The notes: a model not told the origin generated them from the letters alone. Positions 1-64,000 are shown, numbered from the stretch's first letter. The stretch is 64,000 nucleotides of DNA from Capsulimonadaceae bacterium (GCA_965215505.1 OZ244065.1:800001-864000), one strand, 5' to 3'. Program-made: numbers and translations.

Positions 1-2000
1 TGCTGACGCAGGCCCGGCTGCTGGTAGATGCTGCCCCAGGCGTCCCCGCCGTCGAACAGAAGCACGCCCTGGAAGTTGTTGTCCTTCTTGCTGAACGGGA
101 GCCGCAGCTCGGCCTGGAAGAGGGCAAGATTGCTGCCCCAGAACCGGTCCGTGTCGTACCCGCGCAGCGAGTCCGCGCCGCCGAGGAAGTACTGCTCGAA
201 GAACGGGATGTTCTTGGCCGTCGCCCCGATCAGCAGGTGCGTCGCCAGGACGCGCTTGGGCTGGTTGAAGTTGCCGACCTTGCGCGGCCCCTCCAGGCTG
301 GAGTACTGACGCAGGTCCAGGCCCAGCTTGCCGAAGTTCTCGCGGCCCGGCGGGAGCGGGCTGACCGCCAGACTGTCCGAGGCGCGGGTGCGGGCGGTCA
401 CGATCTCGTAGGAGAGGGAGCGGAAGCCGCCCGCGGCGGGCGCGTCCGCGTTGTCCCGGTTGCTGAAAATGCCGCGCGCGCCCAGCCCGAAGACGGTGCC
501 GTTCTGACGGATGAACTGGTCCTGAGTCAGCAGGGTGACGTTGTCGGTGCTGACGTCCTCGCCCCGGAACGTGATGCCGCCGGTCAGGAAGTCGCTGATG
601 GAGCGGTTGACGCCCACGACGCCGCCTCGGCGTCGCTCCAGGTAGGTGTTGTCGTTACCGGTGGTGGTGCCCCCACTCTGGAACTGGCCCGAGTTGAACC
701 GGTAGACGGCCTTGTCATAGACGTCCACGTCCAGTGAGGTGTGCTTCTTGTCCAAATACGGTTCGAAGAAGCCGAGTTCCAGGCTGCTCTGGCTGTTGAT
801 ACCGCCGACCTCCCACTGGAGGCTGACGCGCTCGCCCAGACCGCGGAAGTTGTTCTGCGCGAGTTCCGCCCGCCCGACCAGCTTGGAGCGCGAGGAGTAG
901 CCGACGCCAACCGAGACCTGGCCGCTGCGCTTCTCGGCCACGGGAATCACGACGTCAATCTTACCCACGTCCACCGGGTTCAGGTCGGCCGGGCCGACCT
1001 CGTCGAACAGCCCAAGGCCGTAGATGCGGGTCTCCTCGCGCTGGAGTTTGTGCTGGTCCAGCACGTCGCCGACCTTGGAGCGCATCTCGCGGGTGACGAC
1101 CTGCGTCTTGGTCTGCTTGTTACCCTTGACCGTGATCGAGTTGATGTGCGCTTCCACCAGGGGGATGTTGAGGACGCCGGTCAGCGGATCAATGTTGATG
1201 TCGGAGCTGACATCGAAGATGTACCCCTGCTGGGCGACATAGCCGGTCTGGTGGTTGGTCAGGCCGTCCAAGTCCCGCTCCAGGACGTTGGCGTTCAGGA
1301 CCTTGCCCTCCTGCGTGACCATCCGCGCCTTGAGGACGGACGAGGGGATCGTCGGCTCGCCCGTCGGCGTGTTCGCCGTGAATTTGATCGCCTTGACGAC
1401 CGGGTTCTCCCGCACCGTGAAGGTCACGTCCACGCCGCCGGCCGGGTCCGGCTCGGCCCCGACGCCCACGTCGCCGTTGAAATAGCCCATGCCTTTGACC
1501 GCGTCGCGGGCGGCGTCAGCCAGCCCGGCGGTGTAGGAGTTGCCGAGCCGCAGGCCCGCCGAGGAGGCGACGGCGCGGATGGCGTCGCCGTTGATGTTGG
1601 CATTGCCGACGATCGAGATGCGCGAGACGCGGCCCGTGAGCTGCGGTGCCCCCGGCCCGCCGCCGTCGCCCGTCGCCGCGCCGGGCAGGTTGAGCGGGGG
1701 CAGGTTGAAGGCGGGCGGGGCGGCGGGGGGCCCGGCGGGCGTCGGGTTGCCCGGCGGGGGCGCGACCGGCGGCGTGGCGACCGGGGGCGTGACGATGGGC
1801 GGGTTGGTGACGGACGGCAGAGTCGGCGCGGGGGCACCCGCACCGCCCGGCGGCGGGCCGGACGCCCCGCCGGGGGCCGGGGTCACCGCCCCGCCGGGCG
1901 AGGTCGTCCCCGCGTCCTGTGCGGAGGCGGGGGTCTGCGGCGGCAGGCTGAGGAGGGCGATTGAGGCAGACACGACGAGGGCGCAAGCTTTCCGTTTCAC
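1..2000 (-). CDS. bamA: BamA/Omp85-family outer membrane protein assembly factor (3' end runs off the window)
   Basis: Not in the ORF track because it has no stop in the window. Minus-strand translation from GTG at 2000: signal peptide MKRKACALVVSASIALLSL..SAQ, Pro/Gly-rich linker, POTRA-like segments (ISIVGNANIN..GMGYF; ITVKGNKQTKTQVVTREM..GLGLF), barrel start EKRSGQVSVGVGYSS..NNFRGLGE and loop-6 motif YFLGGADSLRGY. Confidence 0.9.
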   Translation of the reverse strand, partial: MKRKACALVVSASIALLSLPPQTPASAQDAGTTSPGGAVTPAPGGASGPPPGGAGAPAPTLPSVTNPPIVTPPVATPPVAPPPGNPTPAGPPAAPPAFNLPPLNLPGAATGDGGGPGAPQLTGRVSRISIVGNANINGDAIRAVASSAGLRLGNSYTAGLADAARDAVKGMGYFNGDVGVGAEPDPAGGVDVTFTVRENPVVKAIKFTANTPTGEPTIPSSVLKARMVTQEGKVLNANVLERDLDGLTNHQTGYVAQQGYIFDVSSDINIDPLTGVLNIPLVEAHINSITVKGNKQTKTQVVTREMRSKVGDVLDQHKLQREETRIYGLGLFDEVGPADLNPVDVGKIDVVIPVAEKRSGQVSVGVGYSSRSKLVGRAELAQNNFRGLGERVSLQWEVGGINSQSSLELGFFEPYLDKKHTSLDVDVYDKAVYRFNSGQFQSGGTTTGNDNTYLERRRGGVVGVNRSISDFLTGGITFRGEDVSTDNVTLLTQDQFIRQNGTVFGLGARGIFSNRDNADAPAAGGFRSLSYEIVTARTRASDSLAVSPLPPGRENFGKLGLDLRQYSSLEGPRKVGNFNQPKRVLATHLLIGATAKNIPFFEQYFLGGADSLRGYDTDRFWGSNLALFQAELRLPFSKKDNNFQGVLLFDGGDAWGSIYQQPGLRQ

Positions 2001-2083
2001 TTGCGCCCGATTTTTATCCCAGAGTACCAAACATTCGCTCCCTTGTGAGTTCCCGCATTCTCAGGCTTCAGGCCCGGCGGCAT

Positions 2084-2794
2084 TCAGGTCTTCAGGTACG
2101 GCTCGACTTTCTGCCGCACCATCGCCCGCGCCCGGTTGATCCGCGTCTTGACCGCTTCCAGGGTCAGGCCGGTGACTTCGACGATCTCGTTGTATGATAA
2201 CCCGTCCACGTCCCGCAGGACGAGGACGCTCTTGTAGGCGGGCTGGAGGCTGTCCACGGCCCGATTGATCTGGGCCTGCAATTCCTTCTGCTCCAGCAGC
2301 GGTGCGGGGGAAGCGCTCCAGTCCGCGATCTCGCGCGTCTGGGCGGCCTCTTCGGCACCCGCCGCGTCCCCGGCCATGCCGGCGTCCAGGGACGGGCCTT
2401 CCATCTCACGCTGGCGGTCCCGCTGCTTGAACCGGTTCTTGCAGTGGTTCTCCGCGATGCGGAAGAGCCAGGTCGTGACCTTGGCGTCGCCTCGGAACTG
2501 GTCCCGCGCCCTGTGGGCGGAAAGGAAAGTCTCCTGGGTCAGGTCCTCCGCCTCCTCGCGGCTCCCGACCCGCTGGTAGATCGAGTTGTAGATCTTTTCG
2601 CCGTAGCGGGCGTAGAGGGCGTTGAAGTCGTGGACCAGCGCCACCTCATCGGGCAGCGCGGCGGCCCCGTCACGCGGCGTCCCGGAATCCCATCCGTTAT
2701 TTGGTTTGTTCCGAGCGCGCGGCACCAGGGCCATTGCGTCATTCCTTTGGACAAAACTGAAAGCGAAAGGTTTCACTTTTTTCTTTTCGGCCAC
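2084..2794 (-). CDS. ECF RNA polymerase sigma-70 factor (RpoE/SigW-like)
   Basis: Region 2 (EAEDLTQETFLSA, TWLFRIAENHCKN) and region 4 (LVLRDVDGLSYNEI..VKTRINRAR); exact start uncertain. Confidence 0.9.
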   Translation of the reverse strand: MAEKKKVKPFAFSFVQRNDAMALVPRARNKPNNGWDSGTPRDGAAALPDEVALVHDFNALYARYGEKIYNSIYQRVGSREEAEDLTQETFLSAHRARDQFRGDAKVTTWLFRIAENHCKNRFKQRDRQREMEGPSLDAGMAGDAAGAEEAAQTREIADWSASPAPLLEQKELQAQINRAVDSLQPAYKSVLVLRDVDGLSYNEIVEVTGLTLEAVKTRINRARAMVRQKVEPYLKT

Positions 2795-2812
2795 GAAGCG
2801 GCAGGGGACTGG

Positions 2813-5800
2813 CTAGAATTTCAGCACGCCTTCCAGCGTTACCGTGTTGTTCTTCTGGTCGTCGGTCGAGACGCCGATGCGGTAGCGGCTGGTGATGTCG
2901 TACCCCAGTTTCAGGGTGTACTGCGGCGGCAGCAGAGTCTGGTCGGTCACGCCGCGCGCCCCGAAGGAACGCGAGAAGGTGACGTCCACTTTGGGTCCGA
3001 TCTGCTTGGTCACGGTCACGAAGACCGGCTGGTTCGGGTCGTAAGTAACGTTGACGTCTTCCAGCCCCAGCGCGCCCGCCAGCGACTCGGTCAGCGGCGT
3101 CAGCAGGGTCGGGATGGCAACGTTCGCGAGGGCGGTCTTGAACTGGTCCTCCAGGACGGTCTGGCCGCCTGACCCGCCCCCGGCCGCCGCCACCAGGGCA
3201 CCGGCGGGGATCAGGGCGGCCACCATCTGCGCCTTGGTCAGCCCGGCGGGGGACGAGTAGAAGTCGTCGTGCAGCTTGGCCGGGTCGGTCGAGCCGAGCA
3301 GGCCGTAGATGTGTACGGTGATGGTGTAGCGCTGCCGGTCGCTGCTGAGGGGGTTGGTGCCGCCGAACGCGGTGTTCCCCTGCGGGGCGGTCTCGCCGAT
3401 GCCGCTCCCCGCCACCGTCCGGTACTGCGCCAGCGTGGCCTGGGTGGGCGAGACCGTCGTCTGCGCCCAGATGTTGACATTGGTCTGGAGGCCCGGCACG
3501 CCGTTCTCATCCTGCCGGGGGTACTCCACGCGGACGACGTTGTTCCCGTTCCCGTTGAGGCTGATCGCCTCGGTGTCGCGGGGCTTGACGATTTTCAGCA
3601 GCGTCGAGGGCGGCAGGATGAACTGGCCGCGCTCCACCTGCAAGGTCCCGGCGAAGCGCGGGGCGAGCAGGCTGCCCTGGAGCCTCACCTGGCCCCCCGC
3701 CTCCGCTTGCAGCAGCCCGCCCTGAACGCGCACGGTCTTGGTGCGCCCGCCGCCGAGCTGCAAGACCACGTCGAACGTCGGATCGAATGGGGAGGGCGCT
3801 TTCGCGGCGTCCGCGCCGCCCGTGGGCGAGGGGAGCGTCGCGGTCGCGTTGCTGATCACGATGGGCGCGTCAGGGGGCGTGGCGATGACCGGCGTCTCGA
3901 ACGGACCCGTGACCGTCAGGACGCCGTTGATGGTCGCCTTCAGGGCGCTCTGGAAACTCTTCGCCAGCAGGTTCTGCTTGCTGTTCTCGTCCACGCCGAG
4001 GTCTTTGGTCGTCAGCCGCAGGCTGAGACTCTGGCTGCCGAGGAGGCCCGCGCCACCCGTCAGCGTGAAGCCGCCGCCTTTGCTGGACCGACCGGTGAAC
4101 GTCTGGACGGTCGCCTTGTTATCCGCAAGAACAACGATCGCGTTGATTTTGTTCACCGAAGTGTCGAAGCCGGCCAGCCCGAAGGACGCATCGGAGAGGG
4201 TCGCCAGGCCCGACAACTGCCCGCCGCCGAAGTTCGCGGTGACCGACAGGCGTCCGCCCGTCTTCTTCGGGTCCACGACGCCGGGGCTGAACCCGGCCAG
4301 CGCGGAGAGGTCTTGGACGTTCAGGACGGCCCGCAGGTCCTGGTCGGGCAGGCGGGCGGCCTCGCGATTCGCCGCGCCCAGGCTTGTGGCCGTGATCAGA
4401 GGCAGGCTGCCGGAGAGCGTCGCGACGAGGCGGCCGTTCTTGAACGCGGACAGCTCGCTCACGGTCAGGATTTTGGGAGCGTCCGGCGTGGCCGAGGCCA
4501 GCGTGATCGCGCCGCTGCGGATGCTGTCCAGGGCATAGGCGGGCGTGTCCGCGCTGACGACCTCACTGGCCGCCGGTTTGGCAGGCTTCTTGGCACCCTT
4601 CTTCCCGGCCTGTATGGCGATGACGGCCGGTTTCGGGGCGGCGCCTTCGGGATTGGAAAGACTGACCGAGGCAACCAGGTTGGGCGAGCGGGTCGGGCCG
4701 GACGCGTCAACGGACAGGGCGCTGACCTCGCGCGGCAGGGCGCGCAGGAACGGGACGGCAGGCGGGAAGGCGGTCCCGAGGAGCGCCAGCGGGATGTTGG
4801 AGGCGTCCAGAGTGGCGGCGATGTCGCCGTCTAGATTCGCCGTGCCGGAGACGTTCAGGAAGGCGCGCTCGTTGGTCGCGCGGAGCTGATGCACGGTGAC
4901 GGTCCGGTCGCGGTACTCCACGTCCGCCGAGGCCGCCCCGACCGGGACATTGGCCGCCAGCAGGTCGGTGGCGGCGGCCTTGACCGACCCGGAGGGCCGC
5001 GCGCCCGCCGTGTAGGCGAGGGTAGCCGTCAGGCCGGCCAGCTTTGTGTCGCCCAGCGTCAGGGCCTTGGCGCTCAGGTCCGCCCGCGCCGTCAGGGCGG
5101 AAAGCGGCCCGTCCAAAGTCAGGCGCGGCAGGGCGAACATCCCCGAGATGGGCTGCGGCAGGTCCGAGACCCGCGCCAGGAGGCTCTTCCCGGCGGCAGT
5201 CTGGGCGAACCGGCTGGCCCGCAGAGTCGCGAAAACGTGCGAGAGCCGTTCCGGGGCGCTTAAGGGGATGGCTCCCGCCAGGGCGAGCGCCCCGACTCGG
5301 TGCGGGTGGGCTGGCGTCGGGAGTGTCAGGCGCAGGGAATTGACGTCGTACTCCACCGGCCCGCCGGCCTCGCCGACGTAGTCGGTCGGGGGCGAAACGA
5401 TGAACCGCCACGGGCCGCCGGTCTGCGTCAGGACGCCGTCGTCGTAGCGGCCCGCCAGCGCAAGCGGCGCGAAGGTCTGGCCGTCCACGACGAGGTCAGG
5501 CAGGGTGAGCGAGGTCAGGGCCACATGGGGGGCTTGCGCGGTCCCGCTGAAATGGCCGGCGAAGCCCAGCGTGCCGTCCACGTCCGCCGAGGGCAGCAGC
5601 AGCGAGTCGAACCGGGCGAGGTCCAGGCCCGAAGCCGCGAAGTCCGCGCGCAGCAGCCCCGAGGCCGTCCGCTCCCCGCTGGCCCGCAGTGTCGCCCCCT
5701 CCGACCGGACGAGGCCGTTCTGGACGCGCAGGACGCCCAGGGCGTAGCGGACGTCGGCGGCGACGAGGTCCAGGCGGTAGTTCCCGACCGTGGCGTCCGA

Positions 5801-8029
5801 GACGTCCGCGTGGCCCGAGACGACCGGCGTCTTCAGCCGCCCCGTGACGCGGAAGTCGCCCGCCGCCGTCCCCGACAGGTTTGGCAGGCTGGCCGTCAGG
5901 GTCCGCGCGGTCTTCGGGGAGGGGGCGGAGGCGGACTCGGCGAGGCGCAGGAAGTCGGCCACGTCGCCTTTGGAGACATGGACGTTCAGGGCCAGCAGCG
6001 GGTCCGCCCCCGCGAGCGGCGTCACCGCGCCGTCAAGTCTGGCCTCGGTGGGGAAGCGCCGCAGAGTCACGTCCCGCAGCCGGACGCCGGCAAGCCCCGC
6101 CGAGATGTTCCCGGTGACGAGGTCGGCCGAGTAGCGCCCGAAGCGCGGCTCGATCAGCCGCGCCGCTCCGACCGCCTGGGGCGCGCTGGCCGGGCCGATC
6201 ACTTTGCCGTCGAAGGCCGCCCGCCCGCCAAGTGCGAGGTTGGAATACGGCCGGAGAAGGGCGGCGACGTCAAGCCCCGCCGTCCGCACGGTCAGGTCCC
6301 AGCGCCCCGTGCCGACCGGGACCGTCCCGCTGACGGCCGCCGTGCCGCTGGCGTCCCGTGCGACCATCCGGGTGAGCGTGATCGCCCCGCCCTGCGTCCA
6401 GGCGACGCGGCCCGTGAGCGAATGCAGCATCGTCCGGCGCAGGCGCAGGTTCGCGGCGCTGACGTTCGCGACGACGGAGAGGGGCCGCCCCTGGTTGTCG
6501 GCGAGGAACTGCACGTCCGCCACGCCGCCGAGGTTCAGGTTCTTCGCCTTGACGGCGGGGGGCAGGCGCAGGGCGGCGAGGTCCACGCCTTTCACCATGC
6601 CCGCCAGCAGCAGGACGGGTTTTGCACCGGACAGGTCTACTGTCCCGCGCAGGGCGGCCTGCCCCGTGCCGTTCAGCCGGAAGGTCACGGAGGGGACGGA
6701 GAGGACTCGATTGGCATAGGTGGCCTGCACCGCCAGGTTCGTCGCCTGGTTGCCGGCATACACGACGGCGGGGAGGGCGGCGCTGACGGTGATGGTGGGG
6801 CTGCCCGGCGTCCCGGTGAAACCGACACGCACGGGACCCGGCGCGACCGTGAATCCGGGCGGCAATTTCAGGACCGGCACGGCGGCGGCCAGCCGGACCG
6901 GGTCCAGCCGGGGCGACGAGGCCGAGACGGCGACCTGCGGGTGCTGGAAGTCGAAGACGGTGCCGGACACCGCCAGTGTCTGCCCCGCCAGGGCGGCGCG
7001 GGCGTCGAGGGAGAGGCCCGCGCCGGTGAAAGACGTCGTCCCGTTCAGGTCTTCCAGCGGCAGCGCGAGGATCTTCTTGTTTGAGGCCAGGATGGTGACG
7101 TGGCGCACGGCTAGGGTGCCGGAAAGGTCCAGCAGGCGGCCCGGCGCGGGCGTGGCCCCCTCGTTCGCCAGCGTGACGTCGGCGTCCGCCCGGCCCCGGA
7201 CGATCCGCGCCTGCGGGAAGGCTTTGAAGTAGTCAGTCCAGTACGCCGCGTCGGCGTTCGTCGCGACGACGTGCCCTCGGTAGCGTCCCGCCACCAGCCG
7301 CGACACGTCGCCGTTAACCAGCAGAGAATTGAAGCGGTTTTCCGATGCCGTCCCGCGCCCGCGCACGTCGAAGTAGACGTTGCGCGTGGAGAAAAAGTCC
7401 GCCGTGCCCTCGACGGCGGTCAGCGTGTTCAGGGCGGGCCGCTTGCCCCGGTCGGGGGCGTCGAAGTCGCGGAACCGCAGCAGCCCATCGTGTACGAGGA
7501 TGCGGCCGACGAACGGCATGCTCGTCGTCTTGGTCTTGGGCTTAATGAGGTCGCTGAAGTTGTACCGGGTGGAGGAGAGGCGCTCGACGAGAACGGTGGG
7601 GTGGTCCACCGTGATGTCGCCGATGGCGTGGGCGGCGTTGCCGCTGTCAAAGAGGAGGGAGTGCAGGTTGTAGTCAACGGTCAGCCGCCTGGCCGTCAGC
7701 GTCGCCTCGCCGCCGCCTTGGGCGAAGGTGGCCTTGTTCGCGATGGCGATGTCGGTGAGGACGAGGACGCCGCGTTTGCCGAAGTCCGCCCCGCCGATAT
7801 GCACCTCATGGCCGGTCTGCCGGGTCAGTTCGGCCTCGGCGATGGGGACGAGGTGCGCGCGCAGCAGGTGATAGACCGAGGCGAAGTAGACGCCCGCCGA
7901 GACGGTCAAGCCGACCACCGGCAGCACTGCCAGCCCGCGCAGCGTCCACCGGGCGGCGGCGGGCAGTCGGGGACCGGGGCGGCTTCTCTGTCGCCGCCCT
8001 TTAGGCTCTCGCTGACGTGGTTGACTCAT
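2813..8029 (-). CDS. tamB: TamB/AsmA-like (DUF490) translocation and assembly module protein
   Basis: 1738 aa, single N-terminal TM anchor, long beta-strand-rich repeats, C-terminal DUF490-like end with terminal Phe, upstream of an Omp85 gene. Confidence 0.8.
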   Translation of the reverse strand: MSQPRQREPKGRRQRSRPGPRLPAAARWTLRGLAVLPVVGLTVSAGVYFASVYHLLRAHLVPIAEAELTRQTGHEVHIGGADFGKRGVLVLTDIAIANKATFAQGGGEATLTARRLTVDYNLHSLLFDSGNAAHAIGDITVDHPTVLVERLSSTRYNFSDLIKPKTKTTSMPFVGRILVHDGLLRFRDFDAPDRGKRPALNTLTAVEGTADFFSTRNVYFDVRGRGTASENRFNSLLVNGDVSRLVAGRYRGHVVATNADAAYWTDYFKAFPQARIVRGRADADVTLANEGATPAPGRLLDLSGTLAVRHVTILASNKKILALPLEDLNGTTSFTGAGLSLDARAALAGQTLAVSGTVFDFQHPQVAVSASSPRLDPVRLAAAVPVLKLPPGFTVAPGPVRVGFTGTPGSPTITVSAALPAVVYAGNQATNLAVQATYANRVLSVPSVTFRLNGTGQAALRGTVDLSGAKPVLLLAGMVKGVDLAALRLPPAVKAKNLNLGGVADVQFLADNQGRPLSVVANVSAANLRLRRTMLHSLTGRVAWTQGGAITLTRMVARDASGTAAVSGTVPVGTGRWDLTVRTAGLDVAALLRPYSNLALGGRAAFDGKVIGPASAPQAVGAARLIEPRFGRYSADLVTGNISAGLAGVRLRDVTLRRFPTEARLDGAVTPLAGADPLLALNVHVSKGDVADFLRLAESASAPSPKTARTLTASLPNLSGTAAGDFRVTGRLKTPVVSGHADVSDATVGNYRLDLVAADVRYALGVLRVQNGLVRSEGATLRASGERTASGLLRADFAASGLDLARFDSLLLPSADVDGTLGFAGHFSGTAQAPHVALTSLTLPDLVVDGQTFAPLALAGRYDDGVLTQTGGPWRFIVSPPTDYVGEAGGPVEYDVNSLRLTLPTPAHPHRVGALALAGAIPLSAPERLSHVFATLRASRFAQTAAGKSLLARVSDLPQPISGMFALPRLTLDGPLSALTARADLSAKALTLGDTKLAGLTATLAYTAGARPSGSVKAAATDLLAANVPVGAASADVEYRDRTVTVHQLRATNERAFLNVSGTANLDGDIAATLDASNIPLALLGTAFPPAVPFLRALPREVSALSVDASGPTRSPNLVASVSLSNPEGAAPKPAVIAIQAGKKGAKKPAKPAASEVVSADTPAYALDSIRSGAITLASATPDAPKILTVSELSAFKNGRLVATLSGSLPLITATSLGAANREAARLPDQDLRAVLNVQDLSALAGFSPGVVDPKKTGGRLSVTANFGGGQLSGLATLSDASFGLAGFDTSVNKINAIVVLADNKATVQTFTGRSSKGGGFTLTGGAGLLGSQSLSLRLTTKDLGVDENSKQNLLAKSFQSALKATINGVLTVTGPFETPVIATPPDAPIVISNATATLPSPTGGADAAKAPSPFDPTFDVVLQLGGGRTKTVRVQGGLLQAEAGGQVRLQGSLLAPRFAGTLQVERGQFILPPSTLLKIVKPRDTEAISLNGNGNNVVRVEYPRQDENGVPGLQTNVNIWAQTTVSPTQATLAQYRTVAGSGIGETAPQGNTAFGGTNPLSSDRQRYTITVHIYGLLGSTDPAKLHDDFYSSPAGLTKAQMVAALIPAGALVAAAGGGSGGQTVLEDQFKTALANVAIPTLLTPLTESLAGALGLEDVNVTYDPNQPVFVTVTKQIGPKVDVTFSRSFGARGVTDQTLLPPQYTLKLGYDITSRYRIGVSTDDQKNNTVTLEGVLKF

Positions 8030-8039
8030 GCAGTTTGGA

Positions 8040-8060
8040 GGGCGGACACGAGGTTCGCCC
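8040..8060. repeat. Degenerate REP-like palindrome (same family as 40351-40412 and 41291-41315)
   Basis: GGGCGGACACGAGGTTCGCCC differs by 2 nt from GGGCGAACACAAGGTTCGCCC; lies in the lipA-tamB gap. Confidence 0.6.
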
Positions 8061-8067
8061 TCCCAGT

Positions 8068-9024
8068 TCAGGCGGCCTTCTCCGCCCGCATCGCCAGGAA
8101 CTTGTCACTGAACTCCTTGGCGTTGTACGAGGACCGGATGAACGGGCCGGAGGCGACGAACAGGAAGCCCATCGCCTCGCCGATCTCCTTGTATTCGGCG
8201 AAGATGTCCGGGTGGACATACTCCACCACGTCCAAATAGTTCTTGCCCGGCTTCAAGTACTGGCCGATCGTGACGGCGTCCACGTCATGCGCCTTCAGGT
8301 CTTCCATAAGGGCGACGACCTCCGCCTTCGTCTCGCCAAGGCCGACCATCAGGCCGCTCTTGGTGTAGATGCTCGGGTCGGCGGCCTTGACGTACCGCAA
8401 GAGCTGGAGGGAGCGGGCGTAGCGGGCCTGCGGGCGCACCTGCCGGTAGAGGCGCGGGACCGTCTCGATGTTGTGGTTGAAGACGTGCGGCTTCGCATCA
8501 ACGACGGTCTGGATGTTCGCTTTGTTCCCCAGAAAGTCGGGCGTCAGCACCTCGATGATCGTCTCGGGCAGCAGGCGGCGGAGCCACTGGATCGTCTCGG
8601 CGAAGTGGCGGGAGCCGCCGTCGGGCAGCTCGTCGCGGTTGACGCTGGTGACGACGGTGTGTTTCAGGCCCAGGATCGCTGCGCTCTCGGCGACGCGGCG
8701 CGGCTCGTCGGCGTCCAGCGCCCCACCCTTCCCGGTCTTGACCGCGCAGAAGCGGCAGGCGCGGGTGCAGGTGTCGCCCAGGATCATGAAGGTGGCAGTC
8801 TTCTTGGACCAGCACTCGCCGAGGTTCGGGCAGCGGGCCTCCTCGCAGACGGTCACCAGGCCGGACCGGCGCATCAGCCCTTCGACCTCCTCGATCCCCT
8901 GCCGCTTGGGCAGCTTGATCGTCAGCCACTCCGGGATGCGGCGGTTGAGGACCGGGCCGACCGTGCGCGCGGGCGGGGACGGGAGGCGGGAGGGGAGGAC
9001 ATCGAGTTGGATCAGTTCAGCCAT
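8068..9024 (-). CDS. lipA: Lipoyl synthase
   Basis: CEEARCPNLGEC (Cx4Cx5C), radical SAM CTRACRFC, C-terminal RSSY motif. Confidence 0.97.
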   Translation of the reverse strand: MAELIQLDVLPSRLPSPPARTVGPVLNRRIPEWLTIKLPKRQGIEEVEGLMRRSGLVTVCEEARCPNLGECWSKKTATFMILGDTCTRACRFCAVKTGKGGALDADEPRRVAESAAILGLKHTVVTSVNRDELPDGGSRHFAETIQWLRRLLPETIIEVLTPDFLGNKANIQTVVDAKPHVFNHNIETVPRLYRQVRPQARYARSLQLLRYVKAADPSIYTKSGLMVGLGETKAEVVALMEDLKAHDVDAVTIGQYLKPGKNYLDVVEYVHPDIFAEYKEIGEAMGFLFVASGPFIRSSYNAKEFSDKFLAMRAEKAA

Positions 9025-9046
9025 GGATTTGCACTTTCTGGCATTG

Positions 9047-9076
9047 ATTATAGCGTTTTCGGGGGCGCAAAGTCAA
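9047..9076 (-). promoter_or_regulatory. sigma70-type promoter for lipA
   Basis: TTGACT-N18-TATAAT on the minus strand; the -35 box contains the TGA stop of the upstream NTPase gene. Confidence 0.7.
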
Positions 9077-11127
9077 CGCGCTTCCTTTAACTGGACTGTT
9101 TCAGGCAACGATGAGGGCAATGCGCTCTTTTGCTTTTGCGCCGCAGAGCTGAGGAGCTGACGCGCTATTTCGCGCTCTTCTGCGGAGAGGCACAGCAAAA
9201 CGCGATCGTCATGGGTCTCCATGTACACAACAGCGGCTTCCATCAGGCGCAACGTCTGGCCGAACACCTCAACTTGTGCGGCTGCTTCCTGCCACTGCTT
9301 AAGCCAATCTTTTCTGACTGAGTCGCTGAATGCTGGGTGCAGCAAGGACGGGACTATCGTCATCAAGCCGACAGCCAAAGAAGAGGAAAGATCATGTTGC
9401 AGGCTGGTCTCCAGTAGATCGGCGATCTTATTTTTCCAGTCTCGCTTTTCATTGTGGGTACACAACAAAGCGACGGTGATGTCAGCCATGTAAGTCCCAG
9501 TCAGAATAAACCATCCCATCCACTTGTCAGGCTGCGCTGTGTCTGACATGTCAAAGACGCGTATCACTTTATTTAGCTGGTCTAGATCACAATCAATCAC
9601 CAACTTCCCTAGCCAAAGGCTACTCATATCATAAACTTTCCCTGGTTCCATAAATTCCAGGCGACCCTTCGCGGCTTGATCTCCCGCCGCGACGGCTTCT
9701 TCAAGTCGGTTAAGCTCCAACAAACACAGACTCATGCACATCCAATCATCGGCAGCACCGCGAATGGCCACTAATTCTTCCGCAATCCGAAGGGACATCC
9801 CGTAATTTTTGACACTGAAAGATGAGAGGAGATCGTTTTGACAGGCCGCGACGCGGGGATCATCGTTTTCACTCTCTAAAGTATCCAGCGCGTACTGCAC
9901 ATACTCGCGCTCTAAAGGTGTTCCAGTCTCAAGCAGCGATGAATAGTGCTGCCGTAGTTCAACCGATGTGTACCACAGCCTCAAGAAATCCACGAACAGC
10001 TTGATTGGGCCGCCGCGACTCTTTTTAATGTCTATGCACATCCGCATCAGTGGCTCGCGCAGTTCATAGTAGGACTCGCGCCCGACCGCCTCCGAGACTA
10101 CATAGCCCTTCGCCCGCAAGTCTTGGAGCTGACCGGAGGCCGTCTGCTGCGTGACGAAGCAGCGTTTGGCGATCTCCTTCACGGGAACCGCGCCGCGATG
10201 ATCGCAGAGGAAGTCCACGATTTTGCGCTGCTGGGGGGAAAGCCATTTCATTTTGGCCTGATAGTACGGCGTCAGCTCATCCAGCATGTGCATGAACGGG
10301 TCCACGAGTTCATCCAGGGCTTCGCGCGTTAGGAACTGGGAAAAGATGACGTAGACACGCGGGTTGCCGCCGGCCAGGTGATGGACGGCGCGGATGCGGG
10401 CACGTCCCATGGGGGCCTGGATAAAGGCGCAAAGGTCGCGCTTGTCTTCCAGATCAGCGATCTTCGTCAAGAGGGCCGTGGCATCATCTAACGAAAGGTC
10501 TTCGAGCAGGTGAATCGTGAAGAAGCCGTAGAAGGGAGAGGTACGACGCGAAACGTCTTTGAACAAACTCTGCGCCGTGGCGATAATGATCCAAAAAGGG
10601 TCTTCCTGGATGAATGAGCGCAGCCGCTTTTGGCCGACCTCCCCCATACCTTCGAACAGGTCATTTAGGTTTTCTGCCAGGACGAGCAAGGCGCGTTCCC
10701 CGACGTAGCCTTTGAGCACGGCGGCAGCGGTTTGTTCGGCTTCCGCCGCCGGAAGGCTGTACAGGGCCTCGATTTTTTCCGCCAACGCGGCATCTTTGTA
10801 TTCGGCCTGCAATGCCGTGAGGAGGCGGAGCAGGAGATCAAGGAATGAAGAGACACCCCATTCTTCTTCCCGCAGCCACGCAACGCGCAGGCGGTCACGC
10901 AAATCTTCTCGCCGACAAACGCGGTGATAGATCAGCGAAACCAGGTGTGTTTTGCCGATGCCGCGCGGCCCAATCAGCAGCGAGTAGTGTTTGGAAGGCG
11001 TCAGCGCACTTTCGGCGATGACTTCCACGACTTCCTGAGCGAGTTCTTCGCGCTGGACAAAAATATCTTCCAGCGTCTTGGCGCTCATCAGGCTGGGCGT
11101 GAAATAGGACAAAAAATCAGCCCTCAT
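9073..11127 (-). CDS. STAND-like P-loop NTPase with winged-HTH and C-terminal helical/TPR-like region
   Basis: Walker A GPRGIGKT, atypical Walker B LLVLAENLN, GGNPR (GxP) motif, MarR-like wHTH (LSPQQRKIV..VKEIAKRC..TASGQLQDLRAKGYV), TPR-like helices; visibly lower GC than flanking genes. Confidence 0.8.
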   Translation of the reverse strand: MRADFLSYFTPSLMSAKTLEDIFVQREELAQEVVEVIAESALTPSKHYSLLIGPRGIGKTHLVSLIYHRVCRREDLRDRLRVAWLREEEWGVSSFLDLLLRLLTALQAEYKDAALAEKIEALYSLPAAEAEQTAAAVLKGYVGERALLVLAENLNDLFEGMGEVGQKRLRSFIQEDPFWIIIATAQSLFKDVSRRTSPFYGFFTIHLLEDLSLDDATALLTKIADLEDKRDLCAFIQAPMGRARIRAVHHLAGGNPRVYVIFSQFLTREALDELVDPFMHMLDELTPYYQAKMKWLSPQQRKIVDFLCDHRGAVPVKEIAKRCFVTQQTASGQLQDLRAKGYVVSEAVGRESYYELREPLMRMCIDIKKSRGGPIKLFVDFLRLWYTSVELRQHYSSLLETGTPLEREYVQYALDTLESENDDPRVAACQNDLLSSFSVKNYGMSLRIAEELVAIRGAADDWMCMSLCLLELNRLEEAVAAGDQAAKGRLEFMEPGKVYDMSSLWLGKLVIDCDLDQLNKVIRVFDMSDTAQPDKWMGWFILTGTYMADITVALLCTHNEKRDWKNKIADLLETSLQHDLSSSLAVGLMTIVPSLLHPAFSDSVRKDWLKQWQEAAAQVEVFGQTLRLMEAAVVYMETHDDRVLLCLSAEEREIARQLLSSAAQKQKSALPSSLPETVQLKEAR

Positions 11128-12296
11128 TCGACGGCACCTCTTTGCAGCCGCCAGTAGCGCTGGATCAATGGGAAATAGAAGCGATAGTTGCCGTCAGTCT
11201 CCTGTGTCAGATAATGGTCACGCTCAAGCAGGGAGAGCAGAGCGCGTGTCTGTTCCTTATCGGCCGTGATAATTCGCGATTTAAGTCGGTTGAACACCTC
11301 CACGAATGGCATGGCGGCATCAGCGAATGCAAGGACATCCAAAACCGCCAGCGCCAGGGGGACCTTGTCCGCGCTATAGTAGGAGGAGAGACGGTCAATA
11401 TAGTGGCGAAGTTGCCAGCGATCCTGGGGGTCGGTTAATCCCCGGCTGATGATGGTTTCAACGGTCCCCACATCCGCAGTCCCTTTCGCGCTCTTGAGTT
11501 GCCTGACGACATGATGGATATAGAAGGGTATAAAATCCACACCTTGCGCGATGGCCTCAGCCACCGCCTCGGCATCTTTGGCCTCGATCTTAGTCCCATG
11601 CAGCAGGCGGCGCGCGAGTTCGCTGGCATCTTCGGGAGCCAGGGGCGGCACCTCCTCGACATACATATCGTTGATAGGGGCATTGCTGTACCCTGCCGCC
11701 CGCAGGGCTGTGAGAACATGATGCAGGCCGATCGAGCCTGTGTAGACCATCCGCAGGCGTGGGTGCATCTGACGTAGGGCACGCAGCGTGTTCAGAATCT
11801 CCATCGCGACGTTTTCGCCGTTTCCCTTCTTGATGTTGTCCAGCATCATGGGGATCTCGTCCCATTGAAAGATCAGCATGGCTTCTTGCTCTTCCATGAG
11901 GTCCGCAATGATGCTGGTTAGCAGATCTTTCCAGAAGGGGGCAGCGACTTCAGGGAACTTGACAAAGTTCTCGAACTCCGCGCCCTTCAACTCGGATAGG
12001 AATTTCCGTGTTCGGGTTGTGTTCCGCTTTTTCGTGCTGAGAAACGCCTCGACATCGGCGAAGACGAGTTCGGCAAACTCCAGCGGCGTGTGTATATCCT
12101 CTAAATCGTGATAAACAAGCAGTTTTCCGGGGCGCGCTTCAGCCCGCATCTTTTTCAGAATAGAAGTCTTTCCAATCCGCCTCTCGGAAGTCAACACCAG
12201 ACTTTGGACTTCCAACACGTCCCATAAGGATGCGATCAAGTCATCGCGGCCGATAATATCAGATGCTGCGATTTCGCCGCCAGGATTAGCTTGCAT
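11124..12296 (-). CDS. STAND/AAA-like P-loop NTPase with C-terminal winged helix
   Basis: IIGRD, Walker A SERRIGKTS, Walker B LIFQWDE, YTGSIGL, IPFYI; RBS GGAG before ATG at 12296; ATGA overlap with the downstream NTPase. Confidence 0.8.
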   Translation of the reverse strand: MQANPGGEIAASDIIGRDDLIASLWDVLEVQSLVLTSERRIGKTSILKKMRAEARPGKLLVYHDLEDIHTPLEFAELVFADVEAFLSTKKRNTTRTRKFLSELKGAEFENFVKFPEVAAPFWKDLLTSIIADLMEEQEAMLIFQWDEIPMMLDNIKKGNGENVAMEILNTLRALRQMHPRLRMVYTGSIGLHHVLTALRAAGYSNAPINDMYVEEVPPLAPEDASELARRLLHGTKIEAKDAEAVAEAIAQGVDFIPFYIHHVVRQLKSAKGTADVGTVETIISRGLTDPQDRWQLRHYIDRLSSYYSADKVPLALAVLDVLAFADAAMPFVEVFNRLKSRIITADKEQTRALLSLLERDHYLTQETDGNYRFYFPLIQRYWRLQRGAVE

Positions 12297-12317
12297 AGTT
12301 TTATCTCCTACAACCCT

Positions 12318-12345
12318 ATTATACACCAAAATTGATGTACGTCAA
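12318..12345 (-). promoter_or_regulatory. sigma70-type promoter for the NTPase pair
   Basis: TTGACG-N16-TATAAT on the minus strand. Confidence 0.65.
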
Positions 12346-12431
12346 TATTAACTTATGTCACCCAAGAGAATTATCCCCTACTTGGTTTCTGCAACGAACG
12401 AGCTTCTACGGCTAAAAACGTCCGCGTTCGG

Positions 12432-12460
12432 TTGACAAGGTGGCCTTCATCACTTATAAT
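12432..12460 (+). promoter_or_regulatory. Consensus sigma70 promoter for hppA
   Basis: TTGACA-N17-TATAAT, perfect consensus. Confidence 0.85.
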
Positions 12461-12491
12461 AGCAACAAGAACAAAATGAGCCTGGCCGACG

Positions 12492-14945
12492 GTGGCCGAG
12501 GTAAGGAGTGCTGTGTTGTCCAAGAAAGTCCGGCGGACGCGGCCGATGCTGAGTTTCTTTCCCTTGGCGGCGGCCCTGCTGCTGGGGAGCGCCCGCGCCT
12601 CGTATGCGGGCGGCGAGGGGGTGATACTCCCCGCCTTCACCACGCCGGTGTACGGCGTCCTGACGTTCGTACTCCTGACCTCCCTCATCGCCCTGGCCTA
12701 CGGCTTCGTCCTGCGGTCCCAGGTGAGCCGCCTGTCGCCCGGCACGCCGGCCATGCAGGAGGTTGGCGCGGCGATTCGGTCGGGCGCGCTGGCCTACCTC
12801 GCCAAGCAGGTCCGGACGATGCTGCCGCTGGTGGCGATATTGGCCGTACTGCTCGTCTTTCTGTATTACGGCCAGTACGGGCTGACACTGGCCCTGAGCA
12901 TCGCCGCCGCCTTCCTGGCGGGCGTCGTGCTCTCCTACACGGCGGGCTATGTCGGCATGGGCATGGCGGTGATCGGCAACCAGCGGACGGCCAACCAAGC
13001 GCTCACGACCTACAAGGGCGCGCTGGAGACGGCCTTCAAAAGCGGGGCGGTGGCCGGCATGATGACGGTCGGCCTGGGCCTGCTGGGCGCGACGGTGATC
13101 TTCCTCATCTTCCGCAGCGACGCCATGAAGGTGCTGATCGGCTTCGGGTTCGGCGGCAGCCTGGCTGCCCTGTTCATGCGCGTCGGCGGCGGCATCTTCA
13201 CCAAGTCGGCGGACGTCGGCGCGGACCTTGTGGGCAAAGTGGAGCAGTCCATCCCGGAGGACGACCCGCGCAACGCAGCGACCATCGCCGACAACGTCGG
13301 GGACAACGTGGGCGACTGCGCGGGCATGGCCGCCGACGTGTTCGAGTCGTACCTGGTTACGCTCGTCGCCGCCCTGCTGCTGGGGGCGGCGGTCGGGGCA
13401 CGCACCGGCAACCCGGCCTTCACACTGCCCTTGATCCTGTTCCCCCTGGTCATCCACGGCGTCGGCATCCTCGCCTCGGTCGTGGGCGTCGCCTCCCTGC
13501 GCGGCAAGGAGGACATGAGCCTTGACCCCCTCGTGCCCATCAACCGGGGCTTCTGGCTGACCGGGGCCATCGCGACGGCCCTGCTGGTCGGCGCGGCGTT
13601 TCTCCTGCCGGGGCTGCGGGACGGCATTACAGTGGACGGGCGGACCTATGGCCCCGTCTATTTCATCGCCGCCACAGTGATCGGCGTCATCCTGGCCCTG
13701 GTCATCGGCAAGCAGACCGAGTACTTTACCGGTTCGGACAAGCGGCCCGTCAACGAAGTCGCGCACGCCTCACAGACCGGGGCGGCGACCCTGATCCTCT
13801 CGGGCTTTTCCCTTGGCCTTGAAAGCGCGGCGTGGAGCGCCGCCGTGATTGTCGCCGCCCTGTTCTCCATCGTGCTGCTGTTCGGCGGCAGCGCCCTCCT
13901 GTCGGCCTACGGCATCGCGCTGGCCGGGCTGGGGCTGCTGACCACGACGGGCTATGTCCTGGCGATGGACACCTTCGGCCCGATTTCGGATAACGCCCAG
14001 GGCATCTTCGAGATGTCCGGCGCGGCCCGCGAGCAGCATTCAGGGCGCAACGGGAGCGCGCCGACGGCCATGACGGGCGACAAGGTGGTTTCCAAGCTCG
14101 ACTCGGCGGGGAACACGACCAAGGCCCTGACCAAAGGCTTCGCCATCGCGACCGCCGTGATCGCCGCCGTGGCCCTCTTTCAAGGCTTCGTCTCCGACGC
14201 GGGCCTGACGCCCGCCGACTTCAGCCTGGTGCAGCCGCGCGTCTTCATCGGCCTGCTCATCGGCGGCGCGGCCCCGTTCCTGTTCTGCTCGTTCGCCATC
14301 AATGCCGTCTCGCGGGCGGCTTTTCAGCTCGTGGAGGAGGTCCGGAGGCAGTTCCGCGACATCCCCGGCATCATGGAAGGCACGGGGAAGCCCGACTACG
14401 CCCGGTGCGTCGAGATCGCCACGGCGGCGGCGCAGAAGGAGCTGCTGGGGCCGGGCATCCTCGCCATCTGCCTGCCCATCCTGGTCGGCTTCGGCCTGGG
14501 CGCGGCGGCCCTCGGCGGCTACCTCGCCGGGGCCATCGTGACGGGGCAGCTCATGGCGGTCCTGCTGGCGAACTCCGGGGGCGCGTGGGACAATGCCAAG
14601 AAGAAAATCGAAGACGGGATGTTCGGCGGTAAAGGTGGCGACCAGCACAAGGCCAGCGTCATCGGCGACACGGTGGGCGATCCGTTCAAGGACACGGCGG
14701 GGCCGGCCCTAAACCCGCTGATCAAGGTGATGAACCTGGTCGGCGTCCTGATCGCGGGCGTCGTCGTCAGCACGGCGGGGAACGGCCTGGTCCGGGGCAT
14801 CGTCGTGGTCGTCATGGCCGCGCTGCTGGCGGGCGCGATCCTGTTCTCCAAGCGCGGTGGCCTGGCCGACATGGCGGACGTCGAGGCCGAGGGGGACGGG
14901 CCGGAGCAGGTACAAAAGCAGGAGCAGACGTCTTCGCGGCGGTGA
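12492..14945 (+). CDS. hppA: Membrane-bound proton-translocating pyrophosphatase, K+-independent type
   Basis: GGGIFTKSADVGADLVGKVE, EDDPRN, DNVGDNVGD, GDTVGDPFKDT; GNTTKA carries the Lys of K+-independent enzymes; start could be 12516 or 12546. Confidence 0.95.
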   Translation: MAEVRSAVLSKKVRRTRPMLSFFPLAAALLLGSARASYAGGEGVILPAFTTPVYGVLTFVLLTSLIALAYGFVLRSQVSRLSPGTPAMQEVGAAIRSGALAYLAKQVRTMLPLVAILAVLLVFLYYGQYGLTLALSIAAAFLAGVVLSYTAGYVGMGMAVIGNQRTANQALTTYKGALETAFKSGAVAGMMTVGLGLLGATVIFLIFRSDAMKVLIGFGFGGSLAALFMRVGGGIFTKSADVGADLVGKVEQSIPEDDPRNAATIADNVGDNVGDCAGMAADVFESYLVTLVAALLLGAAVGARTGNPAFTLPLILFPLVIHGVGILASVVGVASLRGKEDMSLDPLVPINRGFWLTGAIATALLVGAAFLLPGLRDGITVDGRTYGPVYFIAATVIGVILALVIGKQTEYFTGSDKRPVNEVAHASQTGAATLILSGFSLGLESAAWSAAVIVAALFSIVLLFGGSALLSAYGIALAGLGLLTTTGYVLAMDTFGPISDNAQGIFEMSGAAREQHSGRNGSAPTAMTGDKVVSKLDSAGNTTKALTKGFAIATAVIAAVALFQGFVSDAGLTPADFSLVQPRVFIGLLIGGAAPFLFCSFAINAVSRAAFQLVEEVRRQFRDIPGIMEGTGKPDYARCVEIATAAAQKELLGPGILAICLPILVGFGLGAAALGGYLAGAIVTGQLMAVLLANSGGAWDNAKKKIEDGMFGGKGGDQHKASVIGDTVGDPFKDTAGPALNPLIKVMNLVGVLIAGVVVSTAGNGLVRGIVVVVMAALLAGAILFSKRGGLADMADVEAEGDGPEQVQKQEQTSSRR

Positions 14946-15991
14946 CACCATCTATGGCAAGAACGGCATTCGTCACCGGCGCGACCGGATTTTTGGGCCT
15001 AAACTTGGTCAGTCTACTCACGGAGCAGGGCTGGAAAGTGACGGCCCTGCACCGGCCCTCATCAGACCTGACCTACTTGAAGCGGTTCCCCGTCACGCTG
15101 GCAGAGGGCGAGATCGAGGAGGCCGCGTCACTGGACCGGGCCATGCCGGAGGGGCTGGACGCCGTGTTCCACGTCGCGGGCGATGTCAGCTTCTGGTCGG
15201 GCCACCGGGCGCGGCAACTACGAACGAACGTCGAAGGGACGAGGAACATGGCGGAGGCCGCCCGGCGCAAGGGCGCGAAGCGGTTCATCCACACCTCCAC
15301 GGTCGCCGTCTACGGGCAGCAGCCCGGCGTATTTGACGAGTCCGCCCCGCACCTCGGCAGGACGTCCCCCATCGGCTATCTTCATACGAAGGCTCTGGCC
15401 GAAGAGGAAGTGCGGAAGGCAGTCGGTGAGGGTCTGGACGCCGTCCTCCTCAACCCGGCGAACATCGTCGGGCCGTATGACCTGAGCAACTGGTCGCGCC
15501 TGTTCCGCCTGGTGGCCGAGGACAAACTGCCGGGCGTCCCGCCGGGCCGCGCGCCCTTCTGCCACGTCGCCGAGGTGGCGAAGGCGCACCTGGCGGCGTT
15601 CGAGCGGGGGCGGACTGGCGAGAACTACATCCTGGGCGGGACGGAAGCCACATACGTCGAGGCGTTCGCCGCCGTCGGCAGACTGCTGGGGCATCCGGTC
15701 CCGAGTAAGCCGATCCCTGCTTTCGCGCTCGCGCTCGCCGGGCGTCTGGGCGAGATGGCTTCGCGCCTGACACACAGGGAGCCGGACCTGACCCCCGAGA
15801 TGGCGACGCTGCTGTCCAGCGCCATCCTCTGCCGCAGCGACAAAGCCGCGCGGGCGCTTGGGTTTCAATCGGTCGCGCTTGATGTGATGTTCGAGGACTG
15901 CTACCGGTGGATGGTGGCGGAGGGGATGATCGGCCCAGGCAAAGACGCAGAAGGAGGGCAAGGAGGGCGGGGGGACCCCACCCCTACATGA
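14942..15991 (+). CDS. Extended SDR, dihydroflavonol-4-reductase/HpnA-like NAD-dependent epimerase/dehydratase
   Basis: TGATGFLG, YLHTK catalytic YxxxK, overlaps the hppA stop. Confidence 0.85.
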   Translation: MTPSMARTAFVTGATGFLGLNLVSLLTEQGWKVTALHRPSSDLTYLKRFPVTLAEGEIEEAASLDRAMPEGLDAVFHVAGDVSFWSGHRARQLRTNVEGTRNMAEAARRKGAKRFIHTSTVAVYGQQPGVFDESAPHLGRTSPIGYLHTKALAEEEVRKAVGEGLDAVLLNPANIVGPYDLSNWSRLFRLVAEDKLPGVPPGRAPFCHVAEVAKAHLAAFERGRTGENYILGGTEATYVEAFAAVGRLLGHPVPSKPIPAFALALAGRLGEMASRLTHREPDLTPEMATLLSSAILCRSDKAARALGFQSVALDVMFEDCYRWMVAEGMIGPGKDAEGGQGGRGDPTPT

Positions 15992-16020
15992 TTGGCCGTA
16001 GGGGCGGGGTCCCCCCGCCC
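15965..16020. repeat. Inverted GTAG-type REP doublet (REPIN-like)
   Basis: GGGCGGGGGGACCCCACCCCTAC-N10-GTAGGGGCGGGGTCCCCCCGCCC between convergent genes. Confidence 0.75.
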
Positions 16021-16043
16021 TCTTCCTTCTTCCGCTGCTTTCC

Positions 16044-18020
16044 CTACCCGCCCAACTCCCCCAGCCGGTCTAAATACGCGCAGGCCGTGGTGACGAACTG
16101 GGCGTGGGACCAGGTGAGCGGGGCGACGGACAGCGGCTGGAGGGAGAATGGGTGGATCTGCTCGGACAGCACGCCCGTCGGCGAGGCGCAGAGGGCGGCC
16201 CATTCCAGCAGGTCGAGCGCGGCCTTCAGGTCCGCCTTCTTGTTCGCCGTGGCGATGTACCAGTCAGCGAGCCAGAGTGTGCAGATGATCCACGGATTGC
16301 CGGGGACCTTCTCAAAGTCGTCGGTGACGCGGAAGTAGTAGTCCCGTTCGTAACGCGCCAGCCCGCCTGCCCCGGCTTTGACCCACAGACTGCGGCCCAT
16401 CCTGCCCATCGTCGCGGCCACCTTTGGGTCGTCGGCGGGCAGGACGCCGAAGGCGAAGAGGGCGTAGGCGGACGCGTCGCAGGTCATGTCCCACGTCAAA
16501 GTCCCGTCGGCATCGGTCGTCACCATGCGGGCGAAAGAGTCGGCCTCCGGGTCCCAGAAGTGCGTCAGCAGGGCGGCCTTGACCTCCTCTGAGGCCTGCA
16601 AATACCGGGCTGCATCGGCGGCGTCGCCGAACTCTTCCGCCAGTTCGGAAGCAGCGCGCAGGGCGGCGATGACGGCCGCCGTGGTGAAGATGTGTGTCCC
16701 GCGCCGCTCCTCCCAGATGTCCCAGGAGGCCAGCGGCAGGCGCGTCCTGGGGTGCCGGAAGTCCGCCATGAAGTCGGCGGCGGGCCGGATCAGCCGGCGG
16801 TAGAGGGGGGCCGCAAAATCGCGGTCCCCGTAACGCTTGAAGTGCTGATCGAACGACCAGACGACCAGGGCGGTGCCATCTTCTTGGAAGGGGATTTCGG
16901 GGCCTTCGCCCTGGATAAACCAAGGGTGCCAGGACGCGCCGACGGTGCCGTCCGGCCCGTACTTGTGCATCAGCGCCGCCCGGCCTTTGGGCAGGACGCG
17001 CGCGCAGAACTCGAAGAAGGGCCGGGTAATCTCGGACAGCCCGACCCGATCCAGCGCGAAGGAGACTAAGGCCCCATCGCGCGGCCACATGTAGGAGTAG
17101 TGCGCGCGGGCCGTCTCCATGATGTCACTGTCGTTGGACGCTAGGATGGCCCCACGCTTGTCGCACTGGGTCTTGATGAGCAGCAGACTCCGGGTGAACA
17201 GGGCGGCGACGCGCGGCGGCAGGCCGTCCAGGTCGGTGCGGCGGAGGGCATAGGTGCCGTCGTGCGCCGCCGTCTCCGTCAGGGCCTCCTCAAAGCCGCG
17301 CTTGAGCAGGGCGGCCTGGGAGGCGATGACCTCTTCGCGCGTTTCGCCGACCGTCATCCAGGCGCGCAGGACCGCTTCGCCGTGGCCCGGAACGCGCGCA
17401 GAATAGCCGATGACGCTGTCCACAGACCCCTGCGCGATGGCGCTGCCGGATAGATGGCCATCCTCGGCGTCCCGCCAGGTGCCCTCGGCCCCCCGGAAGC
17501 CCTTCTCGCCGCAGGCATACTGCCTAATGCCCGAACGATCCTCGCCGTACTGCCCGCCGAACAGGAAGTAGCGGTCGCGCTTGTAGTGGATCATGGCGGC
17601 GGCATAAGGGTCATAGAACGTCGTGTCGCCGATGTCGCTCTCGTCAATCCGCAGGTCGTGGGCGAAGAACAGACGGACCTCGCGCGCCTCTTCGTGCGTG
17701 TTCTCTACCCGGAACCGCTGAACCAGGACGTTCTCATCGTGCAACACGCCCTGGGCCACGCGCAGCCGTATCCCCAACCCGACGTGAAAGGCAGTACAGT
17801 CCGTCACCAGTGTGTCGGCCTCATAGCCAATCTTCCACCCCCACCCTTCATCGTCCAGCCAGGCGAACGCGTCGCCCTCCGTCCAGACGCCGACGCGGCA
17901 GCGGTGCCCGCCGACGTGGTTGGCCCAGCCGACGTAGGGGTAGTAGATGTCGCGGATGAACAGGTGGCGGTCGAGGTTGACCAGCAGCTCCCCGTTCCCG
18001 AGGACGATGTCGCGAGGCAT
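16044..18020 (-). CDS. Glycoside hydrolase family 15 (glucoamylase/trehalase-like)
   Basis: YSYMWPRDG, DIWEER, LSEQ and SVAPLTWSHA motifs. Confidence 0.9.
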   Translation of the reverse strand: MPRDIVLGNGELLVNLDRHLFIRDIYYPYVGWANHVGGHRCRVGVWTEGDAFAWLDDEGWGWKIGYEADTLVTDCTAFHVGLGIRLRVAQGVLHDENVLVQRFRVENTHEEAREVRLFFAHDLRIDESDIGDTTFYDPYAAAMIHYKRDRYFLFGGQYGEDRSGIRQYACGEKGFRGAEGTWRDAEDGHLSGSAIAQGSVDSVIGYSARVPGHGEAVLRAWMTVGETREEVIASQAALLKRGFEEALTETAAHDGTYALRRTDLDGLPPRVAALFTRSLLLIKTQCDKRGAILASNDSDIMETARAHYSYMWPRDGALVSFALDRVGLSEITRPFFEFCARVLPKGRAALMHKYGPDGTVGASWHPWFIQGEGPEIPFQEDGTALVVWSFDQHFKRYGDRDFAAPLYRRLIRPAADFMADFRHPRTRLPLASWDIWEERRGTHIFTTAAVIAALRAASELAEEFGDAADAARYLQASEEVKAALLTHFWDPEADSFARMVTTDADGTLTWDMTCDASAYALFAFGVLPADDPKVAATMGRMGRSLWVKAGAGGLARYERDYYFRVTDDFEKVPGNPWIICTLWLADWYIATANKKADLKAALDLLEWAALCASPTGVLSEQIHPFSLQPLSVAPLTWSHAQFVTTACAYLDRLGELGG

Positions 18021-18075
18021 GGTGGGTTTCCGTTTCTGCCCCTCAGTCTACCCGCCGGGCCGGAGCTTCGTCAAC

Positions 18076-18110
18076 AAGAAACCGCCCGGCCCCATCCAAG
18101 GGCCGGGCGG
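18076..18110 (-). terminator. Probable intrinsic terminator after the 18133-20187 gene
   Basis: Minus strand CCGCCCGGCCC-loop-GGGCCGGGCGG followed by TTTCTT. Confidence 0.6.
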
Positions 18111-18132
18111 CGCTGTCCGTGGGGTGCCTGCT

Positions 18133-20187
18133 CTACGGGGTGGGCGGCGCGGCAAGGTCCAGATACAGCGGGAAGAACTCCCCATAAACGGCACGCTTCT
18201 GGTCCCACACGTCGGGGAACATGCCCAGGAAGACCGAGGCGACCGGCCCGGCCTGTATGGCCTGGGGCAGAAACGGCTGCAACGACGCCGCCTGCGCGAG
18301 CTGCGACGTGTTCAGGGCCGTGGCGGGCAGACGCCCCTCCAGCAGAGCCGTGCGGCCGGTGTCGTCCAGCGTCCCGTACAACTGCGCCGTGTGCGCGAGT
18401 TGTTTGATCGCGTTGATCGCGTCGTAAAAGGGCGGCCTGCGGATCTCCGGCTTCATCATTCCATTGTAGCCGGGGAACAGGGCGATATGGCTGGGCACAT
18501 AGGGATGCGACTTGCCATACAGGTCGGCAGTGGAGGCGATGTTCTGCACGGCCAGGTCCCTCTCCTCCGGCTGGAACAGCGCCAGGCCGTTGTAGATCTG
18601 CCAGGGCGTCAGTGTGCTGAACACCTCCGCCGCCCAGTCCCAGTTCCGCTTCAGCGTCGCCTCCCGCTCCTCCGGCGGCTGAGGGGCGGCCTGAACGCCA
18701 GCCTTCTGCCGGGCGGCCTCCTGCTTCCTTGTTTCGAGGACGGCGGCGAACCAGCGGCGCAGCAGCGGCTCGGGCACCTCCAGGCCGTCATCACGATACC
18801 AGCGGTTGTTGCGGATCAGGGTGACGCCGTCCGCGTCCTTCGTCCAGCTTATGTCGCGCCTGGCCGCCATCTCGTCCAGTTCGGTCGCCAGCGGACGCTT
18901 CACCGGCAGCTTCTTCTGGTCGGGGGGCATGTCATAGCCGTCCTTGGAATAGTAGTCGCAGACATATTCCAAGTGCCCCTGCGCCCCCAGCCAGTCCGTC
19001 TGCGCCGCCCGGCTGATCAAGGGCGGCAGATCGTTGAAGCCCCTGTGCGGTTCGGGCGGCAGTTTCGGCAGCGCGTTGGGCCAGACGCGGCTCGTATGGT
19101 AGGCGATCAGGGTCTTCCACTCTTCCGGCGGCACCAGCTCCTTCCGCCGCACGGAATCGACCAGTCCGGCATGGTTCAGGTACACGGGCAGCATGTTCAG
19201 GTATGTCGGCCACATCGGGGCGTCCAGGCTGACCTCCGAGCTGACCGATGGCGGGCAGTTGTACGGCGTTGCGGATACGCCGTAGCCGCCGCTCTGGAAC
19301 AGAAAATAAACCCGACTCGGGTCAAACGTCGTCAGGTCCTTCTGCGCCTTGACCGCGAAGCCCGCATAGGCGGGCGGTGCCTGGGCCAAGCGGTTGACGT
19401 TGTTTTGCATCGCCGTTTTGAACTTTTCCTGGGTGTCGGCGGACATCTGCCCCAGCCACGCGAGGAAACCGGACTTCTCCCCTTCACCCCCAAAGCCGAC
19501 GTCTTGCAACTGGTAGAAGGCGTCGAAGTTCACACTGGCGGCGATCCGCTCCTTCAGCGGCTGCGGCAGAGAGTGGAAGAAGTCGTGCTGGTCCGCCACT
19601 TCCTTCTCGGCGGCCTGGTTCCACTGCTCCAGGTCCGGGTCGGTTTCCTTGAGCCTCTGGGCCTTCGTCTCCATGGCGGCCAGCACGAGCCGGCGCTGGC
19701 GGACCAGTGACTTTTCGCGCTCCCCCAGGAACAGCCGCCACCACTCCGTTCGGGCGTCGGCGGCCTGCTTGGTCATGGAAAGCTGGTAGCCGTGCGGCGT
19801 GCGCTCCCACACGCCCGGCACCATCTCGGCCAGGGCGGTCATCAGGGTCCGCAGCGGGCGGTTGTTCAAACGCACCTGGAGCTTGAGGTCGGCGCAGTCG
19901 GGGGCGGCGGTCAGCAGGAAGCGGTGGCCGTCCTCCATCTTGTCTGTACTCTTGTCCAGGCTCTCCTGTTGCAGCACCTCGCCCAAGGGGACGCTGATGA
20001 GGTCGAGGGTGACGGGCCGGTCCAGGCGGCTGTCCCTGTCCAGCATCGTCTTCTGGCTGACGGCAGGGGGCGCGGCGGGGGCAGGCTTCTGGGCGAGGGC
20101 CGCGCCGGGCAGCACGGCCAGGAAAAGTAAGAGCGCCGCCGAGGGGCAGGGGCGGCGGGCGCGGCGGAGTGATGACAGTCTGTTCAC
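18133..20187 (-). CDS. Hypothetical secreted protein (about 684 aa)
   Basis: AGGAGG RBS before GTG at 20187, signal peptide (SAALLLFLAVLPGAALA-Q), host-like codon usage; no family recognised. Confidence 0.75.
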   Translation of the reverse strand: MNRLSSLRRARRPCPSAALLLFLAVLPGAALAQKPAPAAPPAVSQKTMLDRDSRLDRPVTLDLISVPLGEVLQQESLDKSTDKMEDGHRFLLTAAPDCADLKLQVRLNNRPLRTLMTALAEMVPGVWERTPHGYQLSMTKQAADARTEWWRLFLGEREKSLVRQRRLVLAAMETKAQRLKETDPDLEQWNQAAEKEVADQHDFFHSLPQPLKERIAASVNFDAFYQLQDVGFGGEGEKSGFLAWLGQMSADTQEKFKTAMQNNVNRLAQAPPAYAGFAVKAQKDLTTFDPSRVYFLFQSGGYGVSATPYNCPPSVSSEVSLDAPMWPTYLNMLPVYLNHAGLVDSVRRKELVPPEEWKTLIAYHTSRVWPNALPKLPPEPHRGFNDLPPLISRAAQTDWLGAQGHLEYVCDYYSKDGYDMPPDQKKLPVKRPLATELDEMAARRDISWTKDADGVTLIRNNRWYRDDGLEVPEPLLRRWFAAVLETRKQEAARQKAGVQAAPQPPEEREATLKRNWDWAAEVFSTLTPWQIYNGLALFQPEERDLAVQNIASTADLYGKSHPYVPSHIALFPGYNGMMKPEIRRPPFYDAINAIKQLAHTAQLYGTLDDTGRTALLEGRLPATALNTSQLAQAASLQPFLPQAIQAGPVASVFLGMFPDVWDQKRAVYGEFFPLYLDLAAPPTP

Positions 20188-20470
20188 GGGCGAACCTCCT
20201 GACAGGGCATGACACGGAGAGGGGTGGGAAACGCCTTCGCCTGGGTGTCTTCTCGGCGCCGGCGCGACGTCGGGCCTGATGGTAGGAGTATACAACAATG
20301 TTGGCAAACAATACAATAGACCTGCTGCATAAGCTTCTGCTCCCCGGACTGAAATCCAGGTCTTGGGCAAAGCAAGTGTCCGCCTGCGCGGACATAGGAG
20401 CGGCTTTCTTTGTCCTGGCCCCTAATCGTTTCGCTCCGTAGCGTGGTGAACCAGGTGGACGCTCACACTT

Positions 20471-21064
20471 TCACAGCCCCAGGATTAATTCTTGGGGACT
20501 TATGCAAGATGTCTGATACAGGGCATTGGCAGTACGCTCCACACGGGTCGTGTGTTCGTGGTAGTCCACGCGGTAGACGTCCGGGCTTGCCAAGCCCTGC
20601 CACTGGGCAAAACCCACGGCATCATCAAAGGACTTCAGGATGAGTGCCAGGAGATTGCCATGGGTGACCACGACTGTTGTTGTCAGCTCGGCCTCGGCGA
20701 TCTCGGTGATTGCTTCCCTGCCGCGTTCCATCGCCGCCCGGCTTGACTCGCCGCCCGGCAGGCGGAGGTCCAAGTCAGTGAAACTCCTCTCCAGCTTCTC
20801 GCGCCATTGCGGTAACGGGCCGCCGCATAAGACACGCTCCCGCAGACGTTCATCTACCTGGATGGATAGGCCGCAGAGTTTTGCAAGCGGTTGTGCCGAC
20901 TGATAGGCCCGCAGCAGTGGGCTCGAAACGACTCGTGTGATGGGTTCCTTGGAGAGATACTGCGCGAGTACGAGTGCTTGCTTTTGCCCACACTCTGTGA
21001 GGGGTGCATCAGGCTCCTGGCCCGACGTCTGGCAGTGGCGGATCAGATAGATGGTTCGTGACAT
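20471..21064 (-). CDS. Histidine phosphatase (phosphoglycerate mutase-like) family protein
   Basis: IYLIRHC, SSPLLRAYQSA, LRER, GGES, VVTHG motifs. Confidence 0.85.
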   Translation of the reverse strand: MSRTIYLIRHCQTSGQEPDAPLTECGQKQALVLAQYLSKEPITRVVSSPLLRAYQSAQPLAKLCGLSIQVDERLRERVLCGGPLPQWREKLERSFTDLDLRLPGGESSRAAMERGREAITEIAEAELTTTVVVTHGNLLALILKSFDDAVGFAQWQGLASPDVYRVDYHEHTTRVERTANALYQTSCISPQELILGL

Positions 21065-21192
21065 CTCGTTTTCATCAAGGGAGGGGACAAAAGGCAATGC
21101 CGGCGTGGATTTGCGTGTAACGCGATTATCGCCGTAAAGTGGTAGAATATGGCTGCCCGCCCGTTCATCGCCCCGCCCCGGAAGGTTACGCC

Positions 21193-23217
21193 ATGCCCGT
21201 ACAAAGCGCCACGCCAGTTCAGGAGGCTGACCAGGCGGCACCGCTGCCGCCGATCCGCCGCCGGTCGGTGACGCCGCGCGCCGTCCTACTGGGCGTCCTG
21301 CTGCTGCCGGTCAACGCCTATTGGGTCATCTGCATGGAGCTGATGCGGTACTCGGCCCACCCGACAACCCTCTCCCTGTTCTTCAACTGCGTGTTCCTGC
21401 TGGTCGTCCTCACACTGCTGAACGGCCTCGTCGCCCGCATACTGCCGCGCTGGGCGCTGTGTCAGGGGGAGCTGCTGCTGGTCTATTCCATGCTCGGGGT
21501 CGGCACGGCCATGTGCGGGCACGACCTGCTCCAGATCCTGCCGCCGATGCTGGCCTGGCCGGTCTACAAGACGTCCGGGGAGAACCACTGGGACCAGCTC
21601 TTCGCGGGGGCCTACCCACGCTGGCTGACGCTGACCGATTATGGCGCGGCGCGGGACTTCTTCGTCGGCAACTCCACCCTCTACACGGCCTCCCACCTGC
21701 GCGCCTGGGCGGTTCCCGCCCTGACCTGGTGCGCGTTCCTGCTGATTTTGTTGTTCGTGCTGCAATGCGTGAACGCCATCTTGAGGAAGCACTGGACGGA
21801 CTCGGAGCGGCTGACCTATCCCCTCGTTCGTTTGCCTTTGGAGATCACCGCCCAGGCGCCGGGCGGACCGGGCGGGACGCCGCTGACGCGCCAGCGCCTT
21901 TTCTGGGGCGGCTTCCTCCTGGCGGCCGTGGTGGACACGGTCAACGCCCTCAACTACTACTACCCCGCCGTGCCGTCCATCCTGACGCCGGGGAACGGGC
22001 AGAGTTTTTTGGACCTGCACCAGTTCGTCACCGCCCGGCCCTGGAACGCCATCGGCTGGACGCCGCTGTCGTTCTACCCGTTCGTCATCGGACTGGGGAT
22101 GCTGATGCCGATGGACTTTTTGTTCTCCATCTGGTTCTTCTATCTGTTCTGGAAGCTGCAATCAGTCCTCGTGGTGGGCTTCGCGCTCGACGCCGACCCG
22201 CGGATGCCATACGCCAATTATCAGTCGGGCGGAGCCTACTTCCTGTTCTGCGTGTCCAGCGTGTGGCTTGCGCGCGGCTTTTTGAAGCAGGCCTGGCGGC
22301 GGGCGGTGGGCCTGTCCAGCGCAGTAGATGACCGCGATGAGCCGCTGCGCTACGGGACGGCCTTCACGGGCATCGGCGGCGGGCTGGTGCTTTTGGTCGG
22401 CTTCTCGATCTACTTGGGGCTGGCCTGGTGGCTGGCCGTGCTGTTCTTTTTCCTTTATCTTTGCCTCGCCCTGGCGATCACGCGGATGCGCGCGGAACTC
22501 GGGACGCCGATTCACGACCTGCACAACACGGGGCCGGACGTCCTGCTGCCGGACCTGCTGGGGGCGCGGAGCCTGAGCCACCAGGACCTGGGCGTCTTCA
22601 GTCTGTTCTTCTTCTTCAACCGCGCCTACCGGTGCCAGCCGATGCCGATCCAGCTAGAGGCGTTCAAGATGGCCTCCGTTACGGGCAGCCCCACCGAGAT
22701 GGGCCGCGAGATGCGCGGCTGGTTCTGGGCCTTGCTGCTGGCGGGCGGTCTGGGGGCGCTGTGCGCGTTCTGGGCGATGCTGCACCTGACCTACCAGTTC
22801 GGGGCGCTCGCCAAGGCCGACCACGGAGCGATGCAGGCCTTCGGCAGCGAGTCGTGGAGCCGGCTCACAAGTTGGCTCCAGCAGCCCAAGCCGGCCAACC
22901 GGTCGGTCGCGTGGGCACTCGCAGTCGGCTTCCTGTTCGCGGCCTTTTTGCAGGCGATGCGGATACGCTTCTTCTGGTGGCCCTTCCACCCGCTGGCCTA
23001 CGCCGTGTCGTCGTCGTTCGAGATCAATCTGGTCTGGATGCCGCTGCTGATCGCCTGGATCGTGAAGAGCCTGATGCTGCGCTACGGCGGCGTGCGGACT
23101 TTCCAGTCGTCCCTGCCCTTCTTCTACGGCCTGATTCTGGGCCAGTTCGTCGAGGGCAGCCTGCTCAACATCTGGGGCATCATCACTGGCACGCCGACCT
23201 ACCAGTTCTGGCAATAG
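21193..23217 (+). CDS. Large polytopic membrane protein, DUF6785/DUF6784-like (putative OPT-like transporter)
   Basis: Many TM helices; ERLTYPL, RMRAELG and WWPFHPLAY motifs that I recall as typical of this family. Confidence 0.7.
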   Translation: MPVQSATPVQEADQAAPLPPIRRRSVTPRAVLLGVLLLPVNAYWVICMELMRYSAHPTTLSLFFNCVFLLVVLTLLNGLVARILPRWALCQGELLLVYSMLGVGTAMCGHDLLQILPPMLAWPVYKTSGENHWDQLFAGAYPRWLTLTDYGAARDFFVGNSTLYTASHLRAWAVPALTWCAFLLILLFVLQCVNAILRKHWTDSERLTYPLVRLPLEITAQAPGGPGGTPLTRQRLFWGGFLLAAVVDTVNALNYYYPAVPSILTPGNGQSFLDLHQFVTARPWNAIGWTPLSFYPFVIGLGMLMPMDFLFSIWFFYLFWKLQSVLVVGFALDADPRMPYANYQSGGAYFLFCVSSVWLARGFLKQAWRRAVGLSSAVDDRDEPLRYGTAFTGIGGGLVLLVGFSIYLGLAWWLAVLFFFLYLCLALAITRMRAELGTPIHDLHNTGPDVLLPDLLGARSLSHQDLGVFSLFFFFNRAYRCQPMPIQLEAFKMASVTGSPTEMGREMRGWFWALLLAGGLGALCAFWAMLHLTYQFGALAKADHGAMQAFGSESWSRLTSWLQQPKPANRSVAWALAVGFLFAAFLQAMRIRFFWWPFHPLAYAVSSSFEINLVWMPLLIAWIVKSLMLRYGGVRTFQSSLPFFYGLILGQFVEGSLLNIWGIITGTPTYQFWQ

Positions 23218-23226
23218 AAGACGCCG

Positions 23227-23502
23227 TCAGCGCACGAGGCCGAGCAGGTCCCCGACGGTGCGGTGCTTCTCGACGGCGTGACGCAGCGGCTCCTCGCCGT
23301 GGACCTCGTACTGGTTACGCCGCCCCTCCCGATGGCGGGTGATCACGCCCGCCTCCTCCAGATCCGCGACAATCCGAAACACGGCCCGCTCGGTGATCCC
23401 GACGCGCTCCGCCACATCGCGCAGCCGCAGTTCCGGGTCCTCGGCGAGACAGATCAATACATGCGAATGGTTGGTCAGGAACGTCCAGGGGGGCGTGGGC
23501 AT
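23227..23502 (-). CDS. Small winged-HTH transcriptional regulator (WTFLTNH family)
   Basis: [30 protein letters not shown], wing REGRRNQY. Confidence 0.9.
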
Positions 23503-23530
23503 CGGTCATCTCCCGGAATAACATGATTAT

Positions 23531-23574
23531 AAATACATGAAACACTTGACATGTATTTGTTTACATGTCACAAT
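23531..23574 (+). promoter_or_regulatory. icd promoter overlapped by palindromic operators
   Basis: TTGACA(23546-23551)-N17-CACAAT with extended TG; perfect inverted repeat TGACATGTA-N6-TACATGTCA (23547-23570) and a second AAATACATG-N10-CATGTATTT (23531-23558). Confidence 0.8.
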
Positions 23575-23617
23575 TGTCGCCGACGGAGTCAGTATACTCA
23601 GAAAGCGAGAAAAAGCG

Positions 23618-25081
23618 ATGTTCGATGCACCCGCACCCCCCACCCCGCGCCGGGCGATTACGGTCGCGTTCGGTGACGGGATCGGCCCGGAGATCATGGA
23701 GGCCACGCTACACGTCCTGATGGCGGCGGGGGCGCAGTTCGACATGGACATCATCGAGATCGGCGAGGGCGTTTATCGGCGCGGCTTCTCGGCGGGCATC
23801 GAGCCGTCGGCTTGGGAGTCACTGCGGAACACGAAAGTCTTCCTGAAAGCGCCGATCACCACGCCCCAGGGCGGCGGCTTCAAGAGCCTGAACGTCACCA
23901 TCCGCAAGACGCTGGGCCTCTACGCCAATGTCCGCCCGTGCGTTGCCTACGCGCCGTTTGTCCAGACAAGGCACCCGGCGATGGATCTGGTCATCGTGCG
24001 GGAGAACGAGGAAGACCTGTATGCGGGCATTGAACACCGGCAGACCGACGAGGTGATGCAGTGCCTGAAGCTCATCACCCGGCCCGGCTGTGAGAAGATC
24101 GTGCGCCATGCCTTCGAGTACGCGCATCGGCACGGGCGCGGCAAGGTCACCTGCATGACCAAAGACAACATCATGAAGATGACCGACGGGCTGTTCCATC
24201 AGGTCTTCGACGAGATCGGGGCGGAGTATCCCGGCATCGAGCGCGAACACATGATCATTGACATCGGGGCGGCCCGGATGGCGGACACCCCGGAGGTCTT
24301 CGACGTGGTCGTCACGCCCAACCTTTACGGCGACATCCTCTCGGACATCGCCGCCCAGGTCGCCGGCTCGGTGGGGCTTGCGGGTTCAGCCAACATCGGC
24401 GAGCGGGTGGCGATGTTCGAGGCGATCCACGGGTCGGCCCCGGCAATCGCGGGCCAGGACATCGCAAACCCCTCCGGCCTGCTGCTGGCCGCCGTGCAGA
24501 TGCTGGTCCACATCGGGCAGCCCGACGCCGCCGCGCGGGTGCATAACGCCTGGCTCTGCGCCTTGGAGGAGGGCGTCCATACCGCCGACATCTACGCCGA
24601 AGGAGTCAGCGCGCGGCGTGTCGGGACGCGGGAGTTTGCCGAGGCGGTCATCACCCGACTGGGCCACACGCCGGGTGTCCTCAAAGCCGTCCGGTATGAG
24701 GCCGCACCGGAAACTCCTCCCGTCGCCTTTCACTCACGGCCCGCCCCGACTCGGAAGGATTTAATCGGCGTGGACGTGTTCCTGCACTGGCGGGACGGCA
24801 GCCCGGACCAGCTCGCCCGCGCATTGGAATCGTCAGGCAGCGACGACTTGGCGCTCACCATGATCACCAACCGCGGCGTCAAGGTCTGGCCGGGTGGGAT
24901 GCCGGAGACGTTCTGCACGGACCACTGGCGCTGCCGGTTTATGTCCCCCGAGCCGATCCGCCACGCGCAGATCATCGGCCTGCTCGGGCGGATCGAGGCT
25001 GCGGGTCTGGACTTTATCAAGTGCGAGAACCTGTGCAACTTCGACGGCAAGCCGGGCTTCGCGCTGGGGCAGGGGCAATGA
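23618..25081 (+). CDS. icd: NADP-dependent isocitrate dehydrogenase (type with C-terminal extension)
   Basis: GDGIGPEI, KAPITTPQGGGFKSLNVTIRK, RENEEDLYAGIE, NLYGDILSD, EAIHGSAP, MITNRGVKVWP. Confidence 0.93.
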   Translation: MFDAPAPPTPRRAITVAFGDGIGPEIMEATLHVLMAAGAQFDMDIIEIGEGVYRRGFSAGIEPSAWESLRNTKVFLKAPITTPQGGGFKSLNVTIRKTLGLYANVRPCVAYAPFVQTRHPAMDLVIVRENEEDLYAGIEHRQTDEVMQCLKLITRPGCEKIVRHAFEYAHRHGRGKVTCMTKDNIMKMTDGLFHQVFDEIGAEYPGIEREHMIIDIGAARMADTPEVFDVVVTPNLYGDILSDIAAQVAGSVGLAGSANIGERVAMFEAIHGSAPAIAGQDIANPSGLLLAAVQMLVHIGQPDAAARVHNAWLCALEEGVHTADIYAEGVSARRVGTREFAEAVITRLGHTPGVLKAVRYEAAPETPPVAFHSRPAPTRKDLIGVDVFLHWRDGSPDQLARALESSGSDDLALTMITNRGVKVWPGGMPETFCTDHWRCRFMSPEPIRHAQIIGLLGRIEAAGLDFIKCENLCNFDGKPGFALGQGQ

Positions 25082-25108
25082 TGGTTCTTCCAAGGGCCTG
25101 CAACGGGG

Positions 25109-25123
25109 TACAATAACCGCATG
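25109..25123 (+). promoter_or_regulatory. -10 box directly ahead of the ppc start (leaderless-type promoter)
   Basis: TACAAT-N6-ATG with no Shine-Dalgarno sequence. Confidence 0.6.
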
Positions 25124-27910
25124 GAAAAAGAGGAAATTAAGGGCCGGGACGAGGGCGGGGGCGAACTGGCGCGGGACGTGCGGCTGCTGGGCAATGCCCT
25201 CGGTGATGTGCTGCGGGAGCAGGGCGGTGAGGCGCTGCTTCAGACCGTCGAACGTATCCGGGCGCTGACCAAAGAAGCGCGCAGCCGTCAGGGGCAGGAC
25301 TCCGCCGAAGCCGAGCTAGACGCGCTGTTCGGCGGGATGGAGTTCTGGGAGGCCCTGCCGGTCCTGAAGGCGTTCACCACCTATTTCCAACTCGTCAATC
25401 TGGCCGAGCAAAAGGAGATCGTGCGGGTCAACCGGCGGCGGGCCTTCGAGGCGGGCGACCAGCCCCGGCCCGAATCGGTGCGGGACGCCGTGAAGACCCT
25501 GCGCGAGTCGGGCGTGACGGCGGACGAGATGCGCGCCCTGGTCGCCTCCCTCTCGATCCAGCTCGTTTTCACTGCCCACCCCACCGAGGCCAAGCGGCGG
25601 AGCGTCCAGGAGAAGCTGCACCGGCTTTCGGACTATCTGGGCCGTCTGGAAGAGCCGCTGCTTTCGCGGAGCGAGCAGGAGCGGCTGGAGATGGATGTCG
25701 CCGCTGAGACCGAGATATTGTGGCAGACCGACGAGGTCCGCCAGCGCCGCCTGTCCGTGCTGGACGAGGCCCGGAACATCCTGTTCTACTTCGGCGAGAC
25801 TCTGTTCCATGTGACGCCGCGCCTGTACGCCGATCTCGAAAAGGCCCTGGCGCAGTGGTATCCCGGTGAGTCGTTCGACATCCCCGTCTTCCTCGAATTC
25901 GGGTCTTGGGTGGGCGGCGACCGCGATGGCAACCCGACGATCACGCTGGCGCACACTGCCGAAGTGCTGCGGCTGCACCGCAGCCAGGTCCTCGCGCTTT
26001 ACATCCCCGCCGTGCGGAGCCTGAGCGACCGCCTGAGCCAGTCCCTCCACTATGTCGGCGTCTCGGAGGCGCTGGAACGCTCGCTGGAACAGGACGCCGA
26101 GCGGCTGCCGCAGGTGGTGACCGAGGCGGCGGGGCGCAGCCCGACGGAGCCGTACCGGCGCAAGTGTGAGTTCGTCTGGGAGCGCCTGCGGCGGACGCAG
26201 GCCGGGGACGAGGGCGGGTACACGTCGGCCTCGGAGTTCATGGCCGACCTGGAAACGATCCGCGAGTCGCTGGAAGGAAACGGCGGCCACTACGCCGCCC
26301 GGCGCGCTCTCGCCCCGCTGATCGCCCAGGTGCGCCTGTTCGGCTTCCACCTGGCCCGGCTGGACATCCGGGAACACAAGGAAAAATATCTGGGCGCATT
26401 GGCCGCCGTGCTTGCCGATCAGGGGGTGGACTGGGGAAGACTGACCGAGGCCGAAAAAGTCGCCCTGCTGGAGCGGGAGATCGGCGGGCGTCGGCCCCTG
26501 GTCACCGCCCGGCTTGAGTTCGACGAAGAGACGAACAAGACATTGGGCCTGTTCCGGCTCGTCTCCGACAAGATCGAGGCGCTAGGGCCGGAAGCGGTCG
26601 GCTCGTTCATCCTGTCCATGGCCTCGGGCGTGTCCGACGTGCTGGCCGTGCTGCTTCTGGCGAAGGAGGCCCGGCTGGCGGACCTGCAAGCGGACAGCGG
26701 CTGGTCGCGTGTAGATGTCGTGCCGCTGTTCGAGACGATCGAGGACCTGGAGAACGCGCCCGACATCCTGGACACTTTGCTGTCCAACCCGCTCTACCGG
26801 CGCAACGTGTCCCTGCGCGGGGACAGCCAGGAGGTCATGGTCGGCTACTCGGACAGCAACAAGGACGGCGGGTATCTGACCGCCAACTGGAAGCTGTATG
26901 TCGGGCAGGCGCGGCTTGCCGCCGTCGCGCGGCGTCACGGCGTCACCCTGCGCCTGTTCCACGGGCGCGGCGGGGCGGTCGGGCGCGGGGGAGGCCCGGC
27001 GGGCAAGGCGATCCTGGCCCAGCCGCCGGGCAGCGTCCGAGGCCGGCTGAAGATCACCGAGCAGGGCGAGGTCATCGCGGCCCGCTACTTCGACCAGGAG
27101 ATCGCCTACCGGAACCTGGAACAGATCACCCACGCCGTGCTGATGGCGAGCGCGGAACACGGCTCGCGGACCGACGAGACGCCGCCCGCGTGGGCGGAGG
27201 CGATGGACGAGGTTTCGGACGCGGCCTTCCGCGCCTACCGCGCCCTGGTCTACGACGACCCGCATTTTGTCCGGTTCTTCCAGGAGGCGACCCCGGTGGG
27301 CGAACTAGCCCAGCTCAACATCGGCTCGCGCCCGCCCAAGCGGACCGCCTCGGACCGCATCGAGGACCTGCGCGCGATCCCCTGGGTCTTCTCCTGGATG
27401 CAGTCCCGGTACACCCTGCCGGGATGGTACGGCGTTGGGACCGCACTCGCGGGCTACGCCGACCAGTCCCCGGAACACCTGACGCGCCTGCGGGAGATGT
27501 ACCGGCGCTGGCCCTTCTTCGCGACCATGCTGGACAATGCCCAGATGTCGCTCGCCAAGGCCGACATGGACATCGCCGCCCGCTATGCACGCCTGGTCAC
27601 GGACCAGGCGATGGCGCAGCGCATCTACGGCACCATCGCCGGGGAGTTCCAGCGTTCCGTCGCCGTCATCTGCCGTATCACCGAGCGGGAGGCGCTGCTG
27701 GACAACCAACCCATCCTGCAAAAGTCCATTCGCCTCCGCAATCCCTATGTGGACCCCCTGAGCTATTTGCAAGTGGAACTGCTGCGCCGCCTGCGCGCCC
27801 TGCCGCCGGAGGGCGACTCGGAGGACCTGAAAGCCCAGCGCCGCGACCTGCGCGCCGCCGTACTGCTGTCAATCAACGGGGTGGCGGCGGGGGTGAAGAA
27901 CACTGGATGA
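25121..27910 (+). CDS. ppc: Phosphoenolpyruvate carboxylase
   Basis: VFTAHPTE, GSWVGGDRDGNP, EVMVGYSDSNKDGG, FHGRGGAVGRGG, LRAIPWVFSW, C-terminal KNTG. Confidence 0.97.
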   Translation: MEKEEIKGRDEGGGELARDVRLLGNALGDVLREQGGEALLQTVERIRALTKEARSRQGQDSAEAELDALFGGMEFWEALPVLKAFTTYFQLVNLAEQKEIVRVNRRRAFEAGDQPRPESVRDAVKTLRESGVTADEMRALVASLSIQLVFTAHPTEAKRRSVQEKLHRLSDYLGRLEEPLLSRSEQERLEMDVAAETEILWQTDEVRQRRLSVLDEARNILFYFGETLFHVTPRLYADLEKALAQWYPGESFDIPVFLEFGSWVGGDRDGNPTITLAHTAEVLRLHRSQVLALYIPAVRSLSDRLSQSLHYVGVSEALERSLEQDAERLPQVVTEAAGRSPTEPYRRKCEFVWERLRRTQAGDEGGYTSASEFMADLETIRESLEGNGGHYAARRALAPLIAQVRLFGFHLARLDIREHKEKYLGALAAVLADQGVDWGRLTEAEKVALLEREIGGRRPLVTARLEFDEETNKTLGLFRLVSDKIEALGPEAVGSFILSMASGVSDVLAVLLLAKEARLADLQADSGWSRVDVVPLFETIEDLENAPDILDTLLSNPLYRRNVSLRGDSQEVMVGYSDSNKDGGYLTANWKLYVGQARLAAVARRHGVTLRLFHGRGGAVGRGGGPAGKAILAQPPGSVRGRLKITEQGEVIAARYFDQEIAYRNLEQITHAVLMASAEHGSRTDETPPAWAEAMDEVSDAAFRAYRALVYDDPHFVRFFQEATPVGELAQLNIGSRPPKRTASDRIEDLRAIPWVFSWMQSRYTLPGWYGVGTALAGYADQSPEHLTRLREMYRRWPFFATMLDNAQMSLAKADMDIAARYARLVTDQAMAQRIYGTIAGEFQRSVAVICRITEREALLDNQPILQKSIRLRNPYVDPLSYLQVELLRRLRALPPEGDSEDLKAQRRDLRAAVLLSINGVAAGVKNTG

Positions 27911-27917
27911 CGTAACT

Positions 27918-28397
27918 GTGGTAGAACTTGGCGTGGACCAGCAGGAGTTCATGGATGAGCTGATCCGCGCGGACATGGTCTTGGAGGCGGTCAAGTTCTA
28001 CCGGCACGTCACGGGATGCGGGTTGAACCAGGCAGTCGAAGCAATGGTCATGCGAAAGCAGCACCAGGGGGTGAGTTTTTGGGGCGACAGCCTTGCCCGT
28101 AAACGCGCTTTCGAGAGGCTGTACGCCATCAAAGACCCGGTCATCGTCATCGAGGGTTCGTGGGAGGGAGACAGTTGGGGCTGGATGGTTGTGCTGATGG
28201 CCATCACGCTCGCCCCGTCTGAGTACCACACGAGGTACACGGCGCATGGCCTCTGTGCTGTGAGGCAGTTTGAGTATCAAGTGGAAAGAGCCGCAGCCCT
28301 GGGGCGGGAACTGGCTGAGGCGGCAGGGGCACCCTTTTACCTGACGAGCGTTGAGGTAGACGATGAAGTAAGATGGTGGGACACGCAGCGGGCCTGA
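27918..28397 (+). CDS. Hypothetical protein with an N-terminal ribosomal L7/L12 C-terminal-like motif
   Basis: EAVKFYRHVTGCGLNQAVEA resembles the AIKxxRxxTGxGLxEAK motif; start uncertain. Confidence 0.55.
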   Translation: MVELGVDQQEFMDELIRADMVLEAVKFYRHVTGCGLNQAVEAMVMRKQHQGVSFWGDSLARKRAFERLYAIKDPVIVIEGSWEGDSWGWMVVLMAITLAPSEYHTRYTAHGLCAVRQFEYQVERAAALGRELAEAAGAPFYLTSVEVDDEVRWWDTQRA

Positions 28398-28444
28398 AAG
28401 TCTCCCTACAGTCGCCTGTGCCAAAATCCCAGGCCGTTAGACAC

Positions 28445-29293
28445 TTATCCGCACTGCCACAGGAAAAGGCCCTGGGGCGTGACCGGATCGGGACTGATGA
28501 ACAGGTAGCCAGTGCCGAGGTCGCCGAAATCGGCGGCGTCAACGTCGTAAGCGGAGACAGACCCGAGCGGGGACACGCCTGGAGCATAGATGCCGCCGCG
28601 CAGGTCGGGGTCAGGGCTGGCCGGCTCGCTTGCCTCGACCCTGCCGTCCTCCTTGCTCCGGTGCCAGACAGTCACACCCGCCGCATCCGCGCTGGGGATG
28701 GGGCCGGGGAGATTATAAGCGGAGCCCAGTTGCGCCGCGAAGCGGAAGGCAGGATCGAAGCTCTCGCCCCCCTGTATCCACAGCGGGACGCTGCCGAGTT
28801 TCGCGCCATCAGCGACACTGGCTATTGTTGTTTCCGTGGCCTCATCGTGCCATCCGTAGCTGTCCCCGTTGAGGAATGCGGGTTTCAGATCCGGCGTCAC
28901 CAGATCGTCCCGCTCCTCCCAGGCCGTGACACGCATCTCGATCTGCTTGGGCGTACCCGGCGCGGGCGGCTCGGTTAGGCCGCTGCCGAGTTCGTGGGCG
29001 TCGAGGAAGACGACAGCGTTCGCGCCGCTGCCGGCGGCATAGTTCTCGCAGTCGGTTTCGTCCGGGGAATGGCCGCATTGGAAGACCAGCACCGCGCGGC
29101 CGTCCGCTCCCAGGTCGAGCCGTCCTGCGCTGTGGGTAAACGTGGCGAGGTGCGTCTGCGGGTGGCCGCATCCGAGGCAGAGCGGCCACTTGTCAGCGGG
29201 CAGCCCCCAGGGCAGACCACCGAACTTGTCGCATGACTGCGTCTGTGGTGGAGAAAGCGCGCCCAGAGCCAGCGTCGGCACGAAATATCTCAT
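28445..29293 (-). CDS. DUF1963/YwqG-like protein
   Basis: KFGGLP..WPxCxxC, KLGSVPLWIQ, DFGDLGTGYLF, terminal WQCG; GGAGG RBS. Confidence 0.65.
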   Translation of the reverse strand: MRYFVPTLALGALSPPQTQSCDKFGGLPWGLPADKWPLCLGCGHPQTHLATFTHSAGRLDLGADGRAVLVFQCGHSPDETDCENYAAGSGANAVVFLDAHELGSGLTEPPAPGTPKQIEMRVTAWEERDDLVTPDLKPAFLNGDSYGWHDEATETTIASVADGAKLGSVPLWIQGGESFDPAFRFAAQLGSAYNLPGPIPSADAAGVTVWHRSKEDGRVEASEPASPDPDLRGGIYAPGVSPLGSVSAYDVDAADFGDLGTGYLFISPDPVTPQGLFLWQCG

Positions 29294-29321
29294 GTAATCT
29301 TCCTCCCCCGACTCAAAGCCA

Positions 29322-32300
29322 TCACGGCACCTCCACCATCTCCACGTCGTCTATCCAGACCTTGGGCTGATGCCCGGCAGCGTTCGTCGCCAGTTGCAGG
29401 GAAATCGTCGCCCCGGTCGCCCCGTATGGAGCGGCGTAGGGGACGGCGACGTTGTAGTAGTTGAAGCGGGCGTCGCGCAGCGTCTTCCAGCCCTCCGGGT
29501 CGGCCTGCTCGTTGGCGACCCAGACGGCGCCGCCGGGGTGGCCCGGCGGGACGTGCCAGGAAACCCAGACCTCAAACGCGGCGTAGCCCCGGCCAAGCCC
29601 CACGGCCTTCTTCTCGGGTGCCAGCCCATCGGAACGGAAGTGCAGGCGCAGCGTGTAATGCTGCCCGCCGACGACCGGGACGGTCTGGGTCACATTCACA
29701 TACCCCCCACCCTTGCCGCCGCTTGCGGCTTTCAGGAAGTCCTCGTATTTCGGGGCCGCGTAGGCATCGGGCGGGTACGTCACGGGTGTAGTCTGCTCTA
29801 AAAGGAGCGACTGTGTTCCACTATGCGCCGCACCGGGGGTCAGCCGGGCCGAAGCCCCGTTCCGCTGTTCGCCGACGATCCAGCCCGTCTCGGCGGAGGC
29901 AGCCAGCGGCGACTCGAAGCCGCCGTTCTGCACGAGGTTCGGCCCCAGCGGCATCTCCAGCGGCCCCCAATTGCCGGGCGAAAGCCGCGCCTCCGTGGTC
30001 AGGTCGGCGGTCATCCGGGTGTCCTGGTTATAATGGTACAGCCGGAGCGACCGGCTGCGCCCCGTGTCATCGGCGTAGATGACGCCGACATCCCCGCGCA
30101 GATCGTCCGTCACCAATGGGTCTAGTCCGAGGTCGGCCAGCGGCACGGCGGCTTCCAAAGTGTAGGAGCCGGATCCGCGCTTGAAGGCGACGCGGGCGTT
30201 CGGGAGCAGCACGATCCTGTCTACCCGTGTCGCCATGAGCTGAATGGGGGTTTGTGTACCCGGCACGACGGGGCGGTACAGGACGGCGACCGACTTTCCT
30301 GCGTAGAAGCCGAGCAGCAGGCGCTCGTCGCCTACCACGGGTGCGTAGTGGACAGGGTCGGGGCGGGGGGACAGCATCAGGTCCACGCAGTCGCCTGAGA
30401 GGAACAGCGTCTGCCAGTTTGTCCCTTTGTTGACGAGAGATGCGCCCCGGACGGCGTAAGCCAGGTAGAGGTTCCGCGCGTCCCGCGCCAGTGCGACGCG
30501 GGCCGTGCGGCCCCTGCCGCCTTCCAGCATGACGCTCGCCGCCATGTCCCAGCCGCTCAGGCTCCCGTTGATCGCGGGAGGCGTCGCCGCCCAGGCGACG
30601 TGAATGATCGGGGGCGGGGCGGCAGGCTTCGGAGTAGGCGCGGCGCGCGCCACGGCCGCCGCCTGGGCATCGGCCGCCGTCAGCCGAAGCGGCTCTTCAA
30701 AGCGCCCGCCGGTCAGCCCGGTGAGGCGGAGCAAATGGTAAGCGTCGTTCGCGCCGTTGATGATCTCGGGGACACCGCCGGGCGTCTGGTAAGTATAACG
30801 GTACGACTCATCCCATTTGGCGGCGGGGCCGAGCCGCGTGTCGTCGAGCAGGGTGCCGACGTACAGCCCGTCTGTGGTCAGCAGGTACGGGCGGTAGTTG
30901 CCATGCCAAAGCCACGTCACCAGGACTTGTCCCAGGCCGGGCGCGGTGAACTCGCCGATGACGGCGTCCGCCAGCACGTCCTTGACGCCCTGCTTTGCTA
31001 TGTCCGGGCGCGCGACGCCCCACAATTTGCTGCCGTTCTGGTCGAAGCAGGCGAGGGCATCATGGCCGGGCGCGTTGTACTCGTACCCGTAGGAGACGAC
31101 CAGCTTGTCGTCCTGGGTGACGTACAGGCTGCTGATGTTCCCCGGCTCATCCGTCAGCAGGATTCGCCGCGCGTGGGCGATGTCGTAGACCGGTGCCCCG
31201 CCGGGTGTCCAGCCGGACACGTCCACGCGGTAGACGGCCTCCTTGTCTTTGGTAAAGCCAGCGAAGGTGATGCTGCCGTCCGAGCCGACGGCGGCCCCCC
31301 ACCCCAGGGACCACTCCGGCTGCCTGCCCTCGTCGTAGGCGGCGGAGCGGCTGACGGTCTGCGACCAGTGCATCTCGCCGGGCTGGACCAGACCGTCCCC
31401 GTCGTCATCTGTCCAGGAGAAATTGTCGCCGGAGTGGCCGCGAAAGAAGTCCGGATACCAGTCCGGGTAGGAGTGCGTGTGCAGGTCGCTGTCCCAATCC
31501 TGCCTGGCTGTGCCGTCCCCCGAAGTCAGGCGGCTCAAGCCGCCCAGGGCGGCGACGGGTTGGAGGCGGTCGCCGTCCCGGCACAGGATGGTGACGATGC
31601 CCCGGTCGCCGACGATGCCGAGGTACTGTCTGCCGCCATGCGTGAACGAGCGCGCGGCGGGGGCACCGCCGTTCGCGCTCGGCAGGAACGGCTGGTCTTT
31701 CTCCATCCGGCGCAGCGGTGTGGCGACGGGGACGGCGGTCTTCCTGGCTTCGTCCACGCGCCAGAACGCGCCTTCGGCGAAGACGCGGGACGGGTCGCCG
31801 GGGTCACGCCAGAAGGGCGGGCCGCCGCCATAGGGGGCCGGGCCGAGGTAGTCGCGGACGAACGCGCCGGTTGCGGAGTCCCAGACGCTCACGCGGCACG
31901 GGGAGTCATCGTCCTCCGCCACCCACAGCCGCCCGGCGTCGGTGACGGCCAGGCCGCGCGGGACCAGCATACCCGCCGGGCCCAACGCCCCCACCCAGGG
32001 TCGTCCACCCAGCCGGCCTATGGCGCGCAGGAACTTCCCGGACGGCGAGAAGACCTTGACCTGGAACGACGCGCCCCAATCGCTGACATAGACGCGGCCC
32101 GCCGCGTCGGTCGTCACGTCATGCGGGGCCACCAGATCATGGTCAATCAGAGGTATGACGCGCTTGGTGGCCGGGTCCACGCGCACCACGGAGGCCCCGC
32201 TGACGGCCAGCAGACTGCCGTCCGCCAGCGCGCGCAGGCCGACAGGTTTGGGGAGCGGGATTTCGCCCACCTTCTGCGCCGTGGCGGCATCCAGCACGAG

Positions 32301-33176
32301 CAGTTTGTCGTCATAGTTCATCGCCACATAGACCCGGCCCGCCGTGGCGGCGACGCCCAGCGCACTCGTGGCCTCGCCGACATCCGTGCTGAAGTAGCGG
32401 GGCTGGCCGCCGTACTTCGCCGCGTCGAAGGTCTTGTCCTTCCGCATCTCCCACAAGGGCGTGACGGCCTCGCGGTAGGGCCAAGTCGCGACGCGGAGGG
32501 CGGGGTCATGCTCGGTGAAGCGCGCGGGCCGACCGGTGCGCTTGTCCAGGCAGACCAGGATGGCGCGCTCGACAGCGTTGTGCCCATTGAAGTCGCCCGG
32601 CCCGGTCAGCTCAGGACCCGAATAGAGTGCGTAGAGGTAGTCCCCGCTGAGGGCCAGCGAGACGCAGCGCGGGAAGATGTCTACATGATAGCCCCACTGC
32701 CGCTGCCCGTTCCTGTCCACGGCGATGAGGCCGCAGCCTTTCTCGGAGCCGGGGGCGGCCAGGAAGACCCACTGGCCGTCCGTCGCGGCCCCCTGCGGGT
32801 TCGCCTCGTCACTGAGCCAGTCGCCCTTGTCGTCCGCCGTGGGCCAGGGCGGGCTGCCAGGGTTGCCCAGGGTCATCCGGTAATCCAGGCCGAGCGGGGG
32901 GTGGTAGATCGCCTTGATCCGGTAGGAGCCGGCGGGGATCGGCTTCCCGTACTGGTCCAGGCCGTCCCAATGCTCCGTGTTCCGGCCCGCGCCCCGGTGT
33001 TCGCCGCGCACGATCCAGCGAAGCAGGCGGCCCGAGGGATCGAAGACGCCCAGGGTCAGGTCGCCTTCTTTCGGCATGGTGTAGGAGCAGATCAGCGCGC
33101 CTCCGGCACGCCCGGCGACAGGCGTGAGAAGCATGACAAGAGCGATCAGGCAAAGACGCCAGGAGCGGCGCAGCAT
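29322..33176 (-). CDS. Large secreted protein: FlgD-like Ig domain, NHL/beta-propeller repeats, CBM9-like and carbohydrate-binding C-terminal domains
   Basis: Signal peptide from ATG 33176; WDGLDQYGKPIPAGSY (FlgD-Ig); DAAGRVYVSD..QVKVFSPSG (NHL-like); PPAINGSLSGW and YTLEAAVPL (CBM9-like); NLVQNGGFE..VWIDDV (CBM4/9-like). Confidence 0.75.
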   Translation of the reverse strand: MLRRSWRLCLIALVMLLTPVAGRAGGALICSYTMPKEGDLTLGVFDPSGRLLRWIVRGEHRGAGRNTEHWDGLDQYGKPIPAGSYRIKAIYHPPLGLDYRMTLGNPGSPPWPTADDKGDWLSDEANPQGAATDGQWVFLAAPGSEKGCGLIAVDRNGQRQWGYHVDIFPRCVSLALSGDYLYALYSGPELTGPGDFNGHNAVERAILVCLDKRTGRPARFTEHDPALRVATWPYREAVTPLWEMRKDKTFDAAKYGGQPRYFSTDVGEATSALGVAATAGRVYVAMNYDDKLLVLDAATAQKVGEIPLPKPVGLRALADGSLLAVSGASVVRVDPATKRVIPLIDHDLVAPHDVTTDAAGRVYVSDWGASFQVKVFSPSGKFLRAIGRLGGRPWVGALGPAGMLVPRGLAVTDAGRLWVAEDDDSPCRVSVWDSATGAFVRDYLGPAPYGGGPPFWRDPGDPSRVFAEGAFWRVDEARKTAVPVATPLRRMEKDQPFLPSANGGAPAARSFTHGGRQYLGIVGDRGIVTILCRDGDRLQPVAALGGLSRLTSGDGTARQDWDSDLHTHSYPDWYPDFFRGHSGDNFSWTDDDGDGLVQPGEMHWSQTVSRSAAYDEGRQPEWSLGWGAAVGSDGSITFAGFTKDKEAVYRVDVSGWTPGGAPVYDIAHARRILLTDEPGNISSLYVTQDDKLVVSYGYEYNAPGHDALACFDQNGSKLWGVARPDIAKQGVKDVLADAVIGEFTAPGLGQVLVTWLWHGNYRPYLLTTDGLYVGTLLDDTRLGPAAKWDESYRYTYQTPGGVPEIINGANDAYHLLRLTGLTGGRFEEPLRLTAADAQAAAVARAAPTPKPAAPPPIIHVAWAATPPAINGSLSGWDMAASVMLEGGRGRTARVALARDARNLYLAYAVRGASLVNKGTNWQTLFLSGDCVDLMLSPRPDPVHYAPVVGDERLLLGFYAGKSVAVLYRPVVPGTQTPIQLMATRVDRIVLLPNARVAFKRGSGSYTLEAAVPLADLGLDPLVTDDLRGDVGVIYADDTGRSRSLRLYHYNQDTRMTADLTTEARLSPGNWGPLEMPLGPNLVQNGGFESPLAASAETGWIVGEQRNGASARLTPGAAHSGTQSLLLEQTTPVTYPPDAYAAPKYEDFLKAASGGKGGGYVNVTQTVPVVGGQHYTLRLHFRSDGLAPEKKAVGLGRGYAAFEVWVSWHVPPGHPGGAVWVANEQADPEGWKTLRDARFNYYNVAVPYAAPYGATGATISLQLATNAAGHQPKVWIDDVEMVEVP

Positions 33177-33186
33177 GAGCAATGCC

Positions 33187-33708
33187 CTATGCCTGCCGAT
33201 GCCCGTGCAGGACCGAGAGCAGGACGGCTTGGCCGCCGTGATAGGCTTCGTGGGTGAGGACATGGTGGAGGAGCCAGCGGCGGGTGAACTCGGTATCTCC
33301 TCGGGGCCGGGCGAGGGTGGGATCGTCCCAGGCCGCGACGATCTGCCTGGTGCGGGCGCGTATTTCGTCGTGCTGGGCGAGGAACCAGGAGAGTGGCCGT
33401 GCGGGCGGCTGGGGCCATGTCAAGTCGTATTGCCGCGTTTCTCGGGACAGAAGCCGCGCCAGTTCTTCCTCGGGGCGGGCTTGTCCCGCACCCACATGGT
33501 GCAGCCAGCCGGCCTCGACATCGGTGATGTGCAGGATGAGGGTGCCGATGCTATGGCCATCGGGGAACGGCTGCCAGAGGACGGTTTCGTCTGAAACGGT
33601 CCCCAATTCCTCACGCCACTCGTTTGTGCCGTCGTCCAGCATCGCCAGCAGAAGGCCCATCTGGACGTCCGCGCCAGGAATCGGCGGAACATCAACGCGC
33701 TCGGTCAT
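33187..33708 (-). CDS. DinB family protein
   Basis: SIGTLILHITDVE and WLLHHVLTHEAYHGGQ His-triad motifs. Confidence 0.85.
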   Translation of the reverse strand: MTERVDVPPIPGADVQMGLLLAMLDDGTNEWREELGTVSDETVLWQPFPDGHSIGTLILHITDVEAGWLHHVGAGQARPEEELARLLSRETRQYDLTWPQPPARPLSWFLAQHDEIRARTRQIVAAWDDPTLARPRGDTEFTRRWLLHHVLTHEAYHGGQAVLLSVLHGHRQA

Positions 33709-34040
33709 CCCTGGTCTTCCTCCGCGTCCACCAGGCCCTCTTCCGTGCCCACTTTGTGGATGTAGACGGGGACGTAGCCCCACGTCCGGTAGAAGCGCAG
33801 CGCCAGCTCGGCCTCATCAAAATCCGCATCCACGATGTTGCCTTGATAGACGGCGACATATTGACCGTAGAACTGGTCTATCTGGATCTGGGGCATCTGG
33901 TTGAAGGCGGTCACTTCCTTCCAGAAGGGCGCTTCCTCCAGTGTGGCGCGGCGGCGGGCCGTTTCCAGATAGGCGTCAAGTGCGGCGGAGCGGGACAAAC
34001 CAGCGACGGGCGGGTGGTTGTCATCGGCGGGTGACGACAT
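33705..34040 (-). CDS. Small hypothetical protein (DUF5678-like)
   Basis: YGQYVAVYQGNIVDAD motif; GGAGG RBS; ATGA overlap with the dinB-family gene. Confidence 0.6.
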   Translation of the reverse strand: MSSPADDNHPPVAGLSRSAALDAYLETARRRATLEEAPFWKEVTAFNQMPQIQIDQFYGQYVAVYQGNIVDADFDEAELALRFYRTWGYVPVYIHKVGTEEGLVDAEEDQG

Positions 34041-34058
34041 GGGTATTACCTCCCGCCA

Positions 34059-34087
34059 AGTATAACAAAAGCCCACTAACCTGTCAA
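34059..34087 (-). promoter_or_regulatory. sigma70-type promoter for the DUF5678-DinB pair
   Basis: TTGACA-N17-TATACT on the minus strand. Confidence 0.75.
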
Positions 34088-34108
34088 GCGCCGACACTGA
34101 GGCGGGTC

Positions 34109-35137
34109 TCAGGGGCGGTGCGCGGCGGACGGGATGAAGTGGACCGCGAAGGCGGCCAGGGCGATGAGGAGGACGAGGGTGCCGAAGACGACGAGGAGGG
34201 TGTTGGAGAACGGCAGGTTGAGCTTGCCGGCGAGGCGGCCCGCGCCCGCCGCGTTCTCCGTCTCGCCCTCGCGCTCGGCGCGCAGGGCGGCGACATCCAC
34301 AGTGGCCGGGTCCTCCAAAGCACCGATGAGCGCGGTCATGGTCGGCCAGCGGTCCGAAGGGTTGCGCCGGATCGCCTTCATGACCGTCTCCTCCAGCGCG
34401 GGCGGGACGTCTTTACGGAACTGGTGCAGCGGCGGGGCTTTGGCGTTGACGTGCTGGTTCATCACGGCCAGCGCGTTGTCGCCCCGGTAGGGCAGGCAGC
34501 CGGCGAGGTACTCATAGAGGATCATGCCCAGGGCATAAACATCTGTCCGGCTGTCCCCCCTCCCCCCCTGAATCTGCTCCGGGGCCATGTAGTCGGGGGT
34601 GCCGACCTGCGAGGACAGGGGACCCCAGGTGACGCGCCGCGCCCCCTGCATGAACGCGATGCCGAAGTCCATCACCTTCGCCTGTCCTTCGGGGGTGATG
34701 ATGACGTTCTCGGGCTTCAGGTCCCGGTGCGCCACATGGTTCTCGTGCGCGTAGGCCAGGGCACGCGCCAGTTGCAGCCCCAGGTCAACGGCCTGCGGGA
34801 AGTCCTTCGGGTCGCGGTGCGAGCCGCGCGCATCCAGGGCATGGCGCAGGGTGTCGCCGGGCACATATTCCAGTACCAGGAACTCCGAGTGGTTCAGGGT
34901 CGCCAGCTCATGGAGGCGCTGGATGTTCGGGTGGTTCAGCAGGTGGCCGATCTTGACCTCGCGCGTGAACCGCTCGTGGGTTGCCACGTCCCCCATGATC
35001 TCCTCATGCGGGAACTTCAGGACGACCCGTTGGTCGTCCTGAGTGTCATGGGCGAGGTAGACGTTGCTCATGCCGCCGTGCCCCAGGGCGCGGATGATCG
35101 AGTAGCGGCCGAGCTGCTGCCCCGGTTCGAATTGCAT
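34109..35137 (-). CDS. Hanks-type Ser/Thr protein kinase with C-terminal TM anchor
   Basis: LGHGGMSNV, HRDLKPEN, DFG, GTPDYMAPE; single TM helix followed by only about 9 residues. Confidence 0.93.
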   Translation of the reverse strand: MQFEPGQQLGRYSIIRALGHGGMSNVYLAHDTQDDQRVVLKFPHEEIMGDVATHERFTREVKIGHLLNHPNIQRLHELATLNHSEFLVLEYVPGDTLRHALDARGSHRDPKDFPQAVDLGLQLARALAYAHENHVAHRDLKPENVIITPEGQAKVMDFGIAFMQGARRVTWGPLSSQVGTPDYMAPEQIQGGRGDSRTDVYALGMILYEYLAGCLPYRGDNALAVMNQHVNAKAPPLHQFRKDVPPALEETVMKAIRRNPSDRWPTMTALIGALEDPATVDVAALRAEREGETENAAGAGRLAGKLNLPFSNTLLVVFGTLVLLIALAAFAVHFIPSAAHRP

Positions 35138-35146
35138 CGGTTCTGT

Positions 35147-35977
35147 TCACTCCTTTGGGCGGCCGCCGCCCTTTGACCATCGCAGGAACGCTTGCCACCA
35201 CGCGCCATTATTCGGGACGGCGGGCGTGTTTTCCTGTTCCACTTCCAGCACCTTCACGACCTGGACGCTGAGGTTGTCGGTCGCCTGCCGCTCCAGGCCC
35301 AGGGCGATGAGCTGCCGGCAGGCCTCGGCGGGTGCGTGGTCGGCGACGATGGCGGCGATGTCCAGGTCATCCAGAGGCTCCCACAGGCCGTCCGTACACA
35401 GGACGAAGGCATCGCCCGGTTCCAGGACCTCGACGCGGGAGGGGACTTGCAGGACGGGCTGGCTGCCGACGCTGCGCGTGATGATGTGCCGGCGGGGGTG
35501 GTGGCGGGCGTTCTCGGGCGTTAAGATCTGCATCCGCACCAGCTCCGCGACCTCGGAATGGTCGCGCGTGAGCGGCACGATGTTGGTCCGACTCCGGACT
35601 CGATAGGCGCGGCTGTCTCCGACGTGGGCGACATAGGCTTTGTCGCCGACGATTGCCAGCGCGACCATCGTGGTCTGCATGCGGAACGCGCCGGCCTTCA
35701 GGCCCAAGTCGTAAACGTGCAGGTTGGCGCGGGCGAACGCGTGGGCGAGGGCGCGGTCCGGCCGCTTGCCGCCGGCGTAGTAGTCGCTCACCAGGGTCTG
35801 TGCGGCCTCCCGGCTCGCCACGTCCCCCGCCCCGCTCCCGCCGACGCCGTCTGCGACGACGAAGAGACTGCCCTTGCGCCGCCGGACCTCGGCATCGTCA
35901 GGCATCCGGTGCGTGATGAAGTCCTCGTTACGGAACCGGACGTGCCCCTGTTCACTTGTCCCGGCATGGTCAATCAT
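35147..35977 (-). CDS. PP2C/PPM-family Ser/Thr phosphatase
   Basis: RFRNED, VADGVGG, HVGDSR, TRDHS, LCTDGL, DNLS. Confidence 0.93.
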   Translation of the reverse strand: MIDHAGTSEQGHVRFRNEDFITHRMPDDAEVRRRKGSLFVVADGVGGSGAGDVASREAAQTLVSDYYAGGKRPDRALAHAFARANLHVYDLGLKAGAFRMQTTMVALAIVGDKAYVAHVGDSRAYRVRSRTNIVPLTRDHSEVAELVRMQILTPENARHHPRRHIITRSVGSQPVLQVPSRVEVLEPGDAFVLCTDGLWEPLDDLDIAAIVADHAPAEACRQLIALGLERQATDNLSVQVVKVLEVEQENTPAVPNNGAWWQAFLRWSKGGGRPKE

Positions 35978-35983
35978 ATGTTT

Positions 35984-36026
35984 TAAAACAGAAGGCCGGG
36001 GGCCGGTCACAGACCAGCCCCCGGCC
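35984..36026 (-). terminator. GC-rich hairpin with U-tract between the permease and the phosphatase
   Basis: Minus strand GGCCGGGGGC-TGGTCTGTGACCG-GCCCCCGGCC followed by TTCTGTTTT. Confidence 0.55.
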
Positions 36027-36041
36027 GGGGAGAAGAACGGC

Positions 36042-37709
36042 CTAGCGCATGGAGACGGACTCGACGCGCATTTCCTTGTGGTCGGGTGCCAGGAACATCG
36101 GCTCCTTACGGATGCCGCTGCGGACGGCGAGGTAGGCGAACGACAGCACCATGAACGAGGCCGAGAAGATCAGGGCGACCTTGGCATCGTACTTGGAAGC
36201 GGCCGTCGCAGACGGGGCGAAGAAGGCGAAGTAGATGTCGCCAATCATCAGGCCGAAGTTCAGGAACATGCCCAGGATCGGCGCAAGCTTGGTGGTGAAT
36301 ACCTCCGCGCCTTTAACGTGCGAGAAAGCAATATAGGTCGCCAGGCACGTCATGCCGTACAGCAGGAACGTCCCCAAGTTCGAGATGATTGCCACTTTCA
36401 GCAGGTTGTCCGAGTTCAGGACGCCATAGCCACCGATGATCGCCGAGATCACGGTCAGCATGATGATCGCATTGTGCGGGGTGTTGTGCTTGCCGTGTAG
36501 GGCACCGAACGGGCCAGGCAGTTCGTCGTCCTTGCCCATGGCGTAGGAGACGCGAACGCCGGTAGACAGGCAGGAGAGAGCAGTTCCGACCAGGGCGAGA
36601 ACGACGGTGGCGGCCATGATGACCTCGAACTGCAAGCCGTGGCCGTGCAGGAGCGAGTCGCCGATGATCTTGGAGAAGTCGCCGATGGGCGCACTGGAGG
36701 CGGCGGCGGCGTCGAACCCGCGCACGATGCTCCCGCCGGCATAGGCGGTCTGGTCAATGGCGTGGTCGGTGATCGAGGTGATTTTCGGGTCGATCATCGA
36801 AAAATTCTGTCCGGCTTTGTCCAGGACGCCCGCGTAGTTCTGGCCGATGAAGTAGTTCGCGCCGAAGTATTCAAAGGAGTAGAAGATGACCGCCTGGATG
36901 ATCAGCGACAGGAGGACGCCGCGCGGGATGTCCTTCTGCGGGTTCTTCGCCTCGGCGGCCAGGGCGGTCGCCGACTCGAAGCCGACCACGAGCAGGATGG
37001 CGATGGTGGACTGGAACAGGAGCTGGCTGAAGCCGTGCGGGCTGATGACGCTCAGGCCATTAGGATGGACATAGGAAACCTCGGGATGCCCGGAGCGGTA
37101 GACGATCGCCAGGATCGTGAAGGTCAGCAGGGCGAGGATCTGGATCACGTTGATGACGACGTTCGCCATGGTCGAGCCGCTGACGCCCCGGTAGGCAATG
37201 GCCCCGGTGATGGCGGCGAAGATGACGCAGAGCGCGACCGGCTGCCACAGATGGCTCGAGTCGCCGAAGGTGGGCTTGAAGAGCTGCACGATGAAGGTCA
37301 GGATCGTCCCCATGAAGGCGACCATGACGCCCGGATATACCCAGTAGTAGAGGTGGGCGGCGCAGCCGATGATCAGCTTGGCGATTCGGGCCAGCTTGAA
37401 ATGGAAGTGCGACTCTTTCTCCAGAAATGCCGCCTCGGCATAGAAGTAGGAGCTTCCCGCGCCACCCTGGGGGTATTTTTTGGAAAGGGTGGCGTAGCAG
37501 ACGGCGGTGAGCAGGGCCACGATGGTGGCGACGGCGACGGACGCCCACATGCTGGTCGCGCCGTAGGCGCTCTGCCCCTGGAAGGTGGTCCAGAGGAACG
37601 CGCCCGGCGCGATAAGCGCCATGGCATTGATGGTGATGCCGGTCAGGCCCAGGGTGGGCTTGAGCGTCCCCCCCGTCGTGACGGCTGAAGCCGAAGTCTC
37701 GACAGCCAT
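36042..37709 (-). CDS. APC-superfamily amino acid/amine permease
   Basis: About 12 TM helices; TLGLTGITINAMALIAPG, GFES..AAEAKNPQKDIPR, HNTPHNAI; GAGAGG RBS before ATG 37709. Confidence 0.9.
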   Translation of the reverse strand: MAVETSASAVTTGGTLKPTLGLTGITINAMALIAPGAFLWTTFQGQSAYGATSMWASVAVATIVALLTAVCYATLSKKYPQGGAGSSYFYAEAAFLEKESHFHFKLARIAKLIIGCAAHLYYWVYPGVMVAFMGTILTFIVQLFKPTFGDSSHLWQPVALCVIFAAITGAIAYRGVSGSTMANVVINVIQILALLTFTILAIVYRSGHPEVSYVHPNGLSVISPHGFSQLLFQSTIAILLVVGFESATALAAEAKNPQKDIPRGVLLSLIIQAVIFYSFEYFGANYFIGQNYAGVLDKAGQNFSMIDPKITSITDHAIDQTAYAGGSIVRGFDAAAASSAPIGDFSKIIGDSLLHGHGLQFEVIMAATVVLALVGTALSCLSTGVRVSYAMGKDDELPGPFGALHGKHNTPHNAIIMLTVISAIIGGYGVLNSDNLLKVAIISNLGTFLLYGMTCLATYIAFSHVKGAEVFTTKLAPILGMFLNFGLMIGDIYFAFFAPSATAASKYDAKVALIFSASFMVLSFAYLAVRSGIRKEPMFLAPDHKEMRVESVSMR

Positions 37710-37849
37710 TGGTGTAGTCCTCTCTTGCGTATGGGAACGGTCAGACGCGGCACGACTACGGCGTCGGCAAGAGCCTCGGCAATGAGGGTATAGCGGGACT
37801 CGGCATCGAGGAAGAGCGGCGGCAGAGACAGCAGCATCTCTGCTGCTGT

Positions 37850-37878
37850 AGATTAACACAAAGTAGATGGTTTGTCAA
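37850..37878 (-). promoter_or_regulatory. sigma70-type promoter for the APC permease operon
   Basis: TTGACA-N17-TAATCT with extended TG; implies a 5' leader of about 135 nt. Confidence 0.75.
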
Positions 37879-37927
37879 GGGAGCGGGAAAGAAAAGAAAG
37901 CATAAGACCATGACGAGAAAGCAGAAA

Positions 37928-37982
37928 GGGCAGGGAAACCCTGCCCCTACACGGTTTGCGTAGGGGCGGGGTTCCCCCGCCC
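37928..37982. repeat. Inverted GTAG-type REP doublet downstream of pafA
   Basis: GGGCAGGGAAACCCTGCCCCTAC-N9-GTAGGGGCGGGGTTCCCCCGCCC. Confidence 0.75.
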
Positions 37983-38022
37983 TCTTGTGCTCTTCTCCTC
38001 GTGCCGCTCTCCCCCGCCGTCC

Positions 38023-39501
38023 CTACAGCCCGGCGGCGAACGCCGTCGCCTCGTCCTTGTAGGTGTTGAACGGGTTCTTCAGCTCCAGGTGCAGGCGTTT
38101 GTTAATGTAGATCAAGTCCCAGTCAATGACGTAGTCGCGCGAGTTATTCGCCAGTAGCTTGTCAATGACCACGCCGCGCCCTTTGGCCCGCGTGTTCGTC
38201 GGCGGGGTCATGGTGGCTTCAAAGATGCGCCGGTCGGTGGTCGCCCGCTCGATCTGCCCGGCCTGCTCCAGCCCGTAGTACAGGCTGGTTTCGGGGTTGA
38301 CGTTGTGGTATTCCAGGTCCAGCGAGTGCAGGATGTCGTCGCCCCACTTCACGGCCCCGTTCTCGGACTCCATGAAGTCCTCCATCATCTTGCGCTTGGC
38401 GACCCAGTCAAGCTTGTCGGCCAGGAGGTACGGGTCCTTCTCCAGAGCATCCAGGCACTTCTCCCATTCGCCCAGGACGTAGTCAGTCTGCTGGTCGCGG
38501 CCCGTGTACCGTTCCTGGGCGGCTTTCAGGTACAGCCGCTGCAAGTCAACGGCCTTGATGCTGTCGCCGCCCTTGCGCCGGACCATCCACTTCCAGGTCT
38601 GGTCGCGCGAGACGCTCTTGAGGGCTTCCAAAGGGTCGCGCAGCTCCACGTCTTGCAGCAAGACTCCATCTTCAATGAGGTCAAGAACGATGCTGGTCGT
38701 GCCGATCTTCATCAGGGTGGCGTACTCGCTCATGTTGCACTCGCCGAACAGGATGTGCAGCCGGTGCAGGTTGGAGTAGTTGTAGTACGAGTCCCACTTG
38801 GGGTTGATGATGGCCCGGTTGAAGCGGACGCGCGAGCTAATCGTCTTGACGATGTGGTCCGCGCGCTGCGAGAGCTGGAACTCGACCGTCGGGTCCACCT
38901 CGACGCCGTAGAAGTTGCCGACCCACTGGTAATCCACCTCGTAGTCCGAGATGGTCATGATGTTGTTCTTCAGGCTCTTGTAATTGAGCCGGTGCCCACC
39001 GACGCGCCCCACGCCCGCGAAGATCTGGCGGGTGACGAGAAACGGCAGCAGGTAGGAAAGCGCTTCCAGGAAAAAGCGGTCATCAATGGCGACCAGGAAG
39101 TTTTCGTGGCAGCCGAACGTATGCCCGCCGAAGTGGTCCACAGAGTTCGAGTGGAACGAGACCTTGTCCTGCAAGTCCAGCTCGCGCAGGAGCCTTTGCA
39201 GGATGACGCGCCCGGCCTTGTCGTAGGCGACGGCGTCGGCGAAGTCGGTGCATTCGGGCGTCGCGTACTCCATGTGCGAGCCGACGGCGTCAATGTAGAG
39301 CCGCCCGCCCGACCGCAGGAAGCCGCCGCAGCGCGCCGGCTCGAAGGCGTAGTCGCGCGCGTGCAGATCAATCAGGCCCAGCTTGTCCTTGTAAAAGGCG
39401 TGGTCCTTGACCTGCTCGACGACCATCTCCGCCGTGCCGACCGAGTCGTCGCTGACGAGGCAGCCGAACTCGGTCTCGATCCCAAAAATCCGCTTGTCCA
39501 T
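38023..39501 (-). CDS. pafA: PafA-like UBact/Pup-protein ligase
   Basis: RIFGIETEFG, GGRLYID..HMEYATPEC, GCHENF, SQRADH, RLHILFGE, LDLEYH; lacks the Dop loop. Confidence 0.9.
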   Translation of the reverse strand: MDKRIFGIETEFGCLVSDDSVGTAEMVVEQVKDHAFYKDKLGLIDLHARDYAFEPARCGGFLRSGGRLYIDAVGSHMEYATPECTDFADAVAYDKAGRVILQRLLRELDLQDKVSFHSNSVDHFGGHTFGCHENFLVAIDDRFFLEALSYLLPFLVTRQIFAGVGRVGGHRLNYKSLKNNIMTISDYEVDYQWVGNFYGVEVDPTVEFQLSQRADHIVKTISSRVRFNRAIINPKWDSYYNYSNLHRLHILFGECNMSEYATLMKIGTTSIVLDLIEDGVLLQDVELRDPLEALKSVSRDQTWKWMVRRKGGDSIKAVDLQRLYLKAAQERYTGRDQQTDYVLGEWEKCLDALEKDPYLLADKLDWVAKRKMMEDFMESENGAVKWGDDILHSLDLEYHNVNPETSLYYGLEQAGQIERATTDRRIFEATMTPPTNTRAKGRGVVIDKLLANNSRDYVIDWDLIYINKRLHLELKNPFNTYKDEATAFAAGL

Positions 39502-39526
39502 GGACGCTCTTTCCCCAACCCGTGCC

Positions 39527-40315
39527 CTATTTGTAGCGGGCGATCGTTTCCGTCAGCTCGCCCTCCGACAGCAGCCGGAAGCGGCTCTCCCGGTTCGTGT
39601 CGCGCTCCAGGATGCCGGCCTCAACGGTCCAGCCCTTGCCCAGATGCTCCGTGATGAACGACGAGACATCCTGCTGGCCCTCGCCGTCGGTCGAATAGTC
39701 CGCGTCAGCGCGGTCCTCGGACTCCAGGTGCTTCATGCCGACACCCCAGGCGTACAGGGCGGCGCGCAGGGCGGCGTCCAGGCTCAACGGCCCGCTCTCG
39801 GTCTCGGTCTTCAGGTGCTCGCGCATCCGGTCCTCGGCGTAGGCCGTCCCGGCGACCACGGCCATGCCGGGCGTGGACGAGAACTCGCCGTCATACGACA
39901 GCGTCATCAGCAGGTCGCGGTCCTGAGTCTTGCCGAGTTCCGCGAAGATACCCTTAACGACGATCGGCTGCGCGAACGGGTCCCCGTAGATGCGCTTGAT
40001 GGCCGGGGAGAGCTGGAAGGAGACCAGCCGCTGCACACTGACGTCATCGGGCGAACGGTTGAAGCCCTCCTGATGGGCGGCATCGATCGCGCCGCGCCGG
40101 ATCTGCTCCACGTCGCTCTGGTTGCCGATGGCGCTGAACATCAGCTTGTCATAGACCTCGTAGACCTTGCGCTGCGTCTGCCGCGCCGACAGCAGCATCA
40201 GGCCGCCGCCATAGGTCATGGCGACGACGGGGCTGCCGTCCTTGAGGCGGTCTTCAATGTATTCGTTGCGCTGCTGGATACTCTCGTTCCAGTCGTAGGG
40301 GCTGTAGGAAGGCAA
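39527..40315 (-). CDS. prcA: 20S proteasome alpha subunit
   Basis: Ntn-fold alpha-type (GSPVVAM, KVYEVYD..AIGNQSD, EAGILER); TTG start with GGAG RBS; follows prcB. Confidence 0.88.
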   Translation of the reverse strand: MPSYSPYDWNESIQQRNEYIEDRLKDGSPVVAMTYGGGLMLLSARQTQRKVYEVYDKLMFSAIGNQSDVEQIRRGAIDAAHQEGFNRSPDDVSVQRLVSFQLSPAIKRIYGDPFAQPIVVKGIFAELGKTQDRDLLMTLSYDGEFSSTPGMAVVAGTAYAEDRMREHLKTETESGPLSLDAALRAALYAWGVGMKHLESEDRADADYSTDGEGQQDVSSFITEHLGKGWTVEAGILERDTNRESRFRLLSEGELTETIARYK

Positions 40316-40350
40316 AGGGTTACTCCGGTGTCAGGCCGGCCAGGTCAGGA

Positions 40351-40412
40351 GGGCGAACACAAGGTTCGCCCCAACGGGACCGGCGGCGTAGGGGCGAACC
40401 TTGTGTTCGCCC
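40351..40412. repeat. Inverted GTAG-type REP doublet between prcB and prcA
   Basis: GGGCGAACACAAGGTTCGCCCC...GTAGGGGCGAACCTTGTGTTCGCCC. Confidence 0.8.
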
Positions 40413-40442
40413 TTCTTATGTTTTCAGGTCTGGACCGTCTCG

Positions 40443-41225
40443 CTATGAGCGGCCGAGCGCGGCCTTGATCTCACTCTCGGTGAAGTCGCGGATGCCCTCG
40501 GCGGTGATGTACTTGGCGGCGGGCAGGAACTTCGCCGAGCCGCCCGTGGCCGTGTCTAGATCGGCGGCGATGTCGAGGAGGGTCAGCGTCTCGCGCAGGG
40601 CGGTCTCGCGATCCATGTCGCGGAAGGGGCCTTTCGTCTTCAGGATGTACTCGAAGGCACCCTTGATCGGGGCCGAGCCGCTGCCCGCCGCGCCGTATTC
40701 GGCGGTCTCGAACTGGCCGCCCAGTACGTCATAGAAGTAGATGCGGCCCTGAGTTGTCTCCCGGTCGAACGTGGACAGGATGGGGATGAAGGCGCCAATG
40801 CCTTGCAGAGCCGCCGGGACGTTATTGGCGATGACGCGCTGAAGTTCCATCAGCTTGCCCTCCTGGGACATAGGCTGGAGCTGGGAGCGCTCGAAATACT
40901 TGAAGGCGTGGCGCAGGTAGCGGACGACTTCCACGCTCTTGGCGAACGAGCCTGAGATCGAGATCAGGGTGTAGTCGTCCAGGGCGAGTACCTTCTCGGC
41001 CTGGTCGTACATGACGGTGTAGCCCGCCGTCGCGCGCCGGTCGGCGACGTTGATCAGGCCGTCCTTGTACTTGACGGCGATGACCGTGGTGCCGTGCGTG
41101 TCCACGTCCCGCGCGCCGGGCACGTTGGGGACGGGGGTCGGCATGGGAAGGCGGTCATTGCCCAAAACTTTGTCGGCGAACAGGTCGGAAAAACCGCCCA
41201 CGCCCTCGGGTGAAAAACGCAGCAT
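40443..41225 (-). CDS. prcB: 20S proteasome beta subunit
   Basis: Propeptide followed by HG|TTVIAV (catalytic Thr1), ADRRAT, GSGS, DTATGG. Confidence 0.92.
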   Translation of the reverse strand: MLRFSPEGVGGFSDLFADKVLGNDRLPMPTPVPNVPGARDVDTHGTTVIAVKYKDGLINVADRRATAGYTVMYDQAEKVLALDDYTLISISGSFAKSVEVVRYLRHAFKYFERSQLQPMSQEGKLMELQRVIANNVPAALQGIGAFIPILSTFDRETTQGRIYFYDVLGGQFETAEYGAAGSGSAPIKGAFEYILKTKGPFRDMDRETALRETLTLLDIAADLDTATGGSAKFLPAAKYITAEGIRDFTESEIKAALGRS

Positions 41226-41290
41226 AGGGTGTCAACTTCTGGTAACGTAAGTCATAGGAACGGGAAGAAAGAACGGGCAAGAAGAAAGAA

Positions 41291-41315
41291 GGGCGAACAC
41301 AAGGTTCGCCCCTAC
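41291..41315. repeat. Single GTAG-type REP unit between ubact and prcB
   Basis: GGGCGAACACAAGGTTCGCCCCTAC is the exact reverse complement of 40388-40412. Confidence 0.8.
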
Positions 41316-41328
41316 AGTCATCGCGGCC

Positions 41329-41517
41329 TTACTGGCCGCTGCGCTGGCGGTAGCGGCGGGCCTGGTCGGGGTCCACGCGCTTCATGCGCTTGAGCAGGTC
41401 GGAGCGGTCGGGCCGCTGGACGTCGGGCTTGCTGGGGCCGGTCTCGTCGCCCTCCTTGCGGAGCGGGTCGGCGGGGCCGGCGGGCCGCGTGGCGCGGTCT
41501 TCATCGGTCATGGGCAT
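41329..41517 (-). CDS. ubact: Ubiquitin-like protein UBact
   Basis: 62 aa, disordered-looking, LLKRMKRVDPDQARRYRQRSGQ with R[S/T]G[E/Q] C-terminus; lies between dop and prcB; GGAGG RBS. Confidence 0.9.
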   Translation of the reverse strand: MPMTDEDRATRPAGPADPLRKEGDETGPSKPDVQRPDRSDLLKRMKRVDPDQARRYRQRSGQ

Positions 41518-41595
41518 TCGTTCGTTCCTCCCTCGGTATTGTTTTGATGGCAAGGCTGGATTCGACGGCGCGGGCCGGGAATCCTCTAGGAAACG

Positions 41596-43095
41596 CTATT
41601 TGCCGCGTTCGCGGAAACGGCGTATTAAATCTTCCAGAGTGTCGGCGGCCCGGAGGTCGGTCATGGCCTGCGCCACCGCTTCGGGCGTCAGATAGTCGTC
41701 CAGGTCAACCATCCACGATTCCTGTTCGGTCCGCAGGACGACCTTGTTCCAGCCAACGACGCCGATGGCGTCGGCGAACCTCTCCACGAGGTAGCCGCGC
41801 ATGGCGGCGCGGGTGGTGTCGGGCGGCCGGGTCATGGCGGCCTCGACCGTGCCGTCATCGGTCAGGCGGACCATCTCGCCGGCCTGCTCCAGGGCGTAGT
41901 ACAGGCCCTCGTCGGGGTCCACATTGCTGTAGGCTAGGTCGAACGACTGCACCGTCTCGTCGTCCCAGCCGATGCCCTCGGACTCGACATAATCGGCCAG
42001 CAGGCCGCGCTTGGCGACCCAGTCCAGCCGGTCCCCGAGCGAGAGAGGGTCGGACTCGAGGCCGTCCAGCGTTCTTTCCCACTCGCGCAGGGTCCAGTCG
42101 GTGTCCGCCCCGCGCCCCGCCAGCTTGTCCTTGGCGGCAGCCAGGAAGACGCGCTGGATGTCTACGGCCCCCATCGTGCCCGTCTCGGCCTCGACCAGCC
42201 ACTTGTAGGTCTGATCCCGTGCGATGGACTTGATCGCCTCGGTCGGCTTCTTCAAGCGTACCCAGGGCTGCCAGCCCTGCTCCAGAAGCGAGGTGACCAG
42301 ATAGGTCGTCCCGATCTTCAGGGCCGTCGCGTACTCGGACATGTTGGCGTCGCCGCAGATGACATGCAATCGCCGCCAGTCGCGCGGGTCCGTGTGCGGC
42401 TCGTCGCGCGTGTTCACCAGCGGGCGGCGGTGCAGGGTATCCACGGACGCCTCTTCCGTGAAGAAGTCGGCGCGCTGCGAGAGCTGGTACAGGCCCATGT
42501 CGCCGCGTGGCTCGATCCCCAGCTTGCCCGCGCCGGCGTAGATGATCCGGGTCGCGAAGAACGGCAGCAGGCCGGACAATAACTGCGCGAACGGCGTTTC
42601 ACGCGGGATCAGATAGTTCTCGTGGGTGCCGTAGGACGACCCGTGAAAGTCGGTGTTGTTCTTGAAGATGTGAACGCGACTCGCGTCCGGCTGCTCCGCC
42701 CGCGCCCGCGCGGCGGCCAGCACGACCCGCTCCCCGGCCTTGTCGTGGGCGACCAGGTCAAACAGCGTCGCGCACTCGGGCGTCGCGTACTCCGGGTGCC
42801 CGTGGTCGTTGTAGAACCGCGCCCCGTTCACCAGCACCCGGTCAGCGCGCTCCTCTTCCACGGGCAGCGGCTTGTAGTCCGGCGCGTCCAGCTTGGCGTC
42901 TTCGGGGTCGAAGTTCAGCCGGTCCACATGAAAGCCGCGCATGTCATTGCGCGGGTCCTCGCCCTTGTAGTACCAGGGGCAGGCGATCTTGCCCGCGTAG
43001 GCCCGGACCACGGCGCGGGACTCGACAAGCAGATCGCCCGCGCCCTTGCCGTCCACGGCGATGCCATATTCTGTTTCGGTGCCAAATAGCGGCAA
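41596..43095 (-). CDS. dop: Dop-like deamidase/depupylase
   Basis: FGTETEYG, Dop-loop-like WYYKGEDPRNDMRGF, NGARFYNDHGHPEY, NTRDEPH, RRLHVICGDAN; TTG start with AGGAG RBS. Confidence 0.9.
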   Translation of the reverse strand: MPLFGTETEYGIAVDGKGAGDLLVESRAVVRAYAGKIACPWYYKGEDPRNDMRGFHVDRLNFDPEDAKLDAPDYKPLPVEEERADRVLVNGARFYNDHGHPEYATPECATLFDLVAHDKAGERVVLAAARARAEQPDASRVHIFKNNTDFHGSSYGTHENYLIPRETPFAQLLSGLLPFFATRIIYAGAGKLGIEPRGDMGLYQLSQRADFFTEEASVDTLHRRPLVNTRDEPHTDPRDWRRLHVICGDANMSEYATALKIGTTYLVTSLLEQGWQPWVRLKKPTEAIKSIARDQTYKWLVEAETGTMGAVDIQRVFLAAAKDKLAGRGADTDWTLREWERTLDGLESDPLSLGDRLDWVAKRGLLADYVESEGIGWDDETVQSFDLAYSNVDPDEGLYYALEQAGEMVRLTDDGTVEAAMTRPPDTTRAAMRGYLVERFADAIGVVGWNKVVLRTEQESWMVDLDDYLTPEAVAQAMTDLRAADTLEDLIRRFRERGK

Positions 43096-43114
43096 AAAGA
43101 TGTCTCCTGAGAAG

Positions 43115-43140
43115 GCCCCGCCGCCCGTGGGCGGCGGGGC
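43115..43140. other. Perfect GC hairpin between arc and dop
   Basis: GCCCCGCCGCCC-GT-GGGCGGCGGGGC; weak U-tract, so possibly an mRNA-stabilising or attenuating stem. Confidence 0.6.
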
Positions 43141-43149
43141 GAGGCCAGC

Positions 43150-44895
43150 CTAAATCACGTTCCGGCGCGTCGTCTGCGTCCCCTTCTTGGGGGAAATGGG
43201 GTTCAGGCGCACGACGTTGTCCGGCTCATAGTCCAGGAGCTTGAGCCAGTCCTCAATGTTGTCGGTCTTTGGGAAGATCTCGTTTTCCTTGAACTCGGTG
43301 CGGACGGCCCGCTCCATGTCGTCCATCGAGACGCCTTCCTTGGTGCTCTTGACGTCAATGGACCGCTTGATGGCGAAGTCCTTGGCCCGCTCGACGACGG
43401 AGGTCAGCAGAGCGCCCGAGACAAGGTCCTTCCAGTAAAGCGTGTCTACGGAACCGTTCTTGAGGTAGACCTCCAGGAACTCCGTCTCGTGGGTCTTGGA
43501 CCAGATCAGCTCGGTCGTCTTGTCTATCAGGAGCCGACGCGCGCCCTCAACCCCGCCCTGTTCGTCCACCGTCTTGTAGTCGAACGGCAGATCGGCATGG
43601 AGGTAGATGCCCAGGATGTCGTTCGTACTCTTCTTGTCCGGACGGACGACCTTCACCTTGCGGTCAATGCGCTCCGGGCGGAGGATCGCCGGGTCAATGT
43701 AGTCCGGGCGGTTCGAGGTCAGCATGACCACGACGTTCTCCAGCGACACCAGGCCATCCATCTCGGCGCAGAACTGCGGCACGACCGTGTTGGAGATGTT
43801 CGTGAACCGGCCCGAGGACCGCGTCCGCAGGATGCTCTCGGCCTCGTCAATGAAGATGAAGACCAGGTAGCCTTCTTTGGCTTTCTCGCGGGCCGTGGTG
43901 AAGATCTCGCGCACCTGACGCTCGGACTCGCCGAGCCACATGTTCAGGATCTTCGGGCCGTTGATGTACATAAAGTACTCTTTGACGTCCCGCTTGGTCC
44001 GCGCCTTGTACTCCTGCGTGATGTTGTAGGCGGTCGCCTTGCCGATGAGCGTCTTGCCGCAGCCGGGAGGGCCATACAGCAGGATGCCCTTCAGCGGGCG
44101 CTTGCCGAACCGCTCGTACAGCTCGGGGTAAAGCAGGGGCAGCTCGATGGCGTCCTTGATGACGCCGATGGCCTCCTGCTGGCCACCGATCTTGTCCCAG
44201 GGGATCTCGGTGACTTTGTCCAGGAAGAAGTCCTGGTTCTCCTTGGTGGCGAAGGCTTCCAGGGCGACCCGGAAGTTCGGCTCCATGCGAACCTCCGTGC
44301 CCGCCTTGATGACCGAGTCCGTCAGGCCCGCGCCGCGCATGACGACGCGCGTGTTCTGGCCCTGCTGGTCGCCGCCGATGCGGAGGCGTCCGTCTTCCAA
44401 TGCCTCGCTGACCTTGACGACCTGGCCGTTCTGGGCCGGGCCGAGGTCGCCGACGACGGCGTAAGCCTCGTTGACCTTGACGCGCGTCCCCGCCATGAGC
44501 GTGTCCAGCTCGACGTTCGGGTCAACATTGGTGTAGAAGTCGTTATCGCCCATTGCGATGTTGGCCGTCCCGTCCTCGTTGGCGGATAGGAAAACGGCCA
44601 CACGGTTGGCGGGCGCAGTCAGCTTGTTGTAAGCCTCGTCGTACTTCGCGATCAGCTCCTGCGCCTCAGCGGACTGCTGCTCGTCCACCTCGAGCTGGTG
44701 CCGGAGCAGCAGGAGGTACTGGTAGTTCGGGTCAATCGGGTCGGTGCTTTTCAGGATCTCGTCCAGCACGAAGATCGCCCGGACCGCCGTCTCCTGGTTG
44801 CGGGGGATGCTTCCCCCGCCGCTGCCGCCGTTATTGCTTTCGCGACGATTGCCGCCGCGCTTGGTGTCGTTACGTTCGTTGCGCTCGCTCGCCAT
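43150..44895 (-). CDS. arc: Proteasomal AAA+ ATPase (ARC/Mpa-like)
   Basis: N-terminal coiled coil, OB-fold-like segments, Walker A GPPGCGKT, Walker B FIDEAES, SRH SNRPDYIDPAILRPERID; GAGAGG RBS before ATG 44895. Confidence 0.92.
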   Translation of the reverse strand: MASERNERNDTKRGGNRRESNNGGSGGGSIPRNQETAVRAIFVLDEILKSTDPIDPNYQYLLLLRHQLEVDEQQSAEAQELIAKYDEAYNKLTAPANRVAVFLSANEDGTANIAMGDNDFYTNVDPNVELDTLMAGTRVKVNEAYAVVGDLGPAQNGQVVKVSEALEDGRLRIGGDQQGQNTRVVMRGAGLTDSVIKAGTEVRMEPNFRVALEAFATKENQDFFLDKVTEIPWDKIGGQQEAIGVIKDAIELPLLYPELYERFGKRPLKGILLYGPPGCGKTLIGKATAYNITQEYKARTKRDVKEYFMYINGPKILNMWLGESERQVREIFTTAREKAKEGYLVFIFIDEAESILRTRSSGRFTNISNTVVPQFCAEMDGLVSLENVVVMLTSNRPDYIDPAILRPERIDRKVKVVRPDKKSTNDILGIYLHADLPFDYKTVDEQGGVEGARRLLIDKTTELIWSKTHETEFLEVYLKNGSVDTLYWKDLVSGALLTSVVERAKDFAIKRSIDVKSTKEGVSMDDMERAVRTEFKENEIFPKTDNIEDWLKLLDYEPDNVVRLNPISPKKGTQTTRRNVI

Positions 44896-45703
44896 GCGTT
44901 CTTTCCTCTCGTCTTTCGCTCGCTTCTTCCCCATAAACCAAATCGTCTTTCGCTTCTGTGTTGTACCCAATTCGCCGCGCTTTGGTCGGGGCCTTGGCCG
45001 GGAGGGGCATTTTCCAGTCGCCGGTCAGCAGTTCGACCATGCGCTCGGTGTTTCCCTTTTCGAATGCGTCCACCCACTGCGCCACCGTCTCCTGCGCGTC
45101 CGGGTCGGAGGCGGCCAGGTCGCGCACGTCGGCGGGGTCGCCGCCGGAGGGGTGACGGGCCAAGGTCTGCCGGGCACGAGCCAGGGCGTTCTTGACGGCG
45201 GGCACCGTCGTCTCCAGGATGCGGGCCGTCTCCTCGGCGCTCCACCCGAGCACGTCCCGCAGGACCAGGGCGGCCCGCTGCCGGGGCGGGAGGCTCTGCA
45301 CCAGGGCGACAAACCCCAGGCGGACGTTCTCGCGCCCCTGCCCTGCCTGGGCGGCGTCGGGGGCCTGGTCACGCAGGCCGGTTTCGCCGACCTCGTCGAG
45401 CGACTGCCAGACGGGCGGGCGGCGCTGGACGTGGTTCAGGCACAGGTTGTGCGCGATCCGGTAGAGCCAGGCCCGCAGACTGGCCCGTCCTTCAAACGAG
45501 TCCAGGGAGCGGAAGGCGCGCAGGAAGGCCTCCTGCACCATGTCCTCGGCCTCGGTCGGCGTCCCGGTCAGCCGGTAACAGTACGCGATCAGCTCGCGCC
45601 GGTACGGCTCGGTCAGCTTGCCGAAGGCCTTGCGGTCGCCCCGCCGGGCGCGTTGGAGTGCCGCCGAGGCGGCATGAACAGGCGGATCGGTAATCGTGGC
45701 CAC
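44870..45703 (-). CDS. ECF sigma factor (SigG/ECF41-ECF56-like) with truncated SnoaL-like C-terminal domain
   Basis: EAEDMVQEAFLRA, FEGRASLRAWLYRIA, LPPRQRAALVLRDVLGWSAEETA; SnoaL-like start VAQWVDAFEKGNTERMVELLT followed by unrelated-looking sequence. Confidence 0.8.
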   Translation of the reverse strand: MATITDPPVHAASAALQRARRGDRKAFGKLTEPYRRELIAYCYRLTGTPTEAEDMVQEAFLRAFRSLDSFEGRASLRAWLYRIAHNLCLNHVQRRPPVWQSLDEVGETGLRDQAPDAAQAGQGRENVRLGFVALVQSLPPRQRAALVLRDVLGWSAEETARILETTVPAVKNALARARQTLARHPSGGDPADVRDLAASDPDAQETVAQWVDAFEKGNTERMVELLTGDWKMPLPAKAPTKARRIGYNTEAKDDLVYGEEASERREERTHGERAQRT

Positions 45704-45845
45704 GAAACAGTCTCCTGCCTAAACGGAAAAGGGTAGTTACAAGACGCCCTCAGCCTCGGGTTAAGTTCCCGCTGCTGATGTGACACGGCGGGGATAAGAA
45801 AAGAACCGGTGCCGGAAAATTATTTTCCTGACTGATGTTGCGCGC

Positions 45846-46017
45846 CGATCGAGGCAGGCGAGGACGAGTGATTAAAATCACTCGCTCCGGTCGGATTTGT
45901 CCAAGGGACAAGTTGATAGCATGAGACGGTCCTTCTTCTGTCCTCGGCTCTTCTGTCCCCTGGACAGGTCCCCCTCAGCGAGTGATTTCAATCACTCGTC
46001 CTCGCCTGCCTCGATCG
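45846..46017. repeat. 172-bp palindromic element with 41-bp inverted arms (REPIN/MITE-like)
   Basis: 45846-45886 and 45977-46017 are reverse complements with 1 mismatch; each arm contains its own hairpin CGAGTGATT-N2-AATCACTCG. Confidence 0.85.
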
Positions 46018-46065
46018 CCCTACTCAGTGTCGTGGCGAACCCCGCGTATAGCGTCTTTCCCGCCG

Positions 46066-48204
46066 TCACTCGCCCGTGATCTTCAGCACGTCCTCGCCGT
46101 ATTTCTCCAGCCTGCCGGGGCCGACGCCGCTGACTTCCAGCAGGTCGTCCGAGTTCTGCGGCCGGGCGCGCGCGATCTCCATCAGGGTCTTGTCGCTGAA
46201 CACGCAGTAGGGCGGCAGAGACTCGCGCGAGGCCTGCGAGGTCCGCCACAGCTTCAGGGTGGCGAGGACGTCGTCGCCGGCCGAGTCCCCGCCGCCCGCC
46301 GAAGCGTCGCGCCATCGGCTGGGGTCGCGCGGCAGCGGGGCGGCGACCGGCAGGCGGTCCGACCAGGCCGTCCGGCCCTTGGGCGTGACGGTGCAGACGA
46401 AGTAGGCGTCCTCGTCGCCTTGGTGCATCAGCCCCTCGGCGAACAAGGCCTCCAAAAACTTGTCCACGGCGGCGACGCTTGCCCCCCGGAACAGGCCGCC
46501 GAGCGGCTGGCGCGGCGTCCCGGCGTCCTTGTCCCCGAGAGTTCCGGCCCCGCGCAGCATCTTGTTCAGCCGGGCCTTGCCGACGGCGGGCCGCAGGGCG
46601 TCCAGGCCGTGCAGGACGGAGTGGATGTCGCCGGGGTCTATCTGGACCGGCATGGGAATCTGCGGCAGGCGCACGGACGCGGCGGCCTGCCCCTCGGCCT
46701 TCGGCGCGTCGCAGTTGTCGCAGCAGAAGGAGGTCGGGGGCGGCTCCTGGCGGTCGCCGAAGTAGTCCAGGACGGTCCGGCGGCGGCAGGCGGTCGTCTT
46801 GCAGTAGTCCACGATCTCGTCCAGACGGCGCAGGCGCTCCGCCCGCTGCTTGGCGAGGCCTGCCGCGATGGAACGGCGGGCGTCCGGCGGGAAATCGCGC
46901 CGGGCCAGTGTCAGGGTCACGCCGTCGCCGGTCTGGGCGACCCGCTTGACGAGGTCCGCCCGCTCCAGTTCGCCTAGCGCCAGCCGGCCCTTAATGTCGC
47001 TCCAGTCCAGGGCCATGCCCCAGGTCTTGGGCAGGCGGGCGACATTGTCCTTGTCGGCATGGCCGCGCACCTGGCCGAAAGCCTGCTCGACCGAGCCGAC
47101 GGTCAGGGCCTCGTTGTCAATGAACCACTCGCGCGTGCGCCGGTCGGCGAAGTGGTACAAGATGACGCACCGGCTGCGGCGGCCGTCGCGCCCGGCCCGG
47201 CCCGCCTCCTGGTAGTAGCTTTCCAGGCTGTCCGGGCAGGCGCAGTGGACGACGAACCGGACGTCCGGCTTGTCAATGCCCATGCCGAAGGCGTTGGTGG
47301 CGACCAGCACCTGACGCTCGCCGTCCAGCCACTCGCGCTGCATCTGGTTCCGCAGGTCGGCGTCCAGGCCTGCGTGGTACATCCCCGCCCGCTGCCCCAG
47401 GGGGGCGAGGGCGGCGTCGGCGGCCTCGAAGACCTGCTCGCACTGCTTGCGCGTGGCGCAGTAGATCAGCCCGCTGCCGCCAAGAGCCGAAAGCTTGGGA
47501 AGGGCACGGGTCAGCTTGTCCTCGCGTTCGTTTTCGCTTTTACACCGATGCACGGAAAAGTGGAGGTTGGGCCGGTTGAAGCCGCCGACCAGGACGAGCG
47601 GGTCGCGCATGCCGAGGTTGGTGACGATGGACTGCTGGACGCGCTTGGTCGCGGTCGCCGTGGCGGCCAGCAGGGGCGGACTGCCCAGCGACTCGACCAC
47701 TTCGCGAAGGCTGAGGTAGTCGGGCCGGAAGTCGTGGCCCCATTCCGAGATGCAGTGTGCCTCGTCCACGACGAACCGGGCGATCTTGACGCTCCGCAAG
47801 GCGTCCATGAACGCCCCCGACCGGAATCGCTCGGGGGCGACATACACCAGACGCAGCCGCCCCGCGCGCATCTCGCGCAACAGGTCGTTCTGCTCATCTA
47901 GCGATTGCAGCGAGGTCAGGCAGTTACACCCGATTCGGGCAAACTCGGGTCGGCGGTTCAGGGCATCCACCTGGTCTCGCATCAGGGCGATGAGGGGGGA
48001 GACGACGAGGGTGACGCCCTCAGAAAGAGCGGCGGGGAGCTGGAAGCAGAGGGACTTGCCCGCCCCCGTCGGCATGACGACCAGCACGTCGCGGCCTCCC
48101 AGGGCGGTCCGCACGGCCTCCTCCTGCTGCGGGCGGAACTCGCCGTAGCCGAAGAAGTTCTGCAAAGATCGGGACAGGTCTGATGCGGCGTCGGTGATGG
48201 TCAT
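46066..48204 (-). CDS. recQ: RecQ-family ATP-dependent DNA helicase with HRDC domain
   Basis: MPTGAGKS, DEAHCISEWGHDFRPDY, AFGMGIDK, QEAGRAGRDG, Zn-binding CRR..CCDNC, HRDC (PPYCVFSDKTL). Confidence 0.93.
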   Translation of the reverse strand: MTITDAASDLSRSLQNFFGYGEFRPQQEEAVRTALGGRDVLVVMPTGAGKSLCFQLPAALSEGVTLVVSPLIALMRDQVDALNRRPEFARIGCNCLTSLQSLDEQNDLLREMRAGRLRLVYVAPERFRSGAFMDALRSVKIARFVVDEAHCISEWGHDFRPDYLSLREVVESLGSPPLLAATATATKRVQQSIVTNLGMRDPLVLVGGFNRPNLHFSVHRCKSENEREDKLTRALPKLSALGGSGLIYCATRKQCEQVFEAADAALAPLGQRAGMYHAGLDADLRNQMQREWLDGERQVLVATNAFGMGIDKPDVRFVVHCACPDSLESYYQEAGRAGRDGRRSRCVILYHFADRRTREWFIDNEALTVGSVEQAFGQVRGHADKDNVARLPKTWGMALDWSDIKGRLALGELERADLVKRVAQTGDGVTLTLARRDFPPDARRSIAAGLAKQRAERLRRLDEIVDYCKTTACRRRTVLDYFGDRQEPPPTSFCCDNCDAPKAEGQAAASVRLPQIPMPVQIDPGDIHSVLHGLDALRPAVGKARLNKMLRGAGTLGDKDAGTPRQPLGGLFRGASVAAVDKFLEALFAEGLMHQGDEDAYFVCTVTPKGRTAWSDRLPVAAPLPRDPSRWRDASAGGGDSAGDDVLATLKLWRTSQASRESLPPYCVFSDKTLMEIARARPQNSDDLLEVSGVGPGRLEKYGEDVLKITGE

Positions 48205-48294
48205 GGGTTCCCCTCCGTGGCGAAAGAACACCGAACGGATGTGTCTATTATACCCGACGCACGAACACGCCGCAAATCTTTTGTGCTTGACGGC

Positions 48295-48465
48295 CTACAG
48301 ATTGGCGTCGGGGTGCGCGACCTGGAGACGCCGGTATTCTGCCATCGCCTCCCGAAGTTTCTGCGTGGGGGGTGGAGGGTTTTCGATCATCTCGACGAGG
48401 CGGATGAAGTCTCGTTCGGAAAGCACGATACGCTCGTGGGGTTGGGGGTCCGTTGCTTCGGTCAT
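48295..48465 (-). CDS. Small protein resembling the C-terminal half of DUF1778 (TacA-like antitoxin)
   Basis: RIVLSERDF..IENPPPPTQKLREAM motif; lacks the N-terminal RHH part. Confidence 0.6.
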   Translation of the reverse strand: MTEATDPQPHERIVLSERDFIRLVEMIENPPPPTQKLREAMAEYRRLQVAHPDANL

Positions 48466-48488
48466 GTCACGGTCGTGCCTTTCCCTAT

Positions 48489-48848
48489 TCAGATGCGCGG
48501 TCGCTGCGCCCCATGCCAAACGTGCAGGACGCGCACGAGGCCGCCGGTTTCCCCTTCCACTGGCTCAACGATGTAAAAAAGAATCCGGTAGGTACTTGCA
48601 CTCCGGCGTTTCCTCGACGGACCGAAGTAAAGTGCCCGGCGAACCTGGACATCATACAGGTCGTTCTCGGGGGCGACCTCGTGGCTGGCAGGGAACATGG
48701 CTAAACGGTTGATCTCCGCGAGCAGTCCATCCTGCCAGCGGTCAGCGTATTCCGGCGAAACCACCTCAGATAGACGCTCGTGTTCCGCCTCCACTTTAAT
48801 CTCGGCGGGTTCGGTCAGGCGCACGTCATAGATCGGCGGGTCAGACAT
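48489..48848 (-). CDS. RelE/ParE-family toxin
   Basis: YDVRLTEPA, RLAMFP, YRILFYI, VRVLHVWHGA; start overlaps the antitoxin stop. Confidence 0.85.
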   Translation of the reverse strand: MSDPPIYDVRLTEPAEIKVEAEHERLSEVVSPEYADRWQDGLLAEINRLAMFPASHEVAPENDLYDVQVRRALYFGPSRKRRSASTYRILFYIVEPVEGETGGLVRVLHVWHGAQRPRI

Positions 48849-49146
48849 GAGAGGCGGCCTCACGGGCGGCAGGGTCACTCTGCCGCTCCGCGCGCCGCCT
48901 CTGCACGTCGGCGGCATATTCCGCTACGGAGCGTTCACGCCCCTGTGCCGCCGCCTCTAAGCCACGCCGTATACCGCCCCGTATCTCGATCTTTTCTTCT
49001 TCCGTTAGATCATCAGGGTCGTATTCTTCTTCATCGGCGAGCGCTTTGCCGACCAACGCGTTCACAACGTCGCTGATGTCCTTCCCTTCGCGTTCAGCCC
49101 GCTCCCGGATGGTTGTTTCGATCTGTGAATTGAGAGTCACGGTCAT
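48841..49146 (-). CDS. Probable type II antitoxin (RHH-like N-terminus, acidic C-terminus)
   Basis: MTVTLNSQIETTIRERAEREGK, IRRGLEAAAQGR; directly upstream of the ParE-like toxin; AGGAGG RBS. Confidence 0.75.
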   Translation of the reverse strand: MTVTLNSQIETTIRERAEREGKDISDVVNALVGKALADEEEYDPDDLTEEEKIEIRGGIRRGLEAAAQGRERSVAEYAADVQRRRAERQSDPAAREAASHV

Positions 49147-49186
49147 CGGCTTTCCTCCTGCTGTTTTGTCGTTGTTCCTGTCATAT

Positions 49187-49240
49187 CTTTACCTCATTCG
49201 CGGCGTCACCGTGTACATCCTGCACATCCGGCACGGCTGG
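49187..49240 (+). pseudogene. Remnant of a second RelE/ParE toxin (C-terminal fragment)
   Basis: Encodes LYLIRGVTVYILHIRHG, a typical ParE C-terminal motif, with no corresponding N-terminus. Confidence 0.5.
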
Positions 49241-49545
49241 GTGCGAACGGCGTTTATGAGTAAAAGCCCTCGGCCCTGAAGCCTCCCCGGCCCTGAAGGG
49301 CCGGTATACTCTTGAGTGAAAGTGTCTGCGATACTGAGGAGGAGACGGCAGGGCAGAGGTGAGGAGGAACCGTCAAAATCCCTTACCTGCCGTCCTCGCC
49401 GTCTTCAGTCCAGCCTTCAGTGCCGTCCTCAGTCTGGTAGTCAGCTTAGTCTTCAGTCGCGGAGCGACTTTCATTCAACAGTAGACCGGCCCTTCAGGGC
49501 CGGGAACTGTTGCTCTCATAAACTTTATTCACATCCGGCACGGCT
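49223..49545. repeat. Palindromic MITE/REPIN-like element bracketed by a 16-bp direct repeat
   Basis: Imperfect inverted arms of about 70-85 bp from GTTTATGAG (49252) to CTCATAAAC (49523), each containing CCGGCCCTGAAGGGCCGG; CACATCCGGCACGGCT at 49223-49238 and 49530-49545. Confidence 0.75.
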
Positions 49546-49564
49546 CACAAAGGCCCCTCTCGAC

Positions 49565-50500
49565 CTACTGCGGCTGTTCGTAGATCCGCGCCAGCATCTG
49601 GTCGAAGCCCAGGGGGGTCAGCTTGAAGAGTTCCTTGATGTCCTGGCTGATCGTGATGTTGTCCAGGGCGAGGTTTTTGAGCTGGTCGCGCGTCACGGGC
49701 GGTTTGGTGAGGATTTTCTCCATGACGGTCGCCGCCGCATACAGGAGCGGGATGGGGGCGTGCAGCAGGGGCTTCTTCGGCTTGCCGAGCGATTTGGCGA
49801 TGCCCTTGATAAGCTCGTTGAAGGAGAGCTGGGTCGCGCCGCCGATCTCGTAGATCTGGTTGATCGTCTCGCCCATGACCAGCGACTTGACGACGCACTG
49901 GACCAGGTCTTCCACCCAGACCGGCTGGAACAGGTTGAAGCCGGAACCGGGGACGGGGATGACCGGGAACGGGGCGTTGATGGGCAGCCCGCCATGCAGG
50001 ACCAGGTCCTTCATCTGGGCAATGAACTCGCCGTCAGGGCCGATGACGAGGGAGGGCCGGAAGATGGTGTACGGGAACTCGCTGCCGATAACGATACGCT
50101 CGGCCTGGTACTTGGTGCGCGAGTACTCGGCGGCGGCATTCAGGCTGGACCCGATGGCGCTCATGTAGACCATCCGGCCGTCGAAGCCCGCCCGCTTGGC
50201 CTCGTCCACGACGTTGCGGGTGCCCTCGACGTGAACGCGCTGGAAGGTCTGCCCCTTGCGCTTGATTTCGGCGATGATGCCGACGAGGTGGATGATGGCG
50301 TCCACGTCCTTGAACATCTCGGAGGTCAGCGTCACGGCGTCGGAGATGTCCACGCCGGGGATGTATTCCACGCCCTCCACGCGGTTCTTGCGAATCGGCA
50401 CCAGGCGCGCAAGCCCGCGCACCGGATGCCCCACCTTGACCAACTCCGCGCAGACGTGCCGCCCGATAAACCCGGAGGCCCCCGTAACCAGTACCGTCAT
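49565..50500 (-). CDS. Atypical SDR, complex I NDUFA9-like NAD(P)-binding protein
   Basis: VTGASGFIG, HLVGII, YSRTK, FRPS, FQPVWVED. Confidence 0.85.
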   Translation of the reverse strand: MTVLVTGASGFIGRHVCAELVKVGHPVRGLARLVPIRKNRVEGVEYIPGVDISDAVTLTSEMFKDVDAIIHLVGIIAEIKRKGQTFQRVHVEGTRNVVDEAKRAGFDGRMVYMSAIGSSLNAAAEYSRTKYQAERIVIGSEFPYTIFRPSLVIGPDGEFIAQMKDLVLHGGLPINAPFPVIPVPGSGFNLFQPVWVEDLVQCVVKSLVMGETINQIYEIGGATQLSFNELIKGIAKSLGKPKKPLLHAPIPLLYAAATVMEKILTKPPVTRDQLKNLALDNITISQDIKELFKLTPLGFDQMLARIYEQPQ

Positions 50501-50608
50501 TGGTGCGTTTCCTATCTTATGAAAATCTTTCTGCCGCTATGATACCCCACAGCAAGCGAAAGGAGAACGCGCGGGCGGTCCTGGGGCGGCGTATGGTATA
50601 ATCAGGCC

Positions 50609-50803
50609 GTGAAGCCGCTCGCCGAGACGAACCCCTACATCCGCGACCCCGAAACGCGCCGCCGTCGCATCGCCAGAAGCGTCTATGAGTCGTCGGTCTT
50701 CGAGGGCGCACGGGGCCTGGTCCCTCCTCAGTCTCAGACATCGGTCGCCAGTCCCCGTTTCGGTAGTGGTTTCAAGGATGTTGTTGTCTCGTCCGCTGGG
50801 TAG
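50609..50803 (+). CDS. Probable Fic antitoxin (SxxxEG motif); native C-terminus replaced by IS insertion
   Basis: SSVFEG matches (S/T)xxxE(G/N); TGnTATAAT-N6-GTG leaderless start; without the IS the frame continues KASTKNPVKSS to TAG at 51620. Confidence 0.65.
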   Translation: MKPLAETNPYIRDPETRRRRIARSVYESSVFEGARGLVPPQSQTSVASPRFGSGFKDVVVSSAG

Positions 50804-50812
50804 ACTCCGAAC

Positions 50813-51130
50813 ATGGTCATCCAAGTCCTTCACTGCGCCCACTGCCAGAGCCAGAACGTCATCCGCCACGGCAAAGACAAAGCCGACCGCCAGCGCTACC
50901 GCTGCCACGACTGCCGCCGCACCTTCCAGGACGCCCAGGAGCAGGCGAGCCGTCGCGCCCGGCGCGCGGAAACCCAAGCCCGCGCCCTCGCGGCCTACCA
51001 GGAGCGCGCCTCGATGCGCGGGGTCTGCCGCCTCTTCGGCATCGGGCGGAACACCCTGAGCGGCTGGCTAAAAAAAAGCCCGCCACTTACCGCCGCTCCC
51101 CGAGACGCTGGCCCCCGTCCGACGCGATGA
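50813..51130 (+). CDS. insA: IS1 transposase N-terminal part (InsA-like: Zn ribbon and HTH)
   Basis: CAHC..QRYRCHDC zinc ribbon, HTH SMRGVCRLFGIGRNTLSGW, A8 run at 51070-51077. Confidence 0.9.
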   Translation: MVIQVLHCAHCQSQNVIRHGKDKADRQRYRCHDCRRTFQDAQEQASRRARRAETQARALAAYQERASMRGVCRLFGIGRNTLSGWLKKSPPLTAAPRDAGPRPTR

Positions 51131-51566
51131 CGTGCTGGAACTCGACGAACTCTGGTCGTTCGTCGCACGGCGCAAGAACAAGCGGTGGGTGTGGCTCGCC
51201 CTGTGCCGCCGGACGCGCCAGGTCGTCGCCTACGCCCTCGGGGACCGGGGCGTGCGGACCTGCCGCCTGCTGTGGGAGCGCGTCCCGCGTCGGCTGCGCC
51301 AGGCGCTGACGTTCACGGACTTCTGGGGGGCGTACCAGAAGGTGGTGCCGGAGGGGCAGCACGTCGCCTGCGGCAAGGGCAGCGGCCAGACTGATCATAT
51401 CGAGCGGTTCAACAACACGCTGCGGCAGCGCCTCGCCCGGTTCGTGCGGCAGACGCTCTCGTTCAGCAAGTCGGAGGTGATGCATGAGGACTGCCTGCGG
51501 CTGTTCCTGCACCACTACAACACGCACATGGCTCCCGGCGTGGCTGCCAGCCAACAACACTCATGA
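51075..51566 (+). CDS. insB: IS1 transposase catalytic part (InsB-like DDE), reached by a frame change at the A8 run
   Basis: KARHLPPLPETL..VLELDELWSFV, FTDFWGAY, HIERFNNTLRQR..LSFSK. Confidence 0.9.
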   Translation, partial: KARHLPPLPETLAPVRRDDVLELDELWSFVARRKNKRWVWLALCRRTRQVVAYALGDRGVRTCRLLWERVPRRLRQALTFTDFWGAYQKVVPEGQHVACGKGSGQTDHIERFNNTLRQRLARFVRQTLSFSKSEVMHEDCLRLFLHHYNTHMAPGVAASQQHS

Positions 51567-51571
51567 AACCA

Positions 51572-52176
51572 CTACCCCCGTTTCAAGGCTTCCACGAAGA
51601 ATCCCGTCAAGTCATCGTAGCGCATCAAGTACCCCTTCCTGACGGCGGCCAGATAAAGCGCCCTCTTCCGTAAACGGGGTAAGACAGGCCCGCCTGTAGT
51701 GCCATCAGGTCTGTCAGCCACCGTGCTAGGCGACCGCTCCCTTCCCGGAACGGGTGAATGAGCAATAATCCGGCGTGAACCTCGGCCATGCGCCGGGCGA
51801 TCTCCGGCACCGTTCCAGGAAGGCAGGGCGTGTGCCGTCGCAGCAATCCACTCTGAAAGTACTCCATGTTCTGCGGCACGGGGGCAGCGGGCGGCCATGT
51901 AAAACCGCCTTTGGGGACATCCACCGTGCGATACCGTCCCGCCCACCCGTAGATGCCGCCCAGCCAGTCTTTGTGCATCCGGCAGAGGAGCCTCGCGGCG
52001 AAGCGGGTTTGGCTGGTCAGGGTCATCGTCGAGGCATTCTGAGCCGCGTCCAACGCTTCAGCCTCCAGGCGGTCCATCTCCCGCTTGCGCCGTATCCCCA
52101 GCCTGTTCCGCAGAACGCGCCCGCCTGAGCCGGGCCCGCGTCGCACCTCCCCCCTCGTGCCTGCACCTTTTTTCAC
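51572..52176 (-). pseudogene. fic: Fic-family toxin pseudogene (frameshift near 51670, C-terminal tip removed by IS)
   Basis: VLRNRLGI, IYGWAGRYRTV, HPFREGSGR (canonical HPFREGNGR); C-terminal YLAAVRKG..YDDLTGFFVEAL lies in a different frame; start uncertain. Confidence 0.8.
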
Positions 52177-52321
52177 GAATTCCCCAGCAATTTTATATAA
52201 AAGGTTGAAGTCGTGGGTATAGATATGGCACAATACCTGTATAAATTATCGCAATGCGACCGGCGTTCTCGCCAGAAGACGTCACATCCCGGCATCCGCC
52301 CCGGATGGAGGAGACCGATCC

Positions 52322-54394
52322 ATGCAAGCCGCTGTCGAAAAGATCCCGTTACACAAGTCCGACGCCCCGAAACCAAACCGAAAGAACAAGAAGCGCGATT
52401 CGCTGGCCGAGCGGCGGATGCGTCTGGCCGACGAGGAGGTGCGGGACAGCCGCAAAGAGCGCCAGGCGATGCTGCGCTTCCTGTCGTACCTGACGCCCTA
52501 CCTGCCGCTGTTCATCACCGCTACCTGTTTCGGCATCACCAACTACACCATCGGCGCGGCCGTGCCGAGCATCACCGGGTATGTTATTGACCGGATTATC
52601 CTGCACGGTGCCACCCACCATGTCGGACGGAACAACCCCCTCTACCCCGTGCTGGACCACCTGCTGAACCGATTCGTGCCGCACGCCGGGCCGGCGGGGC
52701 AGGCGAACTTCCTGCTGGGCATGGTCATCGTCGTCCTGCTGCTGGCTGGCTTCATCATCTTCCTGCGCGGGTTTTTGGTCGGCATCGGCGGGCAGCGGGT
52801 CATCTTCAAGGTCCGCAACGACCTGTACGAACACATCCAGGGGCTGTCGCTGTCGTTCTTCCAGACGAACCGGTCGGGCAGCATCGTGTCGCGCCTGACC
52901 TCGGACATCGCGCTGGCCCAGAACTTCATTGGCAACGCCTGTACGCTGCTCTGGATGGACTCGCTTTCGGTCATCGGCATCGCCATCTGGCTGTTCGTCA
53001 TCTCGCCGCGCATGGCTCTGGTTTCCCTGGCCGTGCTGCCCTTCTGGGTGTTCAGCGTCCGGTTCTTCGGCCAGCGCATCCGCAAGGCTTCCCATGCCGT
53101 CCAGGAGGGGCTGTCGGAATTGTCAGGCCAGGTGCAGGAGAAGGTGGCCGGGGCGACCGTCGTGCAGGCCTTCGCTCGGGAGAAGCGCGAGACGCGCCTG
53201 TTCCACCGGATGCACCGATCACTCTTTGACCGCCAGGTCGAGACGGTCCGCTACCAGGCGCTCAACATGGCGGCGTCCAACGTGCTGACCAGCGTTGCGC
53301 CCATCACGGTCGTTCTGTTCGGGGCGCACGAGGTCATCGCGGGGCGGATGACGACCGGCATGCTGATTACGTTCTGGACGACCCTGGGCCTGTTCTACTT
53401 CCCGCTTCAGCGGCTGACTGACATGGCCGCCGTCATCGCGAACGCCGGGGCGGCCATCGACCGCATCTTCGACATCTTCGACATCACGCCGGACATCGCC
53501 GACGCCGAGGGCGCGGTCGCCCTGCCCGCCCGCATCGAGGGCCGCGTCGAGCTTCGCAACGTCTCCTTCGGCTACGACGCGGACGTACCGATCCTGAAGG
53601 GGCTGAACCTGGACATCAAGCCGGGCGAGGTCATCGCCTTCGTCGGGCCGTCGGGCGCGGGCAAGTCCACCCTGGTTAACCTGGTCCCGCGCTTCTATGA
53701 TGTGACCGGCGGACAGATCCTGGTAGACGGCCTGAACATCGCCGATGTCAAGGTGAAGTCGTTGCGGAACAACATCGGCATGGTGCTTCAAGACAACATC
53801 CTGTTCACCGGCACCATCAAGGAGAACATCCTGTACGGGAGGCCCGGCGCGACCGACGAGGAGATCGTCGAGGCCGCCGTCGCCGCCAACGCCCACGGCT
53901 TCATCGAGGACCTGCCGGACGGCTACGAGACGGAGATCGGCGAACGCGGCACCAAACTCTCCGGCGGCCAGAAGCAGCGCCTCGCCATCACCCGCGCTTT
54001 CCTCCGAGACCCACGCATCCTGATCCTGGACGAAGCCACCTCGGCCCTGGACAGCGAGAGCGAGCAGCTAATCCAGAACGCCCTGAACCGCCTGATGGTG
54101 GGGCGGACCACGCTGATCATCGCGCACCGGCTTTCGACGGTCATGCACGCGAATGTCATTGTCGTCTTGGACCAGGGGAGGGTTGTCGAGAAGGGGACAC
54201 ACGCCGAGCTTCTGAAGAAGGAAGGGCTGTACTACCACCTCTACATGGCACAGTTCTCCCATGCCTTGGAAGTCCACGACTCCGCCAAAGCGATTTTGGA
54301 CGGCGAAGACGATGGGGACCCGAACGGGGAATACGAGAACGCCCGCGCCCTGCGAGAGCAGGCGACCGAGCGGCGGGCACTGGCGGCGCGGTAG
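52322..54394 (+). CDS. ABC exporter, fused TMD-NBD (MsbA/Sav1866-like)
   Basis: TM domain followed by GPSGAGKST, LSGGQKQR, ILDEATSALD, IAHRLST. Confidence 0.93.
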   Translation: MQAAVEKIPLHKSDAPKPNRKNKKRDSLAERRMRLADEEVRDSRKERQAMLRFLSYLTPYLPLFITATCFGITNYTIGAAVPSITGYVIDRIILHGATHHVGRNNPLYPVLDHLLNRFVPHAGPAGQANFLLGMVIVVLLLAGFIIFLRGFLVGIGGQRVIFKVRNDLYEHIQGLSLSFFQTNRSGSIVSRLTSDIALAQNFIGNACTLLWMDSLSVIGIAIWLFVISPRMALVSLAVLPFWVFSVRFFGQRIRKASHAVQEGLSELSGQVQEKVAGATVVQAFAREKRETRLFHRMHRSLFDRQVETVRYQALNMAASNVLTSVAPITVVLFGAHEVIAGRMTTGMLITFWTTLGLFYFPLQRLTDMAAVIANAGAAIDRIFDIFDITPDIADAEGAVALPARIEGRVELRNVSFGYDADVPILKGLNLDIKPGEVIAFVGPSGAGKSTLVNLVPRFYDVTGGQILVDGLNIADVKVKSLRNNIGMVLQDNILFTGTIKENILYGRPGATDEEIVEAAVAANAHGFIEDLPDGYETEIGERGTKLSGGQKQRLAITRAFLRDPRILILDEATSALDSESEQLIQNALNRLMVGRTTLIIAHRLSTVMHANVIVVLDQGRVVEKGTHAELLKKEGLYYHLYMAQFSHALEVHDSAKAILDGEDDGDPNGEYENARALREQATERRALAAR

Positions 54395-54421
54395 CTCCGA
54401 GAATGACAGGAATCAGGCAGC

Positions 54422-54459
54422 AAAAGGGCGCGGGCGGTTCAAACCGCCCGCGCCCTTTT
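54422..54459 (+). terminator. Bidirectional intrinsic terminator
   Basis: AAAAGGGCGCGGGCGGTT-CA-AACCGCCCGCGCCCTTTT. Confidence 0.85.
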
Positions 54460-54484
54460 CTGATTTGAAGCCGGTGCTGAAAGA

Positions 54485-54517
54485 CTTAATCTTGCCTTAA
54501 CATTGCCCCCGTATAAT
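54485..54517 (+). promoter_or_regulatory. PHO-box-like 11-bp tandem repeat plus -10 box
   Basis: CTTAATCTTGC CTTAACATTGC (54485-54506), then TATAAT at 54512-54517, upstream of the DUF47-PiT genes. Confidence 0.65.
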
Positions 54518-54569
54518 GGGGTCACTCCACGAGACGCTCCGAAGGGGGCGTCCAGAAAAGGAATGACCC

Positions 54570-55193
54570 ATGCCATTCTTCGGACAAGACCCCGTCTTCT
54601 ACGATCTGCTGGAAGCGCAGGCCGAGGCCGCGCACAAGGCCGCCCAGACCTTCCAGGCGCTCTCACTGGACATGGGCCAGGCGGCGCGCTATGCCGAAGC
54701 CGCCAAGAAGATCGAGGCGGAGGCCGACGCCCTGACCCACGATCTGGTCAGCAAGGCCGACGCCAAGTTCATCACGCCGCTCGACAAGGGCGACCTGCAT
54801 GCCCTCTCCCACGCGCTGGACAACATCACCGACACCATAGAAGCGACCGTCGCCCGCGTCGCCCTGTACCGCCTGACGCAGCCGCGCCCGGACCTCGCCC
54901 CGATGACGGAGCGGCTGGTTTCCATCACCCAGGCGACGCGCGAGGGCGTGAACTACCTCCGCCACCTCAAAGACCACAAGGGCCTGTCGCCGATCCTCGT
55001 CCGCATCCACGAGATGGAGAACCAGAGCGACGAGGCTTACCGTCAGGCCCTGGCCGTCCTGCTCAACCAGGAGGAGGCGAACCCGCTGCTCGTCATCAAG
55101 TGGAAGGAGGTCTACGACCGCATCGAGGTCGTCGCCGACGAGTGCGAGAACGTCGCGGACGTTCTGGAAAGCCTTGTGGTGAAGTATGCATGA
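54570..55193 (+). CDS. DUF47 / PhoU-like phosphate transport regulator
   Basis: IEAEAD, FITPLDKGD, EMENQSD, IKWKEVYDRIE..DECE; overlaps the pit start. Confidence 0.9.
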   Translation: MPFFGQDPVFYDLLEAQAEAAHKAAQTFQALSLDMGQAARYAEAAKKIEAEADALTHDLVSKADAKFITPLDKGDLHALSHALDNITDTIEATVARVALYRLTQPRPDLAPMTERLVSITQATREGVNYLRHLKDHKGLSPILVRIHEMENQSDEAYRQALAVLLNQEEANPLLVIKWKEVYDRIEVVADECENVADVLESLVVKYA

Positions 55194-56217
55194 CATCCCC
55201 ATTCTGCTGATCGTCATCGTCGCCTTCGCCCTGCTGTTCGACTACACGAACGGCTTCCACGACACGGCCAACGCCGTCGCGACCGTCATCTCGACGCGCG
55301 TCCTGCCGCCGACCTTCGCCATCGTCCTGTGCGCCGTCCTGAACTTCGCCGGGGCGTTCGCCTCGCAGAAGGTCGCCGGCACCATCGCGAAGGGGCTGAT
55401 CGAGGCCCACGCCGCGACCCAGGAAGTCATCCTGGCGGCCATCATCGGGGCCATCGCCTGGAACGTCCTCACCTGGTACTTCGGCATCCCCAGCTCGTCG
55501 TCCCACGCCCTGATCGGGGGGCTGGTCGGCGCGACAATCGTCTTCTCCGGCACCCACGCCGTGCTGTGGAAGGGCGTCGTGAGCAAAGTCGTCCTGCCGA
55601 TGGTGATCTCGCCCGTCATCGGCTGCGTGATCGCGTTCGGGATCATGATGCTGCTGTTCGCTTTGTTCGCGGACACGCGGCCCGCGAAGGTCAACGGCCT
55701 GTTCTCCTGGCTCCAGCGCATTTCGGCGGGGTTCGTCGCCCTCAACCATGGCACGAACGACGCCCAGAAGACGATGGGCGTCATCACGCTGGCCCTCGTC
55801 GCCTTCCATGTGATGCCGGGTGGTAAAGACGTCCGCATCCCGACCTGGGTGATCGCCTCGTGCGCGACGGCGATGGGATTAGGAACGCTCTCGGGCGGCT
55901 GGCGCATCATCAAAACGCTGGGGACGAAGATCATCGACCTCCAGCCGATCAACGGGTTCGCCGCCGAGACGGCCGCCAGCCTGGTCCTGTCCACGGCCAC
56001 TTACTTCGGGATGCCGGTCAGCACGACCCACATCGTCTGCGGCAGCGTCTTCGGCGTCGGCATCGCCAAGCGGCTGAACGAGGTGCGCTGGCCGGTCGCG
56101 CAGAGCATGGTGACGGCCTGGGTCCTGACCCTGCCGGGCGCGGCTCTGGTCGCCGGCCTGAGCTTCTTCGTGATCAACCTGACGACGGGGGGCCACGGCG
56201 TCGTCGCGATGCGCTAG
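55186..56217 (+). CDS. pit: Inorganic phosphate transporter, PiT family
   Basis: NGFHDTANAVAT, PSSSSHALIGG, HGTNDAQKTMG, PVSTTH. Confidence 0.93.
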   Translation: MHDIPILLIVIVAFALLFDYTNGFHDTANAVATVISTRVLPPTFAIVLCAVLNFAGAFASQKVAGTIAKGLIEAHAATQEVILAAIIGAIAWNVLTWYFGIPSSSSHALIGGLVGATIVFSGTHAVLWKGVVSKVVLPMVISPVIGCVIAFGIMMLLFALFADTRPAKVNGLFSWLQRISAGFVALNHGTNDAQKTMGVITLALVAFHVMPGGKDVRIPTWVIASCATAMGLGTLSGGWRIIKTLGTKIIDLQPINGFAAETAASLVLSTATYFGMPVSTTHIVCGSVFGVGIAKRLNEVRWPVAQSMVTAWVLTLPGAALVAGLSFFVINLTTGGHGVVAMR

Positions 56218-56256
56218 AGGGGATTAGCACATAGCGGGGAACGGGGAGAATGCCGC

Positions 56257-57186
56257 ATGAACGAACAAGAACTCTTCACGCGCAGTCCCAAAAACCCGAT
56301 CCTGCAAGCGGGCAACCTGCCCTTCCCGTGCAAGGCCGTGTGCAACCCGGCTGCCTGCCTCCTAGACGGCGAGACGCTGCTGCTTTTGCGGGCGATAGAC
56401 AACGAGGACCGCTCCCACCTGGTCGTCGCCCGCTCAAAGGACGGCGTCGGCGGCTGGCAGATGCAGGACCCGCCGCTGCTCTCGCCGAACCAGGGCGCGG
56501 GCTGGTATGAGTCGCGCGGGTGCGAGGACCCGCGCATCACCTATATGGCCGATGAAGGGCTGTACGTCATCGCCTATGTCGGCTACTCTGATCAGGGCGC
56601 GGGCGTGTGCCTGGCGACGACGAAAGACTTCCAGAGCGTGTCGCGGCTCGGGCTGGTCATCCACCCATATAACAAGGACGCGGCCCTGTTCCCGCGCAAG
56701 ATCGGGGGGCGCTACCTCCTGCTGCACCGGCCCACGGCGGGGCCGCTGGAAAACGTCTGGCTGTCGGAGAGCGACGATCTGCGGCACTGGGGCAGCCCGA
56801 TCTGCGTCTTGCAGGAGGACCAGCAGCCCGGCTGGGACAGCGGCAAGGTGGGAACGGGGCCGACTCCAATCGAGACGCCGGAGGGCTGGCTGCTGATCTT
56901 CCACGGGGTCGAGCATGAGGAGAAGGGCTGGCTGTACCGCGTCGGTCTGGCCCTGCTGGACCTCGATGACCCGAGCCGGATCATCGCCAAGGCGCACAAC
57001 TGGGTCTTCGGGCCGACGGAGCCATACGAGCTGCGTGGCGAGCAGCCCGGCATCGTCTTCCCGACCGGGGCGGTGGTGGAGGACGGCACCCTGCGGCTCT
57101 ACTACGGCGCGGCGGACGTGAGCGTCGCCGTCGCGACCGCGCGGATGGACGATCTGCTTCAAGTGCTGCGGGACAACCGGATGTAG
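56257..57186 (+). CDS. Glycoside hydrolase family 130 (beta-mannoside phosphorylase/glycosidase)
   Basis: NPIL..CNPAA, GCEDPRI, NKDAALFP, YRVGLALLDLDDP, YYGAAD. Confidence 0.85.
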   Translation: MNEQELFTRSPKNPILQAGNLPFPCKAVCNPAACLLDGETLLLLRAIDNEDRSHLVVARSKDGVGGWQMQDPPLLSPNQGAGWYESRGCEDPRITYMADEGLYVIAYVGYSDQGAGVCLATTKDFQSVSRLGLVIHPYNKDAALFPRKIGGRYLLLHRPTAGPLENVWLSESDDLRHWGSPICVLQEDQQPGWDSGKVGTGPTPIETPEGWLLIFHGVEHEEKGWLYRVGLALLDLDDPSRIIAKAHNWVFGPTEPYELRGEQPGIVFPTGAVVEDGTLRLYYGAADVSVAVATARMDDLLQVLRDNRM

Positions 57187-57290
57187 CCACAGATGGATGT
57201 AGGCGGGCGGGATCGGAGAAGAGGGCGGGGTCCCCCCACCCTCTTTCGTCTCCCTCGCCCCGGTCCCTCCGTCTGCCTCTTGCACAGTCT

Positions 57291-58436
57291 CTAAGCGCCA
57301 GGCCGGAGCGCGTCCAGCAGACGCACCTCGCCGGTCGCGCGGTCCTGATAGAGCCACGTCGTCCAGCCGTTCGCGGAGGGCAGGCCGAGGCAGGCGGCGG
57401 CGACCTTATGGATGGAGCCGCGATGCCCGCCCGCCGTGACCGTGCCGTCGGCATGAACGGCGGCCTCGACCGACGTGCCTTTGAGCCGCAGGACAGTTCC
57501 GACGGGTAACTGCCCGCTCTCGATGAGGCTGACGAACGGGAGGCGCGGCTTGGGGCTGCCCAGCAGGACGCCGTTTTCGTCTTCCGAGGTTAGTAGGGCC
57601 GGGGAGATGTTCGCTAACCGCTTCTCCGCGAGCTGAACGTAAGATTCTTCCCGGTCGATCGTGATGTAGTCCCGGCCCAGGCGCTTGGCGACGGCGGCTG
57701 TGGTCCCCGTCCCACAAAAAGGGTCCAGCACCAGGTCTCCCGCGTTGGTGGTGGCAGCGATGACCCGGTGCATCAGCGCCTCGGGCTTCTGGGTCGTGTG
57801 CGCTTTTTTGCCGTCCTTCTTCTCCCGCTCCCCGCCCGAGCAGATGGGAATGTACCAGTCCGAGCGCATCTGCTTGTCGTCGTTCCCCGCCTTCATCTCC
57901 CGATAGTGGAACGTGTACTTCTTCTGGTCAATGGATTTCTTCGCCCAGAGCAGAGTTTCATGGGCGTTGCAGAAGCGCGTCCCTTTCATCTGGGGCGTCG
58001 GATTTGACTTGATCCAGCACACATCGTTCAGCACCCAGTAGCCGACGTCCATCATCACGGCCCCGACCCGGTAGATGTTGTGATAGCTGCCGATGACCCA
58101 GAGCGTGCCGGTGTCTTTGAGGACACGGCGGCAGGCGGTGAGCCAGGCGCGGGTGAAGGCGTCGTACTCGGCGAACGACTTGAACTTGTCCCACGGGTCG
58201 GTGACGGCGTCCACCTTGGTCATGTTGGGCCGCCACAGGTCGCCGCCGAGCTGCATGTTGTAGGGGGGGTCGGCAAACACCAGGTCGGCGCACTTGGCCG
58301 GGAGCGCGTTCATCACCTCGACGCAGTCGCCGAGGAGGACTTGGTTGACGGGCGTGCCGTCCGGCGTCTTGTGCGCGGGAGTCCGCCGGGCGCTCGGCAG
58401 CTTGGGTACGGGGTTTTGGGGAGGCTGGGTGGTCAT
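57291..58436 (-). CDS. Orphan N6-adenine DNA methyltransferase, CcrM/M.HinfI-like (beta class) with C-terminal RAMA-like domain
   Basis: FADPPYN, WVIGSYHNI, KSNP, HTTQKPEAL, LDPFCGTGTT, C-terminal GSIHKV..ANGWTTW; no adjacent endonuclease gene. Confidence 0.88.
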   Translation of the reverse strand: MTTQPPQNPVPKLPSARRTPAHKTPDGTPVNQVLLGDCVEVMNALPAKCADLVFADPPYNMQLGGDLWRPNMTKVDAVTDPWDKFKSFAEYDAFTRAWLTACRRVLKDTGTLWVIGSYHNIYRVGAVMMDVGYWVLNDVCWIKSNPTPQMKGTRFCNAHETLLWAKKSIDQKKYTFHYREMKAGNDDKQMRSDWYIPICSGGEREKKDGKKAHTTQKPEALMHRVIAATTNAGDLVLDPFCGTGTTAAVAKRLGRDYITIDREESYVQLAEKRLANISPALLTSEDENGVLLGSPKPRLPFVSLIESGQLPVGTVLRLKGTSVEAAVHADGTVTAGGHRGSIHKVAAACLGLPSANGWTTWLYQDRATGEVRLLDALRPGA

Positions 58437-58485
58437 AGGCAGGCTATTGTACCACGGCGGACTCAGGAAAACAATGGCTTCGGAC

Positions 58486-59493
58486 TCAGGGGGCCGTAAA
58501 GTTTTCCCGGTATTTTTGCAGAAGTTCGGCCTCGCGTTCCTGGCTGAGGCCGACTTTGCGCGGGGCGTCGGCAGGCCGGGAGTTGTCCCAGGTCAGGGTG
58601 TCGTTGACGGTATCGGCCAGCGGGCGGAAGGTCAGGCCGGCGGTGACGGCCTTCTCGATGCTCGCCGCCATGATGCCGCCCGAGCTGGAGGAGGCGGGGA
58701 TATAGAAGGGCAGCAGGCTGAAAGTATCCGCCTGGTTCTCCTTCAGGAACTCGTCCCCGACCCAGACGAGCCGCGCGCCGCTGTCGCTGACCGACTTGCA
58801 GGTCTGGAGGACCTCGCCCAATGTCAGGGCGTAGTCGGGGCCGGTGGCGTTGTAGACGCCGGTCGCGCCCTGCTCGATCAGCCGGACCGTCCATTCGGCA
58901 AGGTCGCGGCCGTCAATGATCTGCATGGGCTGGTCGGGACTGCCCGGCGCGAGTACGTCGCCCCCAAGCGCGACCCGGTGCGGCCAGTAGGTGAACCGGT
59001 CGGTGGGGTCGTGCGGGCCGACGATGAAGCCGGGCCGGATGATCAGAGCGCCGTCGGGGAATGCCGACTGGACCGCCTGTTCGCACAGGGCTTTCAGCGG
59101 CCCGTAGGTGTCGCCGGCGATCTCCTCGGTGGTCGTGTCTTCCAGCGTCCCGACCGGGCCGTCCTCGTCCACGCCGGGCGCGCTGACGTCGGCGTAGACC
59201 GAGATGGAGGAGATGAAGACGTACAGGGAGGCCGACCCGGCGAGCATCTCGGCGGACTGCCGGACGACGCGCGGGACGTAGCCGCAGGTGTCAATGACTA
59301 CGTCCCAGGAGCGGCCCGAAAGCGCGTCCAGGTCACCCCCGATCCGGTCCCCACGCAGCTTCTCGACGCTCGGGAACAGGTCGGCGTTCTGCCGGCCCCG
59401 GTTGAAGAGCGTCACCTCATGCCCGCGCGCCTGAGCCGCCTCGACGAGATGCCGCCCGACAAAGACGGTCCCGCCCAAAATCAGTATCTTCAT
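58486..59493 (-). CDS. NAD-dependent epimerase/dehydratase (isoflavone-reductase-like SDR)
   Basis: ILGGTVFVG, FNRG, YGPLK, RPGFIVGPHD. Confidence 0.85.
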   Translation of the reverse strand: MKILILGGTVFVGRHLVEAAQARGHEVTLFNRGRQNADLFPSVEKLRGDRIGGDLDALSGRSWDVVIDTCGYVPRVVRQSAEMLAGSASLYVFISSISVYADVSAPGVDEDGPVGTLEDTTTEEIAGDTYGPLKALCEQAVQSAFPDGALIIRPGFIVGPHDPTDRFTYWPHRVALGGDVLAPGSPDQPMQIIDGRDLAEWTVRLIEQGATGVYNATGPDYALTLGEVLQTCKSVSDSGARLVWVGDEFLKENQADTFSLLPFYIPASSSSGGIMAASIEKAVTAGLTFRPLADTVNDTLTWDNSRPADAPRKVGLSQEREAELLQKYRENFTAP

Positions 59494-59501
59494 TGCACCC
59501 C

Positions 59502-59545
59502 CCGTAACACTTCCGTAACACAGACTTTGGTATAATGCTCCTATG
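59502..59545 (+). promoter_or_regulatory. Direct-repeat operator and leaderless promoter of the carbonic anhydrase gene
   Basis: CCGTAACAC twice at an 11-bp period (59502, 59513); TGG-TATAAT (59531-59536)-N6-ATG. Confidence 0.65.
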
Positions 59546-60103
59546 AGCGTTCTAGATGATGTCCTCCGCGCGAACGGCGAATTCGTGCGGACCTATGACC
59601 CCAGCCGGGCGACGGCCCCCGTCACCCGCAAACTCGCCATCCTTGCCTGCATGGACTACCGCATCGCGCTGTTCGAGGCCTTCGGGCTGAAACAGGGCGA
59701 CGCCTACGTCCTCCGCAACGCGGGCGGCATCGTGACCGAGGATGTCATCCGGTCCCTGCTGGTCGCCCACTACCGCCTCGGGGTGGAAGAAGTCCTGATC
59801 GTCAACCACACCGAATGCGGCATGCAGACGTTCCGCGACGAGGACCTGCGGGACGACATCCGGCAGCGGCGCGGCACGGACACCATCGCGCCGGAGCAGT
59901 TCCACGCCTTCAAGAGCCTGGAGGAGAACGTCCGCCAGCAGATCCAGCGCGTCAAGTCCCACCCGTGGATGCCGGGCCACATCCCTGTCAACGGCTGCAT
60001 CTACGATGTCCACACCGGCAGGCTCTCGGTGGTGTCGCTGGACGGTGCCTCGACGCAGGCCCTCCCCACGCTGCCGCCGCTCGCGCCGCTGAAGCCGGCG
60101 TGA
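59543..60103 (+). CDS. Beta-class carbonic anhydrase (clade D-like)
   Basis: CMDYR, RNAGG and HTECG Zn ligands. Confidence 0.9.
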   Translation: MSVLDDVLRANGEFVRTYDPSRATAPVTRKLAILACMDYRIALFEAFGLKQGDAYVLRNAGGIVTEDVIRSLLVAHYRLGVEEVLIVNHTECGMQTFRDEDLRDDIRQRRGTDTIAPEQFHAFKSLEENVRQQIQRVKSHPWMPGHIPVNGCIYDVHTGRLSVVSLDGASTQALPTLPPLAPLKPA

Positions 60104-60130
60104 GCCAGAGTCGCACAGGCTATGTTCCCG

Positions 60131-61156
60131 TTAATCCACGGGGACGCTGTATAGCGTGTCCTCCAGGGTGAAACTGACATGCCTGCCGTCGGGGTTCCAC
60201 CGGACAGAAGCAGGGTAACTCGTCTTCCGGCCGCGCCAAGTGCCGACATGCTTTGGAGGGGTGCCGTCTAGATGACAGACCCAAACGTCCAAAGACATCG
60301 TGCTCTCATACCAGTTCCCCGTCCATGACGAAAGCCATTCGTCCGTGGCTGAGGACTCCTGAGAAACATTGATCCAAAGCAGCCGGTCGCCTTGCGGCGA
60401 AAGGAGGATGCTGCAATCCAGTCCGGCCCTGGGATGAGGCACCGAAAGCCGGCGACCCGTGGCACGGGGGCAGGTTAAAGAAACTTCTGCCAGCGAGAGT
60501 GGGAAAGCCGGCTGCCCCGGCCGCTCTTCCAAATCTGAAAAGAAGCTCACGATGACATGACCACGGGTGTTCACGCCCAGAACATCGCCCATCAGCCAGG
60601 ACCCAGGATCGGAACAGAGAGGTAGCCTAAGACCGGGATGATCCACATCGTGTAAGTCAAGGCCCATCCAGCGGCGGCTGTCCGGCAGCCAGAACCCTTT
60701 TTGTGAGTTGGGCCAGCGGACTGTTTTGCCGTCCCTCCGCCGGGTCGCAGCCCAGGAGGCGGGGGGGCGGTTGTCCCTCTGCGTGTGCCAAAGCACGTTG
60801 TCCTTTTGCGTGTGCCAAAGCACCCACTGACCATCCGGTGAGGCGGAAGCGACCCGACCCGCCTGCACGGCGTTTAGTCTCGGCTCCGGCACATCCTTGT
60901 GTGTCTGCGTGTCATAGGAAAATGCCTCCGTGCCGCGCGGGGTGTTCTCGAAGTGGAGCAGCTCATGGTCGGTCAGCCACAGGTAGGGTTCCCCTGACAG
61001 CACATCGCCGTATCCTCGCTGCCAGCCCCCCACCGAAACGAGGGGTGTGATCCGGCGTGACTGATACTGCTTCTGGCCGTCCCAGAAGGCGAGGCAGAAA
61101 ACGGCCCCGGCCACCGCGAGTCCTAGCGCGATTTGCAGGGATCGTTTTCGCATCAT
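60131..61156 (-). CDS. Hypothetical membrane-anchored protein with TolB/WD40-like blades
   Basis: N-terminal TM segment; SPDGQWVLW, LSPQGDRLLW and WNPDGRHVSF repeats. Confidence 0.65.
   Translation of the reverse strand: MMRKRSLQIALGLAVAGAVFCLAFWDGQKQYQSRRITPLVSVGGWQRGYGDVLSGEPYLWLTDHELLHFENTPRGTEAFSYDTQTHKDVPEPRLNAVQAGRVASASPDGQWVLWHTQKDNVLWHTQRDNRPPASWAATRRRDGKTVRWPNSQKGFWLPDSRRWMGLDLHDVDHPGLRLPLCSDPGSWLMGDVLGVNTRGHVIVSFFSDLEERPGQPAFPLSLAEVSLTCPRATGRRLSVPHPRAGLDCSILLSPQGDRLLWINVSQESSATDEWLSSWTGNWYESTMSLDVWVCHLDGTPPKHVGTWRGRKTSYPASVRWNPDGRHVSFTLEDTLYSVPVD
60770..60823. repeat. In-frame 27-bp tandem duplication
   Basis: Two units differing at 2 nt, encoding VLWHTQKDN / VLWHTQRDN. Confidence 0.85.
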
Positions 61157-61157
61157 G

Positions 61158-62411
61158 TCATTCAGCCGCGAGTATCAGGCACTTCAGGTACTCGGACTCG
61201 GGCGCATCAAGCAGGACGGGGTGGTCGGCGGGCTGGCCGCGCTGCTCGATGAGTTTCAGCACCCTGCCCGAGTCGCGGGCCGCGCCCTCCACGACCTCGC
61301 GGAACTCGGGGGCGGACAGATGGTGCGAGCAGGAGCAGGTGACGAGGACGCCGCCGGGCCGCAGCAGACGCAGGGCGACGCGGTTGATCTCGTTGTAGCC
61401 ACGGATCGCGCCGTCGCGGCTCGCCCGGTTCTTGGTGAAGGCGGGCGGGTCCAGGATCACCATGTCCGTGCGGTAGGACGAAGCCTCCAGCGACCGGAGG
61501 TAGTCGAAGACGTTTTCCGTCACGCCGGAATGGGGGATGGAAACCCCGCTGCGCTCCCACTGGCGGCCCGCAAGGGCGACGAATTCAGGGCTGATCTCGA
61601 CATCGGTGACGCTCTTGGCCCCGGCAAGGGCCGCGCGCAGGCCGAACAGGCCGGTGTAGGCGAAGCAGTTCAGGACGTCCCGCCCGTGCGCCTGCTTGGC
61701 GGCGGCCTTCTGGTTCTGACGCTGGTCGAGGAACAGGCCTGTCTTCGCCCCGGTCTTCAGGTCCGCCAGGACCGTCATGCCTTCGTCGTCCAGGGCGAGT
61801 TCGTCGGGCGGGGCCTCGCCCGCCAGCACGCCGACGCGCTCCTCCAGCCCTTCCAGGCGGCGGACGGCGCTGTCCGACCGCTCGTAGATGCCGGCGGGGG
61901 CCAGTGTGTCTTGCAGGGCGCTGACGATGGCCTCTCGCCAGGGTTCCAGGCCGAGGGCGAGGAACTGGACGACGATGAACGGGCCGTAGACGTCAACGAT
62001 CAAGCCCGGCAGGCCGTCCGATTCGCCGTGGACCAGGCGGTAGGCGACGGGGAGGGCGTTCCCTTCCAGATAGTGCGCCAAGCGGAACTCATGGGCGTGG
62101 ACGATGCGCGACCGCCAGAAGGCATCGTCCACGGGGACATCGCCCCGGCGGGTGAGGTAGCGGACGGCGATCTTGCTGCGCGCGTTGAGGTAGCCCGCGC
62201 CGAGCGACTTGCCGCGCGCGTCCACGATGCGGACGATGCCGCCGTTCTCGAAGCCGTCGGGCGGGCCGGTCGCGATCTCGTTGTCGTAGACCCACGGGTG
62301 CCGCAGGCGGTCGGGGCGCTGGGGCCGGAGTTTGATGGTCGGTAACTTGAATGCCGGCGGCTTGCTTGTCGCTGCTGACTTAACGGCGGGTTTGACGGTG
62401 GGTGCTGCCAT
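61158..62411 (-). CDS. rlmI: RlmI/RlmK-family class I SAM-dependent rRNA methyltransferase
   Basis: PUA-like RHPWVY, ESDGLPGLIVD, KTGLFLDQR, ILDPPAF, TCSCS, YLK; TACAAT-N6-ATG leaderless start. Confidence 0.85.
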   Translation of the reverse strand: MAAPTVKPAVKSAATSKPPAFKLPTIKLRPQRPDRLRHPWVYDNEIATGPPDGFENGGIVRIVDARGKSLGAGYLNARSKIAVRYLTRRGDVPVDDAFWRSRIVHAHEFRLAHYLEGNALPVAYRLVHGESDGLPGLIVDVYGPFIVVQFLALGLEPWREAIVSALQDTLAPAGIYERSDSAVRRLEGLEERVGVLAGEAPPDELALDDEGMTVLADLKTGAKTGLFLDQRQNQKAAAKQAHGRDVLNCFAYTGLFGLRAALAGAKSVTDVEISPEFVALAGRQWERSGVSIPHSGVTENVFDYLRSLEASSYRTDMVILDPPAFTKNRASRDGAIRGYNEINRVALRLLRPGGVLVTCSCSHHLSAPEFREVVEGAARDSGRVLKLIEQRGQPADHPVLLDAPESEYLKCLILAAE

Positions 62412-62445
62412 GGCGCTATTGTACCTGATGGCGTGACATGTAGGG

Positions 62446-63603
62446 GTGTTCCTTATGGATTACGAAGACGGCGGCGTATTGACCGGCATTGATGTTCTCG
62501 TCCGTGACGGATTCGGGCTGCTGCGCGGCAGTCGGGTCGGGCTGGTGACGAACCACACCGGCCTGACGCGGGACGGCCAGGCCACGATTGATGTCCTGCA
62601 TGGGGCATCTGACGTTTCGCTCCAAGCCCTCTTCGGGCCGGAACACGGCATTCGCGGTGAGCAGGACGAACACGTCGCGGACGGCAAGGACGACAAGACG
62701 GGCCTGCCGGTCTGGTCGCTGTTCGGATCGCGGATGCGGCCCGCGCCGGATCAGCTCGCCGGATTGGAAGCGCTGGTCTTTGACATCCAGGACATCGGCT
62801 GCCGGTTCTACACCTACCTCAGTACGTTGGGGCACGTCCTTGAAGCGGCAAGCGAGGCAGGCCTGCGCGTGGTCGTCTTGGACCGGCCCAATCCCATCGG
62901 GGGCCGAGCCGCCGAGGGTCCGATGGCGGACGCCGACGCGCTCTCCTTCGTCGCCTACCACCCGGTCCCGGTCCGTCACGGCCTGACACTAGGCGAGATG
63001 GCGCGGCTGCTCCACGCCGAGAAGTCGCTGACCGGCCCGCTGGAAGTCGTTGCCTGTGAAGGCTGGCATCGGGGCGACTGGTACGACGCGACCGGCCTTG
63101 TCTGGACCAACCCCTCCCCCAACATGCGGCGTCTGACGGCGGCCACTCTGTACCCCGGCGTGGGCCTGCTGGAGTTCACGAACGTCTCCGTCGGGCGCGG
63201 CACGGACACGCCGTTCGAAGTGTTCGGGGCACCCTACATCGCCCCGCGCGACTTTGCGGGCGCGCTGAATTCCGAGGCGACTCCGGGCGTCCGGTTCATC
63301 CCCTGTCACTTTACGCCAAACGCCAGCGTTTTCAGCGGCGAGCCTTGCGGCGGGGTACAGATGTTAGTCACCGACCGCGACCGGCTGAATGCCGTTCAGG
63401 TCGGGCTGACGCTTGCCGTTATCTTGCGCCGCCTTTATCCCGACGCCTGGCAGCCCGACAAGATGCCGACGCTGCTGGTGAACGCAGAGGCGCAGGAAGC
63501 ATTGCTGGCGGGCGCGAGCTACGCAGACATGGCGGAAGGCTGGGCCGGAGCATTGCAGGAATTCGGCGAGCGGTCGCGGGCCGTGTGGCTGTACGAGGAG
63601 TAG
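62446..63603 (+). CDS. namZ: DUF1343 exo-beta-N-acetylmuramidase NamZ family
   Basis: GLVTNHTG, PEHG, FDIQDIGCRFYTY, LDRPNP, RHGLTLGE, PSPN, VGRGT; start may be ATG 62455. Confidence 0.88.
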   Translation: MFLMDYEDGGVLTGIDVLVRDGFGLLRGSRVGLVTNHTGLTRDGQATIDVLHGASDVSLQALFGPEHGIRGEQDEHVADGKDDKTGLPVWSLFGSRMRPAPDQLAGLEALVFDIQDIGCRFYTYLSTLGHVLEAASEAGLRVVVLDRPNPIGGRAAEGPMADADALSFVAYHPVPVRHGLTLGEMARLLHAEKSLTGPLEVVACEGWHRGDWYDATGLVWTNPSPNMRRLTAATLYPGVGLLEFTNVSVGRGTDTPFEVFGAPYIAPRDFAGALNSEATPGVRFIPCHFTPNASVFSGEPCGGVQMLVTDRDRLNAVQVGLTLAVILRRLYPDAWQPDKMPTLLVNAEAQEALLAGASYADMAEGWAGALQEFGERSRAVWLYEE

Positions 63604-63616
63604 CGAGGGGGGAACC

Positions 63617-63934
63617 GTGTTCAAACGAGGCACTGTGAGCGGGGCGCTGCTGACGATAGCGGTTTCGGCGGCGGCATTCTTCGGCACGCTCCGGCTCGTT
63701 CCGCTCATCCCGGAAAGCTACTTTGTGCATAGGCCCGACTGGGTCTATCTGCCGCCGGTCATCCAGATCCCCATACTCGTCGTCGTGGGCGCTTCCGTGC
63801 TGGGCGGAGCGTGGGGCCTGTTGCAGATTGTCCTCATTCTGATGGCTCGGCTGAAGCGCCGCAAGCCTGCCTCCGCCGCAGCCGATCCCGAGGGGGTATG
63901 GCCGCCCGCTCCAACGCTGCCCTGGCCTAAGTGA
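63617..63934 (+). CDS. Small two-TM membrane protein with C-terminal EGVWPPAP motif
   Basis: Two hydrophobic segments, a basic stretch, then EGVWPPAP; GAGG RBS. Confidence 0.6.
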   Translation: MFKRGTVSGALLTIAVSAAAFFGTLRLVPLIPESYFVHRPDWVYLPPVIQIPILVVVGASVLGGAWGLLQIVLILMARLKRRKPASAAADPEGVWPPAPTLPWPK

Positions 63935-64000
63935 AAGCGGGAATGGTCACGGCCTCGCCTTCGCGCAGGGCGGACTCATGAGCGCAAAGGCCGGGGGCGG

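Follow-up and report, generated by a model that had tools for sequence, protein, structure and literature searches.

In the 64-kb stretch of DNA from a Capsulimonadaceae bacterium that was analysed (the window), two P-loop NTPase genes, here called A and B, lie on the minus strand between the housekeeping genes lipA and hppA, the latter encoding an H+-pyrophosphatase. Gene A (11124..12296) codes for 390 aa and gene B (9073..11127) for 684 aa, both P-loops are intact, and the stop codon of A and the start codon of B overlap in an ATGA at 11124..11127. Each reading frame has hundreds to thousands of full-length homologues and is, therefore, more than a chance ORF. The two genes belong to an inserted cassette whose GC content is 0.541 compared to 0.661 elsewhere in the window, and no other 3.3-kb stretch of the 64 kb has a lower one. 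The GC content is 0.47-0.60 over 9000-12400 and 0.62-0.75 in the flanks, and the GC3 of the cassette is 0.65 whereas that of lipA and hppA is 0.92-0.93. The minimum, 0.49-0.53 at 9200-9999, falls on the part of gene B that encodes its C-terminal helical region. Thus, a preliminary description of this DNA, in which an overlapping pair more AT-rich than its flanks, with the TPR-like end of B as its most AT-rich part, had been placed between lipA and hppA, was correct on these points.

The protein encoded by A consists of an NTP-binding domain (NBD), a helical domain, and a C-terminal winged helix, as judged from the ORF, the starts of its homologues, the ribosome binding site (RBS), the AF2 model (pLDDT 85.6), and Foldseek. 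Its Walker A motif, SERRIGKTS (residues 37-45; 12162..12188, minus strand), has G42, K43, and T44 invariant in 30 sequences, and its Walker B motif, FQWDEI (residues 143-148; 11853..11870, minus strand), is of the canonical hhhhDE form with W145, D146, and E147 invariant. In the model the winged-helix domain spans about residues 310-385 (11142..11369, minus strand), with three helices (312-323, 331-339, and 347-359) and then a beta hairpin (363-373), whereas Pfam gave only weak wHTH matches there (E 0.06-0.1). A longer version of A, of 401 aa and starting at a TTG, was rejected because the homologues begin with M-[KRQ]-x-NPGG, an RBS (GGAG) is at 12305-12308, and the -10 box of the promoter would fall inside the extension. 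When the model of A was searched with Foldseek the best matches were PAB2304 (2qen) and SSO1545 (2fna), with E values of 1.7e-12 and 1.2e-11, respectively, and TM scores of 0.64-0.71 over the whole length, followed by Orc1/Cdc6, NB-ARC, CED-4, and MalT (8bob). PAB2304, SSO1545, and A have the same three domains in about 350-390 aa but the identity is only 18%, and A has the fold of the PF01637/DUF234 kind without the sequence match, as PF01637 (ATPase_2, or archaeal ATPase) was not matched by A at E <= 1. To our knowledge, PAB2304 and SSO1545 have no assigned function, and we know of no obligate TPR-STAND partner or operator for either of them. The A family comprises 2,910 clusters at 50% identity (E <= 1e-3).

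The protein encoded by B, as judged from the ORF, Pfam, a model of lower confidence (pLDDT 72.6), and Foldseek, has an NBD, a helical domain, a MarR-like wHTH, degenerate TPR-like repeats, and a conserved C-terminal domain. Its Walker A motif is GPRGIGKT (residues 53-60; 10948..10971, minus strand), in which G53, R55, G56, G58, and K59 do not vary among 33 sequences. The Walker B motif, LLVLAENLND (residues 147-156; 10660..10689, minus strand), is atypical, but its E152 and N153 are likewise invariant in these 33 sequences, and a divergent paralogue of B in the same genome has the same pattern of an acidic residue followed by N (LLLLVDN). The GxP motif is present as GGNPR. The MarR/ArsR-like wHTH (about residues 296-360; 10048..10242, minus strand) was matched by PF12802 (MarR_2) at E 2.4e-8 over residues 296-347 and by NF033788 at E 3e-10, which is below the cut-off of that family. 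AAA_16 was matched at E 6.4e-6 with 27.2 bits, under the curated cut-off of 32.6, and PF01637 at E 0.11 only. The best fold matches of B were SAMD9, PH0952 of Pyrococcus horikoshii (6mfv; a STAND protein with a TPR sensor), Orc1/Cdc6, Avs3, and Apaf-1, with E values of 7e-6 to 3e-4 and low TM scores of 0.16-0.29, which is to be expected when multi-domain chains differ in pose. PH0952, Avs3, Apaf-1, and SAMD9 share with B the order NBD, helical domain, winged helix, and alpha-helical repeats, and B differs from them in its hhhhEN Walker B, its extra conserved C-terminal domain, and its obligate second NTPase. B thus shows the features by which STAND proteins are recognised (Walker A, GGNPR, wHTH, helical repeats, and the Foldseek matches, with AAA_16 below its cut-off and TM scores low), and by fold both proteins are STAND/ORC-like, in line with what had been proposed. 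The motifs and domains that had been read from the two sequences, including the winged helix at the C-terminus of A, were all found again. In both proteins, however, the winged helix sits where the intrinsic winged helix of STAND/ORC proteins sits, and so it need not be the separate output domain for which it had been taken.

The TPR-like region of B (about residues 400-560; 9448..9930, minus strand) was described from the alignment, its GC of 0.49-0.53 is the lowest in the cassette, and in this copy no Pfam TPR family matched it. In homologues of B the alignment shows from zero to many canonical TPRs, and the length of the homologues ranges from 396 to 1,262 aa, these being crude ORF calls of which some are clipped by contig ends. 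This variation in TPR number lies between the conserved N-terminal 400 aa and the conserved C-terminal ~130 aa, so that the expectation of variable C-termini in B held for the number of TPRs but not for the very end of the protein. The C-terminal domain (about residues 560-670; 9118..9447, minus strand) is all-helical, R642, L644, L647, E650, and R652 are invariant in it, and it had no Pfam match and no usable atlas match.

The site of the cassette was compared with that in the two closest relatives, G011 (lipA 96% identical) and G012 (94%). In both of these, lipA and hppA are divergent and about 150 nt apart, gene A has no match, and the sequences align to 8612-9081 and 12421-12925 of the window while skipping the stretch between. 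The A-B pair is therefore an insertion of about 3.34 kb (9082..12420), which took the place of about 15 nt of the ancestral ~150-nt spacer. The insertion lies between two promoters that were both retained, that of lipA (TTGACT-18-TATAAT; 9047..9076, minus strand), which overlaps the B stop codon and is host-homologous DNA since the homology to G011 extends to 9081, and that of hppA (TTGACA-17-TATAAT, 12 of 12 positions; 12432..12460, plus strand), which is just outside the insert and is also conserved in both relatives. A search of the ends of the cassette for terminal repeats, direct or inverted, found none, and the cassette has no mobility gene or recombinase of its own. Among 23 genomes of the same genus gene A was found in two, at 48-50% identity and at other chromosomal places. 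When the phylogeny was examined, a tree in which the three Armatimonadota copies form one clade was not rejected (AU test, p = 0.32), and the case for independent acquisition is therefore made by the empty site and the chromosomal location and not by phylogeny. Taken together, these comparisons support the view that the A-B pair is an accessory, horizontally acquired, and self-contained unit, and its accessory nature had been anticipated. It is highly improbable that these are instead housekeeping or core genes of the lineage, or a non-functional passenger in decay. Its position between housekeeping genes and the lack of a known phenotype would fit, but the empty site in the closest relatives and the sporadic occurrence in the genus contradict a core pair. 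As for a passenger, the catalytic motifs are conserved and the frames are intact both here and in contigs with the same flanks from four runs of four studies, among whose listed variants there were no indels inside A or B and, of the 23 in these genes, 12 were synonymous and 11 non-synonymous.

Relatives of the pair are widespread. Among species-representative genomes (185,579 species) 307 relatives were obtained from 583 pattern matches, and their phyla include Cyanobacteriota, Acidobacteriota, Planctomycetota, Verrucomicrobiota, Gemmatimonadota, Armatimonadota, Binatota, Poribacteria, SAR324, Bacillota, and Bacteroidota. In all 80 related loci that were compared, from more than ten phyla, A is followed immediately by a B homologue in the same orientation. 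There is no third conserved gene, the top shared neighbour cluster beyond A and B being present in 14 of the 80 loci, and recurring neighbour clusters follow related genera. A second pair, A'-B', which is 28-30% identical to A-B, is present elsewhere in the same genome, and a BTAD match in B' (E 7.5e-7) falls within its TPR region. The cassette is chromosomal in the window and in the related loci; none of 50,697 phage records carries it and only two distant matches were found among 72,556 plasmids, from which it follows that it has no mobile-element context.

The cassette has its own promoter, as had been noted before. Its sequence, TTGACG-16-TATAAT, matches 11 of 12 positions, with the -35 at 12340-12345 and the -10 at 12318-12323 (12318..12345, minus strand). 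What had not been noticed is that three operator-like 12-nt units with a period of 16 nt lie over this promoter (12317..12360, minus strand). These units are TGACATAAGTTA at 12349-12360, TGACGTACATCA at 12333-12344, and TGGTGTATAATA at 12317-12328, all on the minus strand, and they were read from the sequence and from the motif and period that are found throughout the family. Only the middle one has an exact ACGTA core, so the operator in the window is a weak one with two degenerate units. When the regions upstream of A in the relatives were examined, TTGACGTAC-type motifs with the 16-nt period over the promoter, counted as at least two ACGTA/TACGT cores per region, were present in 62 of 76 regions but in only one of 71 control regions, and the spacing was 16 nt in 35 of 45 pairs of successive cores. 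Part of this conservation may be that of the promoter itself, as the units contain -35-like and -10-like hexamers. The conserved, repeated operator lends indirect support to DNA binding by the wHTH, a candidate activity. In three of the five other carrier genomes searched, matches to the operator-like pattern with its AT-rich spacer are located at the cassette itself.

Fixed-period direct repeats in AT-rich DNA beside an initiator-like gene bring to mind a replication origin. Orc1/Cdc6 initiators have an AAA+ domain and a WHD that binds origin repeats, and they load a helicase at the origin. The pair could, then, be a selfish relic, an ORC/Cdc6-like initiator pair with iteron-like repeats left over from a replicon, a partition module, or an addiction module that is now chromosomal. 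The Orc1/Cdc6-like fold of both A and B and the movement of the cassette between phyla without its own recombinase are in keeping with this. However, the cassette is chromosomal and rare on plasmids, its synteny is preserved both in Microcoleus and in the Floridaenema-type group, and the repeats fall on the -35 and -10 boxes, which points to promoter control; TPR sensor arrays and the TIR fusions described below would also be out of place in a replicon. We consider a relic of this kind very unlikely.

The same repeats are also what would be expected of a non-immune signalling or transcription module of the MalT/AfsR/GutR type, in which B would use its TPRs to detect a protein or a small molecule, would assemble with A on the repeated boxes, and would regulate either its own operon only or host genes. 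STAND activators and repressors have repeated boxes over promoters, and MalT and AfsR combine a STAND core and a repeat sensor with ATP-dependent assembly on such boxes. A STAND core, TPRs, and a genuine wHTH of the MarR/ArsR kind are all present in B, MalT is among the fold matches of A, and the neighbours are mostly housekeeping genes. Moreover, according to the 2026 census of STAND proteins, defence and non-defence clades are interspersed, and 198 clades were assigned to defence from their genomic context or effector (Lee et al., PMC13581612). MalT and AfsR differ from A-B, however, in that they bind DNA through a separate domain of LuxR or SARP type and control defined regulons, whereas no such domain was found in A-B by Pfam, the only wHTH (Pfam, NCBIfam) is the MarR/ArsR-like one in the NOD position, there are two NTPases, and the only detectable, putative target is their own promoter. 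The two-core operator pattern had no match in this genome, a weak test because the operator in the window also fails the strict pattern, and it did not exceed its control in any of the five other carrier genomes, so that no regulon is visible. The unrelated contexts of insertion, with no neighbour kept beyond the genus, argue against a fixed local target, and conflict systems are more typically the ones that show such features as a presence in two of 23 genomes of the genus, several divergent copies in one genome, a varying number of TPRs, and fusion to TIR. Such a module is thus a possible but rather doubtful explanation.

As had been stated, no effector is recognisable in this copy (Pfam, NCBIfam), and most relatives also have no effector domain. 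In two relatives, P0147 and L055, a TIR_2 domain is fused to the C-terminus of A (E 3e-22 and 1.7e-23, respectively), and L055 retains both B and the operator. It is this fusion that is the strongest hint of a defence role for the cassette, a role which we infer. When neighbouring genes were examined (123 genes from 41 loci) they were mostly ordinary, Uma2 being the commonest Pfam family with nine genes, and although 60 PADLOC families were matched none was matched by more than three genes. Matches at E <= 1e-10 were scattered and, as raw counts, comprised PDC-S03 with three genes, mad2 with two, and PD-T4-6, ShosA, Csx1, and MzaA with one each. The genes that flank the pair in the window are housekeeping ones as well, and a position in defence islands, for which a check had been proposed, is not supported. 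In searches with PADLOC-DB v2.0.0, A matched no family at E <= 1 and B matched only the wHTH parts of the Csa3, CasR, CARF, and SoFic models. No family of PADLOC, NCBIfam, or curated Pfam names A or B, which agrees with the earlier failure to match the pair to a named system. The pair does not fit Avs/AVAST, as no effector domain was found in it, B had no PADLOC match to Avs or NLR models, and A had no match at all; in Avs the effector is fused to the STAND core in a single polypeptide whereas B has no N-terminal effector.

The pair also resembles nSTAND2, which is described as a mobile bacterial two-gene operon of two STAND-type NTPases, predicted to form a hetero-multimer in counter-invader conflict; of the two partners, one has NTP-binding motifs that are eroded and is joined to GT4 or HEPN effectors that vary (Kaur, Burroughs, Iyer, Aravind, eLife 2021, PMC8195603). 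A-B is likewise a mobile operon of two adjacent STAND NTPase genes. Compared with this description of nSTAND2, A and B differ in that both Walker A motifs are invariant and the Walker B of B is atypical (EN) yet conserved. Neither GT4 nor HEPN domains were detected in A, in B, or in the relatives scanned, the sole fusion seen being TIR on the small active partner A.

The explanation that we favour, with middling confidence, is that the A-B cassette is a mobile, self-regulated sensor/partner NTPase module of conflict type. B would be a STAND-type NTP switch, its variable TPR array being the likely ligand sensor, and A, a small canonical ATPase of the ORC or archaeal ATPase type, would be its obligate partner. 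The cassette carries its own sigma-70-type promoter overlapped by three to four iteron-like TTGACGTAC-type sites with a 16-nt period, and one of the two winged helices, that of A or that of B, may bind these sites, and by this binding the cassette would repress or tune its own expression wherever it has landed. A cue sensed by B, most likely an invader protein, may then drive ATP-dependent assembly with A. The analogy here is with the sensor/helper NLR pairs of plants and animals (the NRC network, NAIP-NLRC4), in which a sensor NTPase that bears repeats shares the work with another NTPase. By fold, A was matched by NRC2, NRC3, and NRC4, among others, and B by NRC2-4 chains as well, but the analogy is functional, homology is claimed only for the shared NOD fold, and nucleated co-assembly is what we infer for A-B. 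In the rare relatives such assembly would activate the TIR domain on A; in this copy, the assembled wHTH-ATPases may themselves bind or occlude DNA, or the output may come from an effector whose gene lies elsewhere.

A bolder form of this idea, which we think unlikely, is that A-B represents a new class of immune module with two NTPases and no effector, in which the assembly itself is the weapon. The TPR sensor B would recognise an invader protein and nucleate ATP-dependent co-polymerisation with the ORC-like A on DNA, thereby blocking replication or transcription of the invader or of the cell. At rest, the pair would dock on the iteron-like sites of its own promoter, which would keep it dosed and ready, and the TIR relatives would be a later addition to the scaffold.

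If the favoured module is immune or signalling in nature, it would add a widespread system of two cooperating NTPases without a classical effector, a bacterial counterpart to the sensor/helper NLR pairs in at least 307 species-representative genomes. If it is only a regulator, A-B would still be an unnamed large family pairing that is absent from current family libraries. The precise 3.3-kb insertion in a ~150-nt spacer, with isogenic-like empty sites in sister genomes, is a clean natural experiment. The portable promoter/operator, with its TTGACGTAC-type sites and 16-nt period, offers a testable handle for DNA binding and autoregulation, and it may also serve as a compact, host-independent regulatory part.

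When the region between lipA and hppA was compared with that of the two closest relatives of the window's genome, G011 and G012, the two genes were divergent neighbours in these relatives with only about 150 nt between them, whereas in the window 3,467 nt separate their start codons. In G011, lipA is at C142:6371-7312 (-) and hppA at 7466-9913 (+), with 96% and 92% identity to the window genes, respectively, and in G012, hppA is at C40:11273-13714 (-) and lipA at 13868-14791 (+), with 91% and 94% identity, respectively. By BLASTN and alignments, the homology with G011 reaches window position 9081 and resumes at 12421 and, therefore, about 3.34 kb has replaced roughly 15 nt. This insert is the cassette that carries the gene pair A-B, and no match to A was found in either G011 or G012. 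Among related genomes, lipA was found in 25 of the 25 searched and hppA, at a strict threshold, in 13 of the 25. The GC content of the insert is 0.541 compared to 0.661 in the rest of the window, making it the lowest-GC 3.3-kb stretch in the 64 kb; it is 0.47-0.60 across the pair and 0.62-0.75 outside, and the GC3 of the pair is 0.65 compared to 0.92-0.93 in lipA and hppA. Thus, the pair is more AT-rich than its flanks as described earlier, and the TPR-like region of B is indeed its most AT-rich part. The lipA promoter (9076->9047, minus strand) and the hppA promoter (12432-12460, plus strand) were both retained beside the insert, and neither terminal direct or inverted repeats, nor a target-site duplication at the insert ends, nor a recombinase was found. 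The insertion point is directly upstream of the lipA -35 box (window 9047-9081) and no terminator-like site was found after B on the minus strand, so that transcription of the cassette may read through into lipA. A 1,738-aa ORF that adjoins lipA (window 2813-8029, minus strand) is, by size and position, a putative TamB/translocation-assembly-like envelope protein. In G013, a genome of the same genus, the lipA match (C1:1085601-1086548), which is otherwise 80% identical, has one in-frame TAG.

The pair occupies 9073-12296 on the minus strand and its genes are joined, as the preliminary description had it, by an ATGA in which the TGA of A and the ATG of B overlap (11124-11127, from the ORF coordinates). 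Gene A (11124-12296) starts with ATG and encodes a P-loop NTPase of 390 aa, and gene B (9073-11127) encodes a STAND NTPase of 684 aa. A longer, 401-aa form of A that would start with TTG at 12329 was rejected because all aligned homologues of A start with M-[KRQ]-x-NPGG, a GGAG lies 8 nt upstream of the ATG, and the -10 box of the cassette promoter falls within the extension. Host-like sequence encodes just the last two sense codons and the stop of B; truncation of B by the insertion was also rejected since P0002 and P0003, its nearest homologues with lengths of 673-674 aa, cover 97-98% of B. The motifs quoted earlier for both proteins are all present and conserved: G42, K43, and T44 together with W145, D146, and E147 of A are invariant in an alignment of 30 sequences, and G53, R55, G56, G58, and K59 of B, and likewise E152 and N153 of its unusual Walker B, are invariant in an alignment of 33 sequences.

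The predicted model of A (pLDDT 85.6) matched best the archaeal Walker ATPases PAB2304 (2qen) and SSO1545 (2fna), with TM scores of 0.64-0.71, and further Orc1/Cdc6, the NB-ARC of NRC proteins, CED-4, and MalT. By these matches, A as modelled is a minimal NTPase made up of an NBD, a helical domain, and a winged helix with a canonical hhhhDE Walker B. The predicted model of B was of moderate quality (pLDDT 72.6) and matched SAMD9, the TPR-STAND protein PH0952 (6mfv), Orc1/Cdc6, Avs3, and Apaf-1 with E values of 7e-6 to 3e-4 and low TM scores. In Pfam, A gave only sub-threshold AAA matches and B gave AAA_16 under the cut-off and MarR_2, the latter for its winged helix-turn-helix (wHTH) at an E value of 2.4e-8. 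Nothing was above the cut-off for A or B in NCBIfam, and in PADLOC there was no match to A and only wHTH-type matches to B, so that, as stated earlier, the pair matches no named system in these three collections. For A, a sequence profile search of the PDB gave only a P-loop similarity of the Clp type (E 7e-4), and for B only TPR proteins; a protein atlas search gave only AAA_22-, AAA_35-, and ATPase_2-type clusters for A and no usable match for the C-terminal domain of B. In an alignment of B homologues, the N-terminal 400 aa or so (NOD and wHTH) is conserved and is followed by a TPR array and then by a conserved C-terminal domain of about 130 aa, which is without a family name. The expectation that the C-termini of homologues vary was therefore right for the TPR array, which has no repeats in some homologues and many in others, and wrong for the last 130 aa or so. 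The repeat region of B in the window is degenerate and without a Pfam TPR match. A complex prediction of A with residues 1-400 and 560-684 of B scored 0.01, which is no answer and counts neither for nor against binding.

A single-protein search of genome contigs found no relative; an alignment-based search gave the relatives. A profile scan of 185,579 species, each represented by one genome, matched 583 stretches, of which 307 encode an A relative, and the best 80 of the 307 were kept for comparison of loci. In all 80 of these, a B homologue lies directly 3' of A on the same strand. When 1,088 crudely called ORFs from these loci were clustered, A and B formed the largest clusters (78 and 77 loci, respectively) and the next cluster had only 14; that cluster and other recurring ones follow the synteny of related genera (Microcoleus, Floridaenema-type taxa). 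By record title, 56 of the best 80 loci are cyanobacterial, three are given just as 'uncultured bacterium', and the remaining 21 are from Acidobacteriota, Geobacteraceae, Binatia, Planctomycetota, Verrucomicrobiota, Gemmatimonadota, Armatimonadota, Poribacteria, SAR324, Clostridia, and Bacteroidota. When 1.84 billion representatives were searched with an HMM, the A family comprised 2,910 clusters at E <= 1e-3, or 736 with the limit set to E <= 1e-30, and nearly all of them are about 390 aa long. In the window's genus, A is present in only 2 of 23 other genomes, with 48-50% identity and elsewhere on the chromosome, and with the site empty in G011 and G012 the pair is not core and syntenic across the phylum. 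In a tree of A, from which L037 was excluded owing to a stop codon in its match, the window copy is on a long branch apart from the other two Armatimonadota copies. Since the three copies as one clade were not rejected in an AU test (p = 0.32), the tree gives no proof of separate transfers. The window's genome has a divergent second pair (minus strand, C1:3182887-3186691; L091 2888-6692), in which the genes for A' (410 aa) and B' (859 aa) overlap; the two are 28-30% identical to A and B, and B' has canonical TPRs and the Walker B LLLLVDN. Two different A-B cassettes are also found in some other genomes, one Thermosynechococcaceae MAG (L046, L060) and G025 (two matches), and this suggests small repertoires and not single copies.

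A conserved operator, a repeated motif with a 16-nt period over the cassette promoter, is new here and was absent from the first reading. The 200 nt 5' of A were compared in 75 loci and the window, with 71 stretches 1 kb further upstream as controls. At least two ACGTA/TACGT cores were found in 62 of the 76 upstream regions compared to 1 of the 71 controls, successive forward cores were exactly 16 nt apart in 35 of 45 cases, and the cores were at a median of 43 nt upstream of the ATG of A. The units have the approximate consensus AAWTT-G/A-ACGTAC-A/G-W-T-AAA, which is of the TTGACGTAC type and nearly matches the palindrome TGACGTACGTCA. The window is one of 14 regions that lack two exact cores; its three units (12349-12360, 12333-12344, and 12317-12328) keep the 16-nt period with an exact core in the middle unit only, which the -35 box overlaps, and the -10 box is within the last. 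By eye, the A'-B' pair has three TTG-x-GTATA-type units, also with a 16-nt period, just 5' of the start codon. The strict two-core pattern had no match in the window's genome, which is a weak test because it also misses the operator of the window itself, and in five other carrier genomes its matches were not above the reversed control; in 3 of these 5, operator-like matches with AT-rich spacers sit at the cassette itself. Part of the motif conservation could be conservation of the promoter. Palindromic ACGTACGT cores are also found in upstream units that can serve neither as a -35 nor as a -10 box, and this points to the operator being read by a DNA-binding protein encoded in the cassette. The simplest option would be autoregulation, in which one of the two winged helices, that of A or that of B, binds the operator.

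What role the cassette has was weighed from its variants and its neighbours. In two relatives, P0147 and locus L055 of a Poribacteria MAG, A has a TIR_2 domain fused to its C-terminus (E 3e-22 and 1.7e-23), and the latter locus (4318-7936) keeps B and the operator and has, between A-TIR and B, a 217-aa ORF that matched no Pfam family. In P0285 (932 aa), A is at residues 548-931 and the N-terminal half matched no Pfam family. No fused or longer forms of A of 684-2000 aa were found at E <= 0.001, which is weak evidence. No effector was found in the window copy or in most relatives, as had been noted for the window pair. The sporadic distribution, horizontal gain, several divergent copies per genome, variable repeat sensor, NLR-like cores, and TIR fusions speak for a conflict role. 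Against it count the lack of an effector in the window copy and in most relatives, the housekeeping genes that flank the pair in the window, and the outcomes of the neighbour, phage, and plasmid searches given below. The main rival explanation, that A and B are a STAND-type regulatory pair with no immune function, draws on the housekeeping flanks; faced with the features listed in favour, we consider it rather improbable. The most likely reading, with our confidence in it evenly balanced, is that the cassette is a mobile, self-regulated module of the conflict type, with B a putative sensor NTPase and A its putative partner NTPase. Thus, of the candidate defence module proposed in the preliminary description the paired NTPases were confirmed and the interpretation in part, and enrichment of homologous pairs in defence islands was not borne out: of 123 neighbour genes, taken from 41 loci of diverse lineages, PADLOC-family matches at E <= 1e-10 were scattered (PDC-S03 3, mad2 2, and PD-T4-6, ShosA, Csx1, and MzaA 1 each, as raw counts) and the commonest family was Uma2 with 9. 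A phage search for the cassette gave no match and a plasmid search gave only two, both distant. In the Microcoleus-type loci (L016-L051), a synteny block at genus level, the cassette follows a gene for a NADAR-domain protein (148 aa, from the scan of L023), and in some of them a gene for a putative Uma2-family endonuclease adjoins it (5' of A in both L016 and L023); elsewhere among the cyanobacterial loci, too, Uma2 genes recur close to the cassette.

A full-text literature search found no description of the A-B pair. The closest published cases are a passage in Kaur et al. 2021 (PMC8195603), where a mobile two-gene system of two STAND NTPases, 'nSTAND2', is predicted, and the STAND census in Lee et al. 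2026 (PMC13581612), with 589 prokaryotic clades of which 198 are defence-associated. Unlike the A-B pair, nSTAND2 as given in that passage has one inactive partner, and it is this partner to which the GT4 or HEPN effectors belong.

The same cassette with the same flanks was present in contigs from 4 runs of 4 studies, and no joint across 9081/12421, as expected of an empty-site allele, was among the contig joints listed. A contig of 3,698 nt covers 8911-12608 with 21 differences and another of 4,311 nt covers 8890-13200 with 17 differences. Among the 23 variants listed within the genes, 12 were synonymous and 11 non-synonymous, a ratio that may be taken as a rough sign of purifying selection.
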